From Deltaproteobacteria bacterium (lineage in GTDB: Bacteria > Desulfobacterota > DSM-4660 > Desulfatiglandales > HGW-15), in NCBI GenBank assembly GCA_016931115.1, contig JAFGFM010000080.1, positions 7,577 through 71,576 of the forward strand: DNA of 64,000 nucleotides, in the 5' to 3' direction. The notes under the pieces were generated by a model. That model had not been told where the DNA came from, searched no databases, and saw only the letters and a program-made list of their open reading frames with translations. Position 1 is the first letter of the stretch, and each line of letters starts with the position of its first letter. The position numbers and the translations under genes were made by a program. Shown here in pieces: positions 1 to 64,000 of this stretch.

Positions 1-302
1 CAGATGAATTCGGGCAATATCTAACAAATGAGTATTTGCAGAAACTCTTTTATGAAGTCCGCGAAAAATTTAGTGCATTAAGTAGCGAGATTCTTGAGAA
101 AATCAATCAACAATATATAAGCCTCAAATATAAAGGGAGAACTGCTCTAACAATCTATGTAACAAGGAAAAGGATGGATTTGGAACATTACGATCAAGAG
201 AGCAATTGGGTAACTACGCAGATAACTGAAGAAACACAGTTTGATTGTGAAGAATTTATTAACAATCAGAGAAAGGTATTAGAGGATTGGGACGCAGAAT
301 AA
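1..302 (+). CDS. 5'-truncated CDS; C-terminal part resembles a DUF5655-like domain
   Basis: The frame is open back to the window edge (DEFGQYLTNEYLQKLF...). LFYEVREKFSALSSEILEK...YISLK is reminiscent of DUF5655; recognised by eye only. Confidence 0.45.
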   Translation, partial: DEFGQYLTNEYLQKLFYEVREKFSALSSEILEKINQQYISLKYKGRTALTIYVTRKRMDLEHYDQESNWVTTQITEETQFDCEEFINNQRKVLEDWDAE

Positions 303-520
303 AGCTAATAATCACAAAAACCAGTGGGTGCGAAAAGCCGGAGACCAAGACGCTCTTTAGAAATTAAATTGAAATAAAATTATAAAAGAGAGTCCAGCTC
401 TCACACTAGATTCAACCGATGCTGAGGATGCAGCGATAATTGGTACTAAAAAATTCGTAGATGTTCATCTTATATGATAATAGGAGTGACATCCAACAAT
501 GCAAATGAGAGACCATAGGT

Positions 521-591
521 TTATCAGACCGGTGCAGTTGGCTGAAATAATTTTATGACTTGAGATAGTAAAAATTGTGTAGGTCTGATAA
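521..591. repeat. ~70-bp hairpin repeat, copy A
   Basis: ttatcagacc (521-530) and ggtctgataa (582-591) are perfect inverted arms. Aligns ungapped to copy B at 45/66 nt. Preceded by catagg and followed by taaagggttt. Confidence 0.8.
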
Positions 592-633
592 TCATATAAA
601 GGGTTTATTATAAAAAACAAGATATCAGAAGCT

Positions 634-651
634 GTGAATCACTTGTTAAAC
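634..651 (+). mobile_element. attC-like right half (L' GTGAAT, 5 nt, R' GTTAAAC) at the start of the SIR2 cassette
   Basis: GTT core lies 29 nt before the SIR2 ATG. GTTA matches the inverse core (ATGTAAC) after SIR2. A possible matching left half (ATTCAAC, 410-416) lies ~220 bp upstream. Confidence 0.4.
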
Positions 652-673
652 AAAAGAAGAAAGGGAAGGCATA

Positions 674-1789
674 ATGTCTGATTCTTTCAATAATGACAAG
701 AACGTGTATTTACTTGGAGCAGGCTTTTCAAAAGAAATTGGTCTTCCTTTGCAAGATGATTTTTTACTGGTTGCAAAAGAAGTTTTTTTTAAGCGCACTG
801 GTCAGTATAAACATTTCCAGAGAGTGTTCGAATACCAAGATAAACTTACCAAAATGAAAAAATACCTAAACTATCCTCTCTTGAACCTTGAACACCTTTT
901 CAACCTCATCGAAATGGATTTCTTCTATTCCCAGGACTCGGCTATTTTACAAATCAAGAATGACTTTACTAGATTGATCTGTGATGTGCTTATAGACAGA
1001 ACACCCTGTCCCTTCTACCATGACGCTTCCGGTCATTTACGAATTGATGACTCCAAGTTTCAAACGTACCTTTCATTTATAAGTCTCTTCATAAAGGATG
1101 ATAAGCATAAAGTTGTCATGCATGACGACACCATCATTAGCTTTAATTACGACCTCGTGCTTGAAGGAGCGGCTAGTATCTACAACTGGAAACGAGACGA
1201 GAGGCGTCTAGACGGATATACAACAAAACCAAGAAATGATTCCTTTCTATTTAATACGACCTTTGGGAAAACAAACATCGTTGTGGAGGATGTTGGTCAG
1301 TATTTCAAGAAGAACATGTCAAATCCTTATTTCCCATCTCTTGAGCTATACTCGGAAAATGATGGCTCTTTGAAGCTTCTTAAACTCCACGGTTCCATCA
1401 ATTGGACACCTGCAGATGACCACACCAAGACATTTATCGTTCCTCCCACTTGGAATAAGTCCGACCCCGAAATTAGGGTGCTGTGGGATAAAGCGTATAA
1501 GGAGCTAATGACTGCAAAACGAATCATAGTTATTGGTTATTCCTTCCCTGAAACAGATATCTATGTAAAAAGCCTTTTGGGGCTGGCTCTTAATGAAAAC
1601 CAAATTCTCCAGAATATCTACTTCATCAACCCAGACCGCGATGTCGCAAAAAGGATGTGTCTTTCTTTACTCGACAGGTATTTTGAAAAGTACTGCGAAT
1701 ACAAAGAGTGGAAATTATCGGAATTTATAGATTCTAACGAAGGCAAGCAGTTCATAAAACACCACCTAAACAGAGAGGTAACGGCGTAA
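674..1789 (+). CDS. SIR2-like (SIR2_2 family) NAD+-dependent/NADase protein, stand-alone
   Basis: Motifs LLGAGFS, ISFNYD, LLKLHGSINW, IVPPTWNK, IIVIGYSFPETD. Purine-rich RBS (agggaagg). Confidence 0.9.
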   Translation: MSDSFNNDKNVYLLGAGFSKEIGLPLQDDFLLVAKEVFFKRTGQYKHFQRVFEYQDKLTKMKKYLNYPLLNLEHLFNLIEMDFFYSQDSAILQIKNDFTRLICDVLIDRTPCPFYHDASGHLRIDDSKFQTYLSFISLFIKDDKHKVVMHDDTIISFNYDLVLEGAASIYNWKRDERRLDGYTTKPRNDSFLFNTTFGKTNIVVEDVGQYFKKNMSNPYFPSLELYSENDGSLKLLKLHGSINWTPADDHTKTFIVPPTWNKSDPEIRVLWDKAYKELMTAKRIIVIGYSFPETDIYVKSLLGLALNENQILQNIYFINPDRDVAKRMCLSLLDRYFEKYCEYKEWKLSEFIDSNEGKQFIKHHLNREVTA

Positions 1790-1796
1790 AAGGTCG

Positions 1797-1853
1797 ATGT
1801 AACAAATTAATCTAGACAACTCGTTACACTGGCGACTGATTTTATCGTTGACA
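1797..1853 (+). mobile_element. integron attC-like recombination site (57 bp)
   Basis: R'' ATGTAAC, 5 nt, L'' AATCTAG, 20 nt, L' CTGATT, 5 nt, R' GTTGACA. L''/L' pair with one extra base. Begins 8 nt after the SIR2 stop and ends 10 nt before the next ATG. Confidence 0.75.
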
Positions 1854-1862
1854 AAAAATAAG

Positions 1863-2561
1863 ATGGAAATAGTGTTTAAGGCAAATACTGTTCAAGAGTA
1901 TAAGAAACTACTTTTAGATGCAGATTTTCGAGTACCTGAAAGGAGTGATGGACGAACGAAAGATGATGTAGAAAAATATGATTTATCTCATCTTTTACTT
2001 TGCCTTATGCAATGCGACCTACTCACATTTCCGCTTGAGCTCATTCATCGTAATCGTCCTGACTTCCTACTTGTTATGGGGAACAAAAGTATTGGAATTG
2101 AACATACTGAAGCAATTCATCAGAATATTGCTCATAAGGAATTTCTAATGGACCAAAATAACGGTCCAAGCACTTGGTTTATATCTCCTATTTCACCAAA
2201 TGATCTGTCGAAGAGTAAGAAAGAGTTAATGAAAGAAATTCAAGAGAACGCTCATGGTGATGGATGGTGGGGAGATTCTCCTGAAATTTCTTGGAAGGAA
2301 GTAATGCTTCATTTTATCCAGAAAAAGCTTAGTATCGCGCAAAAAGTTGGATATGAAAAATTTGATGAAAATTGGCTTCTCATTTACAATAACTGGAGTT
2401 TACCATCACTAAATATCTATGGGGTAATTCCAACATTTTTTCAGGAAGTCAAGAACTCTGGGGCTTTAAAAGAATTCGATCGGATTTTTATCACTAAAGA
2501 CAAAGAGTTTTGTGATATTTCGAGCACTGGAGTAACTGTACACAATGTTGACAATTTATAA
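1863..2561 (+). CDS. putative PD-(D/E)xK restriction-endonuclease-fold protein
   Basis: RPDFLLVMGNKSIGIEHTE motif. ATG 1863 is preferred over TTG 1848, which lies inside the attC R' box. Confidence 0.6.
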   Translation: MEIVFKANTVQEYKKLLLDADFRVPERSDGRTKDDVEKYDLSHLLLCLMQCDLLTFPLELIHRNRPDFLLVMGNKSIGIEHTEAIHQNIAHKEFLMDQNNGPSTWFISPISPNDLSKSKKELMKEIQENAHGDGWWGDSPEISWKEVMLHFIQKKLSIAQKVGYEKFDENWLLIYNNWSLPSLNIYGVIPTFFQEVKNSGALKEFDRIFITKDKEFCDISSTGVTVHNVDNL

Positions 2562-2562
2562 A

Positions 2563-2581
2563 TACCAACAATCGCATTAAC
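2563..2581 (+). mobile_element. attC-like left half (R'' TACCAAC, 5 nt, L'' CATTAAC), right half missing
   Basis: Starts 2 nt after the stop codon. CAAC is complementary to the GTTG at the start of this cassette (1847). Followed by unrelated purine-rich sequence. Confidence 0.5.
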
Positions 2582-2715
2582 TCAAAAGGGGAAAGATAGG
2601 GTCTGGGAAAGATCAGTCCTTGACAACGGACATTACTGAAAAAGACAATCATCGTTCAAGTAGATATTACAAGACAAAAGTAGTAACTTTAGATAATGTA
2701 CAGAAGTGAGGTGAA

Positions 2716-2783
2716 TGTCAGATCTACACAGTTGATATGCCTAAGTATATGGCTTACGAAGGTGTCATTGTGTATGTCTAACA
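2716..2783. repeat. ~70-bp hairpin repeat, copy C
   Basis: tgtcagatctacacagttga...gtcattgtgtatgtctaaca. Same core as copies A, B and D with a 1-nt deletion. Confidence 0.8.
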
Positions 2784-2864
2784 CTAAACGTTTCTGAACA
2801 TTTTACTGACCCTGAATTTTATGTACAACAATATAAACAGATATTCAAAAGAGGAGAGACAATA

Positions 2865-3380
2865 ATGAATAATTTCACAAACCGATTTAAGACTTTGCTT
2901 GCCCTGATTTGTTTTACATTATTTTGCAGCTCTATTGCTCAGGCAGAAGAAATGACTCTCGAAACCTTGATCGATCGTCAGAAGGTGCAGGATTTAATTA
3001 CCCGCTATTACTTCAACTTCGGTGGGACGCCTGAAAGTTTTGCAAACTTTTATGTGGATAATGGTGAGCTGATTCTGATCGGTCAGCATTATAAGGGTAG
3101 AGAGGCTATTGCCAAAGCTTATAACTTTCCTGAGGGTGAAGCACCCAAGAATTTTTCATTCAATAGTCTTATCAGTAATTTACTCATTACGGTGAAAGGT
3201 GATACCGCCAGGGCGAAACTGGTGTGGACTGAGAATGTGATGCAAAAAGAAAGGGGTGAGATACAGCTGCCCGCTCAGGGTCGGGAGTACTCCACTTTCG
3301 TTAAAATAAAAGGTAAGTGGATGTATCTTACTCGCGAAATCAAAGGAGGAACAGAGCCGCCAGAGGGTTGGGAGAAGTAG
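2865..3380 (+). CDS. secreted SnoaL-like/NTF2-fold protein
   Basis: Signal peptide (...SSIAQA). LIDRQKVQDLITRYY and GREAI motifs. RBS gaggag. Confidence 0.8.
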   Translation: MNNFTNRFKTLLALICFTLFCSSIAQAEEMTLETLIDRQKVQDLITRYYFNFGGTPESFANFYVDNGELILIGQHYKGREAIAKAYNFPEGEAPKNFSFNSLISNLLITVKGDTARAKLVWTENVMQKERGEIQLPAQGREYSTFVKIKGKWMYLTREIKGGTEPPEGWEK

Positions 3381-3423
3381 AGTAACAAATAAGACACTCA
3401 CCTTCTTTACTGCAACGTTATGT
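3380..3423 (+). mobile_element. collapsed attC-like remnant
   Basis: GAGTAAC at the stop codon and GTTATGT 44 bp later. Too short for an intact attC, and the L boxes do not pair well. Confidence 0.3.
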
Positions 3424-3449
3424 TTCTGGTAAAAGCTTGAAAGAGCATA

Positions 3450-3522
3450 GGTATCAGGCCTACACAGTTGGCTGGCTTAAGCTTATGGTTTGGGAAGGTG
3501 TCAATTATGTAGTACTGATACC
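3450..3522. repeat. ~70-bp hairpin repeat, copy B
   Basis: ggtatcaggcctacacagttg...caattatgtagtactgatacc. Long imperfect palindrome. Confidence 0.85.
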
Positions 3523-3559
3523 AAAGGATTTACTCTTTTTACTTTTTTGCGAGGATGCT

Positions 3560-5764
3560 ATGAGCTTGAAATGCACGATTGGAATGCACCAGTGGACTGG
3601 TTGCAGATGCTCGAAATGCGGAAAGACTCGGGATGAGGCCCACGACTGGTTATCGGATTGCGAGAAGTGCAGTGTGTGCGGCAAAATAAGGGCAAGCGCA
3701 CATGACTGGAACGGCTGCAAGTGTCAGAAGTGCGGAAAGATAAGAGACGAAGGACATGATTGGGACAAAGATTGTGAGACCTGCGGGCGATGTAACCTTA
3801 AAAGATCGAACAAGCACAATTGGATCGATCTTGAATGTTCTATCTGTGGTCAAATATGGCCCAGCAGGCGAGGGCACATTCTGGCTCTTTTAAAATTATG
3901 TCATCAAGATAAACAGGCTGCAGTTGAAAAATGTCTGGTTGCCATATCCGGCAGAACCTATATCCCTGAAAAAACTGCTTTGCATCTCCTGGGAATACTT
4001 AAAGATGACAAGGCGATTGAACCACTTGCAAAATATCTCGCTGACCTGAAGCCCTTTTCGGAATGTGCAATCAAATCATTATCTATGTTTGGCGTCGATG
4101 CGGTTGATTCTTTATTACGTAATATGCCCACCGCAGGTTCTATTGGCGGTCGCCGCAGGCTTTTCGAAGCATTATGCAAAGTTAGTTCCGTTTCCATTGA
4201 CCGTCTTGCAGGGGAGTTGACCAATAGACAATATTGTCAAATTGTCGCAAAAGCTTTGGGCCAATCAGGCGATCGGCGGGCAATCAATCCGTTGTTTGAA
4301 GCCCTTAAAACAAGCTACTTTTCTCGCTCCGAAGAGCGAGAAGGCGCCATTTCGGCTCTTTTACAACTGGAAGCTTACGAAGAATTGCTTTTACTTTTGC
4401 ATGATGCAAATGGCAGCTTGGATACTATGGTGGCATGGGCACTGGGAAACCTGGGCGACAAGCGCGCATTAGAGCCTTTACTTGAGGCATTGGAAAAGAC
4501 AAAACCTGGCAGTTATGAACGTCGTACAGTAATTAAAGCGTTGGGTAATATTCGAGACCCGCGTGCGACAGAACCCTTGTTAAAAATACTTAATGAAACA
4601 GATATGTCTATCCGTCGAGATACTATCATAGCTCTTTCAAAAAGCGCGGATGGACGAGCAGTCCCGGCACTGCGTGATACGATAGAAAATTTATCAGTGG
4701 ACGAACTGGAAGCCCATAAATACGCTGAAATGGGATTAGTGCGCCTGGGAAATCCTGATTTCATGAAATCATTAATTAGTATGCTATCTGTTAATTCAAG
4801 CAATTACGACATTTTACTGGAAGTATTTAGATACAATAAAGATGTTCTTGTAAACGCCGTCGTGGCTATGCTTGAACTCTCGAAGGAAGAAACTTCCTAT
4901 AGTGGCTATGAAAAAACAGCGGCTACTTATAACCGTCTCACCTGCCTGGAGTTGCTGGATAGAATAAAAGAGCCAGGGAGTGTTAATCCTCTGTTAATCG
5001 TGCTTATGGATGATCCCCATTATGAAGTCAGGGCCATGGCCGCGAAAACCTTGGGTAGGATCAGGGATAAGCGAGCGATTCTCTCTCTGATAAGGGCAAT
5101 TCAAGACACAGACTCCATTGTTCGGAAAGAGGCAGCCATTGCACTTGGAGAGATTGCGGATGCTCAGGCAGTTGAACCACTAGTCCATACACTCAAAGAT
5201 TCCCAAGAAGAAGTCAGCGCAGCAGCAGTCGAAGCTCTCGGTAATATCGGAGACATTCGAGCAATGGAACCTTTAACCAGTTTTATACAAGACTCATCGG
5301 GTTTACCGAACATGAAAAAAGCTTTGTATTGTGCCGCTGTGTCACTTGCAAAACTTGGTGCAGCAAAGCAATTAATATTATGGCTGGAAACTCCGAATGA
5401 AAATCTCTGCGAATACGCCATTATAGGTTTGACAAGCTTAGAAGATGCAGAAGCAGTACAGCCGTTAACGCGCTATTTGGAGGATAGTTCAAAACTTTCC
5501 AGGAACAGAGCGTTAGCTGCTACAGCCTTGGGAAATAAAGGTTTGACAGCCGTTGATCCTTTGGGTGAGGCGCTTAAAAATAAATCGAGAGAAATAAGAG
5601 AATCTGCAATAGTGGCACTCGGGAATCTTGGATGGTCTGCAATCGAACCTTTTTTATTAAACACCGAAGACAGAGATTTAGATGATCGTTGCGGTTGGGA
5701 AGCTTGGGAGAAGCTGTCTGAAGATTTAGAGATTTACCTCATGCAAGGGCATAGGCAGGCCTAA
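3560..5764 (+). CDS. HEAT/PBS-lyase repeat protein with N-terminal Cys/His-rich (HxW..CxxCG) repeats
   Basis: Repeated HDW..C.KCGK.RD units, then many ALG.IGD.RA.EPL repeats. ATG 3560 has a gagga RBS. The extension from 3437 is a translation of repeat B. Confidence 0.85.
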   Translation: MSLKCTIGMHQWTGCRCSKCGKTRDEAHDWLSDCEKCSVCGKIRASAHDWNGCKCQKCGKIRDEGHDWDKDCETCGRCNLKRSNKHNWIDLECSICGQIWPSRRGHILALLKLCHQDKQAAVEKCLVAISGRTYIPEKTALHLLGILKDDKAIEPLAKYLADLKPFSECAIKSLSMFGVDAVDSLLRNMPTAGSIGGRRRLFEALCKVSSVSIDRLAGELTNRQYCQIVAKALGQSGDRRAINPLFEALKTSYFSRSEEREGAISALLQLEAYEELLLLLHDANGSLDTMVAWALGNLGDKRALEPLLEALEKTKPGSYERRTVIKALGNIRDPRATEPLLKILNETDMSIRRDTIIALSKSADGRAVPALRDTIENLSVDELEAHKYAEMGLVRLGNPDFMKSLISMLSVNSSNYDILLEVFRYNKDVLVNAVVAMLELSKEETSYSGYEKTAATYNRLTCLELLDRIKEPGSVNPLLIVLMDDPHYEVRAMAAKTLGRIRDKRAILSLIRAIQDTDSIVRKEAAIALGEIADAQAVEPLVHTLKDSQEEVSAAAVEALGNIGDIRAMEPLTSFIQDSSGLPNMKKALYCAAVSLAKLGAAKQLILWLETPNENLCEYAIIGLTSLEDAEAVQPLTRYLEDSSKLSRNRALAATALGNKGLTAVDPLGEALKNKSREIRESAIVALGNLGWSAIEPFLLNTEDRDLDDRCGWEAWEKLSEDLEIYLMQGHRQA

Positions 5765-5807
5765 ACAGTTGACAGGCCTGAGCTTATGGCTTAAGAAGGT
5801 ATCAATT
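5749..5807. repeat. ~70-bp hairpin repeat, copy D (right arm truncated)
   Basis: gcataggcaggcctaaacagttgacaggcctgagcttatggcttaagaaggtatcaatt. 43/52 identical to copy B. Contains the TAA stop of the HEAT gene. Confidence 0.8.
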
Positions 5808-5879
5808 CTAAAGGGTGGTTTCTTTTTGGATTGTGATGAAATGTTGTTAATCAACCTATAACAGGTAAGGAGATATAAA

Positions 5880-6296
5880 ATGTTGTATCATGACTTAAAA
5901 GAAGACTTGAAAGAATCTATGAAAGCAAAAAATATGGATAGAGTAAATGCCATACGGGTTATTATGGGTGAATTTCCAAGACTTAATAAATTAGCCGGTG
6001 AACTTCCTACAGACGATGAAGTATTGAAGATATTGAAAGGTCTTAAGAAGAATGAAGAATTGGTACTGGAAAAATTAAATAAAACTGAATCAGTATATCT
6101 TAATGTTATAGAAGGTTATCTGCCTAAAATGATGTCCAAAGAAGAAATTAAGGCCTTCATTCTTTCATCAGGCATTAATTTAAAGGGTGGTGAAAATATA
6201 GGGCAAATAACAGGAAAGCTAATGAAAGATTTAAAAGGAAAAGCTGAAGGCAGCCTGGTAAAAGAGGTATTAACTGAAATGATGAAAGAGGGTTAA
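5880..6296 (+). CDS. GatB/YqeY domain protein
   Basis: DLKESMKAKNMDRVNAIR...YLPKMMSKEEI. RBS aaggag. Confidence 0.85.
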   Translation: MLYHDLKEDLKESMKAKNMDRVNAIRVIMGEFPRLNKLAGELPTDDEVLKILKGLKKNEELVLEKLNKTESVYLNVIEGYLPKMMSKEEIKAFILSSGINLKGGENIGQITGKLMKDLKGKAEGSLVKEVLTEMMKEG

Positions 6297-8218
6297 TGCT
6301 GTTTCACCCATTTTTCCACCACCTTGTATGGATAGGCCTCCAGCCTGCTAAACCCTGGCAGGTTTTTGGCTTTATATTCAACCAGTCTGGGAGAAGAAAT
6401 GCCGCATAAAAAACGTGTTATCAGGGTTACCATATCAAATGAATTTGTTTGCCCCACCGCATCAATAAGGGGTTTAACCATGGCATGAAAATCCGGATGG
6501 TTTAGTGGTGGCAGCTCTGATGACTCCATTCTGATAGCTTTTTTCTCCAGGCAGACCGAACACCTCCCGCAGCCATTATCCAGCCTTTCACCAAAATAGG
6601 CTGAAAGATTTTTAGCCAGACACTGGTCAGACTCAAAAAGGTCAATCATGGCATGCAGGCGCGCCACATCCTTTTGCTCCTTTTCTATAAACAGCGCTGC
6701 AATCTCCTTTGCAATCGAGTCTAGATCAAATCTGGAATTGATTATCTCAAAAACCTCCACACCAGATGATGGTCTGAGGACAATCCACCCTTTCTCATGA
6801 AAATAATCCAGGGCTGTTAAAACCCGCTGCCTGTCAAAGCCTGACTCGGCCACAATATTATCTATATCCACCTTTGCCCATGTCTTGGCGAGCCTGGAAT
6901 TATCCAGTATGGTTTTAACAAACTGTTTCCTTTCACCATTAAAATTTGCCTGAATCTGTTCGCCGGGCACCAGATACTGGAATGAATAATTTTCAAAATA
7001 GATATATTTGGGGGAAATAATATTCGCCATCTCAAGATAAACCAGAAGGGTTTTTAAGGGCAGCAGCCTGATATCTGTCCTCATGCTCAGGGAATGTTCC
7101 CTAACCTCAAACAGCTTTTCCTTGGATTGTGATATTTCCTCCAGCACCTTGCGGATATTCGCAAGGCCTGGCGTGTCACCATAGGCAAAATTCTCAAGTA
7201 CAGGTATGTGGTTTTTATTTCCCAGCAGGCAGCAGAGAGAAGGCATTCCATCCCTGCCTGCCCTGCCTATCTCCTGGCTGTAGCTCTCTATAGATTTTGG
7301 CAGGTCATAGTGGATAACCTTTCTGATATCCTCTTTATCTATTCCCATGCCAAAGGCGATGGTTGCTACAACGATACCTGTTTCTCCTCTCATAAAACGG
7401 GTTTGAACAGCATCCCGCTCCGCATTTTCCATACCGGCATGATAGGCCTCTGCCTTAAGTCCATGCTCTTTAAGCATAAGGGCTATGCGATCCGCTGTCT
7501 TCTGAAGTGTAACATAGACGATTGCGGGGCCATCAGGCTTTTCTGCAAGTATATCGCAAAGCACGGCCTCTTTATTTTCTTCCGCCACAGGACGTATGCG
7601 TAAAAATAGATTTTTCCTGTAAAAACCTGTTTGCGCCACATTTTCCAGGTTGATTGCAAACTTTTCACACATGTCGAGGATAACCTTTGGCGTTGCCGTG
7701 GCTGTGAGTAACAGGACCTTATTAATACCATATTCTTTCTGATATATGGGGATCTTCAGGTAATCGGGTCTGAAATTGTGGCCCCATTCAGATATACAGT
7801 GGGCCTCATCAACAACAAGCAGGGATATATTCATCTGTTTGAGCTGGGTTCTGAACCTTTCATTCTTAAATCGTTCAACAGCAACCATCAGTATCTTGAG
7901 TTGACCTGATCGGGCTGCTGCAATTGTATTGCGATAATCAGCATCGCTCATGCCTGAATCAAGTTTTGCCGCGGCAATATCCTTTGATTTTAAAAAATCT
8001 ATCTGGTCTTTCATCAGGGAGAGAAGCGGTGAGACTACCAGGGTCATGCCCTGTTCAATAACAGCAGGTAGCTGATAACAAAGAGATTTTCCTGCGCCTG
8101 TAGGGAAGATTGATGCAGCAGACTTACCTGCTATGATGGCCTCTATAACCTCTCTCTGACCGGGTTTAAATTTATCAAAACCAAACACCCTCTTTAATGT
8201 ATCATCAATTACAGACAT
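6293..8218 (-). CDS. RecQ-family ATP-dependent DNA helicase
   Basis: FKPGQREVI, PTGAGKSLCYQ, VDEAHCISEWGHNFRPDY, QEIGRAGRDG, C-terminal CGRCSVC. ATG 8218 is preferred; the ORF extends to 8287. Confidence 0.93.
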   Translation of the reverse strand: MSVIDDTLKRVFGFDKFKPGQREVIEAIIAGKSAASIFPTGAGKSLCYQLPAVIEQGMTLVVSPLLSLMKDQIDFLKSKDIAAAKLDSGMSDADYRNTIAAARSGQLKILMVAVERFKNERFRTQLKQMNISLLVVDEAHCISEWGHNFRPDYLKIPIYQKEYGINKVLLLTATATPKVILDMCEKFAINLENVAQTGFYRKNLFLRIRPVAEENKEAVLCDILAEKPDGPAIVYVTLQKTADRIALMLKEHGLKAEAYHAGMENAERDAVQTRFMRGETGIVVATIAFGMGIDKEDIRKVIHYDLPKSIESYSQEIGRAGRDGMPSLCCLLGNKNHIPVLENFAYGDTPGLANIRKVLEEISQSKEKLFEVREHSLSMRTDIRLLPLKTLLVYLEMANIISPKYIYFENYSFQYLVPGEQIQANFNGERKQFVKTILDNSRLAKTWAKVDIDNIVAESGFDRQRVLTALDYFHEKGWIVLRPSSGVEVFEIINSRFDLDSIAKEIAALFIEKEQKDVARLHAMIDLFESDQCLAKNLSAYFGERLDNGCGRCSVCLEKKAIRMESSELPPLNHPDFHAMVKPLIDAVGQTNSFDMVTLITRFLCGISSPRLVEYKAKNLPGFSRLEAYPYKVVEKWVKQH

Positions 8219-8346
8219 TTTTTTCTCATCCAAAATGGGATACCTCTCTTCATAAATGGTCTTTGTATGATTAAAAAATATGGACAATTGTTAACTCAGA
8301 TAATATAGCCTAATATAAAGTATAAAAAAAAGGAAAATTATAAAAA

Positions 8347-9546
8347 ATGGCCGCTAGTAACTCAATTAGCCAGGAACCTGCATATAAAGATCAGTTTATG
8401 ACCCTCCTGAAAGACTCTCTTGTTCAGAACCGGTTTGTTAAACTAATTCTCGGGAAATACCGGGGACAGGATTCATCTCTGAATCGCATTCTTGTAAGAA
8501 ATATTGTTATTAAAGGTGAGCAGCGCCTTTCTATGATCTATTGCTACAAGACCAGGGAGGTTACGAAGAATGAAACATTAGCCTCAGGCATGGAAACGGT
8601 TCACAGGCTTCTTGGAGACCCCTTCATGAGCGCCCACCTCTTTTCATTAACCGGGGATATCCAGATAGAGTTCAGCCGGAAAGGCAAATGTCGTTTAATC
8701 AGCAGCAAGGCGACTCATAATACTGTTCCTTCAGAAAGGCATGACAGGGACAAAAAGCGTTTAATTGACCCTGATAACCCGTTTCTTACAGTACTGGGAA
8801 TAACAGATGAGGAGCATCGCATCATCCCCGCAATGGCGCGAAAATGGAAACAGATCCATAAGTTTTTAGAGATCTTCCAGCACGCATTTGAGTCATCCAG
8901 GATATCTAAGACAAATGGTGTTCATGTGGTGGACTTCGGGTGTGGAAAGGGATATTTGACATTTGCGATGCACGATCTGCTCCGGAACTCGCTTGATGGT
9001 AATGTGCAGGTAACAGGGGTCGAACTGCGGGAAGATCTCGTGCGTTTTTGTAATGAGGCTGCGAAAAACCTTGCTATAGATAGTTTGTCTTTTTATCAGG
9101 GTGATGTAAGCAGCTATTCACCGGAGATCATCCACATTATGATTGCGCTGCACGCATGTGACACAGCAACAGATCAGGCGATCTACCTGGGTATCCGCTC
9201 TAATGCTGAAATAATCATGTGCGCCCCATGTTGCCACAAGCAGATCAGGGAACAGATTCGTATTCCTGCGGTTATTGAACCCATGCTCAAATTTGGTGTT
9301 CATCTTGGGCAGGAGGCGGAAATGGTAACCGATAGTTTACGCGCCCTCCTCCTTGAGGCAAGCGGCTATACAACCCAGCTCCTTGAGTTTGTCTCCCTGG
9401 AACATACAAGCAAGAACAAGATGCTCCTTGCAATAAAACGCGATACAAATAACGATCGGGAGCATCAGCTTACAAAGATCGAAAAGCTAAAGGATTTTTA
9501 CGGCATCAGGGAACATTGTCTCGAAACACTACTGAATACAAAATGA
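8347..9546 (+). CDS. class I SAM-dependent methyltransferase (Methyltransf_32-like)
   Basis: VVDFGCGKGYLTF, IALHACDTATD, APCCH. Confidence 0.88.
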   Translation: MAASNSISQEPAYKDQFMTLLKDSLVQNRFVKLILGKYRGQDSSLNRILVRNIVIKGEQRLSMIYCYKTREVTKNETLASGMETVHRLLGDPFMSAHLFSLTGDIQIEFSRKGKCRLISSKATHNTVPSERHDRDKKRLIDPDNPFLTVLGITDEEHRIIPAMARKWKQIHKFLEIFQHAFESSRISKTNGVHVVDFGCGKGYLTFAMHDLLRNSLDGNVQVTGVELREDLVRFCNEAAKNLAIDSLSFYQGDVSSYSPEIIHIMIALHACDTATDQAIYLGIRSNAEIIMCAPCCHKQIREQIRIPAVIEPMLKFGVHLGQEAEMVTDSLRALLLEASGYTTQLLEFVSLEHTSKNKMLLAIKRDTNNDREHQLTKIEKLKDFYGIREHCLETLLNTK

Positions 9547-9670
9547 TTTTTATTGGAATATCTTGTAAATATTATTCTTTTTATTATTATCTTGCTCTAA
9601 ATTCGGAATTTCTATAGAGAAATAGGTGTAAAAATTATGCAACACAAAATAAAAACAGGAGAATATCAGC

Positions 9671-10561
9671 ATGGAAATTATTGTAAACAAACATGGCAAG
9701 GGTAAACTCGCAACAAAGACCTGTTTCAGTGACGAGTTCGGATTCAATGTGGCTTCAGTAATCGTTATGGGTCAAAAGGAATGTATTGTGGTGGATTGTC
9801 AGTGGACGCTCGCCAATGCATACAGGGTAACAGCCGAGATAATTGACAGCCAGCTCGAACTAAAGGCGATCTTTGCCACACATTCTCATCCGGATCACTA
9901 CTGGGGTATGGGCTACATGCAGCAGGCATTCCCGAATGCCAAGTGTTATATGCTGCCTGAAGACCTTAACCTTTACAACCACCAGTATCAGGCAAAACTG
10001 GATGAATGGGAACCCATCATGGGAAAGAACAACCTCTGCCGCAAACAGGCCGAAAATATAATCCCGCTGGACACAGGCTATCTTGAGCTTGAGGGAGAAA
10101 AGATTGAGGTCTTTGACCATGTAATGGGCGATTACAGGTGGAACTCTGTTGTCTGGATACCATCCATTAAAACCATGTATGGAAGCGATGTACTCTTTAA
10201 TCAGGCACACCCCTTCACATGCGAGGTAACAGCCCCGCAGCGAGCACAGTGGATAGCAGACATTGAAAAGATGGAAAAATACAATGCAGAGATAGTTATA
10301 CCCGGCCATCAGAAAGAGGGCTGCCCGCTTGATGGCAGCGCCTACAAGTACACAAAGGATTACCTGATTGCCACCGAGGAAGAGCTTGCCAATACAAAGG
10401 ATGCTGCTTCATTCTTTTATAACATGGTAAAGCGTTTCCCTGGCTCGAGCCTGATCATGTACTCAAACGAGATGAATGCTGAGGTCTGGAAGGGTGGACG
10501 CCCATGGGACTGGGTCCTTGATACAGTAGAGACACCGGCCATTAATCCGCTTAAGGGTTAA
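9671..10561 (+). CDS. MBL-fold metallo-hydrolase
   Basis: THSHPDH motif, GSD, IPGH. Confidence 0.85.
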   Translation: MEIIVNKHGKGKLATKTCFSDEFGFNVASVIVMGQKECIVVDCQWTLANAYRVTAEIIDSQLELKAIFATHSHPDHYWGMGYMQQAFPNAKCYMLPEDLNLYNHQYQAKLDEWEPIMGKNNLCRKQAENIIPLDTGYLELEGEKIEVFDHVMGDYRWNSVVWIPSIKTMYGSDVLFNQAHPFTCEVTAPQRAQWIADIEKMEKYNAEIVIPGHQKEGCPLDGSAYKYTKDYLIATEEELANTKDAASFFYNMVKRFPGSSLIMYSNEMNAEVWKGGRPWDWVLDTVETPAINPLKG

Positions 10562-10590
10562 TAGTTATTCCCAGTTTACAGGCATGTAAA

Positions 10591-10630
10591 TAACAAAAAA
10601 CCGCCGGTTTGATCCGGCGGTTTTTTGTTA
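10591..10630. terminator. bidirectional intrinsic terminator
   Basis: taacaaaaaaccgccgg-tttgat-ccggcggttttttgtta between convergent genes. Confidence 0.9.
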
Positions 10631-10658
10631 ATTTAAGTGTAGTGAATTAGATTGAGGT

Positions 10659-11315
10659 TTAATCTATTTTCGGCATACCTTTCATTTCCATATAACCCAT
10701 GGACTGGTATTTCCCATTAAAATAGGGGGCCAGTTGAAGCGCACTGAACATCATGGGTTTGGTAAGCCTCTTGATATCGCAGGGGTTATGCTCAAGCCCG
10801 GCAGGGATATAAAGAACCGTTGCCTTGGTGACAACGTGTCTTTCATACTCCGGACCCATAAAATACTCAATCTCTCCATCAAATGAGCCCACCAGGTCCG
10901 GCAGCTCTGCCCCCAGGAAAAACAGGTATTCATCTGTATCATGATGATGTGATTCAAGTTCAAGCCTGTAGGGCTTTGTGAACATCTGCCAGCCCATGTT
11001 GATCTTTGCGCCGGGGAGATCACTGTCACCCCTGAAATATGCCTGGGGACCTGCAACTACATCAGTAATGGAATTTTCTCTGAGCTTTGTGCTGAACAGA
11101 TGGTCATACTTTGTGCCGCTTGTGCCCTTTGGCCAGGGCGGGGGATTTCTAAAAAATGGGGAATCTTTCTTCTTTGCCTCCTGCGCTTCGGCTATTACAG
11201 GGGCACCCAGTTGAATCAGGGCGCTTGCTATTGCTGCACCGGCAGCGCCTGCGGTAACCCCCTTGAAAAAATCTCTTCTGCCTTCATCCACTTCATTGTC
11301 TTTTTTGGAACTCAT
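10659..11315 (-). CDS. Tat-signal cupin-like protein
   Basis: GRRDFFKG twin-arginine motif. ESHHHDTDEY...GLEHNP cupin-type motifs. Confidence 0.7.
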   Translation of the reverse strand: MSSKKDNEVDEGRRDFFKGVTAGAAGAAIASALIQLGAPVIAEAQEAKKKDSPFFRNPPPWPKGTSGTKYDHLFSTKLRENSITDVVAGPQAYFRGDSDLPGAKINMGWQMFTKPYRLELESHHHDTDEYLFFLGAELPDLVGSFDGEIEYFMGPEYERHVVTKATVLYIPAGLEHNPCDIKRLTKPMMFSALQLAPYFNGKYQSMGYMEMKGMPKID

Positions 11316-11496
11316 GGTTTTCTCCTTTCAAAAGGTATGGTTTTGTAGGTTTATCTACCCTCTTTTACCGGTAAATCTCCATCTATGCAAGAAGTTACTG
11401 GAAAAATTTTACACTATTCTGTCAGACACAAAAATAATGATGGGGGTAAAATGATGTAGTTAAATCTCTATTCAGTGCAAACTTACCCGATCTGAT

Positions 11497-12093
11497 CTAC
11501 CTTGTCCTAAAATAATTTGCCGAATCGATCAGTTCATCCAGATTTTGGCGAAGCATGGTAATTTTTCCGGTATCAGGATCATTTTTATTAATATTTTCTT
11601 GCTGCCACTGTTCATAATCATTGAGTATTGTTAGTGCAGTCTGCCCTTTTTCCTGTATGTTTTTGATCTTCTGATTTATTACATCAAACATATCATTGAT
11701 AACATCAGCTTCCTGAAGCAGAAAATCACCCTTCCTGAGCTTTATCCTGTTATCGAGGTTACCATTGCGTACATCCCTGAATGTCAGATCAAACCGGTAA
11801 AGAGGTCCAATAAAGCGGTTGAAGGTTCTTATTGAATGCAGACTGATAACACAAATGAGTGCAATAATTACCGGCCATACACGATAATGGAGCATCAATA
11901 TATTATCTGCTGCTACAGCACGCGCCTCTATACTTAAACTCTGATCATTCATGCGCATGATATCAGGGACAAATAAAACTGAAACCAGTACTCCGGTGAT
12001 AATGATAATGTAGATCAGGATTAGGGCGAGAAACCTGTACTGGTGTGATTTATTAATAATCCTGTAGGGATTTCTTTTGTACTTGCGCATCAT
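11497..12093 (-). CDS. two-TM membrane protein with HAMP-like domain
   Basis: Two hydrophobic helices, then GPLYRF...GNLDNRIKLRKGD. Overlaps the kinase stop codon by 4 nt. Confidence 0.7.
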   Translation of the reverse strand: MMRKYKRNPYRIINKSHQYRFLALILIYIIIITGVLVSVLFVPDIMRMNDQSLSIEARAVAADNILMLHYRVWPVIIALICVISLHSIRTFNRFIGPLYRFDLTFRDVRNGNLDNRIKLRKGDFLLQEADVINDMFDVINQKIKNIQEKGQTALTILNDYEQWQQENINKNDPDTGKITMLRQNLDELIDSANYFRTR

Positions 12094-13847
12094 GGTGCCC
12101 CCGTTTCAGAGCCGGGCCTGGGAAAGGTGATGGTAAACTTGGTTCCTTTTCCAACCTCACTCTCAAGCCCTATTGTTGCCTTATGGTGGTGAAGGATGGC
12201 CTGGATAACCGCCATTCCCAAACCGGTCCCCTTGTCTGGTGATTTTGTAGTAAAAAAAGGATCAAAGATACGATCATGCAGTTCCCTGGGAATACCGCAC
12301 CCATTATCTTCGATCGACAGGTAAACATTATCTGCTGATGAGCAGGTGGTGATCACTACCCTGCGATTATCATCGCCATTCCCTTCAAGCGCATGTATGG
12401 CATTTACTAAAAGGTTGGAGATAACCTGCTGGAGTTCATGCCCATCTCCAACTATGAAAGGAAGACTCCCCTCATGCTTTATTTCACATTCAATCTTCTT
12501 CATTAGAAGTTCATGTTCCATAAGAGTACATATCTGCCTCACAGTATCATTTAAAGAGATCGTCTCTTTGATCTTTTGTGACTGTGATGAGAATGATCTG
12601 AACCTTTCAAGAATGGAGTTTAGTCTTTCCACTGCATTAAGAACATTTGTCAATCTATCCTTTCTTTTATTTTCATCCTTCCCTTCAAACATCGCAAGTT
12701 CTATATTTCCATATATTGCTGTGAGGGGCTGTTTTATTTCATGCATAATGCCAGCGGCCATTTGCCCCATAGTACTTAACCTGGCTGCTTTTGTAAGAAG
12801 CTCCTGCCCGGCCTTTAACCGGTCACTCATTTCATTAAAACTGTTACCAAGCTCCTCAAACTCATCCCCGCTCTTTATGATAACCCTGTGACCTAAAGAA
12901 TCTTCGGATATCTTTCTGGTCGCCTTTTTCAATATCTCTATGGGCACTGTAATTTTCTTGATAAGATTGATGCTTAAAAAGATTACCAGCCCAAGGATAA
13001 ATGCGATGGTCAAGGCATAAAAAAATTCGGATTTCTGCATAGGGACAAGGACATCTGACCTTAATTCGCTCAGGACGATTGTCCATTCCTGTAAATAAAA
13101 ATTGGGTTTCAGGAACAGGGATGAATAACCCGAAAGATAGTCATTGCCCTTATTTTGCCACTGGAACTGGCCTGATGGTGCTTCAATCAGCTCACTTTTA
13201 ATTTTTTCTGAAATAGATGGAATATCTTTAATGGAACTGACCAGAACAATATCTGAACTGTCAATTACAAATATTTCGGTTAAAGGAGGTCTTCTATCAA
13301 TAACCTCCTGGATATATGCATGGTTTATTTTTCCAATCAGGAGTCTGTTTTCAGGTGTATTAGAGTTAACAGCCATGCACATTAACAGATCAAAAGAGGA
13401 ATTATCATATTTCTGAAGATAGAGAAGCGCCTTTCCAGACTCAAGATGCCCCCATTCTTCAATTGATATTTTTATTGGGCTCTTAATAGTTCCATAGATG
13501 TTTTTGATTTCCCCATTATGAAGAAGGGCAAATGCATTAAATCTACCCTCTACCCTTTCAAAAGAAAGGCTGTCCCAATTGGCATTCAGGCCATCAGGGT
13601 TTGTCTCATAGTAACCTGCAAAAAAACTTAATTCAGACCTGAGGAACTCCAGTTTTTCATACAAAGAGGTGGCCAGTGATTTGCTTTCTTTTTGCAGTGA
13701 TACACTATGCTGGCTAACAAGACTATTTCTGACATTGATGAAGGATATAATAGCAAAGACTGAAACAGGCAGTATTGCGCAGATAAAAAAAAGAATAAAA
13801 ATACGGCGCGCTACCCTGGTTTTAAATGAATTTAACACTACTGCCAT
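12090..13847 (-). CDS. HAMP-domain sensor histidine kinase
   Basis: Two TMs and HAMP. H-box MHEIKQPL, N-box NLLVNA, DNGCGI, FFTTK, GTGLG. Confidence 0.93.
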
Positions 13848-13926
13848 AATAACCCTGACGTAATCATTATATATGCTTAAGAAATGGATAGATTTTTAAA
13901 TTAAACATTTCAATCACTCTTGATCA

Positions 13927-14460
13927 TTAATAATTTGAAGCAACACCAATATAACTCCCATTATTTGCCCTGATAATATCATCCCGGCTAGCCTTTGCTG
14001 CAAGAGGTGTCTGGCTTTTACCATCTTTGCCCATGCTGTAAAGATCAAAGTCCTCATTTATGGGCACAAGATTATGATCCTTTCTCTTATCCCCATTACC
14101 TTTCCCTTTAATAGTATCAAAATTAAGGTATTGATATGGGTTACCCCAGGGGTCCTTCATATCCCCTTTACCCATCTCTTCAAGACTTAATGGCAAAGTA
14201 CCATGATCACTCTGCCAGTCAGAGATATCTCTTTGTAAAAGCTTGATATCAGAGATAGCTATAGTGACCTTTGCCTTTTCAACAAATGATATATAAGCAG
14301 GAATTGCTATACCGGCAAGGATCCCTGTTATAGCTATAACAACCATCAGTTCAATGAGGGTAAACCCATTGGAAAAGAGATATCTAAAACCTTTTATAGA
14401 CCGGCCCCATGTTCTGCCCCTGTGAATAGAGAAAGATCTTATTTTGATAAAACTTTTCAT
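13927..14460 (-). CDS. type IV pilin/GspG-like prepilin
   Basis: GFTLIELMVV cleavage/methylation motif, DPWGNPY, YSMGKDG. Confidence 0.88.
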   Translation of the reverse strand: MKSFIKIRSFSIHRGRTWGRSIKGFRYLFSNGFTLIELMVVIAITGILAGIAIPAYISFVEKAKVTIAISDIKLLQRDISDWQSDHGTLPLSLEEMGKGDMKDPWGNPYQYLNFDTIKGKGNGDKRKDHNLVPINEDFDLYSMGKDGKSQTPLAAKASRDDIIRANNGSYIGVASNY

Positions 14461-14727
14461 ATCTTAATATATTTTTCACTCTTTAATCAATATTATCAAG
14501 TTGTTAGATAACATCAATTCAATATATTCTAATAAAAACAAAAAAATAAAAGCTAAAAAATAATACAGACAAAAGACAGCACATAAATGTTCTTTGTCAT
14601 TTATACATCGGCATATGGAAATTAATCTTAAATAGTCTTCTTCAGGATATAGAGGGGGTTGTGTTTGAAATTGACTACCCCGCCATAAAGAGACGGGGTA
14701 TAATGCAGCCTATAAAACAGCCAAGTG

Positions 14728-15597
14728 TTATTCAGTATCCATGCCCCAGTTTTTAAACATCTCTTTGTAAAAATCAGGGAGAGGAAAATTGGTTTCCATA
14801 AACATCTGGTGATCACGGTATGAGAATGGGCCATGTTCATTCTTTCTTATGCCCGCCATCATCTCAGCCATTTTTACCTGTGGTATAGAAAATATCAGAT
14901 CCCCTTCATCTGTAAGTGCGCGCTGGTATTCACCGGGGTCAGGAAGGACGATATAGTATTTGCCCTCCTTCATCGGGCTAACAACAGACCACCCGCATGA
15001 TGGCGGAAAAAAGTGATGCCTTACCTCAGGCACATCAGAAATTTTCAGGGATAAAAGCAGCCCGCGCAGTTGAGCAGGTTTGGCATAAACAAGCACAACA
15101 TCAGGCACAAAATCAGCCATGCTCAAAGGGGCAGTAACAATACCGATATATTTGCCATATTCAAAGCTGTCATATGGATGAGACCATTGATTAACAGATG
15201 CAGGTTTTTCAACCAGTCCGTATGCCATAACAGCGGTGGGGCACCAGTTATCCTCCTTAAGCATAGCTATAGTGACTTTATCCCTCCTTGACATGGAAAC
15301 AGCCTGACACTGGGTAAGATGATATCCGCGGTCTCTCTTTGGCCTGACTGCATCTTTTGGTATCTCCTCTTCCTTTGACACCATCTTTACTGCCACTGGG
15401 GATGTGCGCAGTATCAGCACACGTTCCAGATCCTCTGCATCCCTTTTATTTATCCCTGCTGTATCGGCAGGTTGATCAATATTTTTACCCTGTGCCTCTC
15501 CACTATTTGTTGCAGCGCCTGCAAGGCTGTATGCCCCAAGGGCCGCTGCACCAATCCCGAGCCCTAACACCTCACGTCGTGAAAAACTGTTACCCAT
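14728..15597 (-). CDS. DUF169-family protein with Tat signal
   Basis: SRREVLGL Tat motif. PVAVK...CQA...C, PDVVL, C, DPGE pattern. Confidence 0.75.
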   Translation of the reverse strand: MGNSFSRREVLGLGIGAAALGAYSLAGAATNSGEAQGKNIDQPADTAGINKRDAEDLERVLILRTSPVAVKMVSKEEEIPKDAVRPKRDRGYHLTQCQAVSMSRRDKVTIAMLKEDNWCPTAVMAYGLVEKPASVNQWSHPYDSFEYGKYIGIVTAPLSMADFVPDVVLVYAKPAQLRGLLLSLKISDVPEVRHHFFPPSCGWSVVSPMKEGKYYIVLPDPGEYQRALTDEGDLIFSIPQVKMAEMMAGIRKNEHGPFSYRDHQMFMETNFPLPDFYKEMFKNWGMDTE

Positions 15598-15780
15598 CTA
15601 TGAATCCTCCTTTCTCCATTATGAAAATGTGAAAATATTAATCCTGACTGTAAAGTCAGTTTTTAACACCTTTGGGGATAAATGTACAACTCATAGTTAG
15701 TGTGCATCCAGAAAGGGGCTAATTCTGGATGGGGCTTTCAGATGTCAGCTAACTCTTTGTTTTGAAAGTCTTTTGCTGAT

Positions 15781-15885
15781 CCTCCTTAGCACGAGGCTAT
15801 GGCGGGACAGGAAGCTGAACGCTGATGGCTGATCGCTTGCCCGTCCTCCGCAGTAGCTCTGCTACGGAGGATGGAAATCCAAAAA
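15781..15885. repeat. composite intergenic repeat (GGCTATGGCGGG motif, GCTGAnn heptamers, cctccgcagtag/ctacggagg hairpin)
   Basis: gctgaac gctgatg gctgatc heptamers and an imperfect inverted repeat read directly. Confidence 0.55.
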
Positions 15886-16011
15886 CGACAGCCTGGATGG
15901 ACAATAATAATGATTTTATTTGACACTCAAGATCTATCTTTCTATATATTAAAAACAGAATATGAATTCTGATAAGCAAACGTCCAAATATCACCTGTTC
16001 CGGAGGAAATT

Positions 16012-17691
16012 ATGTTTCGCATACCTTGTAATATGGCTTTACTGGTAGCTTTATTCTTTTTAGTGGCATGTAATCAGGAGAATACAGTATCTACAGTACC
16101 TGATAAATCAGAAACAACATCAGCAAATGCAACCTCTGAAAAGGCTGAAAGACCCAATATCCTGTTTATTCTGGCAGATGATCTGGGTTTCAGCGATATG
16201 GGCATTTATGGCGGTGAAATCCCCACCCCGAATCTGGATACCCTTGCTAAGGGCGGTATGATGCTTACAAACTTCTATTCAGGTCAGACATGCTCTCCCA
16301 CAAGGTCTATGCTTATGTCAGGCACAGACAACCATCTTGCAGGTGTGGGTGTAATGGGAGGCCCATCCAGGGAAGACCACAAGGATAAACCGGGTTATGT
16401 AGGGTATCTGAATTTCAGGGTGGTCTCACTGGCAGACATATTGCGTGATGCAGGTTACAATACCTATATAACAGGCAAGTGGCACCTTGGTATGGATGTG
16501 GAAAACGGGCCTGTGGCAAGGGGTTTCAGACGCGCATTTATCTCTCTTGACGGTGCAGCCCACCTTGGGAAATGGGACTGGCGCGGGCCTCAGCCAGCCA
16601 ACTACCGTGATGGTGAGACACAGATGCAGGTTGACGATGATTTCTACAGCACCCGCGTGTACACAGAAAAGATGATAGAGTATATAGAGAATGACCGAAA
16701 GGAAAATAAACCATTCTTTGCATATCTTGCCTATACTGCGCCGCACTGGCCCTTGCAGGCGCCTGATGAATCCATTGCACGTTTCAAGGGGAAATATGAC
16801 AAAGGATATCAGGCCCTTTATGAAGAGAGGTTTAATCGCCTTAAAAAGATGGGGCTTATAAAGCCTGACGCAAAACCGATCAGTAACGAACGCTTTCAGC
16901 CGGCATGGGATGCACTCAGCGATGAAGAAAAGAAGATAGAGAGGCGAAAGATGGAAATATATGCCGCAATGGTCAGCGATCTTGATACATACATTGGGCG
17001 GTTTATTGACTATTTAAAAAGTATCAATGAATACGATAATACCTTTATTATGTTCATGTCCGATAACGGTGCAGAATCAAGTAGAATGGACCTGGCACCG
17101 TTTATAGCAGATCATGTTGGCAAAGAATATGATCACAGCCTTGAAAACCTCGGGCGTGGAAACACCTATGTAATGTATGGTAAAAACTGGGCCAGTGTAT
17201 CTGCCGCCCCATTTTTCAGACATAAGGCAACCGGGTTTGAAGGGGGCGTTCATGTGCCTGCCTTTGTGCATTATCCGAAAATGGTAAAAGCAGGCACCAG
17301 CAGTAATGGTATGGGGCATGTAATGGATGTGTATCCCACATTACTGGAACTTGCAAAAGCAAAGCACCCCGGTACGAGTTACAGGGGCCAGGAGGTATTG
17401 CCTGTAAAAGGTAAATCCCTTATTCCTCTTATTACAGGTCAGGCGAATGAGATTCATGAGAAAAAAAATATCCATGGTTGGGAACTGCACGGGCACAGAG
17501 GCATAAGGCAGGGCGACTGGAAGCTTGTATGGGATCAGGCCCTGCCTGAAAATGAAAGAAGGTGGAGCTTATATAACCTTGCAGAAGACCCGTTTGAACA
17601 GAATGACTTAAGTAAAACCATGTCTGAAAAATATAAAGAGATGATTGCCAACTGGGATATCTACGCTCAAGAAAACGGTGTTATATATTAG
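16012..17691 (+). CDS. arylsulfatase (lipoprotein)
   Basis: ILADDLG, CSPTR formylglycine motif, GKWHLG, lipobox LVAC. Confidence 0.93.
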   Translation: MFRIPCNMALLVALFFLVACNQENTVSTVPDKSETTSANATSEKAERPNILFILADDLGFSDMGIYGGEIPTPNLDTLAKGGMMLTNFYSGQTCSPTRSMLMSGTDNHLAGVGVMGGPSREDHKDKPGYVGYLNFRVVSLADILRDAGYNTYITGKWHLGMDVENGPVARGFRRAFISLDGAAHLGKWDWRGPQPANYRDGETQMQVDDDFYSTRVYTEKMIEYIENDRKENKPFFAYLAYTAPHWPLQAPDESIARFKGKYDKGYQALYEERFNRLKKMGLIKPDAKPISNERFQPAWDALSDEEKKIERRKMEIYAAMVSDLDTYIGRFIDYLKSINEYDNTFIMFMSDNGAESSRMDLAPFIADHVGKEYDHSLENLGRGNTYVMYGKNWASVSAAPFFRHKATGFEGGVHVPAFVHYPKMVKAGTSSNGMGHVMDVYPTLLELAKAKHPGTSYRGQEVLPVKGKSLIPLITGQANEIHEKKNIHGWELHGHRGIRQGDWKLVWDQALPENERRWSLYNLAEDPFEQNDLSKTMSEKYKEMIANWDIYAQENGVIY

Positions 17692-17705
17692 CGATAGGAA
17701 TTCTT

Positions 17706-17734
17706 GTCTGGTTCCAACGGTCTCCGTTGGAACC
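17706..17734. repeat. REP-like palindrome (TTCC(C/A)AYGGTCTCCGT family)
   Basis: ggttccaacgg-tct-ccgttggaacc. Related copies at 33670, 34720 and 53072. Confidence 0.75.
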
Positions 17735-17839
17735 TCTCTTATATTAATGCTCTGCGTTAAGAATTATACAAATCCATATGGCAGGAAACAGATATCTTGC
17801 TCCATTGGTATCCTTTTTTTATAAATTCCGGCACCTGTT

Positions 17840-18088
17840 TCATGCCTTTTTAAGGGCCGTAAAAGTCCCCAGGCTGTTGCCGCTGGCAAAAGCCAGGATA
17901 TTCATCATCCCGTTGCTGGCGCTATCCTGCAGGATCATGGTCAGAAGCACGAAATTGACTACTGTAATGATCCCGCTCAAAATCGTGGCCCAGGCGATTT
18001 TTTTTTCAGCTATGAATCTGGTGTATTTTGTGACTAAAAGATCGACAATAAAACCTGCCACAAAAATGAGTATAATTTTCCAGACCAT
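17840..18088 (-). CDS. small membrane protein
   Basis: Strong RBS aaggaggt, three hydrophobic segments, FASGNSLGT end. Confidence 0.75.
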   Translation of the reverse strand: MVWKIILIFVAGFIVDLLVTKYTRFIAEKKIAWATILSGIITVVNFVLLTMILQDSASNGMMNILAFASGNSLGTFTALKKA

Positions 18089-18964
18089 GGGTCACCTCCT
18101 TTTATTGGGATTCGATGGAATGCGATCCTTACCTGACCGACGGACACCTGTCAGATTCCGGATATCAGGGACAAAGATATCTCTGCCCGGACCTATGACC
18201 TGAAAGGCGTTCAGCTTAATGATGAATTGGCTTAAAATAAATTTACTAGAGATAAAGATTCATGACTGGGAAAAAGAGAAGTGATTGACATGAATCCTAA
18301 TCAGCCAAAGCCCGACGGAGGTTGATCGTTTAAATCCATAAAAATCTCCATTTTTAAGTGAATAATAAGCCTATATTGGCGTTTTCCGGTCCAATATAAT
18401 ATTAAACGCCTGGAATGTCAAGATTTAGCCAAAAACAGACTAATACCGGTATTTTTCTAATATTTCAGGAAATTAACACAGGACTCTTCTCTTTTAATAA
18501 CGCTCTGTGTTAAGAATTTTCAAAATGCATATAGCAGGAAACAGATATCGTAATACTCAATTGGCAAGCTATTCTTATCCCGCCCCAACCCGGCAGCAAA
18601 ACTTTACCATCCTGACCCCAAAACATATTGACATACCCTATACTATTTCCCATAATGCCCAGGTCTCACCAGATTTGTTTTCATCAAGTTTTAATAAATT
18701 TTTGCGGGTATTTATACATGTTGATGTTTATCAGAAACTATTCAATAACTTGTCATAATTAACAGTAACAAGAGTAAAGCAGGGCTGGAAAATATATGAA
18801 AGATTCTGATTTTAGCAAGAGCTACCTTGATAAGCTCAAAGAATTTTTTGCCTTTTTGAAAAACCTTTGGGGTATTCTTGCGAGTGTTTCGGTTTTCTTT
18901 CCTCTTTCCAACATTTTACTTGATTCATAACCTGCCATAACCATAACGGCAGACATACATTAAA

Positions 18965-18990
18965 TGGATTCCCGTCTGCACGGGAATGAC
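18965..18990. repeat. ATTCCC-N8-GGGAAT palindrome (dRS3/RPE-like REP)
   Basis: tggattcccgtctgcacgggaatgac. Confidence 0.7.
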
Positions 18991-19384
18991 GAATCTATGT
19001 TCGTTAAAATCATTAGTAAAGTAATCATAATTGCTATGTATTATTTTTTTTACTGGAAAAGCTTATGGGTTATCATTAAGACTAATCACCTGAAAAATCA
19101 AGGGAAAATTTAAGAGAGCTGAAAGGTCAAAGTTGAAAGGAAGGACAATTCAGGGGATAGGAGAACAGCTATAAGATATTCAAGATTCAAGATTTGTGGC
19201 CTTTACGATAAGCTGTGAAATGCTTTCCCCTGACACCTTTTGAAAAATCGTAATTATCTCTCATATTATTTTCGTGTTGTTCTGTATTTTTCTTTTTCAT
19301 ATTGTACTTTAGGGAGTAGATTAATTGGGAGTCCCCCTCCAACAGCCCCTCTCACAAAGTGGAGGGGAGCTTTTTATGGTTTTT

Positions 19385-19413
19385 TTCGCGTCCATTCGCG
19401 TTCATTCGCGGTT
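19385..19413 (+). repeat. ATTCGCG-type repeat, left direct copy
   Basis: ttcgcgtccattcgcgttcattcgcggtt. Near-identical to 21398-21425. Confidence 0.8.
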
Positions 19414-21031
19414 AAAACCTATGGAGATATGTGAACTGCACTGAAAGCCAGTCCCTGTCTTTATAGAGCTGATCAAAGGCGATATCCCGATCAGGTTTCC
19501 TCTTATAATTGGTGAAACATGGCCCTGCTACAAATTTGAAAGAGGAGCTGTACCCCTGCCTGCGCAGCCCTATCCCTGCTTGATATGATTCAAGCGGCGG
19601 AGAAGCCGCAACGCTTATAACGGCATTCTCAATTTCACTCGTATCCTCATAGTAGCGCCCGAAAATGCTGGCGAACCAGATGCCATGCCAGTCTCTTTCC
19701 ATAACTGCGCTGATTGATTTTGATCTGAAGCCCGGACTCTCCTTTGACCATCCCGCATTTAAACGCATTACCCAGTTTTCAGCCATCGCATAGTTTAAAC
19801 CTCCCTGGAGTGAATACCGTAATTCACGATTCGTAGTATCATCTATCCTGAATTCAGCCAGGGTGCGCAAGCGACGTGTAATAACATTTTCAAAGGCAAG
19901 ATGACCGCTCTTTGTATTATAACTGTCTCTCAACCTTGTAACAGTTACCCCCAGTTCATAGCCAGGTGAGACAGCATCATGCTGAAAAGATATCCCAGCA
20001 TCTACATATCCGATATCCGGAATATATTCCCAGCGCAGACCCGATGACACATTGTATCCCTTTGGACTGGCATTTTCATACCCATTTAGTTCACCAATAA
20101 ACTCTTCAAGCACATCAAAAATGTGCCTGTAATATTCATTTAGCCATAAGGCGCGAAAGGTCTGGTAACCGTCATAGAAGCCTGCGCCGGCAGTTATTGC
20201 AAGATTTTTATCAAGGCTGTAACTGGTATTAAATTGAAGCCCTATCCTGTCAGCGGCCAGGGTTTTCTCTCTCCTGTTACCCAGGTATTCTGAAAGGTAA
20301 TCAGCCTCAATACGACGCCATGAAAAAGCAAGATCAATATCCATTTTCCTGCCCTCACGATGGTATCCAACAGAGCTCTCTGTTACAAATACATCGGAAG
20401 CGCTCAGTGATGATAAATCAATTATACCATCATGTGTGATCTGCTGATCCGCTTCTGAAACAGGCAGGGTATGCATATCATGTGCCTCTGGTTCCCTGAG
20501 ACCGTTAATAGAATTTATGATTTCATAAAGTTTTTCAAGCCCGTCAAAACCTGCCTGTTTATAAACCACGGTTGGCGGAAATGCACCCGCTTCTGCCCCT
20601 GTAGCATCAATTATGGCCAGATATGGCAAAGCGGAGCCACCATAGAGATCCAGTAGTTTGCCTCCGGTATCTTCCAGAACCATACTCATCTCGGTATCCT
20701 CAATAAATGCGCTCATGTCATCCGGCCTGGCAGTATCGGAGTTAATCGAGATGACCTGGACCTTTATACCATGAGGATTTCCTGACCGGGCCTTATAGTA
20801 TTCCTGAATCCCGGTCTCAATCTCCCATGAAGCAGCTAAACAGTGAGGGCAACTGGCACTGAAAAAATCAAGGAGTACAATCTGCCCATAGAAATCATTC
20901 AGGCTGACTTGCTTTTCTGTTCCATGTTCCAACAGGGTGAATGGAGGGGCAACTTCACCGGCATTCCACGCCATACCACCCACTACTGTAATAAACAGCA
21001 TCATTATCAAACATATTTTAATGCGTTTCAT
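19412..21031 (-). CDS. TlpA/redoxin (CPHC) domain fused to an outer-membrane beta-barrel (DUF3570-like)
   Basis: Signal peptide, APPFTL, FFSASCPHC, then alternating beta strands ending in F. ATG 21031 overlaps the upstream TAA. Confidence 0.7.
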   Translation of the reverse strand: MKRIKICLIMMLFITVVGGMAWNAGEVAPPFTLLEHGTEKQVSLNDFYGQIVLLDFFSASCPHCLAASWEIETGIQEYYKARSGNPHGIKVQVISINSDTARPDDMSAFIEDTEMSMVLEDTGGKLLDLYGGSALPYLAIIDATGAEAGAFPPTVVYKQAGFDGLEKLYEIINSINGLREPEAHDMHTLPVSEADQQITHDGIIDLSSLSASDVFVTESSVGYHREGRKMDIDLAFSWRRIEADYLSEYLGNRREKTLAADRIGLQFNTSYSLDKNLAITAGAGFYDGYQTFRALWLNEYYRHIFDVLEEFIGELNGYENASPKGYNVSSGLRWEYIPDIGYVDAGISFQHDAVSPGYELGVTVTRLRDSYNTKSGHLAFENVITRRLRTLAEFRIDDTTNRELRYSLQGGLNYAMAENWVMRLNAGWSKESPGFRSKSISAVMERDWHGIWFASIFGRYYEDTSEIENAVISVAASPPLESYQAGIGLRRQGYSSSFKFVAGPCFTNYKRKPDRDIAFDQLYKDRDWLSVQFTYLHRF

Positions 21032-21357
21032 TATGGTGTACCCCCTGCCACACACGATCCGCATTCCGCTGACTGCCCACCCATGAAGGAGGCTGAGCTT
21101 GATTCAAACTGTGTAAGCAGTTTATCCTGATAACTAAAAATTGCTGATCCGTTAAACTGCATATTGGGCTTGGAAACAAGCCTTAGATCCTTTTTTGTTA
21201 TACTCACACATCCACCCATAAACAAGATGCCACAAAGCATGATCACTGCCATACAGTGTAAAATCCAGCGTCTGCCTGCAGCCTGTGCATGGGTTTGCAG
21301 TATAATCATTTTTCCCATTTTAGTTCTCCTGAAACATAAATGAATAAAATTTTGCAA
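21031..21357 (-). CDS. DUF4266-like small lipoprotein
   Basis: Lipobox MGGC. VSKPNMQF...GG...CGSC tail. The true start may be downstream of 21357. Confidence 0.6.
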   Translation of the reverse strand: MQNFIHLCFRRTKMGKMIILQTHAQAAGRRWILHCMAVIMLCGILFMGGCVSITKKDLRLVSKPNMQFNGSAIFSYQDKLLTQFESSSASFMGGQSAECGSCVAGGTP

Positions 21358-21397
21358 CCGCGAATTGAGGCTAATAAACGCTAATTAATTTTTATTG

Positions 21398-21425
21398 TTC
21401 GCGTCCATTCGCGTTATTCGCGGTT
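21398..21425 (+). repeat. ATTCGCG-type repeat, right direct copy (inverted arm aaccgcgaat at 21356)
   Basis: ttcgcgtccattcgcgttattcgcggtt. Confidence 0.8.
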
Positions 21426-21429
21426 TCTA

Positions 21430-23553
21430 TTAATCTTCTTTATAAGACTCCCTGAAAAGATTCAGCCTGTAATATTTACCCTTTTTTGCCATTAGCTCTT
21501 CATGATTTCCCTGCTCAATAATTTTCCCGTGGCCCATAACTATAATCCTGTCCGCCTTTTTTATTGTAGAGAGCCTGTGGGCAATAACCAGGGTTGTCCT
21601 GCTTGCTGTCATTCGGTTGATAGCGTCCTGTATCAGCCTTTCTGACTCAGGATCAACGCTTGATGTCGCCTCATCAAGTATAAGGATGTCCGTATCATAT
21701 GCAAGCGCACGTGAAAAGGAGAGCAGCTGCCGCTCCCCTCCTGAGAGTGAAGTTCCACCCTCACTTATTTCCTGGTTGAATCTATCAGGAAGTTTATCTA
21801 TGAACCATTTTGAATTAGCCTCACTCGCTGCCTCTTCTATATCATCAGCGCTGATCAGATGATTACCAAGAGAGATGTTTTCCATGACATCACCTGAGAA
21901 CAAAAAAACATCCTGCATCACAAGCGAAATACGTGACCTAAGCGCAGCCTTTGAAATCTTTCTTATATCTACGCCATCAAGAAATACAGCCCCTTTATCA
22001 GGATCATAGAATCTCTCTATAAGGTTTACAAGAGTACTTTTTCCTGCCCCTGTTGCACCGACAACAGCAACCATCTCACCAGGATTGATTGTAATATTTA
22101 TATCCTGTAACACAGGCCTGCCCTTTTCATATGAAAAGGTTACATCCTTGAATTGTATTCGTCCCTTTTTGATTTCAATATTTACGGGTGATTCCGGGTC
22201 AGGGATCACCTCACCATTATCCATAAATTCAAATATTCTCTCGGTTGAGGCCATGGCAAGCTGCATAATATTGTATTTTTCAGATATATCACGTATTGGC
22301 CTGAAAAACATCTGGATGTAACTGATAAAGGCAACAAGGGCGCCAAGGCTGATATTCTCAGATATCACCCTGCCTCCCCCATACCATATAATAAGCGCAA
22401 CCCCTACAGCAGATAACAGCTCCATAACAGGGACAAAGATCGCAAAGAGATGGAGCTGATTCATTCCTGCCACATAGTTTTCATGATTAAGACCGGAAAA
22501 CACCTTCATCTGGTGCTTTTCTCTTGTAAAAAGCTGAATGATCTTTATTCCTGCTATCTGCTCCTGCTGGAAGGCGTTCAGTTTTGAAACCTTTTCACGC
22601 AGAGCCCTGAATGCATCCCTCATCATCCTGCTTACAATAATGGTAAAGATAAAGATAACAGGCAGTAAGGTAAAACTGATCAGCGCAAGTCGTATGTTCA
22701 GAAAAAGAAGCATGCCTATTATTCCAACCAGTATAAACACATCGGTAAACAGGGTTACAAGAACTGACTTGAACATCTCATTTAAGTTCTCAATATCATT
22801 TGTGACCCTTGTTACCAGACGCCCTACAGGATGTTTGTTAAAAAAGGAAATGGCGCGCCCCTGTATACGTTCAAAAAGGGTAATCCGGATATCCTGCATG
22901 ATATTCTGACCGATATATTCAAGCAGATAATAGTCAAGGTAATTAAGTCCAAAGGTTACTAAAAGTAAAACAATAAGAAATATCCCTACATTTGCAAGGC
23001 CATCAAAATCAGATGCCCTGACCCTGTGGAGCAGATCAGGAGAAAGCTTATCAATTACAGACTTTGGTACTGCAATGCGTCCGTCTGACAAAGTAACCGG
23101 CTTATCTGTTATTGAAGTCTCATTTAAGAGTATAGAATATTTACTGCTATCAAGCAGATACCACTGCTCTCTGGATAATAATCCATCTGCCCTGTATTTT
23201 TGCAGTATGGCAGGATCAATCTTTTTAACTTCACTCCTGTGAAAATAGGCGGTTTTATTGTTAACGCCCTTTATCAGTATATCTCTGTGTTTAAGAATAA
23301 ACTGCTCTGAGGCCTCTTTATCAGAACTAATAAATGTTATTTGTTCCCATGAAGAGAGTATATACCTATCAATAGCAATCTTCGTAAGATAGGGTAATGC
23401 CAGGTCCAGAAGGGTAATTATGACAGCGACTGTGAGCGCGAGGACAATAATTTTCTTATAGGGTCTGGCGTATTCTGCCAGCCTTTTTAAAAGCCTTATA
23501 TTGTATGGCTTACCCAGTTGCCCCTCTTCCATGTATCCAAAATCGGCCTGCAT
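21430..23553 (-). CDS. ABC exporter half-transporter (TMD+NBD) with large loop insertion
   Basis: GATGAGKST, LSGGERQ, ILDEATSS, AHRLST. Confidence 0.93.
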   Translation of the reverse strand: MQADFGYMEEGQLGKPYNIRLLKRLAEYARPYKKIIVLALTVAVIITLLDLALPYLTKIAIDRYILSSWEQITFISSDKEASEQFILKHRDILIKGVNNKTAYFHRSEVKKIDPAILQKYRADGLLSREQWYLLDSSKYSILLNETSITDKPVTLSDGRIAVPKSVIDKLSPDLLHRVRASDFDGLANVGIFLIVLLLVTFGLNYLDYYLLEYIGQNIMQDIRITLFERIQGRAISFFNKHPVGRLVTRVTNDIENLNEMFKSVLVTLFTDVFILVGIIGMLLFLNIRLALISFTLLPVIFIFTIIVSRMMRDAFRALREKVSKLNAFQQEQIAGIKIIQLFTREKHQMKVFSGLNHENYVAGMNQLHLFAIFVPVMELLSAVGVALIIWYGGGRVISENISLGALVAFISYIQMFFRPIRDISEKYNIMQLAMASTERIFEFMDNGEVIPDPESPVNIEIKKGRIQFKDVTFSYEKGRPVLQDINITINPGEMVAVVGATGAGKSTLVNLIERFYDPDKGAVFLDGVDIRKISKAALRSRISLVMQDVFLFSGDVMENISLGNHLISADDIEEAASEANSKWFIDKLPDRFNQEISEGGTSLSGGERQLLSFSRALAYDTDILILDEATSSVDPESERLIQDAINRMTASRTTLVIAHRLSTIKKADRIIVMGHGKIIEQGNHEELMAKKGKYYRLNLFRESYKED

Positions 23554-23566
23554 ATTTATTTAGTCC

Positions 23567-25363
23567 CTATTCAATATCCTGTGACATAACCTGCTTTTTA
23601 TAGAGCCTGCTGAATTCAATACCATTGGCAAGCAACGCCCGGTAATCACCTGTTTCTACTACCATTCCATCCTTCATTACCACTACAATATCCGCCCTGC
23701 TAATAGTGGATAGCCTGTGAGAGACAATGATGTTTGTTCTTCCCTTTCTCAGGCTTATTATTTCGTTAAGGATCTCTTCTTCTGTCCTTGTATCTATCAT
23801 GGATAAAGAGTCATCAATAATCATTATTGGGGGATCAAGTATCATTGCCCTTGCAATGGTCAGGCGCTGTTTCTGACCACCTGACAGGGTAACGCCCTTT
23901 TCTCCAACTATTGTATCCATACCCATTTCAAGTGCCATAACATCTTCATATAGCCTGGCACATTGCAGAGCCTTTACTATTGTTTCTTCTGTTATGTTGT
24001 CTCTTCCAAAAACAATGTTGTTTTTAATGGTGTCTGAAAATATTACAGGCTCCTGGGTTATAAAACCTATGCCTTCACGTAAATAATTCAATGGAATATC
24101 ACGGAGATCTGTCCCATCAATCGATATAATACCTGCCACAGGATCAATAAGCCGGGGGATAAGGTTAAGCAGTGTGGATTTCCCTGAGCCTACCATGCCG
24201 CAAAGAGATACTGTCTGGCCGCTATTAATGATTAGGCTGATATCCTGCAACGCAGGGATAGTTTTCTCCGGGTAGTTAAAACTCACACGGCTGAAATTGA
24301 CTTCACCCTTTTCTATCCTGTAATTATCATTAATAACATGAGACCGGATTTCAGGCGCTTCATCAAGTATCATGTTGATTCTGCGCATGGAGGCCGCACC
24401 CCGCTGAAAAAGATTGGTCACCCACCCCATTGCCATCATGGGCCATGTCAGAAGATTAAGATAACCAATGAAGGCCACAAAGTCGCCTGTTGAGATATCG
24501 CCCAGGATTGCTAGCCTGCCTCCGAAAAAGATGACTATGGCAAGCCCTGTGTTTGTAAAGATTGTCATGACCGGAAAAAAAAAGGCAAGGGTGCGGGCCA
24601 GTTTGATATTTTCACTGGCATAGTTTTCACCCTCTTTTTTTACCTTTTCATAAGTCCAGTTTTCTCTCACAAAGGACTTAACAACCCTTATCCCTGTAAA
24701 GGTTTCTCTTACAGCTTCAGTGAGATCCGAAAATGTTTTCTGGACTGTATCGTACCCCCTGGACATCCTTTTTGTATAGACCCTTGCTATCACTATTATG
24801 AATGGCGCAGGTATAAGAGAAAGCATTGCAAGCCGGGGGCTGATATATATCATGAAACATATTGCGGCGATCCCTATAGTGATACTGTCAACAAGAGAAA
24901 CAAGACCCATACCGGCAGCCATCCTTATGGCATTAATATCATTTATTGACCTGGCCATGATATCGCCGGTTTTCATCCTGGTAAAAAAGGACATTGTTAA
25001 GGTCTGAAGGTGGCTGAAAAGCCTGTTCCTTAAAAGCTCTTCAACCTTTCGTGAAAAACCAAGGATACAGAGCCTCCATAAATACCGAAAGATGGCTATT
25101 AAAAGGGAGATACCCAGTATAACAGCACTGTATTTTATAAGAACTGCTGTTGTAGCACTTTTATATGAGAGGCCATCAACTACCTTTTTCAATACAACAG
25201 GGATAAGCAATTGGAGCAGGTTAACCGAGAGCAGGCAAAATAGCCCAACAGCAAGTCTGTACCTGCTGTCTACAATATAATCCTTCAGAGGCAGAAAATC
25301 CTTTGCGGTCTTAACAAGCGGGAGATTAATTTTTTTCATTCTGTTTTGGTGTTTTTCATCCAT
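23567..25363 (-). CDS. ABC exporter half-transporter (heterodimer partner)
   Basis: GMVGSGKST, LSGGQKQR, degenerate Walker B IIDDSLS, SHRLST. Confidence 0.93.
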   Translation of the reverse strand: MDEKHQNRMKKINLPLVKTAKDFLPLKDYIVDSRYRLAVGLFCLLSVNLLQLLIPVVLKKVVDGLSYKSATTAVLIKYSAVILGISLLIAIFRYLWRLCILGFSRKVEELLRNRLFSHLQTLTMSFFTRMKTGDIMARSINDINAIRMAAGMGLVSLVDSITIGIAAICFMIYISPRLAMLSLIPAPFIIVIARVYTKRMSRGYDTVQKTFSDLTEAVRETFTGIRVVKSFVRENWTYEKVKKEGENYASENIKLARTLAFFFPVMTIFTNTGLAIVIFFGGRLAILGDISTGDFVAFIGYLNLLTWPMMAMGWVTNLFQRGAASMRRINMILDEAPEIRSHVINDNYRIEKGEVNFSRVSFNYPEKTIPALQDISLIINSGQTVSLCGMVGSGKSTLLNLIPRLIDPVAGIISIDGTDLRDIPLNYLREGIGFITQEPVIFSDTIKNNIVFGRDNITEETIVKALQCARLYEDVMALEMGMDTIVGEKGVTLSGGQKQRLTIARAMILDPPIMIIDDSLSMIDTRTEEEILNEIISLRKGRTNIIVSHRLSTISRADIVVVMKDGMVVETGDYRALLANGIEFSRLYKKQVMSQDIE

Positions 25364-25383
25364 TGGTTTTTTCTGATTAACCG

Positions 25384-26922
25384 TTAATACCTGATCAGGT
25401 CATCTATAATCTGCCTCATCTCCATTTCTTCTGCATATAAATCATCCTGATCAAAATACCCGGCACCCAGTCGGTAGTACATGCCTCCAAAATTAAAAGA
25501 TGGGGTAGATCTATTAGGGTTTTCATAATTGAACAGTTTAACATATTGTTCCGGGATATCATTCTCAGTTTCGGGTGTAAGCAGGTCATCTTTTGTTTGA
25601 ATATCATAGTGATGGGCTTCGATAAGTCCTTTTTTAATGTAATCCATTACTGTATCATCAAAGGTCTCTTCTATCCATTTACAAAACGAACACCCTATAT
25701 GTGAAAACATGATAATAACCGGTTGGCCTTTACTGTTTCTATAGATATCTTTACCCGTTACTTTAAAGGTCGAGTACTGTTTAACAGGAGGTACACTCTT
25801 TTTTGTATTTGCCTGCTCTTTAAGATCAAGAGAGCCCTTTCTGTCTGTTTCTGAATATTTTATTATTTTCGCATTTTTTTTAATCTGTTCCGAATATTTC
25901 AACAGTTCTGAGGTAATATGCTCCTCTTCAAGGGTATACTCGATTGATTCCCTGGCATCTTCAAACGGTATAGAAAGCTCTTCAGCCTTATTGGTTACAT
26001 ATAATATATGATAGCCGTGCTCGGACTCTACCGGATCGGATATTTCTCCTGGCTTTAAACTAAAAGCTGCTTTATCAAGAGAAGGGATTGCAGAACCTTT
26101 TGTGATTACACCCAGACTCCCTCCAATTTGCCCTGTACTGTCAAAGGAATATTTCTTTGCTGATTCAGCAAATTTTTCAGGTGTTAGGGATTTCCTAATA
26201 CTTTCCGCCAACTCCTTTGCTTTATCCTTTGAGAGATCGCTTGCGCAGCCCTGACTTTCTTGGTGACAAATCAAAATATGGCTGAGCGCTATCTTTGCGG
26301 GCCTGTTGTAGTATTCATTATGAACTTTATAATATTCCCTGACCTCTTCATCTGAAAACTTTTTAGCCCCGAATTTCTTTATGTATAATTTTTGCAAGAT
26401 AAGTATTTTTTTAAAATAAAGCTCAGCATCCTCCATGGTCAATGATTTTGAGTCCAACCACTTTACAAAGGCCTCATCAGGAAAACGGAATAATTTAAGG
26501 TATCTTTCTTTCTCCTTTTTAGCCTGATCCTCTGTTATGCTGGCTTTAAAAGCATCTGCCTCACTACGCAGTAAAAGCTCAGAAATATAAAAATCAAGAT
26601 ATGAGTTTATGGTTAAATCTTTTAAGGATGTCCTGGAAAATCTTGATATCAGGAAATATAGATTATATTGTTTTAACAATTCATTGGTAAAAATGGTTTT
26701 GCCGTTAACCTCGGCTAAAATATCCCCTGCACCTGAAGTATCCACTTTCGATCCGGAAATAGCCGATTTTTTTTCATCCTCTGAACAGGCCGGCGATGCT
26801 ATGACAGTGATAATCAATAAAACAAAAACCGCAATAAAATTATTGAGGGTTAAAGCTGCCCTCTTTTCCAGTTTATTTTTATTGTAAAACATTTCTTTAC
26901 TCTCTTGCTCCAATAACAACAT
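25384..26922 (-). CDS. SurA/parvulin-type PPIase with C-terminal thioredoxin-like (CSFC) domain
   Basis: SurA-N-like LAEVNGKTI, parvulin SHILI...GGSLG...HGYHIL, then MFSHIGCSFCKW. Confidence 0.8.
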   Translation of the reverse strand: MLLLEQESKEMFYNKNKLEKRAALTLNNFIAVFVLLIITVIASPACSEDEKKSAISGSKVDTSGAGDILAEVNGKTIFTNELLKQYNLYFLISRFSRTSLKDLTINSYLDFYISELLLRSEADAFKASITEDQAKKEKERYLKLFRFPDEAFVKWLDSKSLTMEDAELYFKKILILQKLYIKKFGAKKFSDEEVREYYKVHNEYYNRPAKIALSHILICHQESQGCASDLSKDKAKELAESIRKSLTPEKFAESAKKYSFDSTGQIGGSLGVITKGSAIPSLDKAAFSLKPGEISDPVESEHGYHILYVTNKAEELSIPFEDARESIEYTLEEEHITSELLKYSEQIKKNAKIIKYSETDRKGSLDLKEQANTKKSVPPVKQYSTFKVTGKDIYRNSKGQPVIIMFSHIGCSFCKWIEETFDDTVMDYIKKGLIEAHHYDIQTKDDLLTPETENDIPEQYVKLFNYENPNRSTPSFNFGGMYYRLGAGYFDQDDLYAEEMEMRQIIDDLIRY

Positions 26923-26975
26923 GATAAACTATTAATAAAGGTAATCCACACTAGCAGGTAGTTATATCGTTATGA

Positions 26976-27191
26976 TCACTTTTCCTGAATTTTATTATTC
27001 ATAATTTCAAGCTTCTTTTCCATACATTTTTTAAAATCATAGGAGCCACGACGGTGACCAAATCTTATGCAATCATCGCTTGCCATTCTATATTGCCTTT
27101 TTGAGGGGTCTTTCGATCCGTCTATTGATGCGCAACCTGAAACTAATACTAGTGTAGATACAATAACAAGTAGCATTCTCCTGATTATCAT
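26976..27191 (-). CDS. small lipoprotein
   Basis: Lipobox VSGC, RBS aggag, two further Cys. Confidence 0.7.
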   Translation of the reverse strand: MIIRRMLLVIVSTLVLVSGCASIDGSKDPSKRQYRMASDDCIRFGHRRGSYDFKKCMEKKLEIMNNKIQEK

Positions 27192-27366
27192 GGTATTTAT
27201 CTCCTTATAGTTTCACGGATAAATTTAAACCTTAAACCCCTGTCTTTTATCATAAAGTCTATTTTTTGAATGTAACTTTTGAATTTTGCAGGAGTATAAT
27301 AAAGATATTTATTCAGGTCAATTCGTATAAAAATTAATTGTTTTATAATTGTAAGAGGCATATTGA

Positions 27367-27693
27367 TTGAAAATCCCTTATGATCATGATAAGAAACCTA
27401 ATAGCATACTTCAAAAAAGAATCAATTATTATGCATTGATCCGAGGACCTTCATATGGTTCACTTGACTTTGATGACCGTGAGGAGATCCGGACAGCTAT
27501 ACGGGAGAATCTTGAGTCACATGGTATACGTTTCCTGGAATATACATGGGTGTGGGATGAGGATGACAGATGCCTGTTACTGGTCGGTGAATATGAAAAC
27601 AAAATAGATGCCAGCCAATGTATTAAAAAATATGAATTATTGGGTTTTAAAACCTGCATCAAAACCAGCCTGCCGGGTGGTGCAGATATTTGA
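27367..27693 (+). CDS. hypothetical protein
   Basis: 108-aa ORF with gagg RBS. No recognised motif. Confidence 0.55.
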   Translation: MKIPYDHDKKPNSILQKRINYYALIRGPSYGSLDFDDREEIRTAIRENLESHGIRFLEYTWVWDEDDRCLLLVGEYENKIDASQCIKKYELLGFKTCIKTSLPGGADI

Positions 27694-27736
27694 TTAGAAT
27701 AAATAAGTAATTCAAATTTCAAAAAAGGAGACCAAA

Positions 27737-28132
27737 ATGAAGGGGAAAATTAAGCTTAACAAAACAAGTACAATCTATCTGGCAATTCCGGTGCTCATCT
27801 GTCTAATAACTCTGCTTCTCTGTGGCTGCACAAGCACAGGAAAAAATGAGACAACAACTATAAATAAAGCTACTGATCAGGTAGCAAAAAATGATGAATC
27901 AGGCAAAAGCACCACTGAGGATGACCAGAAAATAGTATGCCGTAATCTGCATGTCACAGGTTCACGTTTTAAAAACAGGGTGTGCGTTACAAAGGCAGAA
28001 TGGGCAATAAGAGATGGTAAAAACAAGGAAAAATTGGATGAATTCGATCGTGATGTGAGCGGGCGTACCGGTGTAAATACAGGTACCGGCGGAGATGGAA
28101 TGGGTGGAATGTCAAGCGGCATGCCGCGCTAG
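27737..28132 (+). CDS. lipoprotein (IVC..HVTGSRF...C motif)
   Basis: Lipobox LCGC, RBS aggag. Confidence 0.75.
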   Translation: MKGKIKLNKTSTIYLAIPVLICLITLLLCGCTSTGKNETTTINKATDQVAKNDESGKSTTEDDQKIVCRNLHVTGSRFKNRVCVTKAEWAIRDGKNKEKLDEFDRDVSGRTGVNTGTGGDGMGGMSSGMPR

Positions 28133-28151
28133 CAGCCGACAATAATTATTT

Positions 28152-28214
28152 TTATTAAAGCCCGGCATATTTTTCTCTTATAGATATAAGAATATCAATG
28201 CCGGGCTTTAATAA
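28152..28214. terminator. long inverted repeat / probable terminator
   Basis: ttattaaagcccggcat...atgccgggctttaataa (17-bp perfect arms) with an inner tcttat/ataaga stem. Confidence 0.65.
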
Positions 28215-28297
28215 TTTTTAATCTTACCCTCTATCCTTAATTTCAAAATCAATAATTTATCGCACAGAGTTCTTGTTGCACTTTTTCTCTGCTTGTA

Positions 28298-28756
28298 ATT
28301 ATAAAGACTTATTGGGGCATTGATAAATACGATCCTGACCGCGGTGAGATGTTTCCATGGCTGACCTACATTGCACGTAACTGTATCAGGAAGGTTATGC
28401 GGAGACATGGAAAGATGCGTGACATGGTAGACTTCTGGGAGATTATCGATCATAAACTTATCGAGACTGTGACAGATTTGGGTTCGAACATTATCCAAAA
28501 AGAGCTTCTCCAGCAGAAACAAACCGCAGAACTTGTTCGTATTACTATCACAAATTTACCGCTAAGATACCAGATGGCTTTACAGAGACATTACTTTGAA
28601 GACCTTTCACTCCATGAAATGGCTATGCTGGAAAAAAGCAGTGAAGGAGCAATAAAGATTTTACTTTACAGAGCAAGAGAGGCATTTCGCGATACCTTTA
28701 AAACCATCTCCACCTCATTAATTGAGAGAGGAGAGGAAGGGAGGATTACCCCATGA
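28298..28756 (+). pseudogene. 5'-truncated ECF sigma factor
   Basis: IIKTYWGIDKYDPDRGEMFPWLTYIARN (end of region 2) and region 4 LSLHEMA...SEGAIKILLYRAR. In-frame TAA at 28253 with no upstream start, so the first part of region 2 is missing. Confidence 0.75.
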
Positions 28757-30091
28757 CCGATATTAACAAACACAATGATTATGAAAATATAGATAAAAAC
28801 CTGGACAGGCTTCTTGAACTGGGTGCATCCATCCCCGTGATGCCTGTGGAGCTGAAAAACAATATCAGGAAGAGATTAATCAAAATAGCTTCAAAATCTG
28901 AAAAAAAGAAAATCTTTACTTTCCGCTGGACAGCATTACCCCTCGCTGCAACTTCAGCATTAGTCTTTTTTATTTTAATCCCGTGGCTTGGTAATATATC
29001 AGGGTCTATCACCTGGGCTGATGTACAGAAACAACTGGAGCAATTCAGAACCATGTCCACTAAATTATGCGCACAAATAGAGGCTCCTGGCCCGAGCGGA
29101 CAAAAATTTAATTTATGTTCAAAATCCTATTTTAAAGATCCTTTACTCAGGAGAATAGAGGCTGAAGTATCAGAATCCGAAGGAATGGGGGTGGACCCAG
29201 GCTCTAATGTAACAATGATTGTTAAGCAGGAAGCTGGCCGAATTGATCTTTTTGTATTAAACAATGGTGCCCAAAAGGCGGAATTACAAACCTGGTTATT
29301 CAATACCGATGACATGCGTGCCCCCCCCTTTTCAGTCAATTTTAAATACAACTGCGAAGACATGGGAAATTTTCAAGAAAATTAGTGAAGATAAAACGAA
29401 AAGAATAGGTGACCGTATAATTAATGGAATTCCTGCTATTGGTTTCAGTATTGAAGAACTCCCACCAAAAAAATTAAATTTCCCTGACAACTCTACTGAA
29501 ATTATATTGACTATTTTATCAGGAGAATTGTGGGTCACGAGCAGTAATGGAACACCTATAGAGGCAGAGATCAATCAGAAAATTATGATCAACAATAATG
29601 AGGGGAAAATGATAATAAAATACACAGATATCCAGTGGGATGTCCCTTTGGCGGATGATCTTTTCAATCCAGAGGTGCCTGAAGGCTGGCAGCTCAGCAG
29701 AACACAGATCAAGACAATTGATTATAAAGAAAATAAACTCGCCCCGGGTATTACTTTAAGAATATATACAATAGACCATAATTGGGAAATCATAGATGAA
29801 GATGTTGCAACGATTATTCAGGCAGTAGAAACCACCTATCCCAACTCTAACAAGTTGCGAGATGTAAAAGTTACTATCGAACTGAATAAGGAAGCAGCAC
29901 AGTATCTGTATGAGAATGTTAATGCTACCAGAGAAGGGTTCTTAACCGGAGACTTTAACAACGAGTTAAGTATCGTGGTAAAACATAATAAGGACAATCC
30001 AAACCGCCTGACTTTTGATCTCAGCGGGTTGTATCTGTCACTTTCTAATATTGAAAAAAGATATTTCACTGAAACATCACTGAAGGATTGA
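28753..30091 (+). pseudogene. anti-sigma-like membrane protein split by a frameshift in a C8 tract (29321-29328)
   Basis: ORFs 28753-29385 and 29264-30091 overlap. Removing one C joins ...DDMRAPPF to QSILNTTAK... (445 aa). One TM after a short N-terminal domain. Confidence 0.7.
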
Positions 30092-30109
30092 TAAATTTAA
30101 AAAAACTGA

Positions 30110-30191
30110 GGGCAGACACATGGGCCTGCCCCTACATTGTTAATCATGAAATTTACCATTTAATTGTAGTGGTGGACCTATGTGTCCGCCC
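30110..30191. repeat. GTAG-type REP doublet
   Basis: gggcagacacatgggcctgcccctaca ... tgtagtggtggacctatgtgtccgccc, in inverted orientation. Confidence 0.8.
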
Positions 30192-31593
30192 GTTTTAATA
30201 TGCCCTGCTTTCTGAACTCCAATATCATCCAGGCCAGCCCTGTTAAGAATGTCAGCATGTCTGCTATAGGAAATGATACCCACAGACCTGTTATACCGTA
30301 TACAGATGTAAGAACAAGAATCAAAGGTAATAGAAAGATAATAAACTTGGCCGCAGAAAGCACTGAAGCTGGAAGACCTCTGCCCATACCCTGGAAAAAG
30401 AAACCAGGCACCATCTGAACGCCTATGATAAAAATACAGCTAAAATATAATCTGACAGCATGTCCACCCTCTGCCACAATAGTTGAATCAAGGCCAAATG
30501 CTGCCAGCACATGACCGGGAAAAATCATGATAAGGGCCCAGCAGAACCCTGACCATATGCTCCCTGAAAATGAAGCCTTATAAACCAGTTCCTTCACCCT
30601 TTTCATTTTTCGGGCACCATAATTATACCCTATAAGAGGGAGAAGTCCCTGACCTATACCAATGGCGGGCATCTGGACAAACCTTCCAAGACGAATCAAA
30701 ACCCCCATTAGAGCGAGTGTAACAACCCCATGGAAGGCTGCTTCCCTGTTGATAACACCCATAACCAGAAACTGCACACCTGACCTTACAATCGACGCAA
30801 ACCCGATTCTGTATATCTCAAATACAACCTTTGGATGTGGTATAAAATACATTGCACTAAATTTGTATCCTGACCTTTTTGAAAAAAGATAACCCAGATA
30901 AATCATTGAACTAAGTATCTGGGCGATCACAGTAGCAACAGCCGCACCCTTTACGCCCATGGCAGGTATGGGGCCAAGACCGAATATAAATAGAGGATCA
31001 AGAATAATATTAGCGATAGAAGACAATACCATAACTGTGCTTGATAAAAGAGGGTTTCCAAATGCCCGTAAAATATGACCAAGCGCCATGGTCAGGTAGT
31101 AAAAGAGAATCATCTTGATCTGGACAGATATGTACTCCTCTGCTAGTACAAGTACACTGCCTTGTGCACCCAGCACTTTGAGTATGGGTTTCATATTTGG
31201 CAGGCATGAGAGTATAACGCCAAGGCTTAAAATAAGGCAGAGTGTAATGGCAACAGAGGCGGCTATATAAGATTTTGTTCTTTCACCTTTCCCCAGGTAT
31301 CTTGAAATAAGTGATGTAGCCCCTACCCCTGTACCGGCTGCAATAGCCAGAAATGAAAGACTCAGCGGATAGGTCACACTCAAGGCTGCAAGGGCCTCTG
31401 CACCGAGTCTCCCTACAAATATGGCATCAACTATGTTGTAGGTTGAGGCGACTGTCATGGATATAATGGCAGGGCCTGAAAATTTGAATAGCAGGGGCCA
31501 TATCGGCTCTGTGCCCATGACAGCTGATCTGTATTGCTTTTGTTCCTTATTATTATTTTCCATTAAATTTATTACCATGCCTTGTAGAGACAA
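30178..31593 (-). CDS. MATE family efflux transporter
   Basis: YNIVDAIFVGRLG, NIILDPLFIFG, GVKGAAVAT, YNYGA. Confidence 0.93.
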   Translation of the reverse strand: MSLQGMVINLMENNNKEQKQYRSAVMGTEPIWPLLFKFSGPAIISMTVASTYNIVDAIFVGRLGAEALAALSVTYPLSLSFLAIAAGTGVGATSLISRYLGKGERTKSYIAASVAITLCLILSLGVILSCLPNMKPILKVLGAQGSVLVLAEEYISVQIKMILFYYLTMALGHILRAFGNPLLSSTVMVLSSIANIILDPLFIFGLGPIPAMGVKGAAVATVIAQILSSMIYLGYLFSKRSGYKFSAMYFIPHPKVVFEIYRIGFASIVRSGVQFLVMGVINREAAFHGVVTLALMGVLIRLGRFVQMPAIGIGQGLLPLIGYNYGARKMKRVKELVYKASFSGSIWSGFCWALIMIFPGHVLAAFGLDSTIVAEGGHAVRLYFSCIFIIGVQMVPGFFFQGMGRGLPASVLSAAKFIIFLLPLILVLTSVYGITGLWVSFPIADMLTFLTGLAWMILEFRKQGILKRADT

Positions 31594-31613
31594 GGCAAAC
31601 TTTGAATACTATT

Positions 31614-32969
31614 TTAATCTCCGGTATGTTCCAGGGCACTGGCCTTTCCCCTCTCTTCGTTTACATAGAAGGCAATGAATATGGAAATCATAAAAAAGAT
31701 GGAACAGATCAGTATTGCATTCCTGAGTCCGAAAAGGCTTTGAAGTAAACCTATGCTCATAAGCCCCAGGATTGCTGCAAGCCGGTTTGAAAAACTCCAT
31801 AATCCGAAAAACTCACCGGCCTTTGTAACAGGTGAAAACATCCCCACCATTGCCCTGCATGCGGATTGTGTTGAACCAAGCCCGAGCCCGGCAATGGAGC
31901 CTGTCACAAGAAACATATGTTCGGTTTTAAATGAGGTGCCAAGCATCCTGTTTATAAAAGCAGTAATCTCAACCACCCCATAGATTAAGATTATCGCCGC
32001 AAACCATAATTCAAGTGTTACTATAAATGTCTTTTTTGCGCCCCATTTGTCCTGTATGAAGCCAAACAGAAAGGCACCGCATGCTGCTGTAATCTGGGTA
32101 ATAACAAACATGAGTGTCTGGGTTGTTCCAGACCATTTTACTATCTGGTCGCCATATATAAAGGCAAAACAGATAACAATTGAAAGCCCTGCATATGCAA
32201 AAAAGAAGGATAGTAAAAGTATAACAAGATCCCTGAAACTTTGAATCTCACTTACAGTCTGTTTAAGCCTCTTAATACCTATTGAATAATATGTTTCATT
32301 AGCAGGAAGGCCCTTTGGCCTTGTTCTCTCTTTCACCCATAAAAAGGTGGGGATAGCTGTTACAAGAAAAAAAAGCCCGGTTACAGGGCCAACAAGGCGG
32401 AGATTTGCATAATTATCTATTGTGTACACGCCTGCATGAATCACGAATATAACGATAGCCGTTGAGGCAAGACCGCCAAAATATCCAAGACCCCATGCAA
32501 AGCCTGATATCTTACCCATATCCTCCGGAGGGCCAAGACCAGGAAGAAAACTTGAGACAAATGCCTCACTGTATGAAAAACCTATATTTGATAGAACAAT
32601 TAAAAACATACATGGTATTATTAATCCTGGCCTGACAAAATAAAGGGCAGCAGTTGCAAAGACTGTGAGGAGCCAGCTTATTAAAAGGAACCTCTTTTTT
32701 GCCCCTGTAAAATCCATTATTGCACCCAGTAATGGCGTTGATGCTAGTACTACAAAATAACTTATAGAAAGCACCACACTCCAGAGAAAATTACCCAGAC
32801 GAAATTCAGGCCCGTCACCAACAATGACACTTGAGAAAACATTGCAGAAGACAATCGTTATGATGACAGTCGTATAGGAGGAGTTGGCAAAGTCAAACAT
32901 TGCCCAACCGAACAGTTCCCTGCGTGTAACCCTGTATCCCTGAGACATTATTCTTTCCTTCCCTTTCAT
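31614..32969 (-). CDS. MFS transporter (UMF1/Atg22-like)
   Basis: WAMFDFANSSY, SGFAWGLGYFGG, GEFFG. Confidence 0.9.
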   Translation of the reverse strand: MKGKERIMSQGYRVTRRELFGWAMFDFANSSYTTVIITIVFCNVFSSVIVGDGPEFRLGNFLWSVVLSISYFVVLASTPLLGAIMDFTGAKKRFLLISWLLTVFATAALYFVRPGLIIPCMFLIVLSNIGFSYSEAFVSSFLPGLGPPEDMGKISGFAWGLGYFGGLASTAIVIFVIHAGVYTIDNYANLRLVGPVTGLFFLVTAIPTFLWVKERTRPKGLPANETYYSIGIKRLKQTVSEIQSFRDLVILLLSFFFAYAGLSIVICFAFIYGDQIVKWSGTTQTLMFVITQITAACGAFLFGFIQDKWGAKKTFIVTLELWFAAIILIYGVVEITAFINRMLGTSFKTEHMFLVTGSIAGLGLGSTQSACRAMVGMFSPVTKAGEFFGLWSFSNRLAAILGLMSIGLLQSLFGLRNAILICSIFFMISIFIAFYVNEERGKASALEHTGD

Positions 32970-33120
32970 CTATCCTTTCCCTGCTTTATATCATTGTTAT
33001 AGAGCCTGATAAGTTCCTTTGCCTTTGCCGTTTCTTAATTGATATTAAAAAGAAAAGACCATATGGAATTTACTCAAAAATACTTTACCTTCTGACAGTA
33101 CATCACAAAGATCATGGCCA

Positions 33121-33627
33121 TTAAAACTGGGAGGTATAACGAATTTTCGAAATATAAAATATTTTTATCCCTTCCGGTGTAGAGATATTGATTTCATCAT
33201 CCACCTCTTTACCTAATATTGCTTTACCCAGGGGTGAATCCATACTGAGTTTTCCCTCAGCAATATTAAATTCATCAGGTCCGACAATACGATATTCGAC
33301 CTCTTCCCCTTCTTCATCCTCAAGGGTAACATAAGCCCCAAAATAAACCCTGTCCTGATCGTCAGGGATGGTATCGACCACAGTTATCCCGTCGAGACGC
33401 TTTCTTAGGAAACGCACCCTGCTGTCAATTTCGCGCAGACGTTTCTTGCCATAAATGTATTCTGCATTTTCGCTTCGATCACCCTGTGCGGCTGCCTCTG
33501 CAACCCTGGCGGTCACAGATGGCCGCTCAACTTTCCACAGGTACTGAAGCTCTTCAGTTAACTTTTTTGCACCTTCAGGGGTGATATACTTTGAAGCTAT
33601 TGTTCCAGGAGGACGCCATCTGCTCAT
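33121..33627 (-). CDS. greB: transcription elongation factor GreB
   Basis: YITPEG, AAAQGDRSENAEYIYGKKRLREIDSRVRFL, SMDSPLGKA. Confidence 0.95.
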   Translation of the reverse strand: MSRWRPPGTIASKYITPEGAKKLTEELQYLWKVERPSVTARVAEAAAQGDRSENAEYIYGKKRLREIDSRVRFLRKRLDGITVVDTIPDDQDRVYFGAYVTLEDEEGEEVEYRIVGPDEFNIAEGKLSMDSPLGKAILGKEVDDEINISTPEGIKIFYISKIRYTSQF

Positions 33628-33669
33628 TTTTAACTCTCAGTATTTTGAAAACTATTTTATCCGGGGTCT

Positions 33670-33697
33670 TCTCGTTCCCATGCTCCGGGTGGGAATG
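33670..33697. repeat. REP-like palindrome
   Basis: tcgttcccatgctccgggtgggaatg. Confidence 0.75.
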
Positions 33698-34084
33698 TCA
33701 TTCCCTACGCTCATCGTCGATTCTTCTACCACTCAGTAAATACATCAATCAACACTTTCTTTCCGGCTTAATTTCTTGCACATGAATAACGCCAGTGTTC
33801 CAGTTCATCAATATACCCTCAGGGCACCGGATTTTAGTGGTATTATACAATAGAGGTACTGGTTATAACGCCGATGTAAAGCGTTTACCATGAGCAGCAT
33901 CATCGTTATACTGTCATCTGAAGCAAGTTTTATATGCTTTTCATCCAATTTAGATTCTCAAGGTCATCAGAAACTATATATCTACCTGTATCATTATCTA
34001 ATCGCACATAAAATCGATATGAAGTCATGGAACTATTACTCGATAATCCAATGCGTATTATATTTGTATAGCCTGTTTTTTGTT

Positions 34085-34351
34085 TTATTTATGCATCTCA
34101 ACATCAATTCGTTCAGAAATAAATATCTTCAATAAAGACTGATAAGGGACATCACGTTTATTTGCAAGGATTTTTAATTCATCAAGTAAAGATTCGGGAA
34201 GTCTAATTGATATAGTTTTTGTAGATGGCTTAAGTTTTGTTAGATTAATTTCTTCAGCATCATTCCAATCAATGTATTCCGAGGAATCATGATTTTTCCA
34301 GAACTTTCGCTCCTGCTCTTCATTCTTGAATTTTGGTATTTCCTTTTTCAT
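34085..34351 (-). CDS. BrnA-like/CopG-family antitoxin
   Basis: IPKFKNEEQERKFW...KTISIRLPE...PYQSLLK. Overlaps the toxin stop codon. Confidence 0.88.
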   Translation of the reverse strand: MKKEIPKFKNEEQERKFWKNHDSSEYIDWNDAEEINLTKLKPSTKTISIRLPESLLDELKILANKRDVPYQSLLKIFISERIDVEMHK

Positions 34352-34650
34352 CTTTCATACCTTTCTATTTCTGCATCGATCATGTCACGTACAGAAATTA
34401 TCCTTATTTTATCTTTACGTACCGTGAATACTGCAAAAAGCAGGCGATTCATATTGGTTCTGCCAAGGACATAATATCTGTTTTCAAAATTTGAATGCTT
34501 TTTGTCTCTTTTTGCTATTAATGGCTTATTAAAGAAAATTTGTTCGCATTCGGCCACTGATACATCGTGCTTGTCCAAATTTTTATATATATTGCCCTCG
34601 TCCCATTCAAAACCAGTGCAATTTTCCAATATATTTTTCGGCTTTGCCAT
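34348..34650 (-). CDS. brnT: BrnT-family toxin
   Basis: FEWDEGN..KN..KHDV...E.E..F, ENRYYVLG, IRIISVR. Confidence 0.9.
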   Translation of the reverse strand: MAKPKNILENCTGFEWDEGNIYKNLDKHDVSVAECEQIFFNKPLIAKRDKKHSNFENRYYVLGRTNMNRLLFAVFTVRKDKIRIISVRDMIDAEIERYER

Positions 34651-34658
34651 AGGTAAAT

Positions 34659-34677
34659 GTATATCATGATCATATAC
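34659..34677. promoter_or_regulatory. palindrome upstream of brnT, possible autoregulatory operator
   Basis: gtatat-catgatc-atatac, 9 nt upstream of the ATG. Confidence 0.4.
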
Positions 34678-34719
34678 GAGTGGTCAAATATCATTTTGCT
34701 GAGCCTTATCCCGTTTATC

Positions 34720-34745
34720 TCCCGTGGTCTCCGTGGGAACCAGAC
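34720..34745. repeat. REP-like palindrome
   Basis: tcccgtggtctccgtgggaaccagac. Confidence 0.7.
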
Positions 34746-34822
34746 AAATTTATGGATAATTATCAGTAATTTTTCACCCTTATCGGTTCACAGAACACCC
34801 TGAATTTTTTGCAATAAATCCG

Positions 34823-34851
34823 TTGACACCAAAACCCTGATTCCCTATACT
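34823..34851 (+). promoter_or_regulatory. sigma70 promoter of the thiolase gene
   Basis: TTGACA-17 nt-TATACT. Confidence 0.8.
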
Positions 34852-34888
34852 GTGCGAACTTCACAAACATTAAAGGAGATCACACATT

Positions 34889-36172
34889 ATGAAAGATGTT
34901 GTAATTGTATCAAGTGTCAGGACAGCGGTAGGAACTTTTGGCGGAACACTTAAGGACATTCCAGTGGTGGATCTGGGAGCAACAGTTCTTAAAGAGGCTC
35001 TTAAAAGGGTTAACCTTAAGCCTGTTGCCTCAAAGGAACTTTTAGGTTTTGAACCTGATGCCCTCAAGGGAAAGGGTATAATTGAACTTGAGAAAAAGGC
35101 ATATGATTACCCTGAATCTGCAAGGCCGATTCAGATTGATGAAGTTATAATGGGTAATGTTGTTGCAGCAGGACAGGGCCAGAACACTGCCCGCCAGGCC
35201 ATGATCAAGGCCGGTATATCCAAAGAGACATCTGCATTTACAATAAACAAGGTGTGTGCCTCCGGTATGAAGGCGGTAGCCCTTGCAGCCCAGGTCATAA
35301 AGGCCGGTGATGCAGATATAATTCTTGCCGGTGGTATGGAAAACATGAGCATGGTCCCATACGGGCTTCCAGCTGCCAGATGGGGCGCTCGCATGAATAA
35401 TGCCGAGATGATTGACCTTATGGTATTTGACGGCCTGTTTGAGATCTTTTACGGCTACCACATGGGCATAACAGCAGAAAATATCGCTGAAAAGATGGGG
35501 ATATCCAGACAGGAACAGGATGAACTCGGTGCATTGAGCCATAAAAGGGCGCTTGCTGCTATTACTGGCGGTCTTTTCAAGGATGAGATAGTGCCTATTA
35601 TGATCCCCCAGAAAAAGGGGGACCCGATTGCCTTTGCTACTGATGAAAGGCCCATGGAAACCAGCGTGGAAAAGATGGCAAAGCTGAAACCCGCATTCAA
35701 AAAAGATGGGACAATAACCGCAGGAAACGCATCAGGTATTAATGACGCAGCAGCAGCAATGCTGGTTATGTCAGCGGACAAGGCAAAGGAATTAGGTTTA
35801 AAACCGCTCGTGAGGATTAAATCATATGCCACAGCAGGTATAGACCCCGCTTACATGGGCCTGGGCCCTGTACCGGCAGTAAGAAAAATATTGGCAAAAG
35901 ATAAATTATCCATCAATGACTTCGGTACAATAGAGCTTAATGAGGCCTTTGCATCACAGGCAATAGGCTGTATGAGAGAGCTCAAATGCGACCCCGCCAA
36001 AGTTAACCTTGTTGGAAGCGGAATCTCAATAGGTCACCCAATAGGGGCATCAGGTGCAAGGCTCCTTGTTTCGCTTATCAGCCAGATGAAAAGAAAAGGT
36101 GACGCCCTTGGCCTGGGAAGCCTCTGCATAGGCGGCGGACAGGGTATTGCTATGGTGCTGGAACAGGTATAA
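34889..36172 (+). CDS. acetyl-CoA C-acetyltransferase (thiolase)
   Basis: INKVCASGM, ELNEAF, GHPIGASG, LCIGGGQG. Confidence 0.95.
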   Translation: MKDVVIVSSVRTAVGTFGGTLKDIPVVDLGATVLKEALKRVNLKPVASKELLGFEPDALKGKGIIELEKKAYDYPESARPIQIDEVIMGNVVAAGQGQNTARQAMIKAGISKETSAFTINKVCASGMKAVALAAQVIKAGDADIILAGGMENMSMVPYGLPAARWGARMNNAEMIDLMVFDGLFEIFYGYHMGITAENIAEKMGISRQEQDELGALSHKRALAAITGGLFKDEIVPIMIPQKKGDPIAFATDERPMETSVEKMAKLKPAFKKDGTITAGNASGINDAAAAMLVMSADKAKELGLKPLVRIKSYATAGIDPAYMGLGPVPAVRKILAKDKLSINDFGTIELNEAFASQAIGCMRELKCDPAKVNLVGSGISIGHPIGASGARLLVSLISQMKRKGDALGLGSLCIGGGQGIAMVLEQV

Positions 36173-36177
36173 AATTA

Positions 36178-36219
36178 AAGGTTCAAGGTTCAAGGTTTAA
36201 GGTTTAAGGTTTAAGGTTT
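36178..36219. repeat. heptamer tandem repeat (AAGGTTY)6
   Basis: Two aaggttc units then four aaggttt units. Confidence 0.9.
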
Positions 36220-36227
36220 ATAATGAT

Positions 36228-36260
36228 AGAGGCCCTGAATTCAGGGCCTCTTTTATTTTT
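36228..36260 (+). terminator. intrinsic terminator
   Basis: agaggccctg-aatt-cagggcctct followed by a T-rich run. Confidence 0.85.
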
Positions 36261-36317
36261 TCCGCCCTACAGGCGGGTTAAAAGGCAGAGGAATACAGCG
36301 TGTACAGAAAATAAACC

Positions 36318-36347
36318 TTGCACACGTTAAAAGGCTTGTGGTAAGCT
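36318..36347 (+). promoter_or_regulatory. sigma70 promoter for the leader-aroF-tyrA transcript
   Basis: TTGCAC-18 nt-TAAGCT with an extended -10 TG. Confidence 0.55.
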
Positions 36348-36385
36348 TCTGTAAAAATATAATAGATTATAACAGGAATCAACAA

Positions 36386-36463
36386 ATGAAAAACTTTTCA
36401 GGCAGAACAAACAGCTACGATTACTATTATTACTACGCCTTTGGTCTGCCTGCAGCCGGTTGA
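36386..36463 (+). CDS. tyrosine-rich attenuator leader peptide MKNFSGRTNSYDYYYYYAFGLPAAG
   Basis: 25 codons, six Tyr in seven positions, agga RBS. Not in the ORF track. Confidence 0.85.
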   Translation: MKNFSGRTNSYDYYYYYAFGLPAAG

Positions 36464-36526
36464 TTCAGTCTTAATAATTTTCGATTCAAAAAGCTGCAGG
36501 AAGAACCTTCCTGCGGCTTTTTTTTT
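36399..36526 (+). promoter_or_regulatory. transcription attenuator (1:2, 2:3 and 3:4 stems)
   Basis: 1:2 caggcaga/tctgcctg. 2:3 cctgcagc/gctgcagg. 3:4 aagctgcaggaag-aac-cttcctgcggctt plus a T run. Confidence 0.85.
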
Positions 36527-36538
36527 GGAGGTAATACC

Positions 36539-37612
36539 TTGGAAAAGATAACTGATATTTATGTCGAGTCATATACCCCTATCCTTCCTCCTGATACGTT
36601 TATCATGGAGCTACCCATTACTCAAAACGCTATTGATACGGTCAGCTCTTCAAGAAAAGCAATCAGGGATATACTGGATAAAAAAGATAAAAGGCTCATG
36701 GTGATAACCGGCCCCTGTTCAATACATGACAGGGATTCAGCCATAGAATATGCAAGCAGGCTGAAGGCCCTTGCAAAAAAGGTTGAATCCAGGTTTTTTA
36801 TTATCATGAGGGTCTATTTTGAAAAACCGCGTACAAACATCGGCTGGAAAGGTTTAATAAATGACCCATGCCTTGACGGGTCATGTGACATAGAATCAGG
36901 CCTGAGAGCGGCCAGAAAGCTGCTTCTTCAAATAACTGAAATGGGTGTGCCTGCAGCAACAGAGATGCTCGATACAATAAGCCCCCAGTATATTGCAGAC
37001 CTGATATCATGGAGCGCAATCGGTGCAAGGACAACAGAGTCCCAGACCCACAGGGAGATGGTTAGCGGGCTTTCCATGCCTGTGGGCCTTAAAAACGGCA
37101 CAGACGGGGATTTAATGATTGCAGTTAATGGCATGAAGGCATCTGCAAGCCCTCAGACATTTATCGGTATTGACAGCACAGGAAGGGCCAGCATTGTTAA
37201 AACAAAGGGAAACCCCTATACGCATATCGTATTAAGAGGAGGCATGCGCCCCAACTATGACTCTGTGAGCGTTAACAGCACCATTACCCTTTTAAAGAAA
37301 AATAACCTGCGTGATTCCATAATAATAGACTGCTCACATGGGAATTCATCAAAGGATTACCTGATGCAGCCAGGGGTATGGCAGGATGTGATCAACCAGC
37401 GCATGGACGGAAATGCATCCATAACAGGGCTCATGCTTGAGAGCAATATCAATGAGGGCAGTCAGTCTGTTGGTGAGACACCTGAGAATATCAGATACGG
37501 GGTATCAATCACCGATGCATGTATATCATGGGAGATGACTGAGGAGTTAATAGTATCCACATTTAACTACCTGGAGCAGCATTCAGGTAATCGTAAAAGG
37601 TTTAAAATTTAA
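36539..37612 (+). CDS. aroF: class I DAHP synthase
   Basis: ITGPCSIHD, MRVYFEKPRT, IGARTTESQTHRE, IDCSHGNS, SITDAC. TTG start with ggagg RBS. Confidence 0.95.
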   Translation: MEKITDIYVESYTPILPPDTFIMELPITQNAIDTVSSSRKAIRDILDKKDKRLMVITGPCSIHDRDSAIEYASRLKALAKKVESRFFIIMRVYFEKPRTNIGWKGLINDPCLDGSCDIESGLRAARKLLLQITEMGVPAATEMLDTISPQYIADLISWSAIGARTTESQTHREMVSGLSMPVGLKNGTDGDLMIAVNGMKASASPQTFIGIDSTGRASIVKTKGNPYTHIVLRGGMRPNYDSVSVNSTITLLKKNNLRDSIIIDCSHGNSSKDYLMQPGVWQDVINQRMDGNASITGLMLESNINEGSQSVGETPENIRYGVSITDACISWEMTEELIVSTFNYLEQHSGNRKRFKI

Positions 37613-38760
37613 TGAGTGGGGCAACTATGGATAATCAAACCACAAATGAACTGGAAAAATCACGGGACAGGATTGACGTGATTGATTCAAAGATAATTGA
37701 TCTCCTGACAGAAAGACAGGCTGAGGTCGAGAAGGTTATTGAATATAAGAAATTAAACAATATGCCTGTCCGCCACCCTGCAAGAGAAGAGGACATGATA
37801 TCAAGGCGAAGGGCATTGGCAAAGGAAAAGGGGCTTGACCCAGATTACGTAGAGGAGCTGTTCAGGTCGCTCCTGCGCCAGTCGCGTGTTGAGCAGACAG
37901 AATCAAAATCTGAGAAGGGTGTAAAAGCTGATGCCACCGTTCTTTTTGTTGGTGGTAAAGGCGGCATGGGCAGATATTTTGCCCAGTGGTTTAATAAATC
38001 AGGATACAACACAAGGGTGCTCGGACGTAACGACTGGGATAATGTGGAGTCTTTATGCGATGGAGTTGATCTTGCTATTGTGAGCGTCCCTATTGAGAGC
38101 ACTTTATCTGTTATAGAAAGGCTTACGCCATACCTGCCCAAAAATGCTGTTCTGGCTGATCTTACCAGCATCAAAAAAGAGCCTGTGAATGCAATGATGA
38201 GCATGCATAAAGGCCCTGTACTCGGGATACACCCTCTGTTCGGGCCTTCAACATCCAGCATGGATAAGCAGATAATTGTTGTAACACCGGGGAGAGATGA
38301 AGGGTCATGCAAATGGGTCATTGATCAGATCTCAGAGTGGGGGGCCATTACAGTAAGATCCAGTGGAGAAGAGCATGACAGGATCATGGCAGTTGTGCAG
38401 GCATTAAGACACTTTGCCACATTTACATTTGGTAGGTTTTTATTCAGGGAGAATGTTGACCTGTTCCGCTCACTGGAGTTTTCAAGCCCTATATACCGGC
38501 TTGAGCTTGGCATGGTGGGCCGTCTTTTTGCCCAGGCACCTGACCTCTATTCAGGGATTATCTTTGCATCTGATGAGAGACGCTCAATGCTCAGGGAATA
38601 TATCTCTTCAATAACCGAGTTGATCAGTATGGTAGAAGCGTCTAACAAGGAGGAGTTTGAACGAGAGTTTAAGGAGATCGCCAAATGGTTCGGGCCATTC
38701 AGTGAACAGGCAATGAGAGAAAGCAGCTTTCTGATAGATAAGCTAATTGAGAGGTTTTGA
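37612..38760 (+). CDS. tyrA: bifunctional chorismate mutase/prephenate dehydrogenase
   Basis: CM domain RDRIDVID...RQ. PDH motifs GGKGGMG, DLTSIK, HPLFGP, HDRIMAVVQALRH. Confidence 0.93.
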   Translation: MSGATMDNQTTNELEKSRDRIDVIDSKIIDLLTERQAEVEKVIEYKKLNNMPVRHPAREEDMISRRRALAKEKGLDPDYVEELFRSLLRQSRVEQTESKSEKGVKADATVLFVGGKGGMGRYFAQWFNKSGYNTRVLGRNDWDNVESLCDGVDLAIVSVPIESTLSVIERLTPYLPKNAVLADLTSIKKEPVNAMMSMHKGPVLGIHPLFGPSTSSMDKQIIVVTPGRDEGSCKWVIDQISEWGAITVRSSGEEHDRIMAVVQALRHFATFTFGRFLFRENVDLFRSLEFSSPIYRLELGMVGRLFAQAPDLYSGIIFASDERRSMLREYISSITELISMVEASNKEEFEREFKEIAKWFGPFSEQAMRESSFLIDKLIERF

Positions 38761-38834
38761 AAGAGAGGATTCGAGGGTTCCAGGGGTCAAGGGAAAATAA
38801 AAGCTGTCAATGACAGTTTTTTTTTGAAGAGTGC

Positions 38835-39515
38835 ATGTCATTTATCTATATTCTAGTTTCATTACAAGAACATCTCCACATTCCATTAATTCCAAAAGAG
38901 GGAAATAAATGCAAAAAACAGGTGAAACACTCAGGGCTGAAAGGGAAAAGAGGATCAATGATGGATATGTACCGACGCCCTGATAAACTACTTAAGGCCA
39001 TTGACAAGGCCAGAAATATTACACTCAAGGCATGCATACAGGCTGCTGAACTCACAGGCGGCAAGGTCATCATGCTGCCTTTGCACAGGGGCTCGGACGG
39101 GTTCATGTCTATTAAACAGTTTGAGACCTTTTACTGGCCCCAGTTAAAGGGCCTGTTGCTTGACATGATTGATGCCGGGTTAACACCTGCCCCATTCTAT
39201 GAAGGGGTATGGGATAACCGCCTACACTATTTGAGAGAGCTGCCAAAAGGGAAGACAAGGGGCTCCTTTCAGAATACGAATATGTTCAAGGCAAAGGAGA
39301 TAATAGGTAATATCATGTGCCTCACAGGCGGGTTCCCTGTATCGCTTTTACAGGCAGGCACACCTGAAAAGATGCGTGAACAGAAAAAAAGGATGGGTGA
39401 AACAGTGGGTAAAAACGGCGGTTTTATTATGGCCGCAGGGTCGGCCATGGATTACTGCGATAAAGAACTTGTAAAAGTATGGGTGGAACCCACTAAGGAG
39501 TTTGGGAAATACTGA
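38835..39515 (+). pseudogene. N-terminally truncated uroporphyrinogen decarboxylase (UroD/MetE-like) family fragment
   Basis: From ~LKGKRGSMMDMYRRPDKLL through PLHRGSDGFMS..QFETFYWP and GKNGGFI it matches the C-terminal half of the family. The first ~35 aa look like junk. Confidence 0.65.
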
Positions 39516-39557
39516 TAAATCACAATAGCTAACCACGAAGTTCACGGAGTTTTTTTA

Positions 39558-39665
39558 GAAATCGAAATCGAAATCGTAATCGAAATCGAAATCGAAATCG
39601 TAATCGAAATCGAAATCGAAATCGTAATCGAAATCGAAATCGAAATCAAAATCGAAATCAAAATC
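39558..39665. repeat. hexamer tandem array (GAAATC)18 with 24-bp higher-order period
   Basis: GTAATC variant at units 4, 8 and 12. AAAATC at units 16 and 18. Confidence 0.95.
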
Positions 39666-39773
39666 GATCCCGATGGCGATTTATTATTGAACAAGCGGAG
39701 TACAGTTTACGATCTTCGGTCTGGGGCTGCGGCATATAGAATACGGTTTTCGGTTTGCGGTTTATGTAAAAGT

Positions 39774-39855
39774 TGCAGGGGCAACCCCCTGTGGTTGCCC
39801 AGGGACGATTATCATGCATAACCATATGCGGGCAGGCACAGAGGCCTGCCCCTAC
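39774..39855. repeat. GTAG-type REP doublet
   Basis: tgcaggggcaaccccctgtggttgccc ... gggcaggcacagaggcctgcccctaca. Confidence 0.8.
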
Positions 39856-39984
39856 AGACATACCAATCATTTTTCAATTCACATTTCGTCTTTTGCTATG
39901 ATTCAGCATTTATATCGCTGTTTGAAAACAATTTCAGACCAAGTATTTTTTCTGCTAAATACGAATTTATTGAGTATGTCTATT

Positions 39985-40560
39985 TTACGTATAAAGCTTT
40001 TTCATCATCCATGCCATGTTTTCGCCCAGAACACGCATGGTCCTTAACCCCTCTTCATCCTTTTCCACCTCGCCCTTTTCACGGCCAATGCCCATATTCC
40101 AGTAACTGGAGCCTGGCACCATCATCTCTGTGATAAAAAAGAAGTGATTCAGTGTATCAAATACATGTATGCTCCCTGCCCTTCTCACAGCCGCAACCGC
40201 GGCCCCTGTTTTACGTCTGAAAAACCTGTCATTTGCAAAGGAGACAAAACCTGCCCTGTCTATAAGCCCCTTCATCTCTGATGTAACATCTGTAAAATAG
40301 GTTGGGGAACCTAAGATTATTCCATCCGCCTCAATCATCTTTGCCAGGCATTCATTGAAATCATCATCATTAAATGCGCAGCGCATGTCCTTATTCTTAA
40401 AACAGCCCATGCACGCCTTGCAGCCATGTATTGATTTACCTGAAAATTGATATAACTCCGTTTGTATCCCCTCTTTCTCAAGTACACCAAGAACTGTCTT
40501 AAGCATTATGGCTGTATTCCCGTCCTTACGGGGACTGCCGTTAATAGCAAGAACCTTCAT
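39985..40560 (-). CDS. iron-sulfur flavoprotein / flavodoxin family
   Basis: INGSPRKDGNT, CKACMGC...C, GSPTYF, DEEGL. Confidence 0.92.
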   Translation of the reverse strand: MKVLAINGSPRKDGNTAIMLKTVLGVLEKEGIQTELYQFSGKSIHGCKACMGCFKNKDMRCAFNDDDFNECLAKMIEADGIILGSPTYFTDVTSEMKGLIDRAGFVSFANDRFFRRKTGAAVAAVRRAGSIHVFDTLNHFFFITEMMVPGSSYWNMGIGREKGEVEKDEEGLRTMRVLGENMAWMMKKLYT

Positions 40561-40579
40561 GAATAACCCTCCTTATTCG

Positions 40580-41212
40580 TTAATGTATATCAAGAACATC
40601 TCTCACGTAGCCATCTATCATGTTCTCGACACCTGGTTTTATATCTTCAAACTGGATACCAAAATATAAACCTTCAGAATCACTGTTTACACTCTTGATA
40701 ATCCCCTTAAAATTCTGTATGCCTTCAAAACCCAGTAAAGGGAAGGATATCCTTATAGGGTCATTTATGGTCACCTCTTTTATCAGATCCGGGCTGGAAG
40801 ATATCCTGAAACGGGTTCCGCTCCTGCTGATCTCCATAACAAGGCCCCTGATCTGCCTTTTATTTATTTCCATAGTGGCAGGTATAAAACAGCTCACACG
40901 CTGTGCCTTCCTGATATTGAGGCTCTCCACTGTTTCAGGGTATGAAAGGAAGGTGATCTTATAGGGCTTATCAACAGAACCTATAGTCTTTGTCTTGAAA
41001 CCATACACATTGCCAAGATATACATACCGGACAAAAAATATGGTGCCTTTATCTATCTGATTTCTGAATCTGGTCGGTATCTGCATACGCACCATCAGAT
41101 AAACCGGGGACTCGATACCTACCAGGATGGACCTGAATTTTTCTTCCATCCCCTCTATCTGCATGGTCAATTCAGTTCCAAGCGCCAGTACAAGTTTCTC
41201 TATTTTTTCCAT
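40580..41212 (-). CDS. PilZ/YcgR-type c-di-GMP receptor (flagellar brake family)
   Basis: RKAQR (RxxxR) and EISRSG ((D/E)xSxxG) motifs after a PilZN-like domain. Confidence 0.82.
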   Translation of the reverse strand: MEKIEKLVLALGTELTMQIEGMEEKFRSILVGIESPVYLMVRMQIPTRFRNQIDKGTIFFVRYVYLGNVYGFKTKTIGSVDKPYKITFLSYPETVESLNIRKAQRVSCFIPATMEINKRQIRGLVMEISRSGTRFRISSSPDLIKEVTINDPIRISFPLLGFEGIQNFKGIIKSVNSDSEGLYFGIQFEDIKPGVENMIDGYVRDVLDIH

Positions 41213-41404
41213 AGCCTCTTCTCTTTAAATGGACGGGACATGAAAACACCGGTTTTCTGTTGAACGATATGACTATATTTACAATTTTCTGCTATTTCAA
41301 GAGATGATTGCTGGAAAAATAAATTTTTGTTATTATTTTTATGTCAAATGCCTCTGTATCTATTTTATTATTAATCTGTAACTGATAAGAAAGGAGGAAT
41401 TATT

Positions 41405-41839
41405 ATGGCAGGATATAAAAAGATTTTGTTTCCCACAGATTTAGGTGAGGAATCAAAAAAGATCGCAGAACATGTGAAACTGATGGCAGGTAAATTCGGG
41501 GCTGATATTGAAATAGTATATGTCGCAAGTGTCGGACATTATTATAATACCCTGGATATGCCTATTGCTGGGCTCGAACACTTTGAAACCGAGGTTGTAG
41601 CCGCTGCGAATACCCAGATTAAGAGCTTTGCCGAAAACCAGTTTGCGGGGATGAAGGTAAAAACCCAGGTATTATCAGGGCATCCCGCTGATGAGATAGT
41701 TGATTATGCAGAAAAGAATGGCATTGATCTTATTGTTATGGGCCACAGCAGGGCCGGTCTTGAAAGGGTGCTGCTTGGAAGTGTTGCACATCGTATTTTA
41801 AAACTTGCACCGGTACCGGTTATGATTGTAAGGGTATAA
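41405..41839 (+). CDS. universal stress protein
   Basis: ILFPTD, GHPADEI, DLIVMG, LLGSVA..PVPV. Confidence 0.95.
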   Translation: MAGYKKILFPTDLGEESKKIAEHVKLMAGKFGADIEIVYVASVGHYYNTLDMPIAGLEHFETEVVAAANTQIKSFAENQFAGMKVKTQVLSGHPADEIVDYAEKNGIDLIVMGHSRAGLERVLLGSVAHRILKLAPVPVMIVRV

Positions 41840-41850
41840 GAATTAATCTA

Positions 41851-41887
41851 TCTATCTCCGGCCAATACTCATGAGGCCGGAGATAGA
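41851..41887. terminator. hairpin between convergent genes
   Basis: tctatctccggcc...ggccggagataga. Confidence 0.7.
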
Positions 41888-41901
41888 GAAGATTTTTTAT
41901 A

Positions 41902-42984
41902 TTATACCTTTGGCACCTTGACCTTTACATCTTTATCAATGCCTGAGACAACCTCTATATTGATGCTGTCTGAAATACCTGTTTCTATATAACGTTTCTC
42001 AAACTGCTGAGGTGCTATTTCCACCTCAACAAAGGTCTTGTTATCTTTATCAAACTGGAGCACAGACTCGTTTACAGCAAGGACCTTTTCCTTTTTATCA
42101 AGCACAATATTGGCCGTAGCGCTGTAGCCTGCGCGAACAAAAATATTATCAACAAGGTCAACGTCCGCCCTTACTGGGAAAAGGATGGCCCCGTTTTCCT
42201 CCACCCCTTTTGGAGAGATATGTTCAAGTGTGGCATTAAACTCCACATTATCAATTGCCCCTATGGTAATAAGGAGCCTCATGCCGATCTTGATTTTTCC
42301 GACCTCAGATTCATCCAGCTTCCCCTCAAATATCAGGTCATTCATATCTGCAACAGTTGCTATGGTTGACCCGGCATTGAATGAATTACTCTGTATAACT
42401 GTGTCCCCTATTTCTACAGGCACATCAAGTATCATGCCATCCATGGTTGAACATATGAGGGTATTTGTTGTGGTGGTGTTTTTTGCAACCCCCCTCTTGA
42501 TTATCTCAAGATTATTCTCCGCAGCCTCATACTCTGCCTTTGCGTTTTTATAATCCGCCTCGCTCCTGTGATAATCCTGTTCAGTTGTTATACCCTCTTT
42601 AAAGGTCTCCTTCTGCTGCTCAATGTTCCATTTCTCATGATCATACTTGATCTTTGCCTGAACGAGCCTCGCTTCAGCGCCATTCAGTTCCTTCATCTCA
42701 GGAATAATCTGTACCTTTGCAATAGGGTCATCCTTTTTTACCATCTGCCCCGGTTCCACATAGACCTCCTGCAAAATACCAGGAACCTGCGGCTTTATCT
42801 CCACCTCCTTGCGCGGTTTGATAGATCCTGTTGCAACTGTCTTTTTTACGATATCAGTAACAAAAAGCTCTTTAATTTCAAATACCACAGGGGCCTTCTT
42901 CTCCTTGGCTGCCAGGTAGACAAACAGGGATACACCGCCAGCGATTAGGATTATGACTATTAAAGTTATAAAAAAATTTTTCAT
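41902..42984 (-). CDS. MacA-like periplasmic adaptor (membrane fusion protein)
   Basis: N-terminal TM, ATGSIKP, IKPQVPG, G.LDES.VG. Confidence 0.9.
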   Translation of the reverse strand: MKNFFITLIVIILIAGGVSLFVYLAAKEKKAPVVFEIKELFVTDIVKKTVATGSIKPRKEVEIKPQVPGILQEVYVEPGQMVKKDDPIAKVQIIPEMKELNGAEARLVQAKIKYDHEKWNIEQQKETFKEGITTEQDYHRSEADYKNAKAEYEAAENNLEIIKRGVAKNTTTTNTLICSTMDGMILDVPVEIGDTVIQSNSFNAGSTIATVADMNDLIFEGKLDESEVGKIKIGMRLLITIGAIDNVEFNATLEHISPKGVEENGAILFPVRADVDLVDNIFVRAGYSATANIVLDKKEKVLAVNESVLQFDKDNKTFVEVEIAPQQFEKRYIETGISDSINIEVVSGIDKDVKVKVPKV

Positions 42985-43003
42985 GTTCAGACCTTTCTTT
43001 GTT

Positions 43004-44266
43004 TTATATTTCCGATCTCAAGGCATCTATGGGTTTAATGGCTATGGCACGTCTGGCAGGCAGAAAACCTGCAATGGCACCGGATATGATCAGTATAATA
43101 AGCGCAAGTGTTACAACCTTTAAATCAACTTCAGGATTGTGAAAAAAGAAAGTTTCCACCTGGCCTTTACGCAGGATATAGGCGATTAATTCCACCAGCC
43201 CTGCTGAGAGAAGCAGCCCTGTATAACCCGCTACTGTATTTAAGAAAATCGATTCTGTCACAATCTGCCTGATTATTCTTACCGGTGTTGCGCCCAGTGC
43301 CCTTTGAATGCCTATCTCCTTTGTCCTTTCCTTTACAATAACAAGCATAATATTGCTTGTGCCTATCACACCTGCAAAGAGTGTCAATGTGCCCACAATC
43401 CATGAGAGAAGGGTAATACCGGTAAACAGATTATTTAAATCCTGAAATTCCTCCTCAATATTGTCAGTACCAAAGGCAAGGTTATCATCAGGTGACACCT
43501 TGTGCCTTTTGGCAAGAAACCTCTTCATCTTTTCTTCAAGGGCCTTTACCTGAATGCCCGGCCTGGCCAGAACCGCATAATACCCTACGTAATTACCCCT
43601 GTTCTGAGCTTGCTGAAGGGTAGTAAAGGGCATCAGAATGGTTTTATTCTGGCTGTCACCGCCGTTATTCGGAGGGCGTCTGGATTTAAACACCCCAACT
43701 ACCTGAAAATATATCCCGTTTATCTTAAGGTATTTACCCAGAGGCTCTTCATCAGGTTCAAACAGCACTTCACGCACCCTTTGCCCTATTGCAATAACCT
43801 TTCGCCTCTCTTTCAGGTCCTTATTATTGATAAACCTGCCGGAAACCCCTGTCAGAGGTTCAATCTTTAAGTATTCCGGGGTATCTCCCATAATCCTGAA
43901 AGTATCACTCCTGTTATTGCGGAATATCTCTACATCTCCGCGCATGTAGTTCAGCCTTGGTGCCAGTACCTCTATTTCATGAATGTTATCAAGCAGGGCC
44001 TGAGTATCCTCATTTGTAAAATACCAGTACCGCCCCCTGTCAAATCCCTCATATGGTTTTGTAGTGGAATTTGTCCATATAAAAAGGCTGTTAAGGGCAA
44101 GATCCCCCACCCCGTAAAATACGCCATTTTCAAGTCCCTTTCCAGCGCCCAGCATTACAACAAGCATGAATATGCCCCAGAACACGCCGAAACCCGTAAG
44201 TACCGTGCGGGTCTTGTTTTTCTTAAGGATATGAAAAACCTCCTGCCAGAGGTCTCTGTCCAGCAT
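43004..44266 (-). CDS. MacB/FtsX-type ABC permease
   Basis: RTVLTGFGVFWGI, VKERTKEIGIQRALGA, PARRA. Confidence 0.92.
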   Translation of the reverse strand: MLDRDLWQEVFHILKKNKTRTVLTGFGVFWGIFMLVVMLGAGKGLENGVFYGVGDLALNSLFIWTNSTTKPYEGFDRGRYWYFTNEDTQALLDNIHEIEVLAPRLNYMRGDVEIFRNNRSDTFRIMGDTPEYLKIEPLTGVSGRFINNKDLKERRKVIAIGQRVREVLFEPDEEPLGKYLKINGIYFQVVGVFKSRRPPNNGGDSQNKTILMPFTTLQQAQNRGNYVGYYAVLARPGIQVKALEEKMKRFLAKRHKVSPDDNLAFGTDNIEEEFQDLNNLFTGITLLSWIVGTLTLFAGVIGTSNIMLVIVKERTKEIGIQRALGATPVRIIRQIVTESIFLNTVAGYTGLLLSAGLVELIAYILRKGQVETFFFHNPEVDLKVVTLALIILIISGAIAGFLPARRAIAIKPIDALRSEI

Positions 44267-44268
44267 CT

Positions 44269-45501
44269 TTATTCATCCCTCAATGCAACAATAGGTTTGA
44301 TTCGGGCCGCCCTTCGGGCCGGGAAAAACCCTGCGAGCAGACCTGCTGCTATCAAAAAGAGAGTTGCAGTAACAGCGATCCTTATGTCAGCCTCCGGGTT
44401 ATAAAAATATTCGTTTGCAGGCATTTTTGTCCTTATGAGTTCAAGCAGGCCTGTTCCTAAAAGAAGTCCAATAAATCCTGACAGGGATGTGATAAGTATA
44501 GACTCCTGCATGATCATCCCTATAATTGAACGGGGCCTCGCACCCAGCGCCTTTCTTATCCCTATCTCCCTGGTGCGCTCCTTTACCACTATGGTCATGA
44601 TATTACTCACCCCTACTATACCTGCCACAATGGTCATGATGCCTATTACCCATACAAACATCCTTATTGAGTTAATGATGGTCATGTACCTGCCCGCCTG
44701 CTCCACGCTGTTGGATATATAAATTGCCCTGTCATCTTCAGGATCAAAGTTGTGTATCCCTGATAACACAGAGCGGATCTTTTTCTCGATCTCCACAGAT
44801 TCCTTAACAGATGAGGAGTCAGGAATAGTGAGGCAGAGATTCGATATGTTTTTTTTCCCGCCGCATATTAACTGGGCCGTTGTGATCGGTAGGGCGACAA
44901 CCTGATTGTTATTCTGATCCTTGTCTTTACATACGCCTATAACCCTTACATAAAAGCCGTTGACAATAATATATTCACCAACCGCCTCTTTGTGATTGAA
45001 AAGCTCTTTTTTAACCTCCTCGGTAATTACAGCGACCTTTCTTTTCTGTAAAACATCAAGGTTATTAATAGATCGTCCTTGGATAATATCCACTTTATCT
45101 ATTGCCAGATAATCGGAATGCACTGAAATAACCTGATATTTAAGTGACTTTCCTTTATATGCCACATAATTCTGGCCAGGCAGGTAAAAACGGGACGATA
45201 TGAGTTCCACTTCAGGTATATTCTTTTTAATCTGCTCATAATCCTCATTGGTAAGCCTGGTATATCTTCCGGGTTTAAGCCCTTTATAGGGTTTTGTGGT
45301 CTTGCCTCCCCATATCCACATGCTGTTTATAAGGGAGTTTGAAAAACCCTTTCTCATGGCATTTTCAAAACCGTTTCCGGCTCCAAGAAGAATAATCAGC
45401 ATAAAAATACCCCAGGCCACACTGAAACCTGTCAGAACAGCCCTGAGCCTGTTTTTACCAAGGATGCTGAATATCTCCTGCCAGGAGTCAAGGTCAAGCA
45501 T
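44269..45501 (-). CDS. MacB/FtsX-type ABC permease
   Basis: RAVLTGFSVAWGI, VKERTREIGIRKALGA. Confidence 0.92.
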   Translation of the reverse strand: MLDLDSWQEIFSILGKNRLRAVLTGFSVAWGIFMLIILLGAGNGFENAMRKGFSNSLINSMWIWGGKTTKPYKGLKPGRYTRLTNEDYEQIKKNIPEVELISSRFYLPGQNYVAYKGKSLKYQVISVHSDYLAIDKVDIIQGRSINNLDVLQKRKVAVITEEVKKELFNHKEAVGEYIIVNGFYVRVIGVCKDKDQNNNQVVALPITTAQLICGGKKNISNLCLTIPDSSSVKESVEIEKKIRSVLSGIHNFDPEDDRAIYISNSVEQAGRYMTIINSIRMFVWVIGIMTIVAGIVGVSNIMTIVVKERTREIGIRKALGARPRSIIGMIMQESILITSLSGFIGLLLGTGLLELIRTKMPANEYFYNPEADIRIAVTATLFLIAAGLLAGFFPARRAARIKPIVALRDE

Positions 45502-45504
45502 AAT

Positions 45505-46182
45505 CTACCCCTGATCCCCCTGTTCTTCAATAAGCCCGTCTTTCAGTCTTATGATCCTTTTTGTCATGCGGGATACATCCCCTTCATGGGTAACAATAAT
45601 TATGGTTACCCCTTCATCAGAATTTATCTCCTGAAGGAGCTTCATTACCTCAAGGGATGTGGCGCTGTCGAGTGCACCGGTAGGCTCATCAGCCACTATT
45701 ACCCTGGGCTTTGTAATCATTGCACGGGCAATGGCTATCCTCTGTTTCTGTCCGCCAGAGAGCTCATTAGGCGTATGATCAGCCCAATCCTTAAGCCCAA
45801 GCCTGTCAAGATACTCCATGGCCAGTATGTTGCGTTTTTTTCTGCCGATGTTCTGGTAATAGAGTGGAAGGGCCACGTTTTCCATGGCGTTCTTAAAGCT
45901 GATCAGGTTGAATGACTGAAATACAAATCCGATCATCCTGTTCCTGAAATAGGCCGCCTTTTTTTCATCAAGGTTCAATACATGGGTCCCGCCCAGCCAG
46001 TATGCCCCTGTATCATAATTATCAAGTATGCCAATTATGTTAAGGAGTGTGGATTTACCTGAACCTGATGACCCCATAATGGAGACAAACTCTCCCGCCT
46101 CTATATGAAGGTTTATACCCTTAAGAACATGAAGCGGGCTGCCATTGAAATATGTCTTATGTAAATTTTCCAGTTTTATCAT
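45505..46182 (-). CDS. ABC ATP-binding protein (LolD/MacB type)
   Basis: GSSGSGKST, LSGGQKQR, ADEPTGALD. ATG 46182 is preferred. Confidence 0.93.
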   Translation of the reverse strand: MIKLENLHKTYFNGSPLHVLKGINLHIEAGEFVSIMGSSGSGKSTLLNIIGILDNYDTGAYWLGGTHVLNLDEKKAAYFRNRMIGFVFQSFNLISFKNAMENVALPLYYQNIGRKKRNILAMEYLDRLGLKDWADHTPNELSGGQKQRIAIARAMITKPRVIVADEPTGALDSATSLEVMKLLQEINSDEGVTIIIVTHEGDVSRMTKRIIRLKDGLIEEQGDQG

Positions 46183-46234
46183 GTAAAGAATCTTCCGGTT
46201 TTTAAAAAAAGGCAATTATTTTAAAAGTCTGTTT

Positions 46235-46250
46235 AGCAGAAAGCGTGCCA
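46235..46250 (-). promoter_or_regulatory. sigma54 (-24/-12) promoter
   Basis: Minus strand TGGCACGCTTTCTGCT, 53 nt upstream of the ATG. Confidence 0.65.
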
Positions 46251-46385
46251 CGATTATTTATAAAAAAACAGACATATATCAATAGGTTAAAATTTTCAAA
46301 AAATCAACACCTTTAATATCAGCCAATCCGTGGCCATATAACACTAAATTTGGAGAAATATGCCAATGGCTGAATTTTTTAAAAT

Positions 46386-46416
46386 GCTGACGGCTGAAAG
46401 CTGAATGCTGAAAGCT
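46386..46416. repeat. degenerate GCTGAnn heptamer array
   Basis: gctgacg gctgaaa gctgaat gctgaaa gct. Confidence 0.7.
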
Positions 46417-46541
46417 CCATAGAGAACGAGCCTCTTTCTGGGTGAGCACTAGATTATTGACATAACCTGTTTTATTCAATACAGTCTCATTTCTGTAATC
46501 GTTTTCTTACCGCAAAACCACACATATAATCAGGAGGGCCT

Positions 46542-48290
46542 ATGTTTAAGAAGTCTCATTATGTAACTGTTTTTTCTGTTTTGTTAATCCTTTTTGTTGC
46601 AGGGGTTATCTCCTGTACCAAAAAAGAGGAGACAGTGGTCAAGAAGACTGAAGAGCCATTGATTAACCTGTTGAACCCTGCCCTGTCAACCGCCTTTGCA
46701 GAAAGGGCACCACTTGCGCCCCGCAATGATACCCTGGATAATAAGACCATCTACCTGGTTGATCTTCAGTGGGGCGGCCCTGATGCAGGCTACTCTGTTT
46801 TTGAAGAGATGAAGGAATGGTTCGCCAAAAACATGCCATCGGTCAAGGTAGAGGTAAGGAGATCAAAGGGTGGCTGGATGGGCGATGATCCTGATCTCAG
46901 GGCAGAGATTGTTGCAAACGCACGGGGTGCCGTTATCGGCATTGGTGGCTGACACGGATGTGTGTCGGTCGTGAGCCGATTTGCAAGATCCCTTGAAGAG
47001 AGCAATATTCCTACTGTCGGTGCATCAGGAATTAACGTCGTAAAATTTAAAGATTATAATGTTAAATATGCCAATGGCATGCCTATCAGGTATGTTGCTT
47101 TTCCTTTCCCGGTTGCAGGGCAGCCAAGGTCTGTACATAAGGCGTATGTTGAAGGGAAAGACCTATTAAGTGATAAGCCTATGATGCAGGCCATTATAGA
47201 TGGTCTTACCCTGCCGCTCACTGATGATGAGAAATTTGCAGGACTTCCTCAGGGTGCAGCGCCTGAACCAAGGCTTCTTGCTCCTGATACAGAAGATAAC
47301 CTGAGAAGGCTGTTTAATGACAGGGAATGGACAGATTTTAATTCTATCATCCTTCCTTCTGAAGAGCGGGTGGCTAAGATGCTTACAGGCACAAGCCATA
47401 AGCCTGATGAGATCGTGTGTGAATACGGCTCCCGCAAAATGACTGTTGAAAAGGCAGCAGTTTATGCGGTGATGGCAGGTGCCACACCAAAATATTTCCC
47501 GACCATTCTTGCGATATGTACCAGGGCGAACAGCTTTGGCAATTCCACAAGCTCTGCCGCAAACATGATCGTTGTAAACGGCCCCATAAGAAAAGAGCTT
47601 GGTATGAATTCAGGTGTTGATGCCCTTGGCCCATTCAGCGAGGCCAACTCAATACTTGGCAGGGTATTTACCATCTCTGGCAAGATCATGGGTGATCTCA
47701 GGCTTAATGAGGGAGCATATTCAACCCTTGGAAGCAACCTTCAGTACAACAATATATGTTTTGCAGAAAATGAAGAGTCACTTCCTGATGGATGGGAGCC
47801 TTTGAGCGTACAGCTTGGTTTTAAAAGTACAGACAATGTCGTGAGCATAGGCATGGGATGGAGTTATATCTCAAGCGTTGGCGAGGCGCAGATAAGCCAT
47901 CCGCCGCAAATGATGTTTCGTGATTACATGCGCTCCCTGGCAGGGATGTCAGCTACTATTATCATGGACCCGACAGTGGCAAAACTGCTCAAGGATGTCC
48001 ATGGTTTCAATACCAAGGATGACCTGAGCAAATTTCTGTCAGAAAATGTCGAGGTGGCTGCAGAGACATACTGGGGAAACGGGGTGAATACAACAGCATT
48101 TAAACCCATGGCCCTTCAAGGTCGTGAACCCTATGCAACATGGATGAAGACACCACCCAAAGAGCTGATTAAGCCCTTTACCAATGTAAGGGGCATAAGG
48201 GCAATAGTAGCAGGCGGCGGCATACAGACCACATGGTTTGTAACAGACTTTCAGTTCCCCGGGGGTATACTGATTGACAAGTGGAAATAA
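46542..48290 (+). CDS. putative selenocysteine-containing lipoprotein (UGSC-like thioredoxin-fold domain fused to a large C-terminal domain); Sec at codon 137
   Basis: ORFs 46542-46952 and 46962-48290 are in frame, separated only by TGA CAC GGA TGT (U-H-G-C). Hairpin 46959-46985. Lipobox VISC. Confidence 0.8.
46959..46985 (+). promoter_or_regulatory. candidate bacterial SECIS hairpin
   Basis: Stem tcggt/gccga with loop cgtga starting 18 nt after the UGA. Confidence 0.5.
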
Positions 48291-48456
48291 CAGGCATAAA
48301 GTTAATTTATTTTTTATTTGTCATTATTAAAAAGCTTGTTTATAATTCGCCAGTTTTTTTGGTGCATTTACCACAAAATAAAGATGTATCTATAGTAAGT
48401 TGGATTTTGTTGATATGGTTTTATTTCAGAGATTTTAAATATTTTTTAAATGGAGG

Positions 48457-48834
48457 ATGAAAATGAAAAAGATTAGCATATTATTTTTGATTATTCTTAT
48501 CATGGCTTTTGTAATTAGCGGTTGCTCAAAACCTGAAGACACAGCAGAACCTCAGGCAGAGGTTGTACAGCCTGCTGAAGAACCGGCTATTCCGGCTGAA
48601 GAGGCAATACCTGATGATGTAGCAACACCTGTTGAGGAAGCATATGATGATGCTAGCGATGTAGTATCTGATGTTGCTACCACTGTAACAGAAGAGGCAA
48701 CAGATATGGCTCAGCAGGCAGGAGAAAAGGTTGGAGAAGCAGCCGAAGCAGTTACCGATGCAGTAAAGGATGCGGCCCAGGATGTTAAAGAGGGTGCGCA
48801 GAAGGCTGTTGATTCTGTAATCCCACGTAACTAA
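48457..48834 (+). CDS. acidic Ala/Glu-rich lipoprotein
   Basis: Lipobox ISGC, low-complexity body, ggagg RBS. Confidence 0.8.
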   Translation: MKMKKISILFLIILIMAFVISGCSKPEDTAEPQAEVVQPAEEPAIPAEEAIPDDVATPVEEAYDDASDVVSDVATTVTEEATDMAQQAGEKVGEAAEAVTDAVKDAAQDVKEGAQKAVDSVIPRN

Positions 48835-48940
48835 CTGATAGCAATAATGGTAAAAGGCGCATATAGAGATTAAGCCTTTTTCTGGCTGAAATATCTTATA
48901 CCCTTTTTCCAGTTTAACAGGACAAATCAATAAAGATTAT

Positions 48941-48981
48941 CAGGCCTGCTTTTTATTTGTAAAAAGCAGGCCTGTTTTTTT
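48941..48981 (+). terminator. intrinsic terminator
   Basis: caggcctgcttttta-tttg-taaaaagcaggcctg plus a T run. Confidence 0.8.
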
Positions 48982-49062
48982 AAGGGATATAATCTGTATT
49001 CCTCCCATATAGTCCATCATTTCTATTACATAAGAGTATAATTTTCCAACAGGAGAGATATT

Positions 49063-49893
49063 ATGATGAAAAAATTGTTTACATTACTGTTATTAGAGAT
49101 CTTACTTCTATTTCCTTTGAATGCAGCTGAAAATCAGGATGACCTCAAAACCAGTAAAGATAAAATGAGCTATGCTGTAGGGGTTCAGATCGGTAACCTT
49201 CTTAAAAGACAGGATATTGCCCCTGATTACAATATTATGCTTGATGGCATAAAAGAGGTCATGGATAACCGGCCTTCGCGTTTTTCACAGGATGAGATCA
49301 AAAAAATAATGAGGGATTACCAGGCTGAACAGAAAAAGCTAGAGGCAGCTAAACTGCTTGGTGACAAGGCATGGAAGATCCAGCTTACAAAACCTGAGAT
49401 GATGACCTTTGACAACAACAAGGAATATATCTGGGTTTTGGACACAAACAAAGGGCAGATAAGACTCAGGCTTATGCCCGATGTGGCCCCAATGCACGTT
49501 ACAAGCACAATCTTTCTTACAAAAAAGGGTTTTTATGATGGCATCACATTTCATCGAGTGATCCCCGGATTTATGGCGCAGGCAGGATGCCCCTTTGGCA
49601 CAGGCAGCGGTGATGCGGGTTACAGCTATGGTGGCGAGTTCAACCCAAAAGTTAAACATGACAGGCCATACCTTTTAAGCACGGCCAATGCAGGGCCTGG
49701 CACAGACGGTAGCCAGTTCTTTATCACATTTACTGCTACACCTGGTCTTGACGGAAAGCATACTATTTTTGGCGAGGTGGTAGCAGGCCAGGATGTGGTT
49801 AAAAGGCTTGAGGAGGGAGGCACCCAGAACGGCACACCAAAGGAGCCGCTCATTATTAACAGGGCGACTATTGAGGAAAAGGCCAAAAAATAA
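49063..49893 (+). CDS. secreted PPIase: FKBP_N (FkpA/Mip dimerisation) domain fused to a cyclophilin domain
   Basis: KDKMSYAVGVQIG...LDGIKE, then DTNKG...AP.HV, FYDGITFHRVIPGFMAQ, ANAGPGTDGSQFFIT, LDGKHTIFGEV. Confidence 0.88.
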   Translation: MMKKLFTLLLLEILLLFPLNAAENQDDLKTSKDKMSYAVGVQIGNLLKRQDIAPDYNIMLDGIKEVMDNRPSRFSQDEIKKIMRDYQAEQKKLEAAKLLGDKAWKIQLTKPEMMTFDNNKEYIWVLDTNKGQIRLRLMPDVAPMHVTSTIFLTKKGFYDGITFHRVIPGFMAQAGCPFGTGSGDAGYSYGGEFNPKVKHDRPYLLSTANAGPGTDGSQFFITFTATPGLDGKHTIFGEVVAGQDVVKRLEEGGTQNGTPKEPLIINRATIEEKAKK

Positions 49894-49925
49894 TGACTGA
49901 TTTTGATGCACTAACAAAATAACCA

Positions 49926-49983
49926 ACCACGGAGGACACGGAGAGCACGGAGTTATTTTGTTTTATCCCGTGTTCTCCGTGGT
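49926..49983. repeat. CACGGAG-type palindromic repeat
   Basis: accacggaggacacggagagcacggag...cccgtgttctccgtggt. Partial relative at 39532-39550. Confidence 0.75.
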
Positions 49984-50221
49984 GAAACCATATGCTATTG
50001 AATTTATGCAGATGCATTTAAAATAGTTAAAGAATGAACAAAACACTCTTTTCATATGCAATGCTATATATATCTGCAATCCTGTTTGCATTCAATTCTG
50101 TGATTGTAAAGATCGCATCTGTGAGCTATTCAGGTATCTCCATATCTTCAATAAGGAAAGGCTGAAGCGACTTCATTAAAAAGCCTGAAAGCCTGCAGTC
50201 TAAAAAGCTTCAGCCTGCTTT

Positions 50222-51250
50222 TCACACCGCTAAATCCAGCTGCTGGATCGTCCCTGCTGCCCCGCCTTCATTTACATATATGCCTGTCCTGACTGTCCGG
50301 CCCAGTAACTCGTTGTCAGCACCTTTCAGGTCAAACATGGTGGCAACATTACCGGTATTGATGGCCCCTATTCCTCTCTGTTTAAGAGTAGAAAGGTTTT
50401 GGCCACCCAACTCATCCATTGTCCAGACATAGAGCTGGCTATAAACAGGGTCATTCTCATCAATCCAGTTATTGGCATCAATATCTTGTGCGGCAAGTTC
50501 ATTATAACCATTGCCTGTTTCAGGGCCAAAGAGTTCGCTCCCATTATTTACTGCGCCATCATTATTGATATCAAACACGAGGAACCCGCTACCCGGTTTT
50601 AAGAGAGGCACATCCTCCTCAAAACCATCAGAGTCAAGGTCAAATGCAAATCTCACATTGGATAGCTCTGCGGCAGTCCCGTTAAAATTTATAACAAGGG
50701 GGTCAGTTAATTTCGCATCACCTGCCCTGAAACTGAAGCTTTCATATGAGGCATACTCCCGCTGCATAGTAAGCTCAATGGCGAATTTTATCTCTTTATT
50801 GTCACTGGTTTTGATTATGCCTGTTGCTGCGAAAGAGACTGTCTCTCTTTCATAATGAGACTTCTCGGAATCGTATGAAATACCCCAGCCTTGACGCTGG
50901 TTTTGAGCCGCAGCAGCGGTATTGCTGCTTTCCTGCGTGATATCAGGATCTTCCGCATCGCGCTGATATTCAGATATATCCAGAATCCTGAATTTTTTAC
51001 CAGAGAGTATCTCAGCAAGCAGTGCCTTAAGTGTCATTTTCGAATCGGCAGCCAGGTTTTTTTCAATAACATCTTCATCCGGCTTGCACTCTGCTGCCAG
51101 ACACTTTGCCTCTGCTGAAATAGTGATCTTTTCACCGGATATCTTACTTTGAGGTGGATCAACATAAACACGCAGACTTTCCTTCTCTTCATCCCTTGAG
51201 ATGAATTCCCTCTGTGATGCCATGTAAATACTTGAACTTTCTACCTTCAT
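50222..51250 (-). CDS. conserved hypothetical protein with acidic Ca-binding-like motifs
   Basis: DPLVINF, FDLDSDG, DINNDG..NNGSELFG, DANNWIDENDP. Confidence 0.8.
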   Translation of the reverse strand: MKVESSSIYMASQREFISRDEEKESLRVYVDPPQSKISGEKITISAEAKCLAAECKPDEDVIEKNLAADSKMTLKALLAEILSGKKFRILDISEYQRDAEDPDITQESSNTAAAAQNQRQGWGISYDSEKSHYERETVSFAATGIIKTSDNKEIKFAIELTMQREYASYESFSFRAGDAKLTDPLVINFNGTAAELSNVRFAFDLDSDGFEEDVPLLKPGSGFLVFDINNDGAVNNGSELFGPETGNGYNELAAQDIDANNWIDENDPVYSQLYVWTMDELGGQNLSTLKQRGIGAINTGNVATMFDLKGADNELLGRTVRTGIYVNEGGAAGTIQQLDLAV

Positions 51251-51326
51251 AATAAGCCCCCTTTATTATGATAACTTATAATCGGCAGAAAATTCCAATT
51301 TGATTAGACATTTTAAAAAGGAATCA

Positions 51327-52532
51327 TCAAGGCCTCCATTTTGAAACGGCCCTTAAGAAGGCAATTGTTTCATTCTCAGCCTTGATTTCACCCGGGGGAA
51401 AATAACTTAACTTGACAACAACCGTGCCGGTTGAAGGATCAATATAGATATACTGCCCCTGAAGTCCAAGTGCAATATATGAATCTGAATCTGTCAGGGT
51501 CCACCATTGATACTGGTACCCTAATTCAGTGCCCTGGTATATGGGTTCATTTTCTTTTTCAGGAATAGTTGATTCCCTTACCCACTCCTGATTAAGTAAC
51601 TGTTGATCGTTTGCCTTTCCATTATGCAGCATCATCAACCCGATACGGCCATAGTCCCTGAGCACTGCATTAAAGCCCATGCCGTTTACAACCCTGCCAA
51701 CACCTGGTTTTCCATCAGCGATCCAGAAACCATAAGACTGCATACCTGCCCTCTTCCACCATCGCTCTGCCATATACTCTTCAAGGGGTTTATTAACAGC
51801 GCGCTCAACAACCCATCCCAGAACACCGGTCTCTACTGTGGAATAATTAAAATGTTTCCCTGGAGGATAAATGCTCTTTAAAGGCAGGGCCGCGGATGTA
51901 AAGCGGATTCGGTTTTCAACTATTGCACCATCATGAAGCTCTGACATGGGCGTGGCCTTTTCAAAATCATACCGTTCATCCCAGTTACAGCCTGACCTCA
52001 TCATAAGTGCCTGACGTATAGTAACACCGGCATAACCGCTCTCTTTTAGCTCAGGGATATATTTGGTAACAGGGTCATTAACCGATTGAATATCGCCATC
52101 AGCTATGGCCATTCCCACTAAAACAGAGGTAAACGATTTTGCCATGGACATGGATAAAAAATGTGTCTCTTCATTTGTCTGGTTTAAATATTGTTCAAAG
52201 ATTATTTTATCATCTTTGATAATCAGCAGGGCATTGGTATAGGTTCGTTCTGCAAAGTCTGCTGCCGGGATGTTCTTACCATCATAGAGATATGTGAAAT
52301 CTAATGGCGTCAACTTTTGTGGAATATCCCAGACCGGACCAGCTGTGGGCACTCTTCTGGTCTCAAATATCTCATCTATATTATGAAATGTGAGTGTATT
52401 TATGTCTGCATCAAGGAAACGCTGCCTGACCTTAAGAATAGCATCTGATGGCTGTGCTGTAATGATTTTTGGTACACCTGTTAAAACCACAATAATACAA
52501 ATGAAGGAGATAAAAAGTTTTGTCCGGTACAT
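51327..52532 (-). CDS. serine hydrolase, beta-lactamase class C family (exported)
   Basis: SMAKS (SxxK), FNYST, ALGLQGQ. Confidence 0.9.
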   Translation of the reverse strand: MYRTKLFISFICIIVVLTGVPKIITAQPSDAILKVRQRFLDADINTLTFHNIDEIFETRRVPTAGPVWDIPQKLTPLDFTYLYDGKNIPAADFAERTYTNALLIIKDDKIIFEQYLNQTNEETHFLSMSMAKSFTSVLVGMAIADGDIQSVNDPVTKYIPELKESGYAGVTIRQALMMRSGCNWDERYDFEKATPMSELHDGAIVENRIRFTSAALPLKSIYPPGKHFNYSTVETGVLGWVVERAVNKPLEEYMAERWWKRAGMQSYGFWIADGKPGVGRVVNGMGFNAVLRDYGRIGLMMLHNGKANDQQLLNQEWVRESTIPEKENEPIYQGTELGYQYQWWTLTDSDSYIALGLQGQYIYIDPSTGTVVVKLSYFPPGEIKAENETIAFLRAVSKWRP

Positions 52533-52600
52533 AAAATTGTCCTCCTTTTTTAATAAAAATATTTTTCCTCTTGTTCCACCCGGTCTTAAAAAATGTCAGA

Positions 52601-52984
52601 TTAGTTAATGGTTTTCAAAATGTTCCTTTTTACAGGTGGCAAAAAATTATCACCTGTCACAATACTTCGCCCAAGTTCTTTTTCAGTCTCTCTTCGTGCT
52701 GTTCCTGCCACTCCACCAGGGGCATCACGATTTCCAGATCGGGGGGATCGCTTAATAGCCTTGACCAGTTCCTCAGAACCATTCCAGCCGCCAGCAATAC
52801 TTGCTAGCCCCTTTTCAGGCCCGGCCTTTCTTAACCGTTTCAGGTGTACGATATCATGGGCAGATACAAGCGCAGCAACAGGTTTACCATACCGGGTGAT
52901 AATAATTGGTTCACCTGTTTCTACCTGCCTTAGAGATTCCGATAATGCCGTCTTTATCTCTACTATAGACATGGTGTTTTCCAT
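52601..52984 (-). CDS. Phd/YefM-family antitoxin with C-terminal extension, no partner toxin
   Basis: SIVEIKTALSE.LRQVETGEPIIITRYGKPVAALV. Confidence 0.8.
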   Translation of the reverse strand: MENTMSIVEIKTALSESLRQVETGEPIIITRYGKPVAALVSAHDIVHLKRLRKAGPEKGLASIAGGWNGSEELVKAIKRSPRSGNRDAPGGVAGTARRETEKELGRSIVTGDNFLPPVKRNILKTIN

Positions 52985-53071
52985 GAACTACCTCCAAATA
53001 AGGTTACAGCAAATTATTAATAAACCGGCCTGCTCTCAACCCCCAGTTCAGTGCAATCATTAACTATTTTT

Positions 53072-53100
53072 CTCATCGTTCCCATGGTCTCCGTGGCAAC
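53072..53100. repeat. REP-like palindrome
   Basis: ctcatcgttcccatggtctccgtggcaac. Confidence 0.7.
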
Positions 53101-53199
53101 GCCAGATGCTCTGAGTCCTGTTTCCTGATACAACCATCAATCAAGCTTCTTTTTCAGATGTAACACCCTATGATTGATTTTCTAATATTTTTAAAAACA

Positions 53200-54069
53200 C
53201 TATTTAGTATTAACATCAAACTGGATTGGCATATTAACAATTACATTAACAGCCTGACCTTTCTTGACAGCAGGATTAAAACGATACTGTTCAACAGCCT
53301 GGATTGCCGCGGTCTCAAAAACACCTTTCGGAGAAGCTTCTTTAATTATTATATCTTTTGTTTTGCCTTCTTTTGTTACGACATATTTTACCTTTACATA
53401 CCCTGAGATATTATTTTTTTTAGCTTCAATGGGATAGACAGGAGGAACTACATAAACAGCTTTAGGAGGTGCTTCAACCTCAGATAATGTGTATATTGTG
53501 TCAGGATCAACAGGTTCATCAATCTCAGGACTGATCATTCTTTTCAGAACAGCTTCAACCCTTGGCTGTAATTCTTTTGCCCTTTTCTTGTCTAAAACAG
53601 CCTTATTTATCTCACCTGTTTTTTCAAAGGCAATTCCTCTGTATAAATAAGCTGGAGCGAAATCTGGATTTTTTTGAATTGCCATATTGAACTCTATTAT
53701 TGCCTTATCCACTTCTTCATCCTTCATATAAACCGCTCCACGATAAAAATAGCCATTAGCAATATTAGGATCCAATTCAATAGATCTATTAAAATCAGCC
53801 ATTGCTTCATTATTTTGGCCATTTAACCAATAAGCTTCTCCACGATTACAGTAGTACATGCTATTATTAGGTTCTAAATTGATGGCTTTATTAAAGTATG
53901 ATATTGCCTCATCATACTTTTTATTATTCGTCAGGGTATTACCCTGCCCAGCGTATTGAATAGCTGGTGGAGGATTATTTAAATAATTATTAAAGTGAGT
54001 TCTGTTATTACAATCTGTTAATAAAACCAGCACCGTGAGAAGTAAGAATAACGATATAATTTGTTTCAT
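53200..54069 (-). CDS. TPR-repeat protein fused to a TonB C-terminal domain
   Basis: ~4 TPRs (YCNRGEAY, YFYRGAVY, YLYRGIAF), then PPVYPIEAKK..ISGYV, F..AA..AV...RF.PA. Confidence 0.88.
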   Translation of the reverse strand: MKQIISLFLLLTVLVLLTDCNNRTHFNNYLNNPPPAIQYAGQGNTLTNNKKYDEAISYFNKAINLEPNNSMYYCNRGEAYWLNGQNNEAMADFNRSIELDPNIANGYFYRGAVYMKDEEVDKAIIEFNMAIQKNPDFAPAYLYRGIAFEKTGEINKAVLDKKRAKELQPRVEAVLKRMISPEIDEPVDPDTIYTLSEVEAPPKAVYVVPPVYPIEAKKNNISGYVKVKYVVTKEGKTKDIIIKEASPKGVFETAAIQAVEQYRFNPAVKKGQAVNVIVNMPIQFDVNTK

Positions 54070-54144
54070 ATGTTTTCCTTTTTAAGTTAAAAGTTTATCT
54101 TTCGCATTATCAAAACCATTCTGGAAAAAATCTGTAAAAGACAG

Positions 54145-55341
54145 CTACCCTACCTTAACAATCAGTGATGCCCCTGTGTCCCCTGCGGCACAGCCTGTAA
54201 AGAGGCCGTATCCGCCACCCTTAATAACCAGTTCTTCAATCAGCTCGCAGATTATCCTGCCTGTTGTGGGGGCCTGGGGGTGACCATAGATCAGTGAACT
54301 GCCATAGTTGTTCATGGACATAGCATCAATATTCATCTTTTTTGCCATGTTAATGTCATTAACAATAAAGGGGTTGTGTGTCTTAATAACCTTTATATCA
54401 TTAATCTTAAGCCCTGCCTGCTCAAGAGCCTTTTCTGCGGCAGGCACAGGGGCTGCTGCCATCCTTGCCTTTGCTGCCCTTGCATAACCGTATGACACTA
54501 TCTTTATCTCAAGACCAGGGTCTTTGCTCAGCTCCTTTGCCTTTTCCCTTGTGGTCACAATAAAACCGCAGTTACCATCTGCCGGATGTGTCTGTGAACC
54601 ATATGTGAGCACCCCGCCCGGTTCAACAGGCTTTAGCCATGCTAGCCCCTCGGCTGTTGTGGGTGTAATGCCTTCATCCTCTTCAACAAGTATCGTCTTT
54701 TTCTTTGATATTTTTACCTCAATGGGGAACATGTACCTCTTCTGGAATGCCCTGTTATCTGCCATTGAATCAAGGTACTGCTCATATCTCCTTAATGTAA
54801 GTTCATCACACTCCTCCCTTGTTATGCCTGCCTCTTTTGCCACAAGTTCAGCAGTTTGTATCATCTTGAGCCCGCCTGATGGGTCATTATTGATATTATC
54901 CATATTCCAGTTTTCCGAGATAACCTCTCCTCCAGGACCGTTCGGGTTGGGCCATACAAGATGTGGCCCGTTTGACATGCGATCAGACATGAGTGTAAAT
55001 GCCGTATCAAAGGTCTCTGCCTCGACATTTAATGCTGCAAGATGAATGCATGTGGCAGCAGTTGTACATGCCTGATGAACATAGAGCCCGGGTATATCCT
55101 TTTTGCCATCCATGAGTATTGCGCCTGACCAGGTGTGGGCATAAAACATCCTGTTAGCTGCAACAGTTGCCCCATAGTACAGGTACTCCAGCATCGCAGG
55201 GTTAATGCCTGCGTGGGCAAACCACCTTTTTGCGGTTTCAGCGCCAAGCGTAATAGGGTTAAAGGTTGAGAGTTGCCCCTGCCATTTGCAGAATGGTGTT
55301 GAGTAGTATCCTTTGTATGGAATATAGGCCCTTGTCAGCAT
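54145..55341 (-). CDS. thiolase-family protein, divergent (HNPF / CAAGDTG type)
   Basis: HQACTT, SDRMS, THPADG, KTHNPF, YGHPQAPT, GCAAGDTG. Confidence 0.88.
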   Translation of the reverse strand: MLTRAYIPYKGYYSTPFCKWQGQLSTFNPITLGAETAKRWFAHAGINPAMLEYLYYGATVAANRMFYAHTWSGAILMDGKKDIPGLYVHQACTTAATCIHLAALNVEAETFDTAFTLMSDRMSNGPHLVWPNPNGPGGEVISENWNMDNINNDPSGGLKMIQTAELVAKEAGITREECDELTLRRYEQYLDSMADNRAFQKRYMFPIEVKISKKKTILVEEDEGITPTTAEGLAWLKPVEPGGVLTYGSQTHPADGNCGFIVTTREKAKELSKDPGLEIKIVSYGYARAAKARMAAAPVPAAEKALEQAGLKINDIKVIKTHNPFIVNDINMAKKMNIDAMSMNNYGSSLIYGHPQAPTTGRIICELIEELVIKGGGYGLFTGCAAGDTGASLIVKVG

Positions 55342-55612
55342 AAGATCATTCCTCCGCGAATGGGTTAAAAATCAAAAAAATATATTAAATTTTAAGGCTA
55401 AATCAGCTTATTTTATGTATTATTTATCAATCAATAATAAATTATGGAGTGGAATTTTCATATTATTTTATCCTGCCCTATGTCAAGAGATAAAAGAGGT
55501 ACAGATAAAATCAGGCTCAGGTCGCTTCAAACTTGACTTCCAATCCTCTAATATAATATTTGATAACCTTCATATATGAAAAAATTGGATTATCAGGAAA
55601 AGAGGTTTGCAT

Positions 55613-56281
55613 ATGATAATTGCTGACAGAAAACCCATATCAGAGATACTGGATATGGTAAAAGAATATAAGAAGATACTCCTGCTGGGCTGCAAGGGGT
55701 GTGTTACAGTATGTAATATTGGAGGGGCCAAGGAGGTCGGTATACTTGCAAGCATTATTAAGATAGCAAGGAAAAAGGAAGGAAACCCGATCGAGATTCA
55801 TGAAAAAACAGTGGAAAGGCAGTGTGACCCGGAATATGTGGATATAATCAGGGATATAGTTGAGGACTATGAGGCTGTTTTAACCATGGCATGCGGCGTA
55901 GGGCCGCAGTTTCTCTCTGAAAGATACCCTGACACAAGGGTTTATCCTGCTGTTAATACGACCTCTTTCGGGGGCTCTGTAAGGCATGGAGTATGGGAAG
56001 AGAGATGCGCCGGGTGCGGCACCTGTGTGGTTCACTACTATGATGGATTATGCCCTGTTGCCCGCTGCGCAAAAAACCTGCTGAACGGCCCATGCGGGGG
56101 TTCATCAGGCGGTAAATGTGAGATATCAAAAGATACAGAATGCATATGGGACACCATTGTCATGAAAAAGATAAAACAGGGGAGATTGAATGACCTGCTA
56201 ATAAACAGGCCTGCCAAGGACTGGAGAACAGCAAAAGATGGCGGCCCCCGCAGAAGCATCAGGGAGGACATTGCCATATGA
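55613..56281 (+). CDS. metV: methylene-THF reductase small Fe-S/Zn subunit (MTHFR C-terminal family)
   Basis: GCKGCVTVC, ERQCDPE, CAGCGTC, CPVARCAK.LLNGPCGG, CIW. Confidence 0.9.
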   Translation: MIIADRKPISEILDMVKEYKKILLLGCKGCVTVCNIGGAKEVGILASIIKIARKKEGNPIEIHEKTVERQCDPEYVDIIRDIVEDYEAVLTMACGVGPQFLSERYPDTRVYPAVNTTSFGGSVRHGVWEERCAGCGTCVVHYYDGLCPVARCAKNLLNGPCGGSSGGKCEISKDTECIWDTIVMKKIKQGRLNDLLINRPAKDWRTAKDGGPRRSIREDIAI

Positions 56282-57210
56282 GCGAATTCAAATCAGGAAG
56301 CAACCTGGAAAAGGTACTTAAGGCAGGGCACTTTGCATTTACAGGGGAATGCGGCCCACCAAAAGGGGCGAACCTTGAACACCTGAAAGAGAAGATACAT
56401 CACCTTAAAGGTATGGTGGATGCAGTTAATGTAACTGATAACCCGACTGCTGTTGTAAGGATGTCAAGCTGGGCAGCCTCTACTGTTATTATCGGTGAAG
56501 GCATGGAACCAAACTTTCAGATGGTATGCCGCGACAAAAACAGGCTCGCCATGATGAGCGATATACTCGGTGCATACACTGTGGGGATACGTAATATCCT
56601 GTGCCTCACGGGTGACCATCAGAGCTTTGGAAACCACCCGGAGGCAAAGAATGTATATGATCTCGACTCTATGCAGCTCATCGCCCTTGTAAAAAAGATG
56701 AGGGATGAGGGCAGATTCATGAATGATGAAGAGATAGACTGTGCGCCAAGGCTCTTTATAGGAGCAGCAGAAAACCCGTTTGCAGACCCCTTTGAATACA
56801 GACCATACAGGCTCGCAAACAAGATAAATGCGGGGGCTGATTTTATTCAGACCCAGTGCATATACAACATGGAGAAGTTCAGGGAGTTCATGAAAAGGGT
56901 TGTTGATATGGGCCTCCATGAGAAATGTTTTATACTGGCAGGTGTATCACCATTAAAGAGCGTAGGTATGGCAAGGTACATGGCAAAATCAGTACCGGGC
57001 ATGGATGTACCGGACTCCCTTATAGAGAGGCTCAAGGGCGCCGGGCCAGGCAAGGCGGCAGAAGAGGGAATCAGGATCGTTGTTGAACAGATAGAAGAGT
57101 TCAAGGAGATGAAGGGCATTAGCGGGGTACACCTCATGGCCATTGAATGGGAACACAGGGTGCCTGAAATCGCCGAAAAGGCAAAGGTACTGCCAAGGCC
57201 GGTAGGATAA
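56278..57210 (+). CDS. metF: methylenetetrahydrofolate reductase
   Basis: AVNVTDNP, CRDKNRLA, LCLTGDH, AGADFIQTQ, GVHLM. Confidence 0.93.
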   Translation: MSEFKSGSNLEKVLKAGHFAFTGECGPPKGANLEHLKEKIHHLKGMVDAVNVTDNPTAVVRMSSWAASTVIIGEGMEPNFQMVCRDKNRLAMMSDILGAYTVGIRNILCLTGDHQSFGNHPEAKNVYDLDSMQLIALVKKMRDEGRFMNDEEIDCAPRLFIGAAENPFADPFEYRPYRLANKINAGADFIQTQCIYNMEKFREFMKRVVDMGLHEKCFILAGVSPLKSVGMARYMAKSVPGMDVPDSLIERLKGAGPGKAAEEGIRIVVEQIEEFKEMKGISGVHLMAIEWEHRVPEIAEKAKVLPRPVG

Positions 57211-59187
57211 TTGGAAAATAAACTGGACAAAAACCCCTTTGCAAGGATGATCCGTGAGACAGGCAGTTCCATAAGAAAAGACCTGTCTGATATATATTTC
57301 AAGGCCGGTATTGTTGGCGGAGGAAAGATATGTTACAGCATCCTCAAAATCCTGGAGGAAATCCCATTTACCCGGCTGAAGATGGAGATAGCCGGTGTTG
57401 TGGATATCAATCCTGATGCCCCGGGCATTACCCTTGCGAGAGAAAAGGGACTTTTTACCTCAAATGATTATCATGACCTCTTTAAGATTGAAGGGCTGAA
57501 TCTGATCATAGAATTGACCGGCTCTCTTGAGGTGGTAAAAAGTATTGTTGATGCAAAACCCACCTATATATCCTTTCTTGACCATTTCGCAAGCCTACTG
57601 CTCTGGGGGCTTCTCCAGAATGAGGTTGAAACCGAGTCCCTTGAGAAAAAATTCGGCAATTACATCTCATGGATGAGTAAAAAGAGCAAACTTATCCCTG
57701 ATTATCTCCCCTACCGGATCATGGTAGTAAACATGGATAAAAGCATTGAGACAGTGAACAAAACCTTTTTAGATGGCTACCATCTTACTGAAGACAACAC
57801 ATATGGCAGACACTGTTATGAGATTGATTTCGGCCCACACAGGAACCGCCCCTGTGCACGTGCAAATGGCAGATGTTATGTTGACGAGTATATGGATGAA
57901 ATCAGGGAAAAGGGCATCTACAGCACAATAGAGGAGTATGTTGATGCTGATAACAGGAGCAGGTTTGAGGTTGTTACCCTTACACCTATTTATAATGACA
58001 AAGGTGAGATTGTTCAGATCCTTGAGGCGTCGCGGGATGTTACTGAAAAGGTCAGGCTCGAACAGGAGGCTCTGAAATCAAATACATTTTTACAGAATGT
58101 GATACAGAGCACAGTGGATGGCATTATCGTTGTAAACCAGAAGGGAAAAATCCTTCTCTTTAATGAAGGCATGGAGAGGCTTACCGGTTTCAAGGCTGAA
58201 GAGATGGTTAAGCATGGTCATATAAGCAGCTTTTGCGATATGGATACTGCAAGGGAAAACCTGATCAAGATGAGGAGTAGCAATTACGGCCCCAAAGGAA
58301 AACTCAACCCCACAAACTGGTCCATAAAAACAATAACCGGTGAAGAGATACCTGTAACATTGAGTGCATCTATTATAGTCATTGATGGTAAAGAGGTGGG
58401 AAGCGTAGGTGTCTTTACCGATATGAGAGAGATACTTGAGATGCGGAGGAATCTTGAAGAGGCCCATTTTCAGCTGGTCAGGTCTGAAAAGATTGCATCC
58501 ATCGGCAGGATGGCCGCAGGTGTCGCACATGAGATTAATAACCCCCTTTCAGGCATCATGATATATGCTGAACTCATAAAAAAGAACCTGATGCTACTGG
58601 AATCGGAAAACAGTCAGAACATTGAAGATATACAGGAGATCATTGACCAGACCCTTAGATGCAAAAAGATTGTATCTGACCTGCTCGAATTCAGCAGGCA
58701 GACTGTTGGCAAATTTTCATCCTTCAACATAGCTATACTCATAGACAAATCCCTGAACCTCCTGATAAACCAGCCCCTTTTTCAGAATGTAGATATTATC
58801 AAAGAGATAGATGCCAATATGCCTTCGATTGCGGCTGACATGGGGCAGCTCCAGCAGGTCTTTACAAACCTTTTCATAAATGCGGCAGATGCAATGGAGG
58901 GCAAGGGGCAGCTCAAGATCAATGTCCGCTTTGACTGGAAGAGGGAGTATTTTATAATAAAGGTGGCAGACACAGGCCCGGGCATACCGGATGATCTAAA
59001 AGAAAAGATATTTGAGATATTTTTCACCACAAAGCCTGTTGGCAAGGGGACAGGCCTTGGGCTGAGCATAACAAAAAATATCCTTCAACTGCACGGCGGA
59101 AGCATCATGGTGGATAGTGAGCCAGGAAAAGGGACTGTGTTTACCATAGAACTCCCAATGGGATTTGTTGATCAACAGAAGGAATAA
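57211..59187 (+). CDS. sensor histidine kinase: Rossmann-like N-terminal domain + 2 PAS + HisKA/HATPase
   Basis: GIVGGG...[10 protein letters not shown]; GRHCYE and STVDGII PAS domains; AHEINNPL; FFTTK; GTGLGL. Confidence 0.92.
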
Positions 59188-59212
59188 CCTCTATTTTCGG
59201 GCCTCATAAATA

Positions 59213-60688
59213 ATGGATAAACAGATCAGAATACTTGTTGTGGATGATGAAAAGGTGATCAGGGATGGCTGCCGCCGTATACTCACCGATAACAAATATG
59301 AGGTGATATGCGCTGAAAACGGGGAGGAGGCGCTCTCCTTTCTTGAAAAGGAACCGGTGGATGTAATCCTGCTTGATCTTAAAATGCCTGTCATGAATGG
59401 TGAAGAGGTACTGGAGCAGACCTACAGGCTCTATCCTGATATACCTGTGATCATTATCACAGGCCATGTCACCATAGATACCGCTGTTGAATGCATGAAA
59501 AAGGGGGCCTTTTCCTTTATTACAAAGCCTTTCCAGATGGACCAGTTTCTGCTTACAGTAAAAAGGGCATCGGAAAAAAGGGCGCTGGAACTCAAGGCAA
59601 GACAGTATGAAGAGGAAAATGTCCGCAACCTCTATGATCTCACCCTTGAAAAGAGCAGGCTCAAAACCATTATAAACTGTATGGCTAATGGTGTTATGGT
59701 GACAAACAGGAATATGGAGATTGTCCTTTATAACCCTGCGCTCATGAGGCTCCTTGAAATCACTGATCATATGGATTCACCCATGCCAGTAACAGGGATC
59801 ATCAAGGATGTTAACCTGTTAAGGGCGCTTAATGATATACAGTCAGAGGCATCCTCTGGTAAAAAGGCCATCTCCCAGGAGATAGAACTCAAAAAAAATA
59901 TACTCAGGGCGATTTCAGCCCCTGCATATGGCCCTGACAGCTCTATAGTTGGCACGGTCACAGTGCTTGAGGATATTACAGCCTTTAAGAGACTCGATGC
60001 CATGAAGTCAGATTTTGTAAATATGGTTGCCCATGAACTGAGGAGCCCCATATCAGCCATCAGGCAGCAGAACAGCGTGCTTCTGGAAGGTCTTGCAGGG
60101 CCACTCACCGAAAAGCAGACGGAATTTCTTAAAAGAGGCAGGGAGAAGTTGGATCAGCTCCTGGATATGATCAATGACCTGCTGGATATGGCAAAGATAG
60201 AGTCTGAAAAACAGGAGCACCATCATACAGAAACCGACATAGGAAAGATAATACTTGATGTTATTACCCTTCTTGAACAGCGGGCAGAGGCAGTTGGCAT
60301 CAGCCTGAAACATGAATTTACCAACCTGAAGACTGTTCAGTTAGACCCGGAAAGGATCTCAGAGGTAATCAATAATCTCCTGACCAATGCAATTAACTAC
60401 TCCCCTGAGGGAGGTGTTGTTACTGTTAAGGCCCGCTGCCTGAACCATCTTTTGGAGATCATGGTGTCAGACACTGGTGTAGGGATACCTGCATCTGAGA
60501 TACCCAAGATATTTGATAAATTCTACAGGGTAAAAGAGCCGAAAACCAGAAAGGTAATGGGGACAGGTCTGGGGCTGTCAATTGTCAAAGGCATAATCGA
60601 GGCGCACAACGGCACTATCAAGGTTGAAAGCACGCCCGGAAAAGGGACAACCTTCAGGGTGCTTTTACCTCTTCCGGCATTTCCCTGA
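59213..60688 (+). CDS. hybrid receiver-PAS-histidine kinase
   Basis: ILVVDDE, LLDLKMP, ITKP; CMANG PAS; AHELRSP; DTGVGI; GTGLGL. Confidence 0.92.
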   Translation: MDKQIRILVVDDEKVIRDGCRRILTDNKYEVICAENGEEALSFLEKEPVDVILLDLKMPVMNGEEVLEQTYRLYPDIPVIIITGHVTIDTAVECMKKGAFSFITKPFQMDQFLLTVKRASEKRALELKARQYEEENVRNLYDLTLEKSRLKTIINCMANGVMVTNRNMEIVLYNPALMRLLEITDHMDSPMPVTGIIKDVNLLRALNDIQSEASSGKKAISQEIELKKNILRAISAPAYGPDSSIVGTVTVLEDITAFKRLDAMKSDFVNMVAHELRSPISAIRQQNSVLLEGLAGPLTEKQTEFLKRGREKLDQLLDMINDLLDMAKIESEKQEHHHTETDIGKIILDVITLLEQRAEAVGISLKHEFTNLKTVQLDPERISEVINNLLTNAINYSPEGGVVTVKARCLNHLLEIMVSDTGVGIPASEIPKIFDKFYRVKEPKTRKVMGTGLGLSIVKGIIEAHNGTIKVESTPGKGTTFRVLLPLPAFP

Positions 60689-60853
60689 TTTATGAAGAGC
60701 CCTGAAGAATCACCCTTTAACTGACCGCGCACAAACATGCCATTTACATCATTGCACTTTGCACTGTTTTTATTATTTTTACGGGGTTTAATTTAGCACT
60801 CCTGACCCGGAAATGCCTTTAACTACATTTCCTCCGGCATGGTCTGCAACAGA

Positions 60854-61720
60854 TCAGGGTTTCAGGGTATATTTTATAGGCATGGTAAACTCGGCGGCTA
60901 CAGGAGGCGGGGGAAAAGGCTGGACACTCTCAATAGTGGCAATCACATTTTTATCCAGCAGACTGTAACCTGAACTTGTTAACACCCTTATGTTTTCCAC
61001 GCTTCCTGTCTTAAGCACCCTGAATGAGACCTCGACTGTCCCCTGCCACTTCATTCTTCTTGCAACAGCCGGATAAACAAGGTTACTGGTAATAAGCTCC
61101 TTAACATAGTAAAAATTTTCATCTACATACTGTTCTCCCTGTGAAAGAGCACCATTACCGGATGAAGCATCACCCATGCCATATTCATAAGAGGCATTTA
61201 CAGAGATTTTTTCAAAGGACCCATTAACCTCATGAGAGGTCTGAGAAAAATCCCCTCTGTCTGTGTCTGAAATTTTTTTGGATGAATAATCTTTTATAAC
61301 CTCGGAATAACCTGATGAGACTGCCTGTTCACTTTTTACAGGTGGCGTGATCTCTTTTGTTACTGCTGAATGACTCTCTATCTTCTTTTCAGGAATGGCC
61401 CTGGGTTTAACTTCCTTCTTTTTGACAGGGGCAGGAGGAGATATTGGTTTCTTATTGACCATACTCTTCATCGGCATAGAAGCCAGCATGGGAGTAGATG
61501 TCATCCGCATGTTTACAAGGTTTATCTCTACCACCTTTTCACCGGGAAGAAGCCCGCCCTGGTTATCAATATTGAGGGTGATCAGGCAGAAAACAATTAA
61601 CAGATGGAGGAGCACCGAGGCAAGGATGAACCTTGACAGGTGTACCTTACAGGTATCCCCCGGGCTGTTTAGCCCCAGGGGGATGTCAATATCACTATAT
61701 TGAGATTGAGAGAGATACAT
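60854..61720 (-). CDS. energy transducer TonB
   Basis: TM ASVLLHL, Pro/Lys-rich linker, YPAVARRMKWQGTV, SSGY..LD. Confidence 0.9.
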   Translation of the reverse strand: MYLSQSQYSDIDIPLGLNSPGDTCKVHLSRFILASVLLHLLIVFCLITLNIDNQGGLLPGEKVVEINLVNMRMTSTPMLASMPMKSMVNKKPISPPAPVKKKEVKPRAIPEKKIESHSAVTKEITPPVKSEQAVSSGYSEVIKDYSSKKISDTDRGDFSQTSHEVNGSFEKISVNASYEYGMGDASSGNGALSQGEQYVDENFYYVKELITSNLVYPAVARRMKWQGTVEVSFRVLKTGSVENIRVLTSSGYSLLDKNVIATIESVQPFPPPPVAAEFTMPIKYTLKP

Positions 61721-63935
61721 AGGCTGTAAAGGGCGCTCCTGTCATATATGTCGAACCAAGGGTCTGGTAATCGGTTGTGTTGATTATGCTGATATATTCC
61801 CTGTCAAAGATATTATTAAGTGTCATGGAAAGATCCAGTTTTTTCATGCCAAACCTCTTCAACTCCTTGCTGTATCCAACCTCAAAATCAAAGATAGTGG
61901 CTGAACCTATCTTCTCGTTGTGAACAATGTCACCATACCTGCTTCCTGTATACCGCATGATCGTTGAAAAGGTAAAATCACCGAGCATGTAAGAGGCAAT
62001 CCCCTTGAACATCACCTTCGGCGCATCCGGCACCTGTTCTCCATCTACTGAGACAATACCCCCTGAAGAATTCCGGAGATCCTGGGTATAGTTAAACCTG
62101 TTATATGAAAATGAGCCGTATAATGACAGATGATCAACAGGCAATGCGCCTGCCTCCAGTTCAAATCCATATGCCTCGGCCTTTGCATTTGATGCAGGGA
62201 AATAGATATTTAATGTATCGTCATAATAGATGGCAAGTTTGTTTTTGTGTCTTGCATAGTAGATAGTTGGAACCACATAGAGTCTTTCAGTAATGTACCT
62301 TATGCCCAAATCAAAGTTATCTGCTATCTCAAGCTCCTGCCTGTTCCAGAGCTCCTGAAGGGTAATACCGGCCGTGTAAAAGCCCTGTTTCTGGGATATA
62401 AAATAGGGGTAGAGCTGTACGGAAAGCCCATAGTTACGTCCATAGGAAAAATAGCTGCTCAATGAATCACTCAGGATATAACTTGCCCCGAGATTAGGCA
62501 GAAGTTCAGTAAAATCCTTTTCCTGGGCGCTTGCATTTTGCTCAACTGTAGCAGCCATGCCAAGGGCGGTTTTATAGCTTACATCACCGATGCCTGTTGT
62601 AATATAGGTCCTGATTTCAGGCATCTTATAATCCAGGTATTTCAGGCCGCCCTCAAGGGTAAAATTGCCCATACTGTATTTTCCGGAAACAAACGGCTGG
62701 TTCTGTTCATGCTTTGTCGGCGCTGAAAGTATCTGCCACCTGTCAAATTGCAGGCCTGTACCTGTTACCTGGTATAGCTTCATTGCTGTGGGAGGGCCGG
62801 GTCTCTCCTGTTTCAGGTAAAAGTAGCCCATATCGACCTTCATATCCTGCATATTTGTGGAGTATTGTGCCAGCATGCCATACATGTCATGATCAATAGC
62901 CCAGTTGCGTACACGGTTTGCGCCGCTCTGTATGGTGATGGTCTCAAAAAAATCACCCTTGTCCTGCCAGTAAAAAGGTTTAAGTTCGAATTTCGACACA
63001 TCGCTTATGTTATATTCCATATCAAGAAGCAGGCTCAGGTCTTCAAAGTCGCTCCTGTTGTAACCATAATAGTAGTAGTCTGTACTGCTCTCAGTATAAT
63101 CAAAATTATAATAATCTGAGAGGTTTGACGCCTGTGAATAATTGAGTGAACGGTAGGTATTGACATCTGCATTATTATAGATTGCGTAGCCATCCACCTT
63201 TACCCTTTCTCCTATTTTCTGAGAAAGCCCCAGCATGGCGTTAGTCCTGTCTGATTCCCCTTCTCCTTTCCACTTGTCACCACCTGCATCGGAAAATGAA
63301 ATAAATCCACCGGTTCCAGTAGCTAACAGGCCAGTATCAACCCTGAGAAAGCTCCTTGTAAAACTGTCACTGCCCAATGTCTGTTTCAGGTTAATACCGA
63401 ATGCCTCCTTTGGAGCTTTAATATCCATGTCTATCTTGCCGCCGATATTGGTGAGCCCAAAGGCCTGATTCGCCGGGACACCGCCCTTGTATATGGAGAC
63501 ACTTTCAAAATTTTCCATGTCATAAATCGTCATACCGCCGCCCGGCCTTCCACTTAAAGGGACATCTTTCACATTGACAGGTGATCCCGGATTTCCTCCG
63601 CCTGTCGGTTCAACACCCCTGAACCGGAATGATTCATGGTAATTGCTGATATCGGCCAGTCCGGATGGATCAACGCTCTGCTGATTCACAGAGGGCATAA
63701 GTGTTATTGATTTATGTGGTGACATGGCAGCAGAAGGCCCCTGCGCGGTTATCCCCTTTTCAGTAACCTTTATGCTTGTATTGGTTTCAGTAAACATAGG
63801 CCCGATAAAATCCTGCTCCTCGAAATTACCTTCAATCTCGGTCTCAGGAAGATTGATTTTCACCTCATCGGAGAAAACAGGAACAGAAGCAACCATCGTG
63901 CATGAGAAGATTAAGATGAGTATTCTTTTTATCAT
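61695..63935 (-). CDS. TonB-dependent outer-membrane receptor
   Basis: Signal peptide, plug (MPSVN, FRFRG, E.VSIYKG), barrel ending NNIFDREY...GAPFTAYVSLSISI. Confidence 0.92.
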   Translation of the reverse strand: MIKRILILIFSCTMVASVPVFSDEVKINLPETEIEGNFEEQDFIGPMFTETNTSIKVTEKGITAQGPSAAMSPHKSITLMPSVNQQSVDPSGLADISNYHESFRFRGVEPTGGGNPGSPVNVKDVPLSGRPGGGMTIYDMENFESVSIYKGGVPANQAFGLTNIGGKIDMDIKAPKEAFGINLKQTLGSDSFTRSFLRVDTGLLATGTGGFISFSDAGGDKWKGEGESDRTNAMLGLSQKIGERVKVDGYAIYNNADVNTYRSLNYSQASNLSDYYNFDYTESSTDYYYYGYNRSDFEDLSLLLDMEYNISDVSKFELKPFYWQDKGDFFETITIQSGANRVRNWAIDHDMYGMLAQYSTNMQDMKVDMGYFYLKQERPGPPTAMKLYQVTGTGLQFDRWQILSAPTKHEQNQPFVSGKYSMGNFTLEGGLKYLDYKMPEIRTYITTGIGDVSYKTALGMAATVEQNASAQEKDFTELLPNLGASYILSDSLSSYFSYGRNYGLSVQLYPYFISQKQGFYTAGITLQELWNRQELEIADNFDLGIRYITERLYVVPTIYYARHKNKLAIYYDDTLNIYFPASNAKAEAYGFELEAGALPVDHLSLYGSFSYNRFNYTQDLRNSSGGIVSVDGEQVPDAPKVMFKGIASYMLGDFTFSTIMRYTGSRYGDIVHNEKIGSATIFDFEVGYSKELKRFGMKKLDLSMTLNNIFDREYISIINTTDYQTLGSTYMTGAPFTAYVSLSISI

Positions 63936-64000
63936 TTATTAAGACCCCATTTGAAATGGTTAAGTTAACAGTGCAAAGCTAAGCTATAAATTGCATTACC

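Follow-up and report, generated by a model that had tools for sequence, protein, structure and literature searches.

In the 64-kb window, which is the whole stretch of DNA analyzed, four copies of a hairpin repeat (A–D) are interspersed with four genes upstream of a YqeY-like gene, which 10 of the 11 genomes of the genus possess (Table 1). The SIR2-like and HEAT-repeat genes are accessory, since within the family each was found in the source genome alone (1 of 61 genomes). Homologues of the SIR2-like gene with 81% amino acid identity occur in metagenome contigs as integron cassettes with an 85-nt attC, and blastn homology with one such cassette-borne locus, L202, extends 16 nt beyond the SIR2 stop codon into the R'' box of L202. 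The 33-nt candidate behind this gene is a possible attC remnant judging by its sequence, lies outside the hairpin family, and is too short for a working attC. The SnoaL-like gene was kept at the locus in six genus genomes (tblastn, 75%–96% identity in G002, G003, G004, G006, and G007) and is not a variable cassette. The stretch 3384-5836, including the HEAT-repeat gene, was wholly absent in G003, G004, and G007. The original prediction had asked whether the neighboring genes vary between strains; the gene content between the conserved flanks did differ among species of the genus, and the locus is a genuine variable hotspot. Of the gene assignments made there, those of SIR2, SnoaL, and HEAT agreed with Pfam, while the 232-aa ORF had no match.

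Table 1. Hairpin copies, genes, and other features of the locus
Feature	Positions	Strand	Description	Support
Copy A	515-597	+	TIR doublet, probable gene-less TIRtron miniature; left arm most diverged	R1, 77.9 bits
SIR2-like gene	674-1789	+	Between copies A and B	Pfam SIR2_2
Possible attC remnant	1797-1829	+	ATGTAAC, 19 nt, GTTACAC; between SIR2-like gene and next ORF	
232-aa ORF	1863-2561	+	Same inter-hairpin module as SIR2	Pfam: no match
Copy B	2709-2790	+	TIR doublet	R1, 77.6 bits
SnoaL-like gene	2865-3380	+		Pfam SnoaL_4
Copy C	3445-3527	+	TIR doublet, best preserved	R1, 87.5 bits
HEAT-repeat gene	3560-5764	+	Between copies C and D	Pfam HEAT_2, HEAT_PBS
Copy D	5746-5828	+	TIR doublet without right outer arm (~15 nt deleted)	R1, 73.3 bits; alignment
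YqeY-like gene	5880-6296	+	Conserved right flank of variable locus	Pfam YqeY

Hairpin copies in the window and the source genome

Six copies from the source genome (5.18 Mb) served to build a covariance model, R1. The search with it, as proposed originally, yielded six full copies there, namely, the four in the window, C148:78491-78571, and C182:20017-20098, as well as some half or decayed sites. In the window all four copies were on the plus strand (73–88 bits), and a scan of its full length revealed no other copy. Thus, four hairpins of the same orientation at module boundaries, with none in the other 58 kb, were correctly recognized by eye, and the repeat is indeed a discrete, hairpin-capable DNA element with a defined orientation. 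The window copies are imperfect palindromes of ~80 bp. Copies of the source genome are only 50%–70% alike, and they occupy intergenic positions, mostly just 3' of co-oriented genes. The presence of four of the six within 5.3 kb in a single orientation is far above chance (~1e-8 by our own estimate).

Folding as single-stranded DNA gave one long stem for copies A (–8.7 kcal/mol, z –2.9) and C (z –2.4), as predicted from the by-eye consensus. In copy B the stem was poor (z –0.4, not exceeding that of shuffled sequences), and the loss of the right outer arm prevents copy D from forming it. The left-flank motif CATAGG exists in three copies, which are A, C, and D rather than A, B, and D as first listed; the same three carry the right-flank motif AAAGGRTTT, whose partial conservation had been noted. 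The stop codon of the HEAT ORF (TAA, 5762-5764) lies in the left arm of copy D, where a C-to-A change creates it, in agreement with the prediction that this copy supplies the stop.

Hairpin arms and Y1 transposase units

The hairpin arm is a terminal inverted repeat (TIR) of ~25 nt, GGTGTCAGGCCTACACAGTTGACA, which in relatives flanks units of 1.03–1.05 kb. A full unit comprises the left TIR, ~60 nt, the gene for a 315–335-aa Y1 (HUH) transposase, and the right TIR, overlapping the transposase stop codon. Enzymes and units of this kind, a sister class of RAYT/REPIN, have been named TIRYT and TIRtron, respectively (Di Nocera et al. 2013, PMC3733652). A TIR pattern search of the 61 family genomes revealed inverted pairs ~1 kb apart, while the reversed pattern, used as a control, gave 0–1 matches per genome. 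Three pairs (G019:C101:69-1102, G033:C40:19954-21002, and G034:C171:467-1483) each enclosed one ORF of 315–335 aa; Pfam identified Y1_Tnp in all three and Bac_DnaA_C in two, and the scores against the NCBIfam model NF047646 (REP-associated tyrosine transposase) were 79–86.5 bits at a cut-off of 80. The C-terminus of the transposase is a helix-turn-helix (HTH) resembling DnaA domain IV, to which it also had a PDB match. Compared with the TIRs on either side of the transposase gene in G019, identity was 22/23 and 19/24 for the left and right arms of copy C, 19/20 and 9/13 for those of copy D, 18/20 for the left arm of copy B, and 14/16 for the right arm of copy A.

The association of TIR and transposase holds across many phyla. 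Among GTDB genomes, at least 120 stretches had the exact TIR pattern, with Thermodesulfobacteriota, Synergistales, Nitrospirota, Chloroflexota, CPR, and Methanomethylovorans among the taxa; of 80 stretches fetched, 14 had the TIR no more than 100 nt from a TIRYT-like gene, and 15 were exact doublets. The TIRs of relatives start with GGGGTCAG, GGGGTCAA, or GGTGTCAG, and the window copies with AGGTATCAG, two positions off GGGGWSAS. Copies of the genus share a conserved center, ..AAGYTTATGGNTTG... We can only infer that the doublets originated by internal deletion, because this center was not found in the autonomous units inspected. An intact cognate transposase was absent from the source assembly, which has only a paralogue of 38% identity whose TIRs are different (C11), together with relics of the gene on C78, C82, and C189. 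Transposases are multi-copy in some relatives, with 22–36 Y1_Tnp matches in G010 and G005.

Since the arms are TIRs of Y1 transposase units, the hairpins are gene-less TIR doublets, similar to MITEs or REPINs. Each is very probably a non-autonomous miniature consisting of the two TIRs of a small Y1-transposase unit from which the intervening gene is missing. An unrecognized site for cassette capture, as originally proposed, is therefore not what the arms represent: they are TIRs of TIRYT/TIRtron units, a described class (PMC3733652), intact in relatives. Of the two recombinases suggested, a divergent IntI or an HUH enzyme, it is an HUH-type enzyme that is tied to the repeat, while the integrase is located elsewhere on another contig.

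Turnover of the copies and alternative readings

Copy number is low per genome, and species of the genus have some orthologous copies in common. R1 detected 1–10 copies in 15 of the 61 relatives, adjoining genes for 2-oxoacid:ferredoxin oxidoreductase, FrhB, M24 peptidase, TPP enzyme, flavodoxin, radical SAM protein, and CoA transferase; these are ordinary metabolic surroundings and do not support a cassette-capture site. In kind, the repeats correspond to the ordinary REP or MITE, dispersed and without a link to variable genes, that the original prediction had set against its own reading; in number they do not, as hundreds of copies had been envisaged and there are few per genome. In G003 and G004 an orthologue of copy B lies upstream of the SnoaL gene, and in G006 and G007 deletion remnants of it persist, the stumps TTTATCAGGCCTACACAAT and TTTGTCAGG; copy C has an orthologue downstream of SnoaL in G006. 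Orthologous copies were ~67%–69% identical versus 85%–95% for the flanking genes, and comparison of sister species showed decay by deletion and substitution. All resolvable presence/absence differences were deletions or parts of larger indels; no clean insertion with defined ends or a target duplication, and no transposition of the doublet family, was observed in the genomes compared.

The Y1 transposase would have acted in trans to spread the doublets, probably via hairpins of single-stranded DNA at the replication fork, by analogy with IS200/IS605 and RAYT/REP, which would account for the co-orientation of the doublets with genes. The four window copies are presumably now inert relics. Their clustering could be explained if the interval from the S9 peptidase gene to YqeY is a tolerated spot with fast turnover of acquired DNA. 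Long palindromes may favor illegitimate recombination there, so that some indel breakpoints would coincide with the edges of hairpins. The clustering, the single orientation, and the edge breakpoints are not predicted by simple random insertion of MITEs.

It is improbable that the doublets, while being mobile-element relics, also serve as junctions that make neighboring genes more likely to be gained and lost, so that the boundaries are causal and not coincidental. Such sites could work through TIRYT acting on two separated arms (composite mobilization) or through palindrome-stimulated illegitimate recombination. Two gene-content breakpoints are indeed no more than 10 nt away from a hairpin edge, the left one of copy B (source genome versus G003) and the right one of copy C (versus G006); the genome-specific HEAT segment has a doublet near either end, G003 has an insert of its own that ends in a doublet, and at a second locus, that of copy E (C148), species likewise differ in the DNA downstream of the doublet. 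However, other indel ends are 30–60 nt from hairpins or hairpin-free (the right end of ORF273 in G006), doublet-flanked SIR2 or HEAT genes were not found elsewhere, and the five metagenome SIR2 loci had no doublets. Moreover, these observations come from two loci, and MITEs accumulate in variable intergenic DNA anyway. A hairpin role in gene exchange is a low-probability residual possibility.

Selection for a host function, as terminators, mRNA stabilizers, or protein-binding sites, is very unlikely. Most copies are directly 3' of co-oriented genes, 88% of cells pair, more than in shuffled and slid controls, and side effects of this kind are known for REPs and MITEs (PMC3733652). On the other hand, a T-tract terminator signature was absent at every copy and Rfam gave no match to the hairpin; the poor folding of copy B, the lost arm of copy D, the low identity of orthologous copies, and the deletion of a copy in two species also argue against it, and co-variation of the arms is equally expected for TIRs recognized by a transposase.

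The reading of the hairpins as non-canonical attC-like sites, and of the island as a cassette array served by the integron integrase of the genome or another recombinase, is largely refuted and now deserves almost no credence. The integrase does exist (C146:5684-6619, TIGR02249, 369.6 bits at a cut-off of 265), the genes between hairpins are co-oriented, SIR2 and HEAT are strain-specific, and the variable gene content and the cassette nature of the SIR2 homologue fit such an array. But the attC signature already suspected to be missing is absent: a search of every copy ±20 nt on both strands revealed no RYYYAAC...GTTRRRY pair, and a heuristic finder that recovered the control attC in L202 detected nothing intergenic in the island. 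These same arms flank Y1 transposase genes and adjoin housekeeping genes in many phyla, their sequence is conserved as that of attC sites is not, the integrase is preceded by a dnaA-to-purM housekeeping stretch on its separate contig, and SnoaL, a supposed cassette, is conserved at the locus across the genus. Targeting of cassette junctions by the hairpins is not supported because their in-silico excision restores no attC.

Comparison with known systems

Like integron attC sites, gene-less TIR doublets are oriented imperfect palindromes (57–141 nt in attC) between co-oriented genes and can overlap a stop codon. Unlike them, they have no R''/R' boxes, their arms are sequence-conserved across phyla and flank a transposase gene, and they neighbor core metabolic genes and lack an adjoining intI or attI. 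Bacterial MITEs (Correia/NEMIS, RUP, ERIC) are similarly non-coding, 70–300 bp long with TIRs of 15–30 bp, and inserted beside coding sequences, where they may overlap gene ends and supply stop codons. Classical MITEs derive from IS elements with DDE transposases and have target-site duplications, whereas the parent enzyme here belongs to the HUH Y1 transposases and duplications were not observed. With the REPINs of RAYTs (Bertels and Rainey 2011, PMC3116915) the doublets share two inverted repeats of ~25 nt and a spacer forming a long hairpin, inverted repeats also flanking a Y1 transposase gene, extragenic location, vertical inheritance, and slow decay, and the transposases of relatives score close to the cut-off of the NCBIfam RAYT model. 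Unlike REPINs, there are 6 copies and not tens to hundreds, and the arm is not a classical GTAG-headed short palindrome; unlike RAYTs, the transposases have an additional HTH domain, and in some relatives there are multiple copies of them.

The TIRtrons are described as having a GGGGWSAS motif at the TIR start and HTH/DnaA_C extensions of the enzyme (PMC3733652; PMC6006769), and subclass 2.1 of the TnpA_REP-like proteins belongs with them (Quentin et al. 2018, PMC6006769). Their solo and dimeric TIR repeats, "organized as REPs in dimers or clusters," are the counterpart of the REP/REPIN of RAYTs (PMC3733652). Neither the present TIR family nor its genus-specific doublet (~80 bp, with a conserved TATG-containing center) is among the TIRtron examples in the papers cited here, and the window copies differ in being degenerate and having no cognate gene in the source genome. 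In common with TIRtrons are the RAYT-like Y1/HUH transposase with a DnaA_C/HTH extension, the gene between long TIRs with the right TIR overlapping its 3' end, the GGGGWSAS-type TIR start, and the occurrence of moderately abundant TIRs without the gene, single, dimeric, or clustered.

Hairpin copies in the window and in the genome

The covariance model R1 was trained on six copies from this genome (G000), for which nhmmer was also used in the genome scan. The four co-oriented repeats of the original prediction (copies A-D) were recovered near the positions stated there, with 73-88 bits each, and no fifth copy was found across the 64-kb window, also as predicted. Only two further full copies are present in the whole 5.18-Mb assembly, in addition to several half or decayed sites. 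According to Pfam, the genes among copies A-D encode SIR2_2, SnoaL_4, and HEAT-repeat proteins, which upholds the predicted modules, and a 232-aa product without a Pfam match. Copy D indeed supplies the stop codon of the HEAT ORF, the TAA lying within its left arm. Folding of single-stranded DNA produced the expected single long stem for copies A and C (z -2.9 and -2.4), but not for copy B, whose fold was no better than those of shuffled sequences, or for copy D, which has lost its right outer arm. Pair-count statistics showed that the arms are paired, and do not separate a selected hairpin from co-varying terminal inverted repeats (TIRs); the alignment used contains both strands of some palindromic matches. 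No Rfam match was obtained over window positions 1-7000 at E<=1. Intrinsic terminators were rejected as an explanation: no copy shows the signature of a GC-rich stem with a downstream T tract, and the seven terminator-like sites detected within 300-6400 all lie elsewhere.

Features of the window, of the window genome (G000), and of its relatives
Feature	Location	Description
Copy A	window 515-597	~80-bp imperfect palindrome, co-oriented with B-D
Copy B	window 2709-2790	~80-bp imperfect palindrome, co-oriented with A, C, D
Copy C	window 3445-3527	~80-bp imperfect palindrome, co-oriented with A, B, D
Copy D	window 5746-5828	~80-bp imperfect palindrome, co-oriented with A-C
Full copies beyond the window	G000 C148:78491; C182:20017	
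TIR-gene-TIR unit	G019 C101:69-1102	
TIR-gene-TIR unit	G033 C40:19954-21002	
TIR-gene-TIR unit	G034 C171:467-1483	
Transposase paralogue	G000 C11:95-1160	intact, 326 aa
Integron integrase	G000 C146:5186-6625	long N-terminal extension
Integrase and IS91-family pair	G000 C168:21646-23187	degraded gene and pseudogene
Conserved non-coding module	G000 C119:6857-7073	~200 bp, ~500 bp before the window start
CGGGAATCCAGTTGTTTT(T)G repeat	G000 C218:3839-3900	
CGGGAATCCAGTTGTTTT(T)G repeat	G000 C183:14337-14400	
CGGGAATCCAGTTGTTTT(T)G repeat	G000 C148:78600-78720	
GTAG-tagged REPs	window 30107-30136; 39827-39856	GTAGGGGCAGGCC-N-GTGCCTGCCC, minus strand
Tandem hexamer array	window 39534-39695	GAAATC/GTAATC, ~25 units
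Direct repeat	window 17735-17796; 18488-18549	62 nt, 85% identical, spacing 753 bp
Putative R''-19 nt-R' remnant	window 1797-1829	33 nt, ATGTAAC-19 nt-GTTACAC
S9 peptidase-YqeY interval, G007		HicB-SnoaL-YqeY only
S9 peptidase-YqeY interval, G003		additional two-ORF insert with a doublet at its end
S9 peptidase-YqeY interval, G006		273-aa ORF after the copy C orthologue
S9 peptidase-YqeY interval, G000		[NucS-like, A, SIR2, ORF232] before B; [C, HEAT, D] after SnoaL

Among other repeats, the window contains a tandem hexamer array and a long direct repeat. A further small repeat, CGGGAATCCAGTTGTTTT(T)G, frequently accompanied by CATTCCC..., adjoins TIR arms at several sites, also in the relative G006, and may represent a further MITE-like family.

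TIR-transposase units and decay of the copies

The covariance-model search of this genome and its relatives, proposed with the original prediction, revealed six full copies here, and 15 of the 61 family genomes (this one counted, with 60 relatives) have 1-10 copies. The copies found share a common layout, with two inverted arms of ~25 nt each, GGTGTCAGGCCTACACA(N)TTGACA ... TGTCAA(N)TGTGTAGGCCTGACACC, with a centre of 10-70 nt. A search of the 61 genomes with a single-arm pattern, for which the reversed-pattern control gave 0-1 matches per genome, also detected inverted arm pairs about 1 kb apart. Three of these pairs, in G019, G033, and G034, enclose one ORF each (315-335 aa) with the stop codon inside the right arm, forming intact TIR-gene-TIR units of 1017-1049 bp. 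Their products contain the Pfam domain Y1_Tnp of IS200-like HUH transposases and score 79-86.5 bits against the NCBIfam model NF047646, "REP-associated tyrosine transposase" (cut-off 80). The HYH and RY(I/V)HxNP motifs are invariant across the transposase alignment, and Bac_DnaA_C was found by Pfam in two of the three proteins and in a paralogue on contig C11 of the window genome. A profile search of PDB matched the C-terminus to structures of DnaA domain IV, with TnpA_REP (4ER8) reaching only E 0.69; a single-sequence PDB search with the transposase gave no match.

The arms in the window are identical to the TIRs of the G019 unit at 22/23 (C left), 19/20 (D left), 18/20 (B left), and 14/16 (A right) positions. 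RAYT-like genes located between long TIRs have been described before, the enzyme being named TIRYT and the unit TIRtron, and TIRs also occur as "moderately abundant families," many of them "organized as REPs in dimers or clusters" (Di Nocera et al. 2013, PMC3733652). Judging from the shared arms, the window hairpins fit that description and are dimeric TIR repeats (doublets), gene-less miniatures of a TIRtron. Most TIRYTs were assigned to subclass 2.1, with Bac_DnaA_C/HTH C-terminal extensions (Quentin et al. 2018, PMC6006769). The TIRs of the relatives start with GGGGTCAG, GGGGTCAA, or GGTGTCAG, and the window copies with GGTATCAG or AATGTCAG; the starts of the window copies have one to two mismatches to GGGGWSAS, a start common to only "some" TIRs (PMC3733652). 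The exact arm pattern was found in at least 120 stretches (one genome per GTDB species) from Thermodesulfobacteriota, Synergistales, Nitrospirota, Chloroflexota, CPR bacteria, and one Methanomethylovorans MAG. Of the 80 GTDB stretches retrieved, 14 carried a TIRYT-like gene within 100 nt of an arm, and 15 were exact doublets.

The hairpin copies in this genome are old. Pairwise identity of the genus copies is 50-70%, and orthologous copies are ~67-69% identical, versus 85-95% for the flanking genes. Copy B has orthologues in G003 and G004; in G006 and G007, internal deletions have left only stumps of its left arm. Presence/absence differences at the locus are deletions of the doublet or larger indels, and no pair of empty and filled sites with exact element ends was found there. 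An intact cognate transposase was not found in the 240 contigs of this assembly, from which a copy could be missing, while gene fragments occur on contigs C78, C82, and C189. Copies A-D are most likely inert relics. The TIRYT paralogue on C11 is intact and 38% identical, with perfect TIRs (TTTATCAAGTCTGCYTTTGACTC) unlike the window arms. The classical REP/RAYT arrangement was rejected for this genome, since this RAYT-like gene is bordered by a different, related TIR. Direct CCCTTTA(TA)ATG repeats outside its TIRs may reflect either duplication of the target site or target preference, and the outer flank of the C11 unit is similar to CATATAAAGGGTTT, the sequence on the right-hand side of window copies A and F.

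Gene turnover and integron-related readings of the island

The locus bounded by the S9 peptidase and YqeY genes is genuinely variable. Its content differs among G003, G006, G007, and this genome (see the table), consistent with the neighbour variation sought by the original prediction. The island is AT-rich in its left part, and the SIR2 and HEAT genes were found only in this genome among the 61 of the family. The TIR doublets of TIRYT transposons could be recurrent junctions for gene gain and loss, so that accessory genes (SIR2-like, HEAT, and others) would turn over at chromosomal hotspots in hairpin-bounded modules, by an HUH-based process reminiscent of integrons. Two gene-content breakpoints located within 10 nt of hairpin edges point in this direction, as does a second locus (copy E on C148), where the DNA past the doublet also varies between species. 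However, other indels end 30-60 nt from hairpins or have no hairpin, and a doublet-gene-doublet unit was not found at a second site. SIR2 or HEAT modules between doublets were found nowhere else: both are unique in the family, and doublets are absent from the metagenome SIR2 loci. We consider such module exchange very unlikely; the hairpins may favour illegitimate recombination. The NucS-like gene is preceded by a conserved non-coding module (...CCTGTTTATACTTGATAATAGATATCTGAAGAGCTATCATCTCCC...), of which this genome has a single copy. Sequences with 77-78% identity to it precede unrelated genes in G004 (twice) and G007. The module may serve the variable locus as a shared promoter, leader, or regulatory RNA.

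The original prediction interpreted the hairpins as possible non-canonical, attC-like recombination sites of a cassette array, while suspecting that attC boxes were missing. Indeed, an ordered RYYYAAC (R'')/GTTRRRY (R') pair is absent from every copy and its 20-nt surroundings on either strand. A heuristic attC finder, which recovered the 85-nt attC of a control contig, detected nothing intergenic in the island. Sequence of the hairpin arms is conserved across phyla, whereas attC sites conserve structure rather than sequence and occur only in cassette arrays. Moreover, the arms flank Y1 transposase genes, copies outside the window are located beside ordinary and core metabolic genes, and SnoaL is kept at the same locus across the genus. 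No intI was found within 7.5 kb before the window start, the region in which the original prediction suggested looking for a recombinase gene. The integron integrase of this genome (TIGR02249, 369.6 bits, cut-off 265) is encoded on another contig, C146, behind genes for DnaA, an Mrp-like ATPase, a Ser/Thr kinase, a PP2C phosphatase, and PurM. Since the upstream side consists of housekeeping genes and the ORF extends past the contig end, a cassette array, if there is one, would be downstream and on a separate contig. The hairpins are no new recombination system. The other suggestion, an element targeting cassette junctions, was compared with IS1111-attC and group IIC-attC introns and found no support, since in silico excision with flanks trimmed by 0-12 or 0-18 nt restored an attC-like fold at none of nine copies. 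A link to the degraded tyrosine-integrase gene and IS91-family (HUH Y2) transposase pseudogene on C168 was also rejected; the 5'-truncated integrase there directly adjoins a right-arm TIR (CTGTTAATTGTGTAGGCTTGACAC), but this is a lone degraded copy with the arm simply adjacent.

Some genes of the island may nevertheless be former cassettes. Two metagenome contigs (LGVF01410440.1, LGVD01032528.1) carry homologues of the SIR2-like gene (81% amino acid identity) as genuine integron cassettes, with an 85-nt attC, GCGTAAC...GTTATGT (-21.5 kcal/mol). On the 3' side of the window gene (674-1829 region), only a putative 33-nt R''-R' remnant is left. Together, these sequences suggest that the SIR2-like gene could be a former cassette.

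Assignment of the hairpins to Y1-transposase element debris removes a tempting false lead, an attC-looking hairpin between co-oriented defence-like genes. Its value is modest. It documents a TIRYT/TIRtron family with a 21-nt end kept in lineages that range from Thermodesulfobacteriota to CPR bacteria and a methanogen. Masking of this TIR-doublet family is advisable when integrons and defence islands are annotated in Desulfobacterota-like genomes; the family would also provide well-defined substrates for TIRYT biochemistry (single- versus double-stranded DNA substrate, role of the DnaA-like domain).

Comparison with TIRtrons, REPINs, and MITEs

The repeat arms of the window are the same inverted repeats as those bordering a TIRYT gene in relatives, as in a TIRtron. 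The enzyme of the relatives resembles TIRYTs in being a RAYT-like Y1 HUH transposase with a DnaA-type HTH extension; extensions of that class are of the Bac_DnaA_C, HTH_23, or HTH_28 type. In contrast, no intact cognate transposase was found in the assembly of the window genome. The window element can be regarded as a functional analogue of a REPIN or MITE: gene-less doublets of this TIRtron family persist and decay at orthologous sites, REPIN-like. Besides the TIR doublets, this genome harbours a canonical REP family: the classical GTAG REP, two copies of which lie in the window, has 20 copies in the genome by strict regex. Similar to REPINs, the hairpin consists of two inverted repeats and a spacer, and the same repeats flank the RAYT-like gene. 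In contrast, GTAG/CTAC is located inside the arm of the window family (GTGTAGGCC) and does not head a self-complementary REP, the only self-complementary stem within one arm being TGTCA/TGACA. Copy number is also different, with six full copies here and 0-10 in relatives versus tens to hundreds per genome. Because it lacks both of these hallmarks of REPINs, the short palindrome headed by GTAG and the high copy number, the family was assigned to TIRtrons rather than to classical REP/RAYT systems.

Follow-up and report, generated by a model that had tools for sequence, protein, structure and literature searches.

We questioned whether the co-oriented genes at the start of this 64,000-nucleotide stretch (the window, meaning the whole stretch of DNA that was analysed, which lies on the 96-kb contig C119 of the genome studied, G000) arrived as integron cassettes, and whether positions 398-3423 form attC-delimited cassettes without an integrase in view, that is, a CALIN or the tail of an integron array, as an earlier note had proposed. 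Comparison with homologous units elsewhere suggests, with a probability that we put at roughly 0.7, that a SIR2-family gene and a nuclease-like gene are two adjacent ex-integron cassettes, their attC sites degenerate or truncated, which now form a fixed remnant, and that the hairpin-forming repeats around them (repeat A) are unrelated MITEs. The features concerned are as follows.

3-302, forward strand: 3' end of a NucS-like gene (271 aa, starting before the window; PF01939 in its homologues), within a G000-specific insertion of about 3.5 kb
515-597, forward strand: repeat A copy 1, an imperfect 83-nt palindrome and putative TIRYT-derived MITE
645-651, forward strand: R' box GTTAAAC, the probable 5' limit of the SIR2 cassette (crossover between G and TT), placed by the onset of similarity to metagenome contig L083
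674-1789, forward strand: SIR2_2-family ORF of 371 aa (Pfam PF13289, 25.9 bits), putative cargo of cassette 1
1797-1853, forward strand: degenerate 57-nt putative attC of the SIR2 cassette, placed by exact geometry and alignment with L083
1863-2561, forward strand: ORF of 232 aa, putative cargo of cassette 2 (possible TTG start at 1848; PD-(D/E)xK-like from motif alone)
2563-2581, forward strand: putative attC remnant at the 3' end of cassette 2, lacking its L'-R' half and consisting of R'' TACCAAC, the spacer AATCG and an L''-like CATTAAC
2710-2786, forward strand: repeat A copy 2 (putative MITE), also at the orthologous place in genomes G003 and G004
2865-3380, forward strand: SnoaL_4 protein with a signal peptide (Pfam), a locus-resident gene, not a cassette
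3450-3522, forward strand: repeat A copy 3 (putative MITE), common to G006, absent from G003, G004 and G007, and just beyond the stretch proposed as cassettes
5751-5812, forward strand: repeat A copy 4, left arm intact and right arm degenerate

When the sequence was re-read, the 57-nt site between the SIR2 and nuclease-like genes proved to be exactly as the earlier note had described it. Its 5' half comprises R'' ATGTAAC (1797-1803), the spacer AAATT and L'' AATC[T]AG (1809-1815), and its 3' half comprises a 20-nt centre, L' CTGATT (1836-1841), the spacer TTATC and R' GTTGACA (1847-1853); the attC order of boxes, spacers of about 5 nt and a bulged L'' base are all present. By itself this geometry (counted as AAC, 5 nt, a 6-nt L box with one bulge, L', 5 nt and GTT, 50-150 nt overall) is no more than chance, with four occurrences in the window against 2.8 ± 1.8 in Markov resamples and 2.9 per 64 kb across the genome. 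Given a true R' box at 1847, the prior for meeting, upstream of it, an AAC whose spacers measure 5 nt and whose L box pairs 6/6 with one bulge is roughly 0.002, an estimate from the geometry counts. Pairing of the R boxes is confined to AAC/GTT (3/7), and the centre is without self-complementarity. The bottom strand, whose folding had been suggested as a check, folds weakly (-6.4 kcal/mol, z = -1.4 for 1790-1860; -3.7 kcal/mol for 1795-1855), and the attC hairpin was not obtained.

Two home-made attC covariance models, R1 and R2, were trained on 19 and 47 real attCs, respectively, from related (sister) genomes. R1 gave the site 8.4 bits in the correct register, R2 did not list it at E<=10 (<10.3 bits), and both were unable to single it out within the window. 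The earlier note had held that the lack of a covariance-model match would speak against its reading, and on that count the site, at 8.4 bits or less with these models, falls short. The models are only moderately sensitive, so their silence counts little for or against: an obvious attC on metagenome contig L079 (4930-4993) scored only 10.8 bits. Pure chance, suggested by the geometry counts, the folding and model R1, was dropped once homologous units had been compared, and the comparisons below support reading 1797-1853 as a decayed attC of a SIR2 cassette.

The SIR2 ORF (best match among the PADLOC SIR2 and Aga_SIR2 models, 1.8e-11) has more than 1300 homologues, most of them stand-alone proteins of about 365 aa. 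The unit containing it matches L083, where the encoded protein is 74% identical. This similarity begins at GTT-645, spans the ORF and its 3' site, and ends at GTT-1847. Identity to the L083 unit is only 4-6/20 in the three 20-nt blocks ahead of GTT-645; it rises to 11/20 in the first block downstream, and alignment continues onward through one 2-nt gap. The 3' site aligns with its L083 counterpart without gaps from GTAAC to GTT (38/51 identical), and the 50 nt past GTT-1847 are only 17/50 identical. Besides this shared attC type, L083 carries no further attC and no integrase, and the SIR2 unit there may therefore itself be a relic. Another homologue (P0051, on metagenome contig L085) has attCs on both sides that look canonical by eye yet were unscored by both models; a further attC downstream of it, at 30.7 bits, is the only one there that the models scored. 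As a set, in no matched order, L079, L083 and L085 correspond to ERZ27315652 k141_254601, JGI 3300035148 Ga0376962_014208 and JGI 3300025309 Ga0209212_1006533.

The 232-aa ORF had no match in Pfam, PADLOC or NCBIfam and is one of 43 proteins that make up a rare family. Its closest homologue (P0002 on L079; 65% amino acid and about 75% nucleotide identity) is a cassette flanked by canonical attCs, in an array with attCs at 3187-3251, 4930-4993 and 5701-5779. Aligned to L079, the nuclease unit is 16/60 identical before GTT-1847 and 36/60 after it, and the GTTGACA at 1847 lines up with the R' box GTTGGCA of a canonical L079 attC. At the other end, positions 2563-2581 align with TGCCAAC-AAGCG-GTTGAAG, with which the attC at 5701-5779 opens (19 bits with R1), and the similarity ends past this R''-L'' remnant, at about 2582. 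A longer attC downstream of the nuclease-like gene (2560-2666) was considered and set aside, as no hairpin was predicted. More distant homologues of the nuclease-like gene (on L131, L132 and L080) lie outside cassettes.

Two independent comparisons, with L083 and with L079, thus break at one and the same nucleotide, GTT-1847. The bounds of the mobility units fall between the G and TT of consecutive R' boxes, the L083 comparison breaking at 645 and 1847 and the L079 comparison at 1847 and about 2582, and homologues of both genes sit in attC arrays (L079, with its three attCs, and L085). The cross-matching cassette ends noted earlier (GTTA at 645 and TAAC to 1803; GTTG at 1847 and CAAC to 2569) are present but trivial as 4-nt matches; it is the homologous units elsewhere that validate the boundaries at 645, 1847 and 2569. 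A split attC with halves at 398-416 and 634-651 had also been suggested; its R' box at 645 is a real boundary, but no AAC in 303-640 comes with an L box able to pair with the L' preceding 645 (best complement 5/7, and 3/7 for the proposed AAC at 414).

The same breakpoints make it unlikely that the locus lacks an integron history and that the SIR2 and nuclease-like genes form a two-gene defence operon, with 1797-1853 a mere spacer of coincidental geometry. Such an operon would fit the chance-level frequency of the geometry, the low model scores, the weak fold and a gap of just 73 nt between the two genes; it would not lead one to expect the alignments with two separate foreign units to break off precisely at GTT-1847. 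Moreover, the genes 3' of SIR2 homologues elsewhere are unrelated, and the upstream neighbours of nuclease homologues are unrelated to SIR2, the closest homologue having an unrelated gene and a canonical attC ahead of it; the two genes therefore travel separately. In the ex-cassette reading, cassette 1 would correspond to 646-1847 and comprise the SIR2-family gene with its own short degenerate attC, and cassette 2 would correspond to 1848 to about 2582, co-oriented, with the nuclease-like gene and an attC reduced to R''-spacer-L''. An integron integrase would formerly have moved both, recombining between the G and TT of R' boxes, and the two would now be fixed, together with the NucS-like gene, in the G000-specific insertion. 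The insertion site is probably a variable hotspot of this Desulfatiglans-like genome, extending from a hicB-like gene to snoaL/yqeY. We infer the integrase-mediated origin, the order of these events and the present inactivity, the sites being probably too decayed for efficient recombination and no integrase being present in cis.

Whether the cassettes are instead the tail of a living array was assessed from the surrounding contig. The earlier note was right that no integrase is in view: a TIGR02249 profile search found no intI on the 96-kb contig, including upstream, where a look had been advised. The genome's only intI lies on another contig (C146; 369 bits, with nothing above cut-off on C119), and no attC was detected beside it; attCs adjoining the long-form intI genes of G000, G007 and G019 were sought and none was found. 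Isolated canonical attCs are scattered over other contigs. The NucS-like gene, the HEAT gene and those between them share one orientation, and the genome has an intI whose contig ends at its stop codon; an active CALIN extending upstream of base 1 would have these two points in its favour. This is very improbable nonetheless, as the 7.5 kb upstream on the contig are core genes on both strands (peptidase M3, mazEF-like genes, an S9 peptidase and a hicB-like gene), syntenic with sister genomes G003 and G006; C119 has no attC model match; the locus offers only one complete, very weak, sub-threshold site and one half site; and the SnoaL gene is resident. That gene is found at the locus in six sister genomes and is conserved beside yqeY in G002, G003, G004, G006 and G007, and no attC was found 3' of it; positions 3381-3423, tried as such a site, are too short (44 nt), have unpaired L boxes and follow a resident gene.

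The notion of decaying integron cassettes is supported, on homologue breakpoints, for the SIR2 and nuclease-like genes and fails for an array upstream of base 1, in syntenic core DNA. In operational terms a CALIN is usually a group of two or more detectable attCs lying within a few kb of one another and lacking intI; with fewer than two, the locus does not qualify, and the proposed array tail, running to 3423, would take in the resident SnoaL gene. The NucS-like gene, missing from the orthologous site in G003, G006 and G007, was also tried as a cassette and rejected, as its closest homologue is 46% identical with no attC around it.

The arrangement is of an ordinary, already known kind and leaves the understanding of integrons unchanged. 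Like cassettes found outside integrons (CALINs and single attC sites in IntegronFinder terminology), the two units have an ORF followed by an attC in the order R''-L''...L'-R', bounds between G and TT, co-oriented ORFs, defence-like cargo (SIR2 and a putative nuclease), no integrase in cis and homologues in real arrays. Unlike in CALINs, there is one complete site, below model detection, the second is half-deleted, and a non-integron hotspot surrounds the remnant. The complete site shares its box order, spacing and AAC/GTT triplets with the integron attCs of G010 (contig C4, about 2.910-2.934 Mb). However, R-box pairing is 5-7/7 in the G010 sites and 3/7 in the window site; the bulged base of L'' is a C in the former and a T in the latter; and the G010 sites form long stems rich in G+C and score 20-51 bits, whereas the window site lacks an inner stem and scores 8.4. 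Defence-gene cassettes are known in sedentary chromosomal integrons (bioRxiv 10.1101/2024.07.02.601686), and the stand-alone SIR2 protein and the rare nuclease-like protein are candidate single-gene defence cassettes. The locus would illustrate the fate and decay of integron cassettes outside integrons in an uncultured sulfate-reducer lineage, and suggests that homologous-unit comparison can recover ex-cassettes overlooked by attC models.

Repeat A, which the earlier note had tentatively placed between the halves of a broken attC, is of transposon origin. Its arms are the 28-nt terminal inverted repeats (TIRs) around a Y1_Tnp + DnaA_C gene in G019, where on contig C101 the 327-aa gene lies between inverted ATAGGTGTCAGGCCTACACAGTTGACAG; variant TIRs flank copies in G010 (C1) and G000 (C11). 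Judged from these arms, the locus's 'unrecognised hairpin' can be identified as a TIRYT-derived MITE, built from both TIRs of an element with a Y1/HUH transposase and a DnaA_C helix-turn-helix. TIRYTs are terminal-inverted-repeat-associated tyrosine transposases, and subclass 2.1 comprises TnpA_REP with Bac_DnaA_C (Quentin et al. 2018, PMC6006769). Published TIRs begin GGGG[AT][CG]A[CG] (PMC6006769); those of repeat A, starting GG(T/G)GTCAG, are near this. As in a REPIN, the derivative is short, without an ORF and hairpin-forming. Unlike other TIRYT MITE or REPIN-like derivatives, it has a low copy number in G000 (6 full copies and about 15 solo arms), a conserved 28-nt loop and a tendency to cluster at accessory-module borders, and, unlike TIRYT elements, it has no intact cognate transposase bearing these exact TIRs in G000. 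At the hicB-snoaL junction, copy 2 is full in G003, with 21 nt left in G006 and 13 nt in G007; no clean empty site was found, and G006 and G007 resemble deletions.

Several other identities for repeat A were rejected. As an attC it would be 'inside-out', since the 5' arm carries the GTT and the 3' arm the AAT/AAC, beside the loop. Its arm is not a classical IS TIR, as 13 copies in G000 have no neighbouring transposase, and a tie to the sole IS91/Y2 fragment with an Xer-like pseudogene (C168) is a single case. Read as a -35 box, the TTGACA of the arm has by eye no consistent -10 element, and a promoter excess is absent. An Rfam search of 1-7000 gave no match.

It is also quite unlikely that TIRYT/repeat-A elements, rather than an integron, moved the hotspot modules, whether as composite elements in which MITEs flank a gene or with the hairpins as recombination sites. 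Co-oriented copies do lie between co-oriented variable genes in G000, G003, G004 and G006; genome-wide, solo arms occur 3' of co-oriented accessory genes, and arm pairs have common right flanks; and a deletion in G006 has its junction within the core of the arm, between CACAAT and TG. However, filled and empty sites in G000 and G004 show that the HEAT insertion begins 65 nt ahead of the repeats and finishes 27 nt beyond them, not at their tips, target duplication was not seen, the one intact TIRYT gene in G000 has differing TIRs, and the breaks at 645 and 1847 are of attC type, not repeat-A type. That the hairpins would border a second, integron-independent shuffling system for accessory and defence genes, with a Y1/HUH enzyme carrying DnaA_C as recombinase, is a doubtful proposition.

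Co-oriented ORFs parted by co-oriented TIR-derived sites were observed in four Desulfatiglans genomes. Sites of repeat-A type also occur inside a real integron array (L079), and contig L087, which is unrelated, has similar GGGGTCA...TTGACA motifs in the intervals separating defence-like genes of one orientation.

The genome under study (G000; 5.18 Mb in 240 contigs, with the window at G000:C119:7577-71576) has uncultured Desulfatiglans MAGs as its nearest relatives. All genes listed for the first 6.3 kb of the window are on the plus strand, with a recQ-like gene following yqeY on the opposite strand:

3-302, +, NucS-like gene, 3' end
674-1789, +, SIR2_2 protein
1863-2561, +, 232-aa ORF without family match
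2865-3380, +, SnoaL_4 protein, secreted
3560-5764, +, CxxC/HEAT-repeat protein
5880-6296, +, yqeY
6293-8287, opposite strand, recQ-like gene

From a motif read by eye, the 232-aa ORF is a putative nuclease. Between it and the SIR2 gene, an earlier note had described a complete 57-bp attC at 1797-1853, and the sequence is indeed ATGTAAC-AAATT-AATC[T]AG-(20 nt)-CTGATT-TTATC-GTTGACA. A scan for this geometry (AAC, 5-nt spacer, 6-nt L box with one bulged base, its complement, 5-nt spacer and GTT; 50-150 nt in total) found four sites in the window, against 2.8 ± 1.8 in first-order Markov resamples and 2.9 per 64 kb across the whole genome. R-box pairing was better in the other three sites than in the 57-bp site, where it is limited to AAC/GTT. 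The bottom-strand fold proposed as a check gave -6.4 kcal/mol (z = -1.4) and did not form the attC shape. Considered by itself, the site is no more than chance.

Covariance searches were made with two home-made attC models. R1 was built from 19 attCs of G010, a related genome whose integron has the classical layout, with an intI that faces canonical attCs arrayed with cross-matching consecutive ends; the R and L helices of the model are backed by covariation, and it finds held-out attCs again in the G002, G005 and G023 arrays. With filters off, R1 had no match in window 1-8000 at E ≤ 10; run on 251 nt alone, it scored 1795-1855 at 8.4 bits in the correct register. The 57-bp site was likewise absent from the matches of R2, a broader model of 47 attCs using box regions only. 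The sensitivity of these models is only moderate, since an obviously canonical site on a contig carrying a nuclease homologue (L079:4930-4993) scores just 10.8 bits.

Comparison with homologous units shifted the reading of the locus. Homologues of the SIR2 protein number more than 1300. Against one on contig L083 (74% aa identity), itself an isolated unit, similarity starts at GTT-645 and spans the ORF and the following site (38/51 identical from GTAAC to GTT, with equal 43-nt spacing), then halts at GTT-1847, the next 50 positions having 17 identities. On contig L085 (68% aa), the SIR2 gene has on each side a site of the GCCTAAC...GTTAGGC type; by eye these resemble canonical attCs, though neither model scores them, and an additional downstream attC reaches 30.7 bits. 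The family of the 232-aa ORF is rare, with 43 proteins, of which the closest (65% aa) is on L079. That homologue is flanked by two canonical attCs, GCATAAC-CAGCA-TTTTGGAGCC...GGCTCAAAA-TGAAC-GTTGGCA on the 5' side and TGCCAAC-AAGCG-GTTGAAG...CTTAACCGCGGC-GTTATAG on the 3' side. In DNA alignment with L079, the window has 16/60 identical positions before GTT-1847 and 14/20, 12/20 and 10/20 in the blocks after it. Downstream, similarity runs out past TACCAAC-AATCG-CATTAAC (2563-2581), which aligns with R''-spacer-L'' of the L079 attC; the remainder of that attC is missing from the window.

The two independent comparisons thus break at the same G|TT, since L083 similarity stops and L079 similarity starts at GTT-1847, and the nuclease homologues follow genes that bear no relation to SIR2. 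A break shared in this way is characteristic of integron cassettes rather than of a spacer within an operon. If the R' at 1847 is real, the prior for an L-box match at canonical spacing is, by our estimate, ~0.002. From these alignments we conclude that 646-1847 is probably a SIR2 cassette whose attC is degenerate, followed at 1848-~2582 by what is probably another cassette, its attC truncated.

On L079 (ENA ERZ27315652 k141_254601; 1-2441 and 3255-3670), a cassette array abuts three tandem Xer-like tyrosine recombinases (0/3 reach the IntI cut-off). The one true integron integrase of G000 (TIGR02249, 369 bits) is on contig C146, not C119. Across the whole genome, R1 found two attCs (C228 and C20), and a geometric-plus-folding scan added clear ones on C62 and C84. 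Canonical-looking isolated attCs are dispersed over other contigs:

C20:15009-15077, -, attC
C62:19734-19796, -, attC
C62:1409-1485, +, attC
C84:13809-13862, -, attC
C228:1052-1117, -, attC

The G000 intI (C146:5147-6625) has a long N-terminal extension. An extension of ~130-180 aa also occurs in homologues above the TIGR02249 cut-off (G007:C24, G019:C46, G008:C383, G003:C177, G009:C226); these long forms are nearly always at a contig end, and no attC was detectable beside the three examined (G000 and its orthologues in G007 and G019). In the G010 integron (L023 15860-16500, G010:C4), the leading cassettes are two copies of a ~320-nt non-coding cassette with the palindrome TTTACAAAAATTGGCAAGATTGCCAAAAGTTGTAAA, and a similar palindrome lies upstream of the G000 intI (G000:C146:4801-4840).

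Other parts of the earlier reading fared less well. The array does not extend into the 7.5 kb of contig upstream of the window: that stretch, which is collinear with G003 and G006, encodes on its two strands peptidase M3, a metallopeptidase, a mazEF-like pair, an S9 peptidase and a hicB-like gene. A split attC before SIR2 is unsupported because no AAC in 303-640 supplies an L box matching the L' before GTT-645; GTT-645 itself is a genuine boundary. The SnoaL gene is resident, with snoaL adjoining yqeY in G002, G003, G004, G006 and G007. No excess of promoters or terminators was seen.

Repeat A (REPA), an imperfect palindrome of ~80 nt, has six full copies and ~15 solo arms, (C)ATAGGTGTCAGGCCTACACA(A/G)TTGACAG, in G000. 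The hairpin repeat was noted at these loci:

window 515-597
window 2710-2786
window 3450-3522
window 5751-5812
G000:C182:20016-20095
G000:C148:78493-78574

Its 16-mer core occurs in 8/10 congeneric genomes, with almost no matches for the reversed control, and copies also lie within the L079 integron array, where repeat-A/TIRYT arms sit ~10 nt downstream of an attC R' box. Repeat A was ruled out as an attC because the GTT in its 5' arm adjoins the loop. On G019:C101, a 327-aa Y1_Tnp + Bac_DnaA_C gene lies between inverted copies of the repeat-A 28-mer; its homologues in G010 and at G000:C11 have variant terminal inverted repeats (TIRs; GGGGTCAGACCTTCATTATTGACAG; TTTATCAAGTCTGCYTTTGACTCTTG). The G019:C101-type gene and TIRs match the published TIRYT class, in which subclass 2.1 TnpA_REP has DnaA_C/HTH tails and TIRs starting GGGG[AT][CG]A[CG] (PMC6006769). 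Given this match and the flanking 28-mers, repeat A is a MITE/REPIN-like derivative of a TIRYT element. An intact 326-aa gene of this type (G000:C11:1-1110) has its stop codon inside the right 26-nt TIR, and there is homology between the left flank of the gene and the sequence to the right of the C182 repeat-A copy. The repeat-A RNA fold is usually more stable on the plus than on the minus strand because of G:U pairs, and its loop (AAGCTTATGGCTT) is conserved between genomes; repeat A may have a further role in RNA, as a terminator or stabiliser.

The interval from the hicB-like gene to yqeY varies among sister genomes:

G007: hicB-snoaL-yqeY
G003: REPA-hicB-REPA-snoaL-yqeY
G004: REPA'-137 aa-REPA-224 aa-REPA-snoaL-yqeY
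G006: hicB-snoaL-REPA-273 aa-yqeY
G000: hicB-[NucS-like-REPA1-SIR2-nuclease]-REPA2-snoaL-REPA3-[HEAT]-REPA4'-yqeY

In comparison with G003, G004 and G007 (empty site GTAGAGT|GAAAAATTATTAATCAACC), the stretch 3385-5836, made up of the CxxC/HEAT-repeat gene and the repeats on either side, is an insertion specific to G000; G006 has a different 273-aa gene in the same place. Judged from the filled site of G000 and the empty site of G004, one end of the insertion lies 65 nt ahead of the repeats and the other 27 nt beyond them, and therefore gene movement by the repeats cannot be demonstrated.

Most likely, IntI would have excised and inserted the cassettes at G|TT in some array, from which they would have reached this hotspot either through integrase action on a secondary site or through recombination that carried flanking DNA along. 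The attCs would then have lost function, site 1 by point decay and site 2 by deletion, and TIRYT MITEs would have colonised the intergenic spaces independently.

Contig L087 (GCA_004196315.1 SDBT01001843.1; 620-8570) carries co-oriented defence-like genes (Mrr_cat, NucS, ThsB_TIR, DUF5655) separated by GGGGTCA...CCATTAAAGGGCACCTGTC / GGGGTCAAATCTT..TTGACA motifs resembling TIRYT TIRs, with no attC present in that region. Ahead of the window, 719-503 nt before its base 1 (G000:C119:6857-7073), lies a conserved non-coding module of ~200 nt with a palindrome and a sigma-70-like TTGATA-17-TATCAT. The cargo ORF behind it differs between G000 (NucS-like) and G004 (two occurrences), and G007 also has a copy; the module may serve as a portable promoter or leader.

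Follow-up and report, generated by a model that had tools for sequence, protein, structure and literature searches.

A candidate tyrosine-sensing leader-peptide attenuator before aroF-tyrA in a Desulfatiglans-type sulfate reducer

Leader-peptide attenuation is textbook knowledge for Trp, Phe, His, Leu, Thr, and Ile/Val. In Firmicutes, the usual Tyr-responsive RNA control is the T-box. In E. coli, aroF-tyrA is under the control of the TyrR repressor, and the three DAHP synthases of that organism (AroF for Tyr, AroG for Phe, and AroH for Trp) are controlled via TyrR or TrpR together with feedback inhibition. The literature that we searched ascribes tyrosine control to TyrR or T-boxes (e.g., PMC1262725). 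We found no Tyr-specific leader-peptide attenuator in these full texts, whose coverage is partial, such that absence is not proof. Nor is there a Tyr leader family in Rfam.

The aroR leader of C. glutamicum is an experimentally supported ribosome-mediated attenuator, with aromatic codons, located before the DAHP synthase gene aroF (Neshat et al. 2014, via PMC11802643). According to the account given there, this leader (Phe-Tyr-Phe) reacts to limitation of Phe, not of Tyr (PMC11802643). Thus, codon content is no guarantee of the response. In Acholeplasma, the uORFC-13-1 motif consists of a predicted uORF and a terminator before aroF, and attenuation has been proposed for it (PMC8632094). The original prediction for the present locus also mentioned Tyr leaders predicted in a few Gammaproteobacteria such as Shewanella. 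This precedent is not supported: the passage concerned merely lists an aroF 5'-UTR, and the source that it cites for Tyr attenuation is a hypothesis for E. coli (Camakaris et al. 1980, as cited in PMC2659441). In a regulon reconstruction for Shewanella, the attenuators are limited to those for His, Thr, Trp, Phe, and the branched-chain amino acids (PMC3223726).

Here, we describe a locus within a window of 64,000 nucleotides (the whole stretch of DNA that was analysed) from a Desulfatiglans-type sulfate reducer. No Rfam family reached its gathering threshold anywhere in this window. At E ≤ 10, the best matches on 36200-36600 were Thr_leader (18.0 bits) and Phe_leader (14.9 bits), against a gathering threshold of 55, and the T-box covariance model had no match on the same interval even at this permissive cut-off. 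From anatomy, comparative data, and gene identities, we assign a probability of roughly 0.86 to the reading that the element senses charged tRNA-Tyr and controls aroF-tyrA as a transcription attenuator of the classical, ribosome-mediated (leader-peptide) type.

Leader anatomy, operon, and predicted switch

Every element listed in the original prediction (a promoter, a leader with YDYYYYY, three mutually exclusive stems, and aroF-tyrA) is present, nearly base for base, and all lie on the plus strand. The putative promoter (36318-36347), as read from the sequence, has a -35 box TTGCAC (36318-36323), an 18-nt spacer, and an extended -10 element TGgTAAGCT (36339-36347), composed of TGn (36339-36341) and the -10 hexamer TAAGCT (36342-36347). 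The transcription start is predicted near 36354. A generic promoter scan did not include 36318-36347 among its calls. Eight of the nine genus copies keep the pattern TTGCA-N17/18-TGnTAnnCT, and the ninth (G001) has a matching TTGCAA/TGATACGCT.

The leader ORF (36386-36463), recognized from its sequence and from homologous leaders in the genus, comprises 25 codons and a TGA (MKNFSGRTNSYDYYYYYAFGLPAAG*) and lies 75 nt upstream of aroF. It has its own start codon and its own Shine-Dalgarno (SD) sequence, AGGA (36374-36377), placed 8 nt 5' of the ATG at 36386. Both are kept in an alignment of 11 sequences, in which the G and A columns of the SD are invariant or nearly so. The presumed regulatory codon run is TAC GAT TAC TAT TAT TAC TAC (Y D Y Y Y Y Y; 36416-36436), with six Tyr codons (36416-36418 and 36422-36436) and one Asp codon (GAT, 36419-36421) between them. 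A close relative, represented in a sequencing run, has TAT TAT at the positions matching 36416-36421; the Asp codon is thus probably derived. Tyr makes up 24% of the leader codons, compared with 2.1% (25/1169) in three neighbouring genes. When the 5.18-Mb genome was scanned for at least five Tyr in seven codons together with a hairpin and a T-run, this leader was the sole short ORF returned.

Folding and the genus alignment delimit four RNA segments. Segment 1 (CAGGCAGA, 36399-36406) is the predicted partner of segment 2 (36445-36456), and this 1:2 stem joins 36399-36406 to 36445-36452, with a short extension, at -15.2 kcal/mol in silico. The 2:3 stem, a predicted antiterminator, joins 36449-36456 to 36493-36500 and 36445-36447 to 36502-36505 (-21.3 kcal/mol in silico). 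The 3:4 terminator joins segment 3 (36488-36503), within which 36493-36500 doubles as the 3' arm of the antiterminator, to the 3' arm at 36507-36522, followed by nine T at 36518-36526 (-23.6 kcal/mol in silico); segment 4 and the U-run together span 36507-36526. These helices are predicted to be mutually exclusive, the 2:3 antiterminator excluding the terminator and the 1:2 stem excluding the antiterminator. The leader TGA sits 30 nt 5' of segment 3. The fold of the whole region has a z-score of -5.6, with none of 200 shuffles equally stable. Of the nine genus copies, eight (all but G003) are predicted to adopt the same alternative folds, and all nine can form the 2:3 helix.

The terminator stem is found in all relatives and has 16 bp, of which 11 G+C-rich pairs are extended by A-U pairs. 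A consensus terminator scan did not call this hairpin on the plus strand and reported it on the minus strand only, probably because the A-U pairs that lengthen the stem consume part of the T-run.

The first structural gene, aroF (36539-37612), begins with TTG, preceded by the SD sequence GGAGG (36527-36531), and this TTG aligns to the ATG of more distant genus members. Its product scores 507 bits against NCBIfam PRK12755 (cut-off, 343), and the AroG and AroH models remain below their cut-offs. Its best solved relative in the PDB is the Tyr-sensitive AroF of E. coli (53% identity). The protein carries Gly where AroG has Ser211, as does E. coli AroF; this is presumably the isozyme-specific position of Hartmann et al. 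2003. We class the aroF product as a type I-alpha DAHP synthase of the Tyr-sensitive (AroF) type, with inhibition by Tyr predicted. The tyrA gene (37612-38760), whose start overlaps the aroF stop, encodes a fused chorismate mutase/prephenate dehydrogenase (T-protein). It scores 445 bits against NCBIfam PRK11199 (cut-off, 273) over residues 11-379, covering both domains, and its best solved relative is the H. influenzae T-protein 2PV7. The genes identified in this neighbourhood encode GreA, a thiolase, AroF, TyrA, a URO-D-like fragment, and an FMN reductase. The one metatranscriptome of the source study has zero coverage of the leader locus. A labelled-RNA run matches aroF with low identity and over just ~150 nt (37459-37613); the other matching runs are DNA contigs.

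From the directly observed sequence anatomy, in silico alternative pairings, gene identities, and the conservation presented below, we infer that the leader is translated, that ribosomes stall on it, which stretch of RNA they cover, and how the operon responds. Most likely, the attenuator switches aroF-tyrA on when charged Tyr-tRNA is short. Transcription would begin at the predicted start, and a ribosome would initiate on the 25-codon leader. With ample Tyr-tRNA, the ribosome would reach the TGA at 36461 and, given the usual ribosome footprint, cover approximately 36446-36474, including the whole of segment 2. With segment 2 covered, segments 3 and 4 would pair and RNA polymerase would terminate in the U-run (36518-36526). 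If the leader were not translated, the 1:2 stem would form, followed by 3:4, and termination would result as well. With scarce Tyr-tRNA, the ribosome would stall at the Tyr codons (36416-36436) and block the 1:2 stem, either by lying over segment 1 or by lying over the 5' part of segment 2. The freed nucleotides 36449-36456 could then pair with 36493-36500 before segment 4 is made, so that no terminator would form and aroF-tyrA would be transcribed.

Conservation and the wider leader family

Comparative evidence, together with this anatomy, lends good support to the originally proposed Tyr-sensing attenuation of aroF-tyrA along trp/phe/his lines. The search for Tyr leaders in relatives that had been suggested as a check recovered the leader in nine of nine genus genomes having aroF, and about 25 homologous leaders overall. 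The genus relatives have six to seven uninterrupted Tyr codons, and the leader always lies 5' of aroF, although the upstream neighbour varies between genomes.

We find that the leader ORF and the terminator are more conserved than aroF itself. Relative to the copy in the window, the genus copies share 83-96% nucleotide identity in the leader ORF and 85-100% in the terminator, compared with 72-87% in the aroF coding sequence (47-73% at its third codon positions) and 42-83% in the spacer between stop codon and terminator. Pairing potential is likewise kept: among 11 sequences (G003 included), the 2:3 stem can pair in 98% of cells and the 3:4 stem in 94%, whereas a control with slid partner columns gives 15-63%. 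Column 134 of segment 3 co-varies both with segment 2 (A-U, G-U, and G-C) and with segment 4 (U-G, U-A, and C-G). The genus copies alone hold no compensatory pairs in 1:2 or 2:3; the 11 sequences, which add two outgroups to the genus, hold one each in 2:3 and 3:4. The covariation value for 2:3 is reached by 101 of 500 shuffles and is thus not significant. Because the stems are almost invariant, covariation is minimal and statistically weak.

A pattern scan of 185,579 species genomes gave 33 matches, about 25 of which are credible homologous leaders. The credible leaders come from records whose labels read Desulfobacterota or give a wider name (delta proteobacterium, Proteobacteria, Pseudomonadota, or bacterium), and none is clearly from another phylum. 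The remaining eight matches, which have no start codon or terminator, likely arose by chance; they are from Firmicutes, Spirochaetales, Desmonostoc, Flavobacteriales, Sporocytophaga, Thioalkalispiraceae, Methanosarcinales, and Hydrogenedens. Long-form relatives have two tandem hairpins, and automatic parsing was clean in 7 of 17 sequences.

Judged by the ~25 homologous leaders, the identity of the codon run tracks the content of the operon. Poly-Tyr leaders sit before tyrA-containing operons in all 11 lineages with known downstream genes. Mixed Phe/Tyr/Trp leaders sit before common-pathway or pheA operons, where the genes concerned are those for DAHP synthase or ADH synthase, DHQ synthase, pheA, or aroE. 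In the genome described here, matching biosynthetic genes also follow four further leaders, of which one is a Phe leader, two are Trp leaders, and one is Ile-rich. The poly-Phe leader, delimited from relatives, has 23 codons and lies before aroK in an aroK-aroC-pheA operon. The three DAHP synthase genes of the genome, two of which are type I-beta, each stand behind their own leader (Tyr, Phe, or Trp).

We lean, if only slightly, toward a scenario in which one scaffold (CAGGCAG ... codon run ... GGUCUGCCUG ... terminator) was repeatedly retargeted in Desulfobacterota by swapping of the codon run, with the three DAHP synthases of this genome each wired to one aromatic amino acid by leader peptides alone. 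If true, this would be an all-RNA counterpart to the E. coli AroF/AroG/AroH-TyrR/TrpR scheme and would add a Tyr member that is absent from the published amino-acid attenuators.

Origin of the operon and other explanations of the leader

Fused T-protein tyrA genes and type I-alpha AroF are typical of Gammaproteobacteria. The AroF/TyrA pair described here has an enterobacterial architecture and passes E. coli-type NCBIfam models. Across the phylum, 34 of 301 genomes have type I-alpha AroF, a patchy distribution. The gene occurs in 9 of the 11 genomes of the genus, and none of 30 genomes drawn from the other genera in the family and order has it. A small tree of 17 sequences leaves E. coli AroF and the Desulfobacterotal AroFs in one unresolved polytomy. 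These observations would fit an import of aroF-tyrA and its leader from Gammaproteobacteria, and the original prediction had seen the element as notable in a Desulfobacterota-like genome and as a possible sign of transfer of the whole operon. We nevertheless consider a gammaproteobacterial import very unlikely. The nearest relatives of both proteins are Desulfobacterotal: AroF is 63-68% identical to Desulfobacterotal homologues versus 53% to E. coli AroF, and TyrA is 73% identical to that of a Thermodesulfobacteriota single-cell genome versus 42% to E. coli TyrA. Furthermore, E. coli aroF lacks such a leader, the ~25 credible leaders from 185,579 species genomes carry no label of another phylum, and the GC content of the region shows no anomaly. 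The element is at home in a leader family found across Desulfobacterota. An older, within-phylum transfer of operon and leader into the genus ancestor is plausible, at about even odds, and fits better than a gammaproteobacterial import.

The hairpins might also form a terminator that is constitutive, or controlled by a protein or sRNA, with the Tyr ORF not acting as a sensor; or the ORF might sense general translation stress. This would sit with the scant covariation and with the fact that leader translation and the Tyr response are deduced from sequence. It would also sit with the response of C. glutamicum aroR, which, in the account of PMC11802643, differs from its codon content. We consider it quite improbable, given that the SD and ATG are conserved and properly spaced, that the Tyr run is preserved in all relatives, and that the position of the stop codon would let a terminating ribosome, with the footprint deduced above, cover segment 2. 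Moreover, the identity of the codon run follows what the downstream operon makes, on an RNA scaffold that remains constant. This is not explained by an element that is purely structural or binds a protein.

Trans functions of leader peptides are on record (PMC7298713), and peTrpL of S. meliloti is one trans-acting leader peptide. That the ORF encodes a functional Tyr-rich micropeptide of such a type, or a peptide precursor, instead of or beside attenuation, seems highly improbable: the ends of the peptide (FSGR... and ...GLPAA) are conserved, but they coincide with RNA segments 1 and 2, the Phe paralogue of this leader in the genome reads the GGCAG core of segment 1 in another frame, as TWQ and not as SGR, which points to a constraint at the RNA level and not at the peptide level, and no peptide-maturation enzyme is found among the identified neighbouring genes.

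Comparison with known attenuators

We regard the Tyr leader as a genuine classical attenuator, apparently new in being Tyr-specific, a specificity found neither in the literature searched nor in Rfam. If confirmed, it would extend the classical mechanism to all three aromatic amino acids and would indicate that RNA alone can control the individual isozymes at the entry to the shikimate pathway. The scaffold is compact (~170 nt) and naturally modular, and could serve as a part for Tyr-responsive expression control. Since the same stems bear different codon runs, it also offers a convenient natural experiment on the evolution of attenuator specificity. Recognition of such leaders would improve the annotation of Desulfobacterota genomes, where mini-genes of this kind are probably uncalled.

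Like E. coli pheL-pheA and trpL-trpEDCBA (and hisL, leuL, thrL, and ilvL), the locus has a short, putatively translated leader in which codons for the end product of the pathway form a run. As in pheL and trpL, four segments are predicted to form 1:2, 2:3, and 3:4 helices, an intrinsic terminator lies right before the first structural gene, and a ribosome that terminates at the stop codon would lie over segment 2. Unlike in pheL and trpL, the amino acid predicted to be sensed is Tyr, the host is a Desulfobacterotal anaerobe, and no Rfam leader matches. E. coli aroF-tyrA itself differs from the present operon in having no leader upstream.

Compared by its published description, C. glutamicum aroR (Phe-Tyr-Phe, with a Phe response) differs from the leaders described here, which have six to seven Tyr codons and precede an operon that includes tyrA. 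The uORFC-13-1 motif also differs, with Phe codons (a U-run), a different RNA, and a distribution restricted to Acholeplasma and environmental sequences (PMC8632094). At the level of the pathway, the genome resembles the three-isozyme scheme of E. coli, with three DAHP synthase genes, each of which appears to be linked to a single aromatic amino acid. Unlike in E. coli, this link would be made by three leader peptides (Tyr, Phe, and Trp) and not by repressors, and two of the isozymes are type I-beta.

A tyrosine-codon leader upstream of aroF-tyrA

The element at 36318-36540 is real. The promoter, Tyr-rich leader, three alternative stems, and terminator described in the original prediction are all present in the sequence. 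On the plus strand, a -35 box (TTGCAC, 36318-36323) and, after an 18-nt spacer, an extended -10 box (TGgTAAGCT, 36339-36347) can be read from the sequence. These precede a Shine-Dalgarno motif (AGGA, 36374-36377) and a leader ORF (36386-36463; ATG at 36386, TGA at 36461-36463) that encodes MKNFSGRTNSYDYYYYYAFGLPAAG in a frame agreeing with the ORF list. Tyr codons make up 24% of this leader, compared with 2.1% of three neighboring genes. When the whole assembly (5.18 Mb) was scanned for short ORFs with at least five identical residues in seven, with a hairpin and a T-run downstream, this leader was the sole Tyr case.

Folding of the leader RNA (36360-36545; ViennaRNA) yields a 1:2 hairpin enclosing the Tyr codons and a long terminator hairpin, with a free energy of -56.2 kcal/mol (z = -5.6) that none of 200 shuffles equaled. 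Three helices can be drawn: 1:2 (36399-36406/36445-36452; -15.2 kcal/mol), 2:3 (36449-36456/36493-36500 plus three flanking pairs; -21.3 kcal/mol), and the terminator 3:4 (36488-36503/36507-36522; -23.6 kcal/mol), which runs into nine U residues (36518-36526). A generic terminator scan reported this hairpin on the minus strand only; we attribute the plus-strand miss to the A-U pairs that extend the stem and use part of the T-run.

Downstream on the plus strand lie a type I-alpha 3-deoxy-D-arabino-heptulosonate 7-phosphate (DAHP) synthase gene (aroF, 36539-37612) and a fused chorismate mutase/prephenate dehydrogenase gene (tyrA, 37612-38760), both as originally named and upheld by NCBIfam (PRK12755, 507 bits; PRK11199, 445 bits). 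The top solved relative of this AroF is the Tyr-sensitive AroF of E. coli (418.6 bits), followed by the N. meningitidis enzyme (374) and E. coli AroG (361); identity to the E. coli counterparts is 53% for AroF and 42% for TyrA. At the position of AroG Ser211, both this AroF and E. coli AroF have Gly, and AroG and AroH have Ser. Hartmann et al. 2003 reportedly took Gly here as a mark of Tyr-regulated isozymes. Upstream, a thiolase gene (34889-36172) has its own terminator (36228-36251), and thus the leader is a separate transcription unit.

The geometry of the element fits the trp model. A ribosome at the leader stop codon would, given the usual footprint, cover approximately 36446-36474, the whole of segment 2, so that 3:4 could form and transcription would terminate. 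If the ribosome instead stalled at any point within 36416-36436, 1:2 would be blocked and 36449-36456 could pair with 36493-36500 before segment 4 is transcribed, allowing read-through. If the leader were not translated, 1:2 and 3:4 would both be expected to form. We consider it highly probable (roughly 0.86) that the element is a classical ribosome-mediated attenuator sensing Tyr.

The surroundings of the operon have further features. A 7-nt unit, AAGGTTT/C, is repeated six times in tandem at 36178-36220, after the thiolase stop codon and ahead of the terminator of that gene; heptamer arrays of different sequence occupy the equivalent spot in one related genome (G004) and precede the Desulfococcus leader (L010). 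On the other side, 3' of tyrA, a 226-aa ORF (38835-39515) may be a truncated gene, since its match to the URO-D family is confined to the C-terminal half (profile positions 160-326 of 346). In the related genome G007, an in-frame peptide just 5' of the leader resembles, by eye, the C terminus of the same family. This resemblance would suggest rearrangement around the operon.

Conservation and origin of the leader

Among 41 related genomes, type I-alpha AroF was found in 9 of 11 from the same genus and in none of the 30 from other genera of the same family and order. The original prediction had proposed a search for Tyr leaders in relatives, and all nine AroF-bearing genus genomes carry a homologous leader with six to seven consecutive Tyr codons (e.g., MSNFSGRTNRYYYYYYYTCSLPAAS). 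The gene upstream of the leader varies among these genomes. Eight of the nine copies are predicted to form all three alternative helices, and all nine to form helix 2:3; in the alignment, these pairs are also retained by the remaining copy (G003). Identity to the window is 83-96% for the leader ORF and 85-100% for the terminator, with 72-87% for the aroF coding sequence, 47-73% for its third codon positions, and 42-83% for the spacer between leader stop and terminator. A close relative from a bioreactor metagenome has TAT TAT at the window's TAC GAT; we infer that the Asp codon probably arose by a recent single-base change.

Covariation is weak because the stems scarcely vary: within the genus alignment, helices 1:2 and 2:3 show no compensatory pairs and the terminator shows one. 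We also aligned 11 sequences, comprising the nine genus copies and two outgroups, a Thermodesulfobacteriota single-cell genome (L035) and a Desulfobacteraceae metagenome-assembled genome (MAG; L036). In this set, pairing is retained in 98% of cells for helix 2:3 (versus 15-55% in slid controls) and in 94% for helix 3:4 (versus 38-63%), with the covariation value of 2:3 matched by 101 of 500 shuffles. One segment-3 column changes together with both partners (A-U, G-U, and G-C in 2:3; U-G, U-A, and C-G in 3:4), which, on single events, is consistent with both pairings.

Two further observations concern the relatives. Synonymous Tyr codons come in nearly the same order (TAT TAT TAC TAT TAT TAC TAC; columns of 36416-36436) in genomes with only ~50% identity at aroF third positions, and even in both outgroups. 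One genus member (G001; L007/L045) has ~90 nt extra between the attenuator terminator and aroF, containing a perfect long hairpin, GGTCTTTGATAATGCATAATTGCATTATCAAAGACC, seen in no other genus member.

The original prediction also suggested transfer of the whole operon, which the data uphold only in part. Type I-alpha AroF is patchy in the phylum (34 of 301 genomes) and, within its order, limited to this genus, so acquisition within the phylum is possible; we give even odds that the genus ancestor acquired operon and leader from another Desulfobacterotal lineage. Import from Gammaproteobacteria is very unlikely, since the nearest AroF and TyrA homologues are Desulfobacterotal, the leader scaffold has no credible match in records labeled as another phylum (185,579 species genomes), E. 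coli aroF lacks a leader, and GC content is flat over the operon. In a small AroF tree, a phylogeny that had likewise been proposed, the enzymes encoded behind poly-Tyr leaders group in a single clade (support 80/99); E. coli AroF was not placed by this tree.

A modular leader family and three DAHP synthases

A pattern scan (CAGGC-N6-24-(TAY)4-N3-24-TCTGCCTG) of one genome for each of the 185,579 species yielded 33 loci, of which ~25 are credible leaders. Some of their records are labeled Desulfatiglans/Desulfatiglandales, Desulfobacteraceae, Desulfobacterales, Desulfobacterium sp. N47, Desulfonema limicola, and Thermodesulfobacteriota; the others bear the broader names "delta proteobacterium," "Proteobacteria bacterium," "Pseudomonadota bacterium," and "bacterium." Eight loci in other phyla had no start codon or terminator and were rejected; their number fits the chance-match estimate.

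Across these loci and those reached via AroF homologues, leader class follows operon content. Poly-Tyr leaders (e.g., MAHLSGKGNRYYYYYYTCGLPAAP and MNIISGRNNRYYYYYYYTCSLPVAR) precede aroF-tyrA, or tyrA directly; this holds for each of the 11 lineages in which the genes that follow are known. Mixed Phe/Tyr leaders (e.g., MNKFTGSFFGFYYYYFSTGLPVVR) precede genes for a DeoC-family aldolase, a type II dehydroquinate (DHQ) synthase, CM-PDT, aroE, and aroA; we read the aldolase as an archaeal-type ADH synthase, and the pair as an archaeal-type route to dehydroquinate. Mixed Phe/Tyr/Trp leaders (e.g., MNPYAGSVYYFWFYFYGTARLPGVR in Desulfococcus multivorans and VTQFYAGRNFYFWYYFFTTHLPGVR in Desulfonema limicola) precede aroF-aroB-pheA-type operons. 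In alignment, the segment-1 and segment-2 sequences are common to these leaders and the codon run is the main difference.

In many Desulfobacteraceae copies the element is longer, comprising six segments that form two terminator hairpins in tandem and allow complementary pairings 2:3 and 4:5. The long-form loci, in Desulfobacteraceae and Desulfobacterales records (L021, L022, L026, L031, L034, L037, L039, L043, L044, L046, L047, L049, and L052), have mixed Phe/Tyr leaders and operons that open with the DeoC-family aldolase and type II DHQ synthase, then pheA, aroE, and aroA. In seven cleanly parsed sequences, both duplexes are far more stable than shuffles (at most 5 of 200 as low in six sequences; for L052, the seventh, 19 of 200 in the case of 2:3). 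Separately, in a Desulfobacteraceae MAG (L048), two hairpins accompany a leader-like ORF, MAGKTSGGFYYYYYSYVTYVCLGFAME, and the next large ORF, 282 nt downstream, encodes a molybdopterin oxidoreductase. An eight-Tyr leader (L023) has its downstream genes beyond the locus end.

Four genes of the source assembly carry PF00793; they encode the AroF of the window, two type I-beta DAHP synthases, and one KDO8P synthase. A Trp leader, MLNKNINNRYWWWRWWRMEEFAVL, with terminator (contig C73, start ~11939, minus strand; L053) lies directly 5' of the 335-aa type I-beta enzyme, and is conserved genus-wide as well as in two further genera of the family (L054-L064). In a divergent intergenic region of contig C128 (~45487-45919), a Phe leader, MKQTDTWQVFFFYFFGTRGLPMV, with terminator precedes aroK-aroC-PDT-DAHPS(I-beta)-pheA-aroD on the minus strand, where the DAHP synthase is a 280-aa type I-beta enzyme. 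This leader shares the GGCAG/GGUCUGCC scaffold with the Tyr leader and is conserved in two relatives (G006 and G007). A second Trp leader, MCRELLNITNINWWWRTYNGKECPPV, with terminator lies on the plus strand of the same region, before the divergent trpE operon. An Ile-rich candidate beginning MNLFALNPVIGIIIIRAAGIYL, also with a terminator (contig C142, 6780, plus strand), lies 5' of a 525-aa citramalate/2-isopropylmalate-synthase-like gene. With Tyr, Phe, two Trp, and Ile-rich leaders in one genome, this organism thus appears to use ribosome-mediated attenuation as a general strategy, and each DAHP synthase appears to be tied to one aromatic amino acid. The greater interest lies in this modular scaffold with exchanged codon runs and in the three apparently leader-controlled DAHP synthase isozymes.

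Comparison with known systems

No Rfam family matches the element. The proposed prediction of Tyr leaders in Shewanella was not supported: the entry that may underlie it only cites a 1980 E. coli hypothesis. In the searchable literature, Tyr control is otherwise ascribed to TyrR or T-boxes (PMC1262725, PMC3223726). For leader-peptide control of aroF, the searchable literature returned only two cases, both likewise 5' of aroF. The predicted upstream ORF of Acholeplasma (PMC8632094) differs from the leader in the window in carrying Phe instead of Tyr. The aroR leader of C. glutamicum contains Phe-Tyr-Phe and responds to Phe and not to Tyr (PMC11802643).
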